NCBI GenBank assembly: GCA_046861655.1
Contig: JBHIAI010000012.1
Span: 1-25,282 of the forward strand
Source of the DNA: Fidelibacterota bacterium
GTDB lineage: Bacteria; Fidelibacterota; Marinisomatia; Marinisomatales; S15-B10
DNA: 25,282 nucleotides
Direction of reading: 5' to 3'
Positions 1 to 25,282 of the stretch are shown one piece after another (position 1 is the stretch's first letter; each line of letters begins with the position of its first letter). The notes beneath the pieces were generated by a model. It worked only from the letters and a program-made list of their open reading frames with translations, had not been told where the DNA came from and searched no databases. The position numbers and the translations under genes are program-made.

Positions 1-158
1 AAAGAGTGTTCGTGACACGAATGCGGGTGTCGGGTCCCTTGAAGGAAAAGGTTTTCTTGTATCGCGGTGTGACCGGGAGCAACCCCACGGCCATAAGGTA
101 TTTTATTTCCAGTTCTAACCCGTTATATTCATGGCAAATCCCAATCAAGGAGTCTTCC

Positions 159-1292
159 ATGAGAAAACCATTGTCTGCCATCATTTTGGTCCCTGTTCTG
201 TTGACGTTGTATAACTGCGGACCCAAGGTAACATCCCAGTCCGACGTGGATACACCCGAATACCATTACCGGGCAGGGATGCGGTACTTAGAGGATGAAG
301 ACTACGCGTCTGCCATCCGTTCCTTCCAGCGGTCGGTGGATCTGGACAAGAAATTTGCTCCAGGCTGGGCCGGGCTCGGCCTGACCACGGGCCTGAAGGG
401 CGACCTGAAAGAAGGCCGAAAACTCATGGACAAGGCCCTGGGCCAGGGCAAGAAGAACCCCGATGTTCACGTCCTGGCGGGGCGCCTCTGGATCGCCCAC
501 AGGGACGAGGGAAAAAACTGGCTGAAAAAAGCTAAAAATGAATTCGAGAGAGCCCTGAAGCTGAAACCGGGGCACGAAGCGGCTACCTACTATCTGGGCG
601 TCGCGTTCTTGCAGAACTACGATTTTTCCCTGGCTGAAAACGAGTTTCGCAAACTGGTGGAAAGAAAGGGGGAATACGCGTCCAGAGCCGATGAAATGTG
701 GTCCCTCTCCCAGAAAATAGTAAGGGCTCAACCGGGAACACTGGCGGGCAAGAAGATCGCCCTTCAGCCGAAAATCACCCGGGCCGACCTTGCTGTTCTT
801 CTCATAGAAGAGTTAAAACTCCCCGAGATTTTTGAACGTTTCATTCCCGAGAAAACGCCCGCCTTTCAGACCCCCGGCCAGATGAGAGCCCGCGCCGAAA
901 CCCCCCTTCCCCCCGATGTCCAGGGAACCTGGGCTCAGAGGTGGGTTGAAGAGGCCATGGACCTGGGCATCCTGGAACCCGACCCTGACGGCAACTTCTA
1001 TCCCTCAGAACCTCTCACCCGGGCGGGATACGCCAAGGCCGTGGCGAGAATCCTGGTGGCGGCCACCCGGGATCCCGATCTGGAAACCCGCTATTTTGGG
1101 GAATCACCTTCCAGGTTTTCCGACGTTTCCAGTAGCCACTTCGCCTACCCGGCCATGGCCCTGTGCGCGGAACGGGGCATCATGAAAGCCGATCTGGTGA
1201 CGGGCAAGTTTGAACCCGCAGGGTCGGTGGGCGGTGCGGATGCCCTCCTGATCATACGGGCGGTGCAAAACTCCCTCAGATTGACCTTCTGA
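159..1292 (+). CDS. Putative lipoprotein with N-terminal TPR repeats and C-terminal S-layer homology (SLH)-like domains
   Basis: ATG at 159 follows AAGGAG (147-152). Signal peptide ends ...LTLYNC (lipobox-like Cys). TPR-like helices (HYRAGMRYL, WAGLGL, YYLGVAFL). Two SLH-like segments (DVQGTWA..GILEPDPDGNFYPSEPLTRA; FSDVSSSHFAY..GIMK..GKFEP). The track start at 6 is probably too long. Confidence 0.75.
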   Translation: MRKPLSAIILVPVLLTLYNCGPKVTSQSDVDTPEYHYRAGMRYLEDEDYASAIRSFQRSVDLDKKFAPGWAGLGLTTGLKGDLKEGRKLMDKALGQGKKNPDVHVLAGRLWIAHRDEGKNWLKKAKNEFERALKLKPGHEAATYYLGVAFLQNYDFSLAENEFRKLVERKGEYASRADEMWSLSQKIVRAQPGTLAGKKIALQPKITRADLAVLLIEELKLPEIFERFIPEKTPAFQTPGQMRARAETPLPPDVQGTWAQRWVEEAMDLGILEPDPDGNFYPSEPLTRAGYAKAVARILVAATRDPDLETRYFGESPSRFSDVSSSHFAYPAMALCAERGIMKADLVTGKFEPAGSVGGADALLIIRAVQNSLRLTF

Positions 1293-1312
1293 TCACTGAC
1301 GGTTCCATCACC

Positions 1313-1339
1313 AGCCCCCGGGGATATCCCGGGGCTTTT
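1313..1339 (+). terminator. GC-rich hairpin plus short U tract; probable intrinsic terminator or REP-like palindrome
   Basis: AGCCCCCGGG-GATAT-CCCGGGGCT-TTT about 20 nt after the stop at 1292. Confidence 0.6.
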
Positions 1340-1372
1340 CATGGGGGTCTAGACTAGATTGGGTATCCACCC

Positions 1373-2485
1373 ATGATTGAGATTCACCCGGTCCGGACCC
1401 GGCGGGAATTGAAAAGGTTCGTCACCTTCCCCTGGAAGATCTATCAGGGAGACCCCAACTGGGTACCCCCTCTGGTAATGGATCGCCTGAGCTTCTTCAA
1501 TCCGAGAAAAAACCCCTTCTTTCAGCATTCTGAAGCCGACTTATTCATGGCCACCGACAACGGTGAGCCGGCCGGGCGCATTGCCGCCATCCGATACAGT
1601 CGCCACCTGGAGACCCATGGTGACAGCACGGGATTTTTCGGTTTCTTCGAATGCGTCGACGATGCCACCGTGGCAAATGCCCTGTTCGAACGGGCCAGTC
1701 AGTGGGTGGCGGACCGGGGTCTCACCAGGATACGGGGTCCTATGAACTTCACCGTGAACGATGAAGCCGCCCTTCTTGTCGAGGGATTCGACCGGCCCCC
1801 TGTGGTCATGATGACTTACAATCCTCCCTATTATGAAAGACTGGTTACAGGATACGGATTCAAGAAGGCCCAGGATCTATTCGCCTACTACCTCGACGCC
1901 CCTAGATCCATCCCGGAAAGACTGGTGAGGGCCTGGGAGCTCATGGGAAAAAGAGAGGGGATCCGAATTCGCACCATCAACATGAAGGATTTCGATGCTG
2001 AGGTGGAAAGGATTCATCAGATTCATGAACAAGCCTGGGGGGAAAACTGGGGATCTGTTCCCCTGACCCGGGACGAAATCCGTAGAATCGCGAAGGACCT
2101 TAAGTTGATCCTGGATCCCGACCTGGTGTTGATGGTGGAAGACGGTGACAAACCTGTGGGGGTATCCGTGACCCTGCCGGATATCAATCAGGCATTGAAA
2201 TACGCCAACGGGCGACTGTTTCCCGCGGGGCTAGTCAAAATCCTGTGGCATAAGAGAAAGATTGACGCAGTCCGGGTCTTTATCATGGGGGTGGTGAAGG
2301 GGTACCGCCGCCGCGGCCTGGATGCGGCCATGTACTACAAAACCATGGAGGCTGCGCTGAAGAAAGGGTACAAGTGGGGGGAGATGTCGTGGGTTCTGGA
2401 ATCGAATACCCCCATGCGGCGGGTCCTGGACAGACTGGGGATTGAGGTGTATAAGACATACAGGATCTACGACAAGGAGATCTGA
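1373..2485 (+). CDS. YghO-like double-GNAT N-acyltransferase (bacterial ceramide synthase bCerS-like)
   Basis: Family-typical motifs DPNWVPPL, NPFF, GRIAA, GFFGFFEC, RGPMNF, YNPPYY, NWGSVP, a GV...YRRRG acyl-CoA-binding motif, EMSWVLESN and KTYRIY. Confidence 0.75.
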   Translation: MIEIHPVRTRRELKRFVTFPWKIYQGDPNWVPPLVMDRLSFFNPRKNPFFQHSEADLFMATDNGEPAGRIAAIRYSRHLETHGDSTGFFGFFECVDDATVANALFERASQWVADRGLTRIRGPMNFTVNDEAALLVEGFDRPPVVMMTYNPPYYERLVTGYGFKKAQDLFAYYLDAPRSIPERLVRAWELMGKREGIRIRTINMKDFDAEVERIHQIHEQAWGENWGSVPLTRDEIRRIAKDLKLILDPDLVLMVEDGDKPVGVSVTLPDINQALKYANGRLFPAGLVKILWHKRKIDAVRVFIMGVVKGYRRRGLDAAMYYKTMEAALKKGYKWGEMSWVLESNTPMRRVLDRLGIEVYKTYRIYDKEI

Positions 2486-2486
2486 G

Positions 2487-2531
2487 TGATTCGTGGGGCG
2501 TAATTTCATAATCCGTAATGCGTAATTCGTA
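2487..2531 (+). repeat. Heptamer array, consensus TAATNCG (left arm)
   Basis: tgattcg tggggcg taatttca taatccg taatgcg taattcg ta, read directly from the sequence. Confidence 0.85.
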
Positions 2532-2547
2532 GAATCTGGGGTGAAGG

Positions 2548-3015
2548 ATGGACTATGATAAGTGGGTAGAAACCGTTCCTCAGGAGATTACGAGTGATTC
2601 CTTATGGAAGTTGAAGGTATACCGTTTGAGTCTTTTCGTGTGTGATCTTGGGTGGCAAGATGTGACCAAAATATCAAAAGATAAGCGATTACTTCCATTG
2701 TCCGGCCAGTTGTACAGGGCTCTCGGATCAATCAGCGCAAACATTGCAGAAGGTTATTCACGAGGGACCGGCAAGGACCGGGCCCGATTCTATGAGTATT
2801 CCTTGGGATCTGCTCGAGAAGCACGAGACTGGTATCAGAAAAGCCGACATGCAGTTGACGGAGATGTCTTGGATCACCGCATGGGACTATTGAGCCAGAT
2901 TGTACGCATTCTGCTGACGATGATTCCCCAGCAGAGAGGGTACACCGTAAGCGAGTCCCCCGTTAAATTCGAAAGGAGCTTGAAGAAACTATTGCACGAC
3001 ATTCCCATTCTGTGA
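2548..3015 (+). CDS. Four helix bundle protein (23S rRNA intervening-sequence protein / TIGR02436-like)
   Basis: LKVYRLS, QLYRALGSISANIAEGYSRG, RFYEYSLGSARE match the family signature (Q..RA..SI.ANIAEG..R..F...A.GS..E). Confidence 0.9.
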   Translation: MDYDKWVETVPQEITSDSLWKLKVYRLSLFVCDLGWQDVTKISKDKRLLPLSGQLYRALGSISANIAEGYSRGTGKDRARFYEYSLGSAREARDWYQKSRHAVDGDVLDHRMGLLSQIVRILLTMIPQQRGYTVSESPVKFERSLKKLLHDIPIL

Positions 3016-3055
3016 TAATCGACGTCTTCTCCCTCGTGCGTACGAATCTACCCGA

Positions 3056-3097
3056 CGGAATACGGATTACGAATTACGAATTACGGATTACGAACTG
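3056..3097 (+). repeat. Heptamer array, consensus CGNATTA (right arm, inverted relative to 2487-2531)
   Basis: cggaata cggatta cgaatta cgaatta cggatta cgaactg. Bases 3068-3090 match the reverse complement of 2509-2531 at 22/23 nt. Confidence 0.9.
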
Positions 3098-3112
3098 TAT
3101 CTTAGACGCTAG

Positions 3113-4096
3113 ATGAAAAGTCTCGTAACAGGCGCGAGTGGTTTCATCGGCAGTCACCTGGTGGATGCCCTCCTGAAGGAAGGACATGAGGTTACCGCCC
3201 TGGTTCGCCCTACGAGTCCCATGCGGTGGCTGGAAGGTAAGCCCATTCGCCTGATGATAGGCGATGTCCGGGACCCCGATTCCCTGGAAGAAGCCGTGAA
3301 GAACCAGGATTACGTGTTCCACGCGGCGGGGAAAGTGGCCGCCCGGACATTCAGGGAGTACAACGACACCAACCACGTAGGGACCCGTAACCTCATGGAG
3401 GCCATCCTCACCCACCACCCCAACGTTGCCAAGGTCATCTACGTCTCCTCCATGAGCGCCGGAGGCCCCACCACTCCCGATCACCCCCTGACGGAAGAAG
3501 ATCCCAGCCGTCCCATCTCTCTTTACGGAAAGTCGAAGTATCTGGGAGAACAGGCGGTTCTTGAACACCAGGATCGCCTCGATGTGGCGGCCGTGCGGCC
3601 CCCCGTCGTCTACGGACCGCGGGATCAGGGAACGCTGTCCTTCTTCCGCCTGGTGAAGCGCCATATTCGACTCAACCTGGGCCTCCGGGACCGGTATGCT
3701 ACTCTGGTGCATGTGTCCGACGTGGCCAGAGCCCTTATCCTGGTGGCCACCCGGGATAATACCCGGGGCCGGTACTACTATCTGGACGATGGCAATCCCG
3801 TCACAACCTGGCTGGAGCTACAAGACCTCATCCGGGCCGCCGTGGGATCATGGACGGCCACCGTCCGGGTGCCCCTGTCTCTTCTCTTCCTCGTGTCATC
3901 CGCCGTCCACGGCCTCCAGTACGTGACCGGAAAGACCTCCTGGTTTAACTTGCCCAAGTACCGCGAACTGTCCCAGAGGGCCTGGTTGTGTGACGGGGGA
4001 AAAATCCGCCGGGAGCTCGGTTTCAAACCGGCAGTTTCCGTGGAGGAAGGGATCCCGGAAACGGCCCGGTGGTACGATCAAATGGGCTGGCTTTGA
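3113..4096 (+). CDS. NAD-dependent epimerase/dehydratase family (extended SDR); candidate ceramide reductase CerR-like
   Basis: TGASGFIG Rossmann motif, VFHAAG, YVSS, catalytic YGKSK (YxxxK), RPPVVYGP. Confidence 0.85.
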   Translation: MKSLVTGASGFIGSHLVDALLKEGHEVTALVRPTSPMRWLEGKPIRLMIGDVRDPDSLEEAVKNQDYVFHAAGKVAARTFREYNDTNHVGTRNLMEAILTHHPNVAKVIYVSSMSAGGPTTPDHPLTEEDPSRPISLYGKSKYLGEQAVLEHQDRLDVAAVRPPVVYGPRDQGTLSFFRLVKRHIRLNLGLRDRYATLVHVSDVARALILVATRDNTRGRYYYLDDGNPVTTWLELQDLIRAAVGSWTATVRVPLSLLFLVSSAVHGLQYVTGKTSWFNLPKYRELSQRAWLCDGGKIRRELGFKPAVSVEEGIPETARWYDQMGWL

Positions 4097-4100
4097 AGTG

Positions 4101-4523
4101 ATGAACTGGGTTCTGTCCACCATGCTTCTTTCTGTGGCTGTCGCCGGCGGCCCTAAGTTCTCAGATGAGCAGATTGTGGCCATGACGCCCCACTATTTCA
4201 AGCGCTTTCCGGACAGTCCGGAATTCCTGGGCGCCCGGGTATACCGTCATCCCCAGAGGGGAAAGGTATTCCAGGTGGACGTACGCGTCGACAGGAACCA
4301 TGAAACCGAGGGCCTGGGGTTTGTTTTCAGTGCCATGTTGAATCTGAGCCGCTATTTCCAGCGGTCCCCCGATCTTTTCGTGGCTCTTCTCCATTCCCCT
4401 AGCCGGGGGACACCTCCTGTCATCTGCACGGGAGATGCCGAGTGCACCGCCGATCACTATATCCACCGGCGGATCTCGTATGACTACTGGTACCACCGGT
4501 GTATCACGTTCGAACGCCCCTAG
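4101..4523 (+). CDS. Hypothetical exported protein
   Basis: ATG 4 nt after the SDR stop; hydrophobic N-terminus MNWVLSTMLLSVAVAG. The track start at 3990 overlaps the SDR gene. Confidence 0.6.
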   Translation: MNWVLSTMLLSVAVAGGPKFSDEQIVAMTPHYFKRFPDSPEFLGARVYRHPQRGKVFQVDVRVDRNHETEGLGFVFSAMLNLSRYFQRSPDLFVALLHSPSRGTPPVICTGDAECTADHYIHRRISYDYWYHRCITFERP

Positions 4524-4533
4524 TCCTTAGAGA

Positions 4534-4562
4534 TTGACCCTGAAAAGGGCATCACGTAAATT
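4534..4562 (+). promoter_or_regulatory. Sigma70-like promoter, probably giving a leaderless or near-leaderless mRNA
   Basis: TTGACC (4534-4539), 17 nt, TAAATT (4557-4562), then 8 nt to the ATG at 4571; no SD. Confidence 0.55.
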
Positions 4563-4570
4563 CTGTTAGC

Positions 4571-6049
4571 ATGACTTCCCCCCACCTTTCCGGCCCGGCA
4601 CTGTATGAAAAAATCCGTCGTGATTTTTTCGGTCTGGACACCACGTACACCCTTGCAACGGGGGAAAAATCCCGGCGGATCTACCTCGATTCCACCGCCA
4701 CCACCCTGATGATGAAAGCGGCTCATGAGGTTGTGGACCGCTTCTTTCATCACTACGCTAACACACACAGCCTTCTTCACTTCGGAGCGAAAATCTCCAC
4801 CCACGAGTACGAATGGGCCCACCGCAGAATTCTATCCTTCGTAAACGCCGACCCGGAAACGTATACCTGCTTTCTCACCGGCAGCGGCACCACCGCCGGC
4901 GTAAACCGGGTGGCCCGGGTATTCCGGGACATCCGCCCCCAGAAGAAAACCGCCCTGGTTACCATCATGGAACACCATTCCAATGATCTGCCCCACCGGA
5001 AACACATGGCCCGGGTGATCCATGTACCCGTCAGCGTGACCAATGGAAGAATGGGGTGCGTGTCCCTGAAAGCGCTGGAATCCATGCTCAAAGAGAACCG
5101 GGATACGGTGAACTACGTGGCCATGACGGGCGTCAGCAACGTCACCGGCATCGTAAACCCCATTAACGAAGCGGCCGAAATCGCCCACGCCTACGATGCC
5201 CTGTTCCTGGTGGACGGCGCCCAGCTCTTGGCGCACATGCCTGTCCGGATGACTGTACCCAATCGTCCCCATCGGAATATCGATGCCCTGGTCTTCTCGG
5301 GACACAAAACCTACGCCCCGGGATCTCCCGGAGGAGTGGTCGTCAGAAAGGACCTGTTAAGCCAGGTGGAACCGATGGAAGTGGGTGGAGGCATGGTGGA
5401 ACATGTCTACAAGGAAAGCTACGAGGTGAAATCGACCTTTCCTGACAGGGAAGAGGCCGGCACACCCAACATTCCAGGGGCCATCGGACTGGCAGCGGCC
5501 ATCGATGTTCTGGACCGCATCGGTATGGATTACTTGAGGGATGAGGAAGAGGCCTTAATCCTGGACGCCCTTCACAAGCTGCAAGAAATTCCCGGTGTCA
5601 CCGTCTATGGTGAAGCCGATCCCCAGTTGTGCGAACGGACTGCCTCCATTTCGTTCAACGTGATGGGTATGGATCACGGACTGGTGGCCGCAATCCTGAA
5701 CGACTACTTCAATATCGCTGTACGGAACGAATGTTTCTGCGCCCACCCGTATGTGAAGGAAATGATCGGGAGTGACCTGACGGAAGCCATCCATGAAGAC
5801 GATCCCGAAGAACGGGAAAGGATTTATCATCTCAAGCAGGGTATGGTGAGGGCCAGTTTTGCCCTGTATTCCACCCGGGAGGACGTTTTGGCCCTGGAGG
5901 CAGCCCTCAAAGAAATCTCCGGGAAAAAGGACCGGTACCGGGCCCGGTACCACATTGACGCTCAGGGCAACTACATTCATAATTCGTTTCAGTTTGACCA
6001 CAGCAAGGAATTCTCCATCAAGAACTGCCTTGTAGACCTTATTTCTTAA
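4571..6049 (+). CDS. Aminotransferase class V PLP enzyme, cysteine desulfurase (SufS)-like
   Basis: IYLDSTAT, MEHHSNDLP, SNVTG, VDGAQ, FSGHK (PLP lysine), GGGMV, EAGTPN, RNECFCAHPY (variant of RxGxHCA), RASFALY. Confidence 0.85.
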   Translation: MTSPHLSGPALYEKIRRDFFGLDTTYTLATGEKSRRIYLDSTATTLMMKAAHEVVDRFFHHYANTHSLLHFGAKISTHEYEWAHRRILSFVNADPETYTCFLTGSGTTAGVNRVARVFRDIRPQKKTALVTIMEHHSNDLPHRKHMARVIHVPVSVTNGRMGCVSLKALESMLKENRDTVNYVAMTGVSNVTGIVNPINEAAEIAHAYDALFLVDGAQLLAHMPVRMTVPNRPHRNIDALVFSGHKTYAPGSPGGVVVRKDLLSQVEPMEVGGGMVEHVYKESYEVKSTFPDREEAGTPNIPGAIGLAAAIDVLDRIGMDYLRDEEEALILDALHKLQEIPGVTVYGEADPQLCERTASISFNVMGMDHGLVAAILNDYFNIAVRNECFCAHPYVKEMIGSDLTEAIHEDDPEERERIYHLKQGMVRASFALYSTREDVLALEAALKEISGKKDRYRARYHIDAQGNYIHNSFQFDHSKEFSIKNCLVDLIS

Positions 6050-6112
6050 GCCGTTTCCTGCTCCCCGGGATGATCTATGCAACGGGTCTTTTTCATGCTT
6101 AGATTTGGTCGT

Positions 6113-6156
6113 GTCATTGCGAGAATCCAGATCCTGTGGGATGCCCTCGTGATGAC
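6113..6156. repeat. Intergenic REP-like palindrome GTCATTGCGAG...CTCGTGATGAC
   Basis: 11-bp outer stem (two G-T wobbles) enclosing an inner ATCC-TGTG-GGAT hairpin. Confidence 0.5.
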
Positions 6157-6203
6157 CGTGGACCCATAAGGGTTATTCCGGTACACGACTCTCGATCTAT
6201 TGC

Positions 6204-9272
<3,069 letters not shown>

Positions 9273-9276
<4 letters not shown>

Positions 9277-10586
9277 CCATGTCCCTCCTCTCATTCATCG
9301 CCATTCTTGTCATTCCCCTGATGGGACTATTGGGTCAGGAAGTTCTCCCCCAGGCCCAAGAGATCTACCGGTCAGCCTACGAGACCGCCAAAAATGACGG
9401 GGTGATCAGCGACGATGAACAGGAAATCCTGACCACCCTCCGGGAAACACTGGGCCTTTCCGCAGAAGAGATTGTTGTGATAGAAGAAACCCTGGAACCC
9501 ACACTGGCTCCCAAACTGGATCAGTCCGGACGGTGGCCTCTGGTGGCCCAGAATATGATTTACGCAGCCTCCGTCTACGGCTGGATGATCCCTTACGTTC
9601 TGGATGCGGAGGACATAAAATGGTACGTGGGATCTGAAATGATGTCCCTGGGAGCCTCCTATGTCCTCACCTACCGGCTCACAAAGAACATGGAAATCTC
9701 CCATGCCCGGGCCCAGATGATGCGGGCGGGATCGGCGGTGGGCCTGTGGTATGGCTATGGGGTGAACACCCTGTTCGAACTGGACGACGAAAAGGGAAGA
9801 CTTTGGGCCTGGGTGGTCATGGCCTCAGTTCCGGCCGGCATTTACGCAGGGGACAAACTTCACTCAAGATGGCACCCATCTCATGGACAGGCCTGGTCCC
9901 TGACCCAGTGGGCAGAATTGGGGGCCTACACACTGGGACAGATACACCATTTGGTCCAGGAAGAACCTGAGCAGCCTGAATGGGAGTGGCCCATGGACTC
10001 TTCCCGGGACTACCAGGAGTGGGAAACCGAGCATGGTGAATGGAAGAAGCGTCACGTCGTGTTTTCCATGGTGGGCTATCCGCTGGGGACCTACATCGGC
10101 CACCGATTTTTCGGAACCCGGCAGTACAGCTTTGGAGACGCTATGATGCTCCTTCAGGGACGATGGGTGGGATGGTTTTACGGTCTGCTGACTGCAGACG
10201 TTTTAGACCTTGATTTGGACGGACCGGGAAGCCGGATCCTGCGAACGGTGGGATCGGTGGGGACGATGGTACTGTTCGACCGCGTGGTGAGAGGATACGA
10301 TTACTCCTTCGGTGAAGCTGCCCTGACGTTCCTGGGGACCCTTTCCGGGGCCGCTTTCGCCGCGGGCGTCAGCGTCCTCGCCGAGATTGATGAGGGCAGA
10401 GCGGTGGAGATCTTGGTTATGCTGGGAGGAGCAGCCGGCTTTCAACTGAGCAGGTCCATTCTTACGCCGAAATCAGAAAGGCCAACGGAAGGCAACGCCC
10501 CGGGTCCCGCTTTTTCCCTGGCCCCGGGAGCCTTCCTTCAAGGCGGCCGGCTCCACCCGGCGGTACACGTTTCATATAATTTCTAG
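9273..10586 (+). CDS. Hypothetical membrane protein with TerB-like N-terminal motif and internal repeats
   Basis: Signal-like N-terminus, AKNDGVISDDEQEIL motif, four similar Gly-rich hydrophobic units, C-terminal VHVSYNF. Confidence 0.6.
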
Positions 10587-10661
10587 TATGACACGCCCGG
10601 GAACGGAAGGGTAAACCTCTGAAGCGGTTCCGAATGATCTTTTTTCCCTAATCACCTATTC

Positions 10662-10681
10662 CACCCGGATGAATCCGGGTG
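10662..10681. repeat. Perfect intergenic palindrome CACCCGGAT-GA-ATCCGGGTG
   Basis: 9-bp perfect inverted repeat seen directly. Confidence 0.6.
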
Positions 10682-10710
10682 CTGTTCTGATTTTGCCTGG
10701 TTTCGCCTTT

Positions 10711-10754
10711 TCCGGTCTCCCGTGTCCGGTCTCCAGTTCCGCCATTCTCCATTT
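10711..10754. repeat. Degenerate heptamer array (TCCNGTN x4, then CCATT x2)
   Basis: tccggtc tcccgtg tccggtc tccagtt, then gccattc tccattt. Confidence 0.5.
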
Positions 10755-10775
10755 CCCCAAGTTCCTGAAGTGACG

Positions 10776-10804
10776 TTGACAAACAAAACAGAGGGGTGTA
10801 TTTT
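10776..10804 (+). promoter_or_regulatory. Sigma70-like promoter of the ROK gene
   Basis: TTGACA (10776-10781), 17 nt, TATTTT (10799-10804); ATG 10 nt downstream, no SD. An AGGGGT/ACCCCT inverted repeat brackets the -10. Confidence 0.6.
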
Positions 10805-10814
10805 GACCCCTGTC

Positions 10815-11675
10815 ATGATTCGCCTTGGAATCGACATCGGCGGCACCAAGATGGAAGGGATCGCTCTCACTTCACAGGGTGAGGTTATCGCCCGGGAACG
10901 AATCACCACCGAGGCCCACAAAGGATACGAACACGTCCTGAGTCAGGTAGAGCGCCTCTTCGAGAAAATCACCGCGGACCACGACGGGGATTTCACTCTG
11001 GGAATCTGCACGCCGGGAGCCCTATCCGCCGACACGGGCCGGTTGAAAAACAGCAATACCCAGTGTCTGATCGGCCAGCCCCTCAAAGAGGATATTGAGT
11101 CCAGGCTGGGTCATAGGGTGGTTCTGGAGAACGATGCCAACTGCTTCGCCCAGGCCGAAGCCCTCCTGGGGGCCGCCAGAGACTATTCCATCGTATTCGG
11201 GGTCATCATGGGCACCGGCGTCGGCGGAGGCATCTGCCTGGACGGACGCATCCACCGGGGTCTCCAGTACATCGCCGGAGAATGGGGTCACTCCCTTCTT
11301 CATCCTGGTGGGAACCCATGTTATTGCGGCAAGAAGGGGTGTGTGGAAACGTATCTCTCGGGACCTGCTCTGGAACGTCATTACATTCAGCTGACCGGTG
11401 AAGAGCTACCGTTAGAAAAGATCGTCGAACATCCTCCCAAAACGTGGAAGGAAGAATTCCTGGGCAATTTCGGCATGGCCCTTTCCAACGTCATTAACAT
11501 CCTCGATCCGGATGTTGTCGTTCTGGGAGGTGGCGTCTCCAACATCGATTTTCTCTACCACGAAGGACCCAGATACGTGGCGAACTATTGCTTCAACAAC
11601 CGCCTGGAAACACCCATCGTGAAGAACCAACTTGGGGATTCCGCAGGTGTGTTCGGTGCGGCCTGCCTGATGTGA
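10815..11675 (+). CDS. ROK family sugar kinase (Mak/fructokinase-like)
   Basis: GIDIGGTK, ENDANCFA, GTGVGGG, AGEWGH, CYCGKKGCVE zinc motif, LGGGVS, GVFGAA; no N-terminal HTH. The start is moved to ATG 10815. Confidence 0.9.
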   Translation: MIRLGIDIGGTKMEGIALTSQGEVIARERITTEAHKGYEHVLSQVERLFEKITADHDGDFTLGICTPGALSADTGRLKNSNTQCLIGQPLKEDIESRLGHRVVLENDANCFAQAEALLGAARDYSIVFGVIMGTGVGGGICLDGRIHRGLQYIAGEWGHSLLHPGGNPCYCGKKGCVETYLSGPALERHYIQLTGEELPLEKIVEHPPKTWKEEFLGNFGMALSNVINILDPDVVVLGGGVSNIDFLYHEGPRYVANYCFNNRLETPIVKNQLGDSAGVFGAACLM

Positions 11676-11721
11676 CCGTGTCAGTGGGCCCCGCCAAGGC
11701 GGGATCTCCGCTTCGCTCCGA

Positions 11722-11782
11722 CAGTTGGCAGTAGGCAGGGGGAAAAGACAGTAGGCAGGGGCAGCGGGCAGTCAGCGGTGGC
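11722..11782 (+). repeat. Degenerate heptamer array, consensus CAGTNGG
   Basis: cagttgg cagtagg caggggg aaaaga cagtagg cagggg cagcggg cagtcag cggtggc; preceded by hairpin CCCGCC-AA-GGCGGG (11690-11703). Confidence 0.6.
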
Positions 11783-11821
11783 CAGGAAGATGATGAGGCT
11801 CATCAAACGTCCGCAGTCTAA

Positions 11822-11898
11822 CGCATTACGAATTACGCATTACGAATTACGCATTACGAATTACGCATTACGGATTACGCGTTACGAATCACGAATGA
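11822..11898 (+). repeat. 11-unit heptamer tandem array CGNATTA
   Basis: (cgcatta cgaatta)x3 cgcatta cggatta cgcgtta cgaatca cgaatga. Confidence 0.95.
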
Positions 11899-11942
11899 CC
11901 TTACTCTAACAGGAGTTTCCCCTCACACACCGCGGTAGACTC

Positions 11943-12620
11943 ATGGAATATCAGACACCACGCACCCTGGTTCGGTGGTCCGTGGTCCACTCCATTCTTC
12001 TCATGGTGACCACTGTGGCAGCTGCCGCCTGGAATCGTCCATCGATTGTGGCTCTATCAGGAACGGGTTCCCTGCTGAGTTTGACCGCCCTTTACTGGAA
12101 ACGGTGGACACCCGATGGAGTGTTTGGACAGGCCAATGTGATGACGCTTATCCGCCTGGCAGGGGTGGGGGTGCTGGTGACCATAGCCGGGTATGGTCCC
12201 ACAGTCGCGATTCCCCCATTAGGGTTCCTTCTTCTGGCCGGCGACGGCGTTGACGGCTGGCTGGCAAGACGACAGAATCAGGCCTCTGTATTTGGTGAGT
12301 ATTTTGATAAAGAAACGGACGCATTTCTTCTTCTTGTGGTATGCCTCTTGCTTACCACTCAAGGTCTGGTAGGGCCGTGGATCCTGGCCGGAGGCCTTCT
12401 CCGCTATCTGTTTGTGTTGACCGGTCGATCCATAAGGGGAAGAAGGCTCGCCGAAAGGAAAACGAGTCGGGGACGAATCATCTATATCGTGGTAACAGGA
12501 CTCCTTCTTCTCTGCTTTCTCCCTTTGCCCTCCCTGCATTTACCCCTTGCCCTCATGGCCCTGACGTTGCTTATTTACTCCTTCGCAGGTGAGTTCTGGC
12601 AAATCATTTCGACCGGATAG
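11943..12620 (+). CDS. CDP-alcohol phosphatidyltransferase family protein
   Basis: ANVMTLIR and DGVDGWLARR..ASVFGEYFDKETD match D-x2-DG-x2-AR..G-x3-D-x3-D; multiple TM segments. Confidence 0.9.
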   Translation: MEYQTPRTLVRWSVVHSILLMVTTVAAAAWNRPSIVALSGTGSLLSLTALYWKRWTPDGVFGQANVMTLIRLAGVGVLVTIAGYGPTVAIPPLGFLLLAGDGVDGWLARRQNQASVFGEYFDKETDAFLLLVVCLLLTTQGLVGPWILAGGLLRYLFVLTGRSIRGRRLAERKTSRGRIIYIVVTGLLLLCFLPLPSLHLPLALMALTLLIYSFAGEFWQIISTG

Positions 12621-14715
12621 ACATCGGGTACTAGGGTTCCTCACGGTATCGCTGGCCCACGCCTTCCATGGTCTGGCCCTGTTGAACCTTGTTATCTTCC
12701 TTGAAGTACTTTTCCTGGGAGGGTTCCGGTTTGCCGTGGGCGGCCTCACCGTTTCGGCAACGCACCTTCGGAACCCATTCCTCCTGACTCTCGGTTTTGC
12801 CCTGCTGGCAAAGATTCTCCATCCCTCTTTCGCCCTGGGGAAGTCACCGCTGGGTAGGATCGGAAAATGGGTAGCACGCACATTTCAGAGGCTGAGAGTC
12901 CGTGACGCGACTCCCGTGGCGTTCTGGATAAGCCTGTTGTTTCTGAACAGTCTCCTGTTCCTGCCTTCCCTCCTGGTGGAAATGGACAGGAGTACCCTGA
13001 TCCCTCTGCCGCCTCTTCATGGCGACCGGGGCTGGTACGATACGCTTCTATTCTTCGTTCGAAGGGAAAACAATGACCTCTTCCGGATCTCGGGTGAACT
13101 TCTGGCCATCGCCACTCTGGTGGTGATTGCCAGGAGAATCCGGATCAAAAGGTGGGCGGTACGCTTCGGTCTGGGCCTCTATCTCGTTCTTCTGGCATAC
13201 CAGATTTACGAGTCCTTGTCCCTAAGAATATTCGGCGAGAGGCCCCTTTTCTACAGCGATCTGCTCCTGTTCAAGGATGCGGCTTATCTCGTGGTGGACC
13301 TCTGGTCATCACGCCTGATGGACACCGCGGTCCGGCTTGCGGTGTGGGGTGTTCTGACCGCGACGGCCATCGGTCTGGCATTCAGATTCGTGACCAACCG
13401 GCTTGAAAGGATACACCCGTCCTCCCCTGCGGCCATCTTGGGGATGTTCATCTGGCCCGTGGTCCTTTTTTCCTCCTTCTGGTACGATGCCCACGATTCC
13501 AGACCCACCGTCCGGTGGATCATCCCCAGAATCGTGGAAAACGTGGGCGACTCCGTTCAGGCTCCAAAAAGGTTCCAGACGTTCGAACAAGGCAGACCGC
13601 TACCGTATGCCGAATACTGGTCTGTCCGATTGAACCGGAAGCCGAATCTTTTTCTATTCCTCGTAGAATCTTATGGCAAAGTCCTGGCTGAGAACCCCCG
13701 GCTAAGAGGCAGCTACCAAAGCAAAATGGGGGAGGTCCAGGACCTGCTGACAGACAGCGGGTGGCATGTGGCCACCAATTTCAGCGCGGCTCCCATCAGT
13801 GGGGGAAAGTCATGGCTCAGCATGGGCACCGTTCTGGCGGGCATCGAGGTGAAAAATCAGGCCCTGTATTCCTTTCTGCTCCGATCCATGCCCGATTATC
13901 CCCATCTGGTTCGATTCATGAAATCCCAGGGCTACACGGCCGCCGTCCTCCAGCCCACCATGCGACCGAGACCGGGATTCCCGTTCGAGCGATACGAGTC
14001 CTTCTTTGATTACGACCTCTGGATTTACCAGAGGGATCTGGATTATGCCGGAGATTTCTACGGTTGGGGCATGATTCCAGACCAGTACAGCCTTAACCAT
14101 GCCCACGAGAAGTTCATCCAATCCCTTCGTGAACCCTTCTTCCTGCTCTTCGAAACCGTGTCATCCCACTCCCCCTGGTACGATCTTCCCCCCTATGTTG
14201 ATGACTGGAGACGTCTGGGCGAACCCGGTTTTCACACCCCTGAACACGCCCCCTTCGCCAGCCTGGATAACCACTGGCCGAGAACCTGGAAAAAGCTTTC
14301 TAACCACCTCAAGAAGCAGCTTGGCCTGAAGGATGTGTTTCGCCTGGAAGACTACCTGGCACATATGAATTACCAGATAGACGTTATCATCAACTACATC
14401 CTTGAGAAAGCACCCGAAAACAGTGTATTCATCATCCTGGGGGATCATCAACCTCCCATCATCACGGGCGGATCCCTAGATTTCGAAACTCCGGTACACG
14501 TTATCGCCCGGGATGAGCGTTTTATCCGGTCTCTTGCCAGATACGGTTTCCTCCCGGGGACCCTAAAAGAGCCTACCCTGGGCGGATCCATCCGGCATGA
14601 AGCCCTGTACTCCCTCCTGGTCCGGATCCTGGCCGAAAACTATGGGAAGGACAATGGCCCACCGTTGCCCACATATCGACCCCACGGTGTGTCCCTTTCC
14701 GTCCTCCGGCGGTGA
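12589..14715 (+). CDS. Membrane-anchored LTA synthase/sulfatase-like (alkaline phosphatase superfamily) protein
   Basis: N-terminal TM bundle, then PNLFLFLVESYG, SGGKSW (candidate nucleophile), SSHSPW, GDHQP. Start codon uncertain. Confidence 0.75.
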   Translation: MSSGKSFRPDRHRVLGFLTVSLAHAFHGLALLNLVIFLEVLFLGGFRFAVGGLTVSATHLRNPFLLTLGFALLAKILHPSFALGKSPLGRIGKWVARTFQRLRVRDATPVAFWISLLFLNSLLFLPSLLVEMDRSTLIPLPPLHGDRGWYDTLLFFVRRENNDLFRISGELLAIATLVVIARRIRIKRWAVRFGLGLYLVLLAYQIYESLSLRIFGERPLFYSDLLLFKDAAYLVVDLWSSRLMDTAVRLAVWGVLTATAIGLAFRFVTNRLERIHPSSPAAILGMFIWPVVLFSSFWYDAHDSRPTVRWIIPRIVENVGDSVQAPKRFQTFEQGRPLPYAEYWSVRLNRKPNLFLFLVESYGKVLAENPRLRGSYQSKMGEVQDLLTDSGWHVATNFSAAPISGGKSWLSMGTVLAGIEVKNQALYSFLLRSMPDYPHLVRFMKSQGYTAAVLQPTMRPRPGFPFERYESFFDYDLWIYQRDLDYAGDFYGWGMIPDQYSLNHAHEKFIQSLREPFFLLFETVSSHSPWYDLPPYVDDWRRLGEPGFHTPEHAPFASLDNHWPRTWKKLSNHLKKQLGLKDVFRLEDYLAHMNYQIDVIINYILEKAPENSVFIILGDHQPPIITGGSLDFETPVHVIARDERFIRSLARYGFLPGTLKEPTLGGSIRHEALYSLLVRILAENYGKDNGPPLPTYRPHGVSLSVLRR

Positions 14716-15497
14716 CCGCGATGCCCATGAAAACACGGCTGGGCCGCTTGACCACAACACCCGTCACCACTGCGGAAGAGGTCCGGGTCTTTTTCGATCG
14801 CTTCGCCCCGGATTATTCCGAACAACACGGTTCGCCCCAACGGATGTTGAGGTTCCGCCTCAAACTTATCAAGGAATGGGCCCATCCCGGCCTGGAAGAC
14901 GTTGTCCTCGATCTGGGCTGCGGAACCGGGCACCATCTTATGGCACTCCATCCACATATCGGCCAGGGGATCGGCATCGATTTCTCCCGGGTCATGATCG
15001 AAATAGCAAAGGAGCGTCTGGAGTATTCAGGCGGAAACGGGAACCTTACTTTCCGGACGGACGACGCAAGAATCCTTTCCACCGTTCAGGATCGATCCGT
15101 AGACCTTGCCATGTGCATCGGCTCCCTGGAACATATGCTCGATCAGGATGCGGTGCTGAGGCATGCCTACCGGGTGCTGAAACCCGGCGGACGGTTCGTC
15201 TGCCTGACCCCGAATGGGAACTACATCTGGTACCGGCTTCTGGCCCCATGGCTGGGACTCGATACACGCCATCTTTCCACGGACAGGTTCCTGACGGAAC
15301 CGGAATTCGGACGACTTCTCGCAGAAAGCGGATTTCAGTCCATTGACATGGGCCGTTGGTCCTTTGTTCCGCGAGGGGATCTTCATCCCCTGGTGGGATC
15401 CGTGCTGGTCCTTCTGGGAACGGCCGGCAGGTTATTGGGCATGAAGGATTTCCAGGGAGGGCTGATGGCCTCCGCCGTTAAGGGCGAACGTACCTAG
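14712..15497 (+). CDS. Class I SAM-dependent methyltransferase
   Basis: VLDLGCGTG, GIDFS..M, RVLKPGGRF; GTGA overlap with the upstream gene. Confidence 0.9.
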   Translation: MTAMPMKTRLGRLTTTPVTTAEEVRVFFDRFAPDYSEQHGSPQRMLRFRLKLIKEWAHPGLEDVVLDLGCGTGHHLMALHPHIGQGIGIDFSRVMIEIAKERLEYSGGNGNLTFRTDDARILSTVQDRSVDLAMCIGSLEHMLDQDAVLRHAYRVLKPGGRFVCLTPNGNYIWYRLLAPWLGLDTRHLSTDRFLTEPEFGRLLAESGFQSIDMGRWSFVPRGDLHPLVGSVLVLLGTAGRLLGMKDFQGGLMASAVKGERT

Positions 15498-15514
15498 CGC
15501 TCCATCGAGGATCG

Positions 15515-15535
15515 GGTATTGAGAAGCTTAATACC
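15515..15535. terminator. Hairpin between convergent operons
   Basis: GGTATTGAG-AAG-CTTAATACC (one G-T wobble); no clear U tract. Confidence 0.35.
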
Positions 15536-15549
15536 AAGCATACCCCGGT

Positions 15550-15592
15550 CCCTGCCTACTGCCCGTGCTGCTGCCGGTGCCAACTGCCAACT
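15550..15592 (-). repeat. CAGTNGG-family heptamers on the minus strand
   Basis: Minus strand reads agttgg cagttgg caccgg cagcag cacggg cagtagg caggg. Bases 15550-15563 are the exact reverse complement of 11727-11740. Confidence 0.6.
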
Positions 15593-16427
15593 AATGATTT
15601 TTCCCCTTCTCTCCCACGAACAACTTGTACCTGGCTCTTCCCTCGTCATATAACCGCCGCAGGGCCATCCCTCCCCGGTAGGCCCTCACGACCTCCCGGA
15701 TCCACCCAACAGGCACGGAGAATTGAACCACTTTCAACAATCCCTCAGCCAGGGAGAGAAACCGAGAGGAGGACCACCGGATGTCCCCCGTCAGGTCCGT
15801 CTCTTCCACCAGATTGAGACCGCTGGACCTGAAAGCCATCCGTACGTTCCCTTCGGACGGTACGTCGGTAAGATACCAGAATCCCTTGAGGCGGATCAAA
15901 CTTGGACGGGCAACAGGATCCCCGTCATCCCTCAAAACGTCGTCCACCATCACCAGCCGGCCCCCCGGCTTCAGGACCCGGGAGAGAAGATCAACGGAAT
16001 GGGGGAGGTCCTTGCTGTGAATGAGAGACTCGATGGCCACCACAGCATCATACCCCTCACCGAGAGGTTCATCGTAGCTCCGGCAGGAAAACCGAACGTA
16101 TGAGGAGAGCCCCCGGCGCCTGGCTTCCCGGTTAGCCGCCTCCACCTCAGCCGGACTGAGGGTGATCCCATCATAGGTTCCCCCTCCCTTTTCGTGCCAC
16201 CGGAATACGGTTCCTCCCAGGCCGCATCCCGCATCCAAGACCCGGGGATCACTGGGCAGATTGGCCGCTTCAAAGGTCAGATCATCGACGGAAGGACTCA
16301 CCGTCTTATGCATGAGGAGGGATGTGGAACGGTTCCCTGGAGTCAGGCGGCTCTTCAGCCGGGTCCACCTGGACAACCGGCTGTACAACCGGGTGAGTTG
16401 AAGGCCGTCAGAATCAGCCTGGTCCAT
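15591..16427 (-). CDS. Class I SAM-dependent methyltransferase
   Basis: VLDAGCGLGG, GITLS, YDAVVAIES, RVLKPGGRL; these motifs resemble sterol/tocopherol/cyclopropane-type methyltransferases. Confidence 0.85.
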   Translation of the reverse strand: MDQADSDGLQLTRLYSRLSRWTRLKSRLTPGNRSTSLLMHKTVSPSVDDLTFEAANLPSDPRVLDAGCGLGGTVFRWHEKGGGTYDGITLSPAEVEAANREARRRGLSSYVRFSCRSYDEPLGEGYDAVVAIESLIHSKDLPHSVDLLSRVLKPGGRLVMVDDVLRDDGDPVARPSLIRLKGFWYLTDVPSEGNVRMAFRSSGLNLVEETDLTGDIRWSSSRFLSLAEGLLKVVQFSVPVGWIREVVRAYRGGMALRRLYDEGRARYKLFVGEKGKNH

Positions 16428-17118
16428 GGTTCAGAATGAATATCAACTGGTTGGCATACTTCAACGGGATGATCGATGAGGAAGGACGATCCACCCATCT
16501 CTTGATGAACCCCACCTTCTCAAGGGAAAGGAAAAGGAGCACCTTTCTGGTCCACCACCGGTCCCGTGTGACGGTGAGGATTTCAAAGCCTGCCCCCGTC
16601 AGAAGCCTGGTCCACGCCTCAAGAGGTTGAGCGTTCTCGTTACTCTTCTCATCGATACTATTCAAGGCGGTGAACACCCTGAACACCAGGGAGCGCGAGT
16701 TGGGAACCATGATGCAGAACCGGGCATCTTTCCTGGCCACGCGCCTCATTTCCCTCAGTCCCCGTTCCATGTCCACGAAGTGTTCCAGGGCGGCGGTGCA
16801 GGTAACGTAGTGGAAAAAATCGTCTTCAAAGTCCAGATGCTCCGCCCGGCCCACTTTGACAGTCGCACCAGGAATTACCTGCCGGGATAGTCTTACGGCT
16901 TCCTCGGACAGGTCCACACCGTAGGGATCCAGTCCCCTTCTGGCTGCTTCCTTCAACAGAAAACCCGTGCCGCAACCCACGTCCAACAGTCTCTTCCCTC
17001 TCCGGACCTCCAGGTAATCCAGAAACACAGGATAGGCTCGCTCTGACCGCATGCTTTCCAGTCCGTAATCGTCATACAGGTCATCAAACCATTCCCTGAT
17101 CTCTCTCTGTGTAGGCAT
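16414..17118 (-). CDS. Class I SAM-dependent methyltransferase
   Basis: LLDVGCGTG, GVDLS, AEHLDFEDDFF, LEHF, EMRRV. Confidence 0.9.
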   Translation of the reverse strand: MPTQREIREWFDDLYDDYGLESMRSERAYPVFLDYLEVRRGKRLLDVGCGTGFLLKEAARRGLDPYGVDLSEEAVRLSRQVIPGATVKVGRAEHLDFEDDFFHYVTCTAALEHFVDMERGLREMRRVARKDARFCIMVPNSRSLVFRVFTALNSIDEKSNENAQPLEAWTRLLTGAGFEILTVTRDRWWTRKVLLFLSLEKVGFIKRWVDRPSSSIIPLKYANQLIFILNHGPG

Positions 17119-17121
17119 GCT

Positions 17122-18171
17122 CTAGCCTCCCACAGCCTCATAAGCCCCGGCCCTCAATACCCAGGAATGAAACTCCCTGCCCGTGGTCTCCCAGGAGGAA
17201 AATCTCTTGCTGGTTTCCCAGGCCTGTTTCCCCATGGCGGCTCGTCTGGACCGGTTCTTTACGAGCTCCCCGATGGCCTGGCCAAAAGAGGCCCAGTCAC
17301 CGGGTGGGATCAGCCACACACCCTCTGACCCCATGACGGTTTCGGGAATTCCTCCCTCATCAAAGGCTACTGCCGGAAGCCCCCGGGCCATGGCCTCCAT
17401 GAGAACCATACTGCACGATTCAAACTCCGAGGGGAGAACGAAAATATCGCTCCCGTCATAGACCTCAACAAGCTGCACCGGGGAAAGGGATCCGAGAAGG
17501 TGTACCCGGGAGGAAACGGAAGATTCGTCTACCCTGTTCCTGAACCGCTTGGAATACTCCCCGTCCAGAATCTCCGATCCCGCCACGTCCCATCTCCACG
17601 GCAGGTCTCCCATTTCCTCCAGTACTCCCATGAGACGGATCAGTCCCTTTCCGGGAAGGAAATTGGATACGGTGAGCAGACGGAGAGAAGGGGATTTCGA
17701 ATGTGCCTTCGGCGGACTCCTGAACCTATGGTGGAGACCGGGTCTGATCACAGTCACGTCGCCAGGATTTACACCATGAGAGATGAGCACCGACCTGCTG
17801 AACCGGCTGGTGGTGATAAACCCGTCAAATGCCTGAAGGATCTCCCTTTCTGTCTGAATCTGTTTGGAGCCTCCGCTGGCCGGATTCAGGAGACGGAGGT
17901 AATGAACCACCATCCCCATCTTCGAGAAGGCTTTTCTGGCTCTGAGCATCCTGGAACTCCCCAGGTACCGGGCCACCAGGCTGTCCACCACCGCCACGGG
18001 ATCCTGTCCCGAAAGGGTTTCCACGGGGATCCGGTCCCTATCTCCCCTGTCGATCACCCTCACGTCAATGTCGCCGGGGACCTTCCTGGAAAGATAGGTG
18101 ATCACCTCCTGGTTGAAGATATTGCCCCCTGTGGGCACCGGCCGTACAGACGGAACGAAGAAGGTGAGCAT
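17122..18171 (-). CDS. GT4 (GT-B) glycosyltransferase
   Basis: TGGNIFN, KG motif, DIFVLPSEFESCSMVLMEAMARGLP (Ex7E), GGIPE. Confidence 0.9.
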   Translation of the reverse strand: MLTFFVPSVRPVPTGGNIFNQEVITYLSRKVPGDIDVRVIDRGDRDRIPVETLSGQDPVAVVDSLVARYLGSSRMLRARKAFSKMGMVVHYLRLLNPASGGSKQIQTEREILQAFDGFITTSRFSRSVLISHGVNPGDVTVIRPGLHHRFRSPPKAHSKSPSLRLLTVSNFLPGKGLIRLMGVLEEMGDLPWRWDVAGSEILDGEYSKRFRNRVDESSVSSRVHLLGSLSPVQLVEVYDGSDIFVLPSEFESCSMVLMEAMARGLPAVAFDEGGIPETVMGSEGVWLIPPGDWASFGQAIGELVKNRSRRAAMGKQAWETSKRFSSWETTGREFHSWVLRAGAYEAVGG

Positions 18172-18174
18172 CGG

Positions 18175-18555
18175 TTAGTCCACCGGTGCCGTGTAGCTTG
18201 CCCACGCCACGTGGGACTCATGGAGGGTAACAGCCAACCTCCCCTGGAAGAAGGATCGGATTCGGGCCGATAGGGTGTCGTGGATGTACTTCGCCAGGAA
18301 TTCTGCCGTCGTCTTCTGGGATCGGAATGGATCCAGTTCGTCAAGGTTGTGATAATCCAGTTCCGACAGGACGTCCTTGAGTATCCGGTTGGCCTGTCCT
18401 ATATCAATCACTCTGTTGTGGGTATCCAGCTCAGATCGACCGAACTCGGCATCCACGATGTAGGTGGCTCCGTGAAGGCGCTGGGCCTTCCCGAACGATT
18501 CAGCTTTCAAGGAGTGTGCGATAAGAATCTTGTCCCGAACGGTTACTGTATAGAT
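18175..18555 (-). CDS. 6-pyruvoyl-tetrahydropterin / 6-carboxytetrahydropterin synthase (QueD/PTPS)-fold protein; apparent ATC start
   Basis: The frame extends upstream of the track start to (I/M)YTVTVRDKILIAHSLK..QRLHGATY..LDYHNLD..TTAEFLA..LHES. SD AGGAGG lies 6 nt before ATC (18555-18553), with an in-frame TGA just upstream. Confidence 0.8.
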   Translation of the reverse strand: MYTVTVRDKILIAHSLKAESFGKAQRLHGATYIVDAEFGRSELDTHNRVIDIGQANRILKDVLSELDYHNLDELDPFRSQKTTAEFLAKYIHDTLSARIRSFFQGRLAVTLHESHVAWASYTAPVD

Positions 18556-18578
18556 AGTTCACCTCCTATCTTGTTGTA

Positions 18579-19556
18579 CTAGTCCCCGTAGGTTACCAGG
18601 TATGACAGCTCCCGTACGGGTGAATCCCTAAGCGACTTGAATACCTCGGGCAGATCCTGAAAGGAAACCGAGCTGGTCAGGTGAGCATCGTACTCCGCAT
18701 TCTCGAGACAGGAGAACACCAGGTCTTTCCGCCGGTCTCTGTCCCACAGGGAACGCTTCCTCGCGGATACGTGTGACACCTGGGAACTCGTGATCGTTTT
18801 TCGCCCGGCGTGGAACGTTCCTCCCAGGCCCAGGGACACCTTCCCGTCTCCATACCAGCTCAGGTCAACCACCGTCCCCTCAAATCCCAGCCGGTCTATT
18901 CCGGTCTGAAGACCGTCTCCCGTTCCGCTTGCATGGAAGACAAGATCGAATCCGTCCCCGGCCTCCAACGGATCCTCCGCCGCAAACCCCATCTTGCGGG
19001 CGAGTTCAACCTTTCGAGGATCCGCATCCACGACCGTCGGCTGGACACCCGGGATTCCGGAAACCAGACGGGCCACCAGGGAACCCACCGTTCCGAAACC
19101 TACTACGAGAACCCTGTCTCCCACGGATACGCCCGAATCCCACAGGGCGTTTACCGCAGTTTCCATAGTACTTGCCAGAGTGGCACGCTCAGGAGACACC
19201 GGCAAGGGTATCGGATGAACGTCCCTTTCCCTTACCCTGCACCGTGTCTGGTGGGGATGGAGAACATGAACCGTCTTCCCCACCCACTCGGGCGAACCTG
19301 CCACCACCTCTCCCACCAGGGAATAGCCATACTTGACAGGAAACGGGAATTCACCCCCCATGTAGGGACAGGCCATCTCCCCGTGAATCTCCCGGGGGAC
19401 CCGTCCCCGGGCAACCAGGGATTCCGTACCAGGACTGACGGAAGAGAACAGGGTCCGGATCTCACACCACCCATCATCCAACGGTGGCAGTTCTTCTTCC
19501 CGAATGGAAGACTGCCCCGTACCGTCATGCCACAGGGCCCTGGCCTTGCTCACCAC
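18579..19556 (-). CDS. MDR-family (zinc-binding alcohol dehydrogenase-like) oxidoreductase
   Basis: SSVSPGTE, FPVKYGYSLVG, HPHQ, ETAVNALWD, VVGFGTVG, LSWYG, SSQV. The start is placed at GTG 19556, just after the upstream stop. Confidence 0.85.
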   Translation of the reverse strand: MVSKARALWHDGTGQSSIREEELPPLDDGWCEIRTLFSSVSPGTESLVARGRVPREIHGEMACPYMGGEFPFPVKYGYSLVGEVVAGSPEWVGKTVHVLHPHQTRCRVRERDVHPIPLPVSPERATLASTMETAVNALWDSGVSVGDRVLVVGFGTVGSLVARLVSGIPGVQPTVVDADPRKVELARKMGFAAEDPLEAGDGFDLVFHASGTGDGLQTGIDRLGFEGTVVDLSWYGDGKVSLGLGGTFHAGRKTITSSQVSHVSARKRSLWDRDRRKDLVFSCLENAEYDAHLTSSVSFQDLPEVFKSLRDSPVRELSYLVTYGD

Positions 19557-19560
19557 CCGG

Positions 19561-20484
19561 TTACCTTCCTGGGGATTCGGGAACACCCACGAACATGATC
19601 CCGTCCCCCACCGGCATGAAACGGGCAGCCCGAAAGCGGCGGGCTTCACCAACCGTATGAATAGGGGTCAAAGAAAAAGAGGGGATTCCCGAACCCAGAA
19701 TCATGGGGGAAATATGGACCTGAACGATATCCACGGCATCTTCCTCCAGAAAACGGGAGGTGGTCGCCGATCCCCCCTCGATGTACACCGAAGATATACC
19801 TTTTTCATACAGGGATTTCAGGATTCTGAGGGGAGAGATGGCTCCATCCTTGGAGGCAAAGGTCAGGACAGAAGAGCCCCATGACCGGATCAGATCCTTT
19901 CCATCGCCTACGCTGGAGCCAAGGACGATAGGCCGCGGATGGGGTCCCTCAACCCTTCGCACCGTCAGGGCCGGTTTGTCTCGCTTCAGGGTTTTCGACC
20001 CAATCAGGATTCCCCGGCACAGGGCTCGCATCCGGTGGGCATGGGTTCTGTTATCTTCATGTCCGATCCATCTGGAATCCCCGGAATCGGTGGCGATGCG
20101 CCCATCCAGGGATTGGGCAAAATGACTCACGGCGACGGCCCGGTTCCACCGACGGGCATAGACGGGGAGAAAGCAGTAGGGAAGATAGGTGGTCAGCAGG
20201 TTTGCCACTTCTGTGGCGGTGTCCTCTCCCTGGATCTGTGCCACATCGATGAGATGGGTGATCCTGAAGAGGAGGAAGGCGTCCCAGGAGACATCCGGTT
20301 CAGAATCGAGGAACACCACAGCGGCGGACGCGTCCCCGGACTGGGATAGAACCTCATTGACTTTCACCTCGGGAGTTTTTCCCGGTCTAAGAGAACAAAA
20401 CTCCACCGGACCGGTATGCCTCTCAAGGGTTTTCGCCAGCAGAAGGAGCACCTTCCACCACCTGTCGGTCAGTCCGGTAACCAC
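19561..20484 (-). CDS. RibD C-terminal (pyrimidine reductase/DHFR-like) protein without a deaminase domain
   Basis: FAQSLDGRIATDSGDSRWI, AHRMRA..GILIG..T...D.PALTVR, SVYIEGG, ISPMILGSG; no HAE/PCxxC. The start (GTG 20484) is uncertain. Confidence 0.8.
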   Translation of the reverse strand: MVTGLTDRWWKVLLLLAKTLERHTGPVEFCSLRPGKTPEVKVNEVLSQSGDASAAVVFLDSEPDVSWDAFLLFRITHLIDVAQIQGEDTATEVANLLTTYLPYCFLPVYARRWNRAVAVSHFAQSLDGRIATDSGDSRWIGHEDNRTHAHRMRALCRGILIGSKTLKRDKPALTVRRVEGPHPRPIVLGSSVGDGKDLIRSWGSSVLTFASKDGAISPLRILKSLYEKGISSVYIEGGSATTSRFLEEDAVDIVQVHISPMILGSGIPSFSLTPIHTVGEARRFRAARFMPVGDGIMFVGVPESPGR

Positions 20485-20503
20485 ACCGCCGGGGTAAGAA
20501 GAC

Positions 20504-21166
20504 CTACCGGGTGCCGTCACCGTCCGGAGGCGATGAGGCTCGAAGGGTTGGGTGGTACTCCTCCAGATCGAGAAAATGCCCCAGACGGTCCCGCTTGGCC
20601 CGCAGGTACTGGTGATTCTCGAGGTTTGGATCAACCTCGATGGGGACGCGCTCCACCACTCCCACGGATGAACCGTCAAATTCCGACAGTTTCCGCGGAT
20701 TGTTGGTGAGGAGCCGGACGGATTTCACCCCCAGATCCTTCAAGATAGCCAACGCCCCCTTGTAGTCCCTGTGATCCGGCCCGAATCCCAGCTCCAGGTT
20801 CGCCTCCACCGTGTCCATTCCCTGATCCTGAAGTTCATAGGCTCTCAATTTCTCCATCAGTCCGATACCCCGTCCTTCCTGTTTGAGGTAGATGAGGACT
20901 CCCAATCCTTCATCTTGAATGGCTTTCATGGCTTTCCGGAGCTGTTCCCCGCAATCGCATCGCATCGAACCGAACACATCCCCCGTGAGGCACTCGGAAT
21001 GGATTCTGACCAGAACCGAGGCGGCGTTGCGAACCGAACCTTTCACCAGGGCCACGTGTTTCAGGCCTTGTTTCTCATCCTCATAGGCCAGGAGCTTGAA
21101 CTCTCCCAGATGGGTGGGGAGCCTCGTGGTCGCACGTTTTTTCACCATCGCACCGTGTTCCCCCAT
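20504..21166 (-). CDS. ribA: GTP cyclohydrolase II
   Basis: LPT..G.F, HVALVKG, VRIHSECLTGDVFGSMRCDCGEQL, QEGRGIGL, AYELQDQG.DTVEAN, LLTNNPRK, YLRAK..LGH. Start at ATG 21166 or 21148. Confidence 0.93.
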   Translation of the reverse strand: MGEHGAMVKKRATTRLPTHLGEFKLLAYEDEKQGLKHVALVKGSVRNAASVLVRIHSECLTGDVFGSMRCDCGEQLRKAMKAIQDEGLGVLIYLKQEGRGIGLMEKLRAYELQDQGMDTVEANLELGFGPDHRDYKGALAILKDLGVKSVRLLTNNPRKLSEFDGSSVGVVERVPIEVDPNLENHQYLRAKRDRLGHFLDLEEYHPTLRASSPPDGDGTR

Positions 21167-21304
21167 GTCGTTGGCACTCTTCGCCGGGATTGGTATCCCG
21201 TGACGAAGTTGCTGAAAAGAAATGTAAGATGAACCCTGAGTTTGTGCAATGCCAAAGAAAATCAACCCTGCCATTCTCACGACGTTAAGTGTAAATTGGA
21301 ACTC

Positions 21305-22261
21305 ATGGTACCAGCTATCCAGGTAATGGACCTCAGGAAGACGTACCGCAGTGGGGATTCGAAAGAGAATACGGTGGCTCTACGCGGTATCGACATCACC
21401 ATTGAACCCGGGGAATTCTACGGGCTCTTAGGACCCAACGGTGCGGGCAAAACCACCACCATCGGCATCATTACGGGCCTGGTCAAACTTGAGTCCGGAT
21501 CGGTTTCCGTATTTGGAAAGGACATTGTTAAAGACTACCGGTTCACCCGGTCCCGGATCGGGGTTTCCCCCCAGGAATTCACGTCCGACTGGTTTTTCTC
21601 CATCGAGCGACTCCTGACCTTCCAGGCCGGCTACTACGGTATCCCCACCAGACAGGCCCGTCCCAGGATCGACGAGCTTCTCCACCAGTTCGGGCTGGAG
21701 GACAAACGGAACATGAAAATGCGCCAGCTGTCTGGCGGGATGAAACGGCGGTTCCAGATTACCAAAGCACTGGTGAACGATCCTGATATCCTCATTCTGG
21801 ATGAACCCACTGCAGGGGTGGACGTAGAGCTTCGCCGGATGCTATGGGACTACCTCAGGACCCTGCACCAAGATGGCAAAACTATCCTGCTCACCACCCA
21901 TTACATAGAGGAAGCAGAACTCCTGTGCCAACGGGCGGGCATCATCAACGATGGGAAGATCGTGGCAGAAGGGTCACCGTCGGAGTTGATCAAATCCCTG
22001 GGAAAAGAATGCATCGAAGTTCATCTCTCCGGGTGGGACCCCGGCTATGAAAAACACCTTCAGGAATTCACCTTCGCTTATACACCCGATTCGGGTGGGG
22101 GCCGGCTGGTATTCAGCGTGGAGAGTCCTGAGAAGGAACTATCAAAAATAGTAGAATCCCTCTCCTTCGATGGAATCCACATTCACGAGGTGAAAATCAC
22201 CAAATCCACTCTCGAGGACGTGTTCATGGCCCTGACCGGACGAAGGATTGAGGAGACGTGA
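21305..22261 (+). CDS. ABC-2 type exporter ATP-binding protein (YadG-like)
   Basis: Walker A GPNGAGKT, LSGGMKRR, ILILDEPTAGVD, TTHY. ATG 21305 lies 7 nt after TAAATT. Confidence 0.92.
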   Translation: MVPAIQVMDLRKTYRSGDSKENTVALRGIDITIEPGEFYGLLGPNGAGKTTTIGIITGLVKLESGSVSVFGKDIVKDYRFTRSRIGVSPQEFTSDWFFSIERLLTFQAGYYGIPTRQARPRIDELLHQFGLEDKRNMKMRQLSGGMKRRFQITKALVNDPDILILDEPTAGVDVELRRMLWDYLRTLHQDGKTILLTTHYIEEAELLCQRAGIINDGKIVAEGSPSELIKSLGKECIEVHLSGWDPGYEKHLQEFTFAYTPDSGGGRLVFSVESPEKELSKIVESLSFDGIHIHEVKITKSTLEDVFMALTGRRIEET

Positions 22262-23058
22262 GTGTCGTAAGACGCCAACGTATTAAAGCCTCAAACACAA
22301 ACTGGATTGGATTTCGCACCCTGGTCATCAGGGAAATCACCCGGTTTCTCGCCGTTTACCGGCAGACGGTGATACCGGGTCTTGTAACGTCCGCCCTGTA
22401 CATCATCATTTTTGGGCTGACTCTCCAGCGTCGCATCTCAGCCATTGACGGGGTTCCCTACACGATCTACATCCTTCCGGGCCTGGTGATGATGAACGTG
22501 ATCACCAACGCGTATTCAAATACCGCCTCCAGTATTCTTCAGATGAAATTGCTTCAACAGCTCCAGGATATCCTCATTACACCCTTAAGCAACACTGAAC
22601 TGTCCTTATCCTTCATCATCGGTGGGGCGGTCCGCGGATTCATCAACGGTTTGCTGGTTCTGCTTCTGGGAATTCTCATCGTGGGCATGCCCGTAGAACA
22701 CGTGGGGTACGTGTTCCTGTTTGTCGTTCTGGTCTCCTGGGCTTTTTCCAGCGCCGGCCTCATCCTGGGGATTATGGCCGAGAGCTGGGACAACATCGCC
22801 ACCATGGTCAATTTCCTGATCATGCCGCTCATCTTCCTGGGTGGCGTGTTCTATTCCATCCAGATGCTTCCGGGATTCTGGCAAACCCTTTCGCTCCTCA
22901 ATCCCATCTACCATGTGATCAACGGACTCCGGTATTCGGTTCTTGGAGTCGGTGATTCTCCCTTCTGGGTCTCGGTGGGGGCGGCCCTGGCCATGACGGC
23001 CCTGTTTACAGCCATCGGGGTTGCCATGTTTGCCAGGGGATACAAGATCAAGACATAG
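22258..23058 (+). CDS. ABC-2 type transporter permease (YadH-like)
   Basis: REITRF, ILPGLVMM, PLIFLGGVFY, NPIYHVINGLRY; about six TM segments; overlaps the ATPase stop. Confidence 0.92.
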   Translation: MSVVRRQRIKASNTNWIGFRTLVIREITRFLAVYRQTVIPGLVTSALYIIIFGLTLQRRISAIDGVPYTIYILPGLVMMNVITNAYSNTASSILQMKLLQQLQDILITPLSNTELSLSFIIGGAVRGFINGLLVLLLGILIVGMPVEHVGYVFLFVVLVSWAFSSAGLILGIMAESWDNIATMVNFLIMPLIFLGGVFYSIQMLPGFWQTLSLLNPIYHVINGLRYSVLGVGDSPFWVSVGAALAMTALFTAIGVAMFARGYKIKT

Positions 23059-23071
23059 GAGAGATCCTCCG

Positions 23072-23817
23072 GTGGGAAACCCGGTCTTTCCGGTCAAAAG
23101 GTTCCGATTCTTGATCGGGATAATCATGTGCGTGACAGTTTCGGTCACCCTGGGCCGCTCCGCCGGAGACGAAGGACCCACCTGGACTCACTACGGCCGG
23201 GCGGGGCCCAACTCGACGACTGGGGAGCTCTGGGCTACTATCGCATCAAAAGGGTCCACAGGAACACGTTCTATGATCTGAGGATCCTGGGAGTCCTTAT
23301 CCCGGAAAAAACCCTGGCCATCCTGCGCTATAAGAACAGCCGCAAGTTCGAATCCCTCCCCCGGTTCTACCAGTTCAGTGTGATATCCCTGAGGCACAGT
23401 TCCACCTCCGATCTGACCATACGTTACCACTACAATCAAGGGGTGGGCGCGTTCCTGTTCAATGTTCCCTCCACCCATATGACCACAGAAGCGGGATTCT
23501 CCTACGATATGTCGGACTACCTGAACAGCACCCGGAAGACATCCTACCTGAAAGGAGGGGTGTTCTGGGATATCGATTGGGGAGACACCCGGCTGGCCCT
23601 CGATCTGGAGTACTTTCAACAGATCAGTGAAATTGTGCCTGGCACCGATGAACTTACCCGGTACGAATTGTCTGCGGAAATCAATATCCCCATCGTTCGT
23701 ACCGCCAGGGTAACGTTGGGGTATGAAGAGGAGTTTTACCGGTTCAGTGACCTGCGAAACGTCAGGTCCATCTATCTTGCTCTGGGGTTCAAGCACGCGC
23801 TACCCATCTCCCTGTAG
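23072..23817 (+). pseudogene. Outer-membrane beta-barrel-like protein (DUF481-like) split by a single-base frameshift near 23203-23206
   Basis: SD AGGAGA plus GTG 23072 give a signal-peptide-like N-terminus (..RFRFLIGIIMCVTVSVTLG..THYGRAG). The body (AQLDDWGALGYY..) is in another frame. One extra G in GGGG would fuse them. Confidence 0.55.
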
Positions 23818-23866
23818 CCCGGATAATCCCATGGTTGTGCCGTCTCATCCGCACAGTTAACTTTCC

Positions 23867-25282
23867 ATGAGGCCCATGGTCAGACTTGCCTTATCCATGC
23901 TTTTCACGGGTTTCTTCCTTCCCCTGTCCAGCCAGAATGCCGACACGCCCATCACCGCAAAGAGGGAACGGTTACTGATCCTTCCCGCCAGCTGGCAAGC
24001 AACCGGTGAGCTTCAGTCGGTGGCTAACGAAGCCGTGGGCATCGTCAGCGATGTGGCTACCTCCTTGGGCCGGTTCGACGTGATTGACCGAACGGACCTG
24101 GAGGAGATCCTGCGAGAACAGGCTCTTCAGCTCACGGGGCTCATCGACGATTCCACGGTGGTTGAGGTGGGACACATCGCCTCTGCCCATGAGGCGGTCA
24201 TTGTCGATGTTCTCAACTTTCACCAGCAGGGCGTCCCTCCGGAAGAAGATGAGAAAAACGAGGAAGAAGAAGACGAGGGAAGCCTCTTTGGCCGGGTAGT
24301 TCTGGCCCTGGTGAAGGGAATGGTTGACCGGGAGCATCCCCCCTCTGAGCAGCGGGAACAAGACCCCTATCCCCACAACATCCAGACTACCCTGTCTGTC
24401 CGGGTAAAACAGGTGGAGGTGGAAACGGGAAGAACACTCAACTCCTTCACTTCTACCTCGGTCCACACCGGAGGAACCCGGGGATATTCCCGGTCCAGGG
24501 TGATGGAAGAATTCAGACAGCGGGCGCTCACCGAAATCAAGGGGTTCTACCTCCTGACGTCCCAGGTTATCTCGGTGACCGGGGGTGAGGTGCTCCTGTT
24601 TCTCGGTTCCACTGTGGGCGTTCGTCCCGGCACCCTGTTTGAGATTGTCCAGCCGGATCGTGTGACGTCCTTCAGGGGCCGTGACATCGTCGTCCCCGGT
24701 CGCCGGGTCGGCGTGGTTGAGGTCCGGGAGTCCTCCACAGAAGCCAATCGGTCCGTCATCCTGAGAAACTGGCTCCCCGTTGAAGCAGGCCACAAAGCCT
24801 TGGAGTACACCCGTATGCCCCTCGCCTTTGAACTGCGCTATTTCCCTGCCGCTGATTCGCCGTTCGCCGGTCTTCAGGGAGGAGTGATCCTGCGGCCTTT
24901 CCATTTCAACTCCCTGGGCGGAGAGGTTCGCCTGGGGACCGTGACGGATACGTACGGTGACTCCGATTTCGTGATCGGAATGGGGGCCTCCGGCACCCGG
25001 AGATTGCTGCGGTTTCCCCGCCTGTCACTGGCGGGCTCGGTCAAACTCCATTTCGATTTCGCCCTGCGACCCGACGACGGCCATCAGACCGTCGTGACGG
25101 CTCTTTTTTCCGCCACCCCCCAGCTGGGCATGGAATTCCTTCTGTCAGAGGCCCGGGATCTGACCGTGGCCCTGGGATACAGACTGAGCACAAAGTCTTC
25201 CCACTGGACATATTCCGAGCAAACTGATGAAGGAAAACCCAGACAGGTGGACGCGTACTGGAAGGGACAGCCGCCCGAGGTG
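23867..25282 (+). CDS. Exported protein, CsgG/FlgT-like N-terminal domain plus probable C-terminal beta-barrel; truncated by the window edge
   Basis: Hand-translated and open to the end: MRPMVRLALSMLFTGFFLPLSS..RFDVIDRTDLEEILREQALQLTGLIDD..VEVETG..LGSTVGVRPGTLFEI..; absent from the ORF track because it has no stop in the window. Confidence 0.7.
   Translation, partial: MRPMVRLALSMLFTGFFLPLSSQNADTPITAKRERLLILPASWQATGELQSVANEAVGIVSDVATSLGRFDVIDRTDLEEILREQALQLTGLIDDSTVVEVGHIASAHEAVIVDVLNFHQQGVPPEEDEKNEEEEDEGSLFGRVVLALVKGMVDREHPPSEQREQDPYPHNIQTTLSVRVKQVEVETGRTLNSFTSTSVHTGGTRGYSRSRVMEEFRQRALTEIKGFYLLTSQVISVTGGEVLLFLGSTVGVRPGTLFEIVQPDRVTSFRGRDIVVPGRRVGVVEVRESSTEANRSVILRNWLPVEAGHKALEYTRMPLAFELRYFPAADSPFAGLQGGVILRPFHFNSLGGEVRLGTVTDTYGDSDFVIGMGASGTRRLLRFPRLSLAGSVKLHFDFALRPDDGHQTVVTALFSATPQLGMEFLLSEARDLTVALGYRLSTKSSHWTYSEQTDEGKPRQVDAYWKGQPPEV

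Follow-up and report, generated by a model that had tools for sequence, protein, structure and literature searches.

Inverted heptamer arrays around a four-helix-bundle gene point to a gain-and-loss cassette whose protein may read its own ends

The DNA analysed here, referred to as the window, is a 25,282-nt stretch of a Fidelibacterota genome (contig JBHIAI010000012.1, assembly GCA_046861655.1), which was found, among public DNA runs, in the hydrothermal vent metagenomes of one study. Between an acetyltransferase gene and an epimerase gene it carries a gene of the PF05635/TIGR02436 family, enclosed by inward-facing arrays of a heptamer repeat, hereafter called arms. Two further arms, with no gene between them, lie downstream. 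The features are the following.

1373..2485, + strand: GNAT-family acetyltransferase gene, 370 aa; upstream host gene, context outside the cassette
2485..2532, + strand: left arm, about 6.7 CGTRATN heptamer units, facing inward; outer three degenerate, inner ones clean
2533..2547, + strand: spacer with a purine-rich run, likely the ribosome-binding site of the cassette gene
2548..3015, + strand: four-helix-bundle gene, 155 aa, assigned to PF05635/TIGR02436 by profile scores
3055..3094, − strand: right arm, about 5.7 CGTRATN units read on the − strand, facing inward
3113..4096, + strand: NAD-dependent epimerase/SDR gene, 327 aa; downstream host gene, context
11680..11790, + strand: gene-less left-type arm, AGTRGGC family, directly after the stop codon of a ROK gene
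11821..11899, − strand: gene-less right-type arm, CGTRATN family as at the cassette, about 11 units

A first-pass annotation of the same letters had described inverted heptamer arrays around the four-helix-bundle ORF, and their coordinates and orientation were confirmed: segments 2509-2531 and 3068-3090 are reverse complements at exactly 22 of 23 positions. The left array, said to begin 1 nt after the GNAT stop, does have units from 2485, but they are degenerate there, with a 1-nt slip at 2506, and the array is clean only from 2507 to 2532, a small correction. The right array had been placed about 15 nt before the SDR gene, which is close; it ends at 3094, 18 nt before the ATG at 3113. Tandem Repeats Finder (TRF) reported 3.3 copies of a period-7 repeat at 2509-2531 and 5.4 copies at 3055-3092, and the inverted repeat 2505-2531/3068-3094 extends over 27 nt at 93%. 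The ORF at 2548-3015 scored 59.9 bits with TIGR02436 (cut-off 24) and 52.5 bits with PF05635 (cut-off 33.8); the profile search of this ORF returned PF05635/TIGR02436-type families alone and no recognisable transposase. The gene had also seemed more AT-rich than its neighbours, and it is, with a GC content of 47.9% versus 55.1% for GNAT and 60.8% for SDR. Its GC3 is 0.526 against a genome value of 0.666 ± 0.037, the 0.2nd percentile among 1606 genes from a simple gene caller. With a flank inverted-repeat score of 22 the gene ranks first among 1503 called genes, the next scoring 17. An Rfam search of 2300-3300 gave one chance-level snoRNA match far below the gathering score and none that was credible.

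The window genome (G000, 2.06 Mb) contains 55 period-7 arrays, versus 0-1 at periods 4, 5, 10 and 11, and none after triplet shuffle. A scan with seven unit patterns yielded 88 arrays of at least three units belonging to six families; 5 of the 88 fall within called genes, and contig ends account for another 9. Exactly 44 are of the CGTRAT type and reach 16 units in length. Only two of these are at the cassette gene; one of the 44 lies inside a called gene, four at contig ends and the remainder between genes. In co-directional spacers, 37 of 50 arrays have the left-arm form nearer the stop codon or the right-arm form nearer the start codon. Where a spacer holds several arrays, families are mixed in 15 of 21 cases, typically as the left arm of one family with the right arm of another. 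Convergent spacers held 17 arrays (45 spacers of at least 40 nt), the 467 co-directional ones 50 and the 102 divergent ones 7, the classes coming from the simple gene caller and one spacer being able to hold several arrays.

Four PF05635 genes are present in the window genome, each with heptamer arrays of its own sequence, inverted at three of them. The fourth, on contig C20, has same-direction arrays on both sides. There (G000:C20:3150-3720) the flanking arrays are TCCGGTC, with a separate TTGAACC run upstream, and the arrangement falls outside the simple inverted layout. The gene-less arms at 11680..11790 and 11821..11899 form a chimeric inward pair from two heptamer families: AGTRGGC also surrounds the four-helix gene on contig C85 of the window genome, and the CGTRATN arm stands 45-50 nt before the start of a CDP-alcohol transferase gene. 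At the orthologous sites of relatives (the ROK spacer) the latter arm is shorter or missing. Within this region, at 11682-11731, lies a 50-nt REP-like element with a central GC palindrome, which has 11 copies in the genome at 86-100% identity and often adjoins heptamer arrays. Two more gene-less right-type arms are seen in the window, one of the TCCGGTC family at 10711-10757, before the ROK gene, and one of the CCAACTG/CCTACTG family at 15551-15592, before the methyltransferase gene of the 15591 region.

The family was surveyed with the best 80 of 419 GTDB loci for the subfamily of the window gene and about 130 PF05635 loci among 150 matches listed in relatives, with 55 further matches left out; pooled, these gave 224 unique proteins, 212 near full length and 208 with both flanks. 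Period 7 and inverted orientation around family members, both suggested for checking by the first-pass annotation, proved enriched in these 208 loci. Period-7 arrays were found upstream in 113 and downstream in 125, and in none after shuffling. The inverted score of a gene's own flanks was at least 12 in 152 loci (direct orientation, 34), while 1.5-2.5% of swapped flank partners, taken across or outside the subfamily, reached this score. A scoreable arm pair was present in 149 of the 208, with N-R-T-N-N-N-N as the common unit and a median of four units per arm.

The sites occupied by family members are many and unrelated, and almost all directly follow a stop codon: 61 subfamily loci had 38 upstream and 37 downstream neighbour families, and the upstream gene was co-directional with the four-helix gene in 57 of them. 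Hosts of the subfamily are mostly Chloroflexota, but also Poribacteria, Rhodothermota and Bacteroidota. Among 61 related genomes the family was found in 38, with up to 26 matches in one, and not found in 23; a search of a phage collection gave two partial matches only. Of 10 genomes that have the subfamily gene, 7 showed at least three strict array matches, as did 4 of 51 without it, a comparison in which kin are not independent; three genomes with the gene had none, and G001 and G026 had 9-12 although the subfamily gene was not found in them. The upstream stop codon was in phase with unit bases 3-5 in 34 of 48 loci and out of phase in the window; outside the subfamily, 39 of 71 loci had a stop codon inside a heptamer unit. 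Targeting of stop codons was considered from this phase and rejected, since TAA/TGA/TAG arrays of period 7 stop all three frames anyway and would show this phase even if no stop codon were targeted. The arms of one AT-rich subfamily branch (L321, L322, L325 and L204; E117, mostly K120) have steps of both 7 and 8 nt and are missed by the strict heptamer pattern.

Sixty relatives were then checked at the orthologous site, and nine had a close GNAT orthologue followed by an SDR gene. An empty site had been proposed as a sign of mobility, and seven of the nine lack the gene: five have a 9-nt gap or an overlap between GNAT and SDR, and two have a gap of about 100 nt. The other two, G003 and G001, both carry a family member with arms, and the case of a gene at this site without arrays was not encountered. 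The G003 gene is of the same subfamily as that of the window (60% identity) and has CGTAAT arms; a leftover outer right arm of the ARTGNAA family lies behind it. In G001, which is of the same genus as the window genome, the site is occupied by a different four-helix subfamily with ARTGNAA arms. In G003, at L007:3110-3140, the gene is followed by right arms of two families, the outer of which matches the G001 cassette at this site, and the stack is a record of replacement. The empty, same-type and swapped states indicate that gene and arms change as a unit, as expected of the transposase-less unit that had been offered as an alternative in the first pass. Long vertical residence is also possible, because G003 shares both site and subfamily with the window. 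Upstream, the TPR-GNAT spacer is 80 nt in the window and 650 nt in G003 (L007:846-1495) and 1 kb in G018 (L010:490-1501), without a clear ORF in these two.

In the vent runs, contigs of more distant relatives (about 13% other letters) join GNAT directly to SDR, an empty site. Same-strain contigs from four DNA runs of one study, which drop rare variants, contained no cassette-free GNAT-SDR joint, and a search with 11000-12600 in the four runs gave repeat cross-matches only and no excision joint. The right arm is 7 letters, or one unit, shorter in one co-occurring strain contig, and over the stretch around the right arm one strain contig differs by 14 gap letters. Such differences would be expected if the protein itself made or expanded the repeats, binding 7 nt of single-stranded DNA at replication or repair and stabilising slipped loops, with the arrays as a by-product; arrays are also abundant in genomes with the gene. 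On its own, however, expansion leaves unexplained both the inverted, inward arms of about four units on either side and the joint swap of arms with gene. We give it a slim chance as a full account, and it is compatible with a cassette.

The arms follow the protein subfamily. Across 136 subfamily loci fourfold codon sites were 25% identical to those of the window gene, i.e. saturated, while at the same loci arm bases 1, 2 and 3 were identical in 84%, 100% and 99%. With silent sites saturated and arm bases nearly fixed, the arms are under selection that goes with the subfamily. Covariation in the training loci linked residue 123 with base 1 and residues 23, 117 and 120 with base 4, and rules were written down before they were tested on fresh metagenome loci, of which 80 were fetched, 74 had flanks, 71 had arms and 61 were left after removal of those at least 90% identical. 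In these 61, E23 went with G4 in 27/27 loci (3/34 without E23) and Q120 with C4 in 6/6 (0/55 without it). L123 went with C1 in 58/58 and I123 with A in 2/3, the test containing just three non-L cases. On 137 loci phi was 0.85 for E23-G4, 0.89 for L123-C1 and 1.0 for Q120-C4; the best other alignment column reached 0.32, 0.62 and 0.61, respectively, and for each rule 0 of about 20,000 tree simulations reached the observed correlation. Independent pairs on the best tree were about 10.6:0.2, 7.5:0 and 4:0 for the E23, L123 and Q120 rules, and well-supported branches alone left 3, 2 and 1, all pointing the same way and too few for significance.

The window protein has S18, K23, R72, Q117, R120, L123 and M125 at the positions of interest, and its K23, R120 and L123 agree with C1 and A4 of its arms. 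Associations of S18 with A6 (53/64) and M125 with A5 are post-hoc trends found after pooling, and the window protein, with S18 and T6 arms, breaks the former; an I125-T5 trend was no stronger than the best other column. Outside the subfamily, R72 accompanied G2 in 32/38 loci versus 8/33, a count made with no tree correction, and the E23 rule was weak (mean G 0.36 versus 0.22). From this tracking of bases by residues it is very probable that the protein recognises the heptamer that makes up its own arms. The second alternative of the first pass, namely periodic sites bound by the protein, thereby gained rules validated out of sample. We conclude that the two alternatives, a transposase-less unit and protein binding sites, are supported and belong together, so that the earlier account holds in part. 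The same data bear on whether generic slippage repeats merely hitch-hike with a horizontally moving gene, without any recognition. Heptamer repeats are over-represented in many bacteria, according to the accessible text of PMC4692102, but arm bases fixed beside saturated silent sites, and rules that predict fresh loci beyond tree simulations, have largely refuted this reading, to which we assign a negligible probability.

Many arrays lie far from any cassette, and the protein could instead serve the host at these, influencing expression or chromosome organisation, with its own arms being autoregulatory and gain and loss being due to ordinary recombination. The 44 cognate arrays, all but two of them away from the gene and up to 16 units long, fit such a dispersed regulon. 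Orphan arrays also tend to match the resident protein: A4 is present in 178 of 265 orphan units of the window genome, whose protein has K23, and G4 in 27 of 32 units from two chosen stretches of G040, whose protein has E23. A regulatory role was proposed by MacGregor for a similar heptamer, in the part of PMC4679880 available. Yet orphan arrays are not maintained at orthologous spacers, as the ROK site shows, one spacer can contain a stack of several unrelated families, a family member was not found in 23 of 61 related genomes, and within one genus the gene was swapped for another specificity. A regulon beneficial to the host is therefore improbable in our estimate.

The predicted helices of the window protein span residues 23-42, 46-71, 76-98 and 105-130 (model pLDDT 88.9). 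Its residues Q54, S61, N65, E68 and E91 are invariant. Residues 18 and 23 open predicted helix 1, residue 72 closes helix 2 and residues 117-128 close helix 4; read from these helix boundaries rather than from coordinates, the code residues would all be located at one end of the up-down bundle. The structures closest to the model are XCC0516, BT_0352 and Avd, in agreement with a four-helix bundle fold (2GSC, Z 17.5, rmsd 1.9 over 114 aligned residues; 2RLD, Z 16.8; Avd, Z 13.3-13.7). XCC0516 is a pentamer (PMC4990558, consulted in part). RNA is bound by each of the five Avd protomers in a DGR complex, with the same residues used for flipped-out bases (bioRxiv 2023.10.23.563531, in the portion available).

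The leading suggestion of the first pass was that in the operon transcript the arms pair into a long stem which loops out the ORF like a 23S rRNA intervening sequence (IVS). Pairing is physically possible: in an RNA fold of 2480-3120 the arms close an outer stem with z = −3.3 (20 shuffles), a value that shows ability to pair only, the median best arm-arm match is 28-32 nt, and an RNase III gene is present in the window genome. Selection for a stem predicts G-U over A-C mismatches, unit-by-unit matching of variants and an evenly constrained right arm. No G-U excess was found in 131 subfamily loci (G-U versus A-C, 111 vs 120 and 28 vs 41) or in 69 other loci (53 vs 76 and 32 vs 31). The unit-register match was 1523 vs 1459 ± 18 under free permutation, but with edge units fixed it was 1053.5 vs 1048.9 ± 13 (n = 57), and the excess was gone. 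Whichever arm was compared with the other, departures from a uniform partner arm were at 3-5% for bases 2-3 and at 23-38% for bases 6-7. With all three signs absent, an mRNA stem under selection was rejected.

An RNA-level unit can be conceived more broadly: the protein would bind the left arm in the transcript, or the two-arm stem, and control translation or cutting by RNase III, with the ORF looped out as in an IVS. The capacity for a long stem, which resembles the 28-bp stem of the Coxiella IVS, the presence of RNase III, the binding of RNA by Avd, the polarity of cassettes (57/61 loci) and orphan arms (37/50 arrays) with respect to transcription and the position of the left arm just ahead of the gene's own ribosome-binding site are all in its favour. 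It is contradicted by the missing G-U excess, by the loss of the register excess when edge units are fixed, by identical position-specific constraint in both arms and by the 15 of 21 multi-array spacers that mix families unable to pair. We consider an RNA-level unit unlikely, though it deserves some weight. Both arms keep bases 2-3 and drift at bases 6-7, a pattern expected of arms that are read separately and each on its own strand. This favours DNA, and from these symmetry arguments the target is probably DNA rather than RNA. TRAP is a ring oligomer whose subunits each take one short repeat of a single strand. On a duplex each 7-bp site is rotated by about 240 degrees from the one before, so that a flat ring could not be faced by all of them; this geometry, together with the TRAP analogy, suggests that the target is probably single-stranded.

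Signs of a moving enzyme were sought as well. There was no target-site duplication at 119 loci (the longest shared word averaged 3.55 vs 3.51 ± 0.07 permuted), where very short duplications could be missed because arm ends are fuzzy. Eight of 61 genomes yielded a reverse transcriptase, and every one of these eight belongs to the 38 PF05635 carriers (Fisher p 0.02, kin not independent); the single reverse transcriptase of the window genome is on contig C80. Dependence on a reverse transcriptase was rejected: none was found in 30 of the 38 carriers, including those with most copies, these genomes being incomplete. Genes of the GxxExxY family (PF13366, PD-(D/E)XK fold) also bear short tandem arms, with a period of about 8-10 (G000:C46:69070-69447, − strand; L329-L334), and the arms are inverted in several of seven genes inspected by eye. 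GxxExxY accompanies PF05635 in 34 of 38 carrier genomes versus 3 of 23 others, kin again not being independent. It may be a parallel nuclease-fold system or a candidate partner, and the co-occurrence may reflect shared host permissiveness.

Our preferred reading, for which we see about an even chance, is a gain-and-loss cassette made up of left arm, gene and right arm, both DNA ends of which are likely read by the protein it encodes. This protein would recognise the heptamers of its own arms, probably as single-stranded DNA and at both ends alike. It would form a ring, as its pentameric homologues suggest, with one heptamer per subunit and the bundle end carrying residues 18, 23, 72 and 117-128 facing the bases; one ring would take 4-5 units of one arm, the single strand wrapping the pentamer. 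With both ends so marked, an enzyme from another locus would likely move or exchange the unit, and lost cassettes would likely leave their arms, giving stacked, chimeric and gene-less arrays. A 23S rRNA IVS could be the special case of a cassette that landed in an rRNA gene, tolerated, we propose, thanks to the folding of its inverted arms and removal of the insert by RNase III. A wider proposal, put forward tentatively and with somewhat less confidence, is that PF05635 proteins are repeat readers programmable by evolution, rings that take one heptamer per subunit by a simple residue-to-base code and, in marking both DNA ends of their genes, create a new class of transposase-less mobile cassette, that the long-unexplained heptamer repeats of bacterial genomes are their footprints and IVSs accidental landings, and that Avd is a domesticated member.

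The analysis supplies a testable ligand for a family that is very widespread and has two solved structures but whose function is unknown. If true, it would give one cause for the abundance of intergenic heptamers, the origin of ORF-bearing 23S IVSs and the ancestry of Avd. The residue-to-base rules specify point mutations with predicted switches of specificity, and a small helical ring with a readable code would be of interest as a nucleic-acid-binding module. The arrangement of gene and arms is real and widespread and, as a system, apparently undescribed, its pieces having been published separately. In the literature covered, with subscription journals and supplements outside its scope, a link between PF05635 genes and flanking heptamer arrays was absent beyond a remark on Coxiella, and the accessible portions of PMC8700078 and PMC10053308 held nothing on repeats.

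That remark concerns Coxiella burnetii, whose S23p IVS is, like that of Leptospira, one of the 23S rRNA IVSs that hold a protein of the same family in their loop between terminal inverted repeats of about 28 bp (PMC4990558). In Coxiella the 28-bp stem is cut by RNase III and tandem GACAGAT heptamers precede the ORF in strain-variable number; the available part of that source deems the RNA the relevant part and the ORF decaying, and draws no connection between heptamers and protein. The window cassette shares the complementary termini but lies between protein genes, not in 16S or 23S rRNA, and selection for pairing was not detected in its arms.

Intergenic heptamer repeats of bacteria also include the cyanobacterial STRRs. 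Others are GGGAATC of Xanthomonas and GGGGA(C/T)T of Nostoc (PMC4692102) and TAACTGA of Beggiatoaceae, which forms runs before start codons (PMC4679880). The Xanthomonas and Nostoc repeats resemble cassette arms in being intergenic inverted pairs of about four units, with one form after stop codons and its complement before start codons (PMC4692102). As far as their accessible text goes, both papers propose quadruplexes or binding by S1, Csp or Csr, and no helix-bundle protein (PMC4692102, PMC4679880).

TRAP, the attenuation protein, has a different fold, a 5-nt period and an RNA target and is a fixed host regulator, so that the analogy is one of geometry only. Insertion sequences and MITEs share terminal inverted repeats with the cassette, whose repeats are of the tandem-array type and come without target duplication or transposase. 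Avd (4DWL, 8UB7-8UBE) has the same fold as the cassette protein at 10-13% identity; it is encoded with a reverse transcriptase and template and variable repeats, neither of which is beside the cassette gene, whose neighbours are GNAT and SDR. RAYT-REP/REPIN systems consist, in the accessible part of PMC3116915, of a gene in single copy with its own repeat family on either side, in several flavours per genome and with dispersed intergenic copies, and there as in the window genome unrelated repeats are stacked in one spacer. RAYTs are IS200-like (HUH) tyrosine transposases and REPs are palindromes (PMC3116915), whereas the cassette combines a helical bundle with tandem heptamers; unlike RAYT, its protein is all-helical and without a known catalytic motif and its gene sits at many different sites. 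Taken together, the cassette is likely organised most like RAYT-REP, with a mode of binding that is likely Avd-like.
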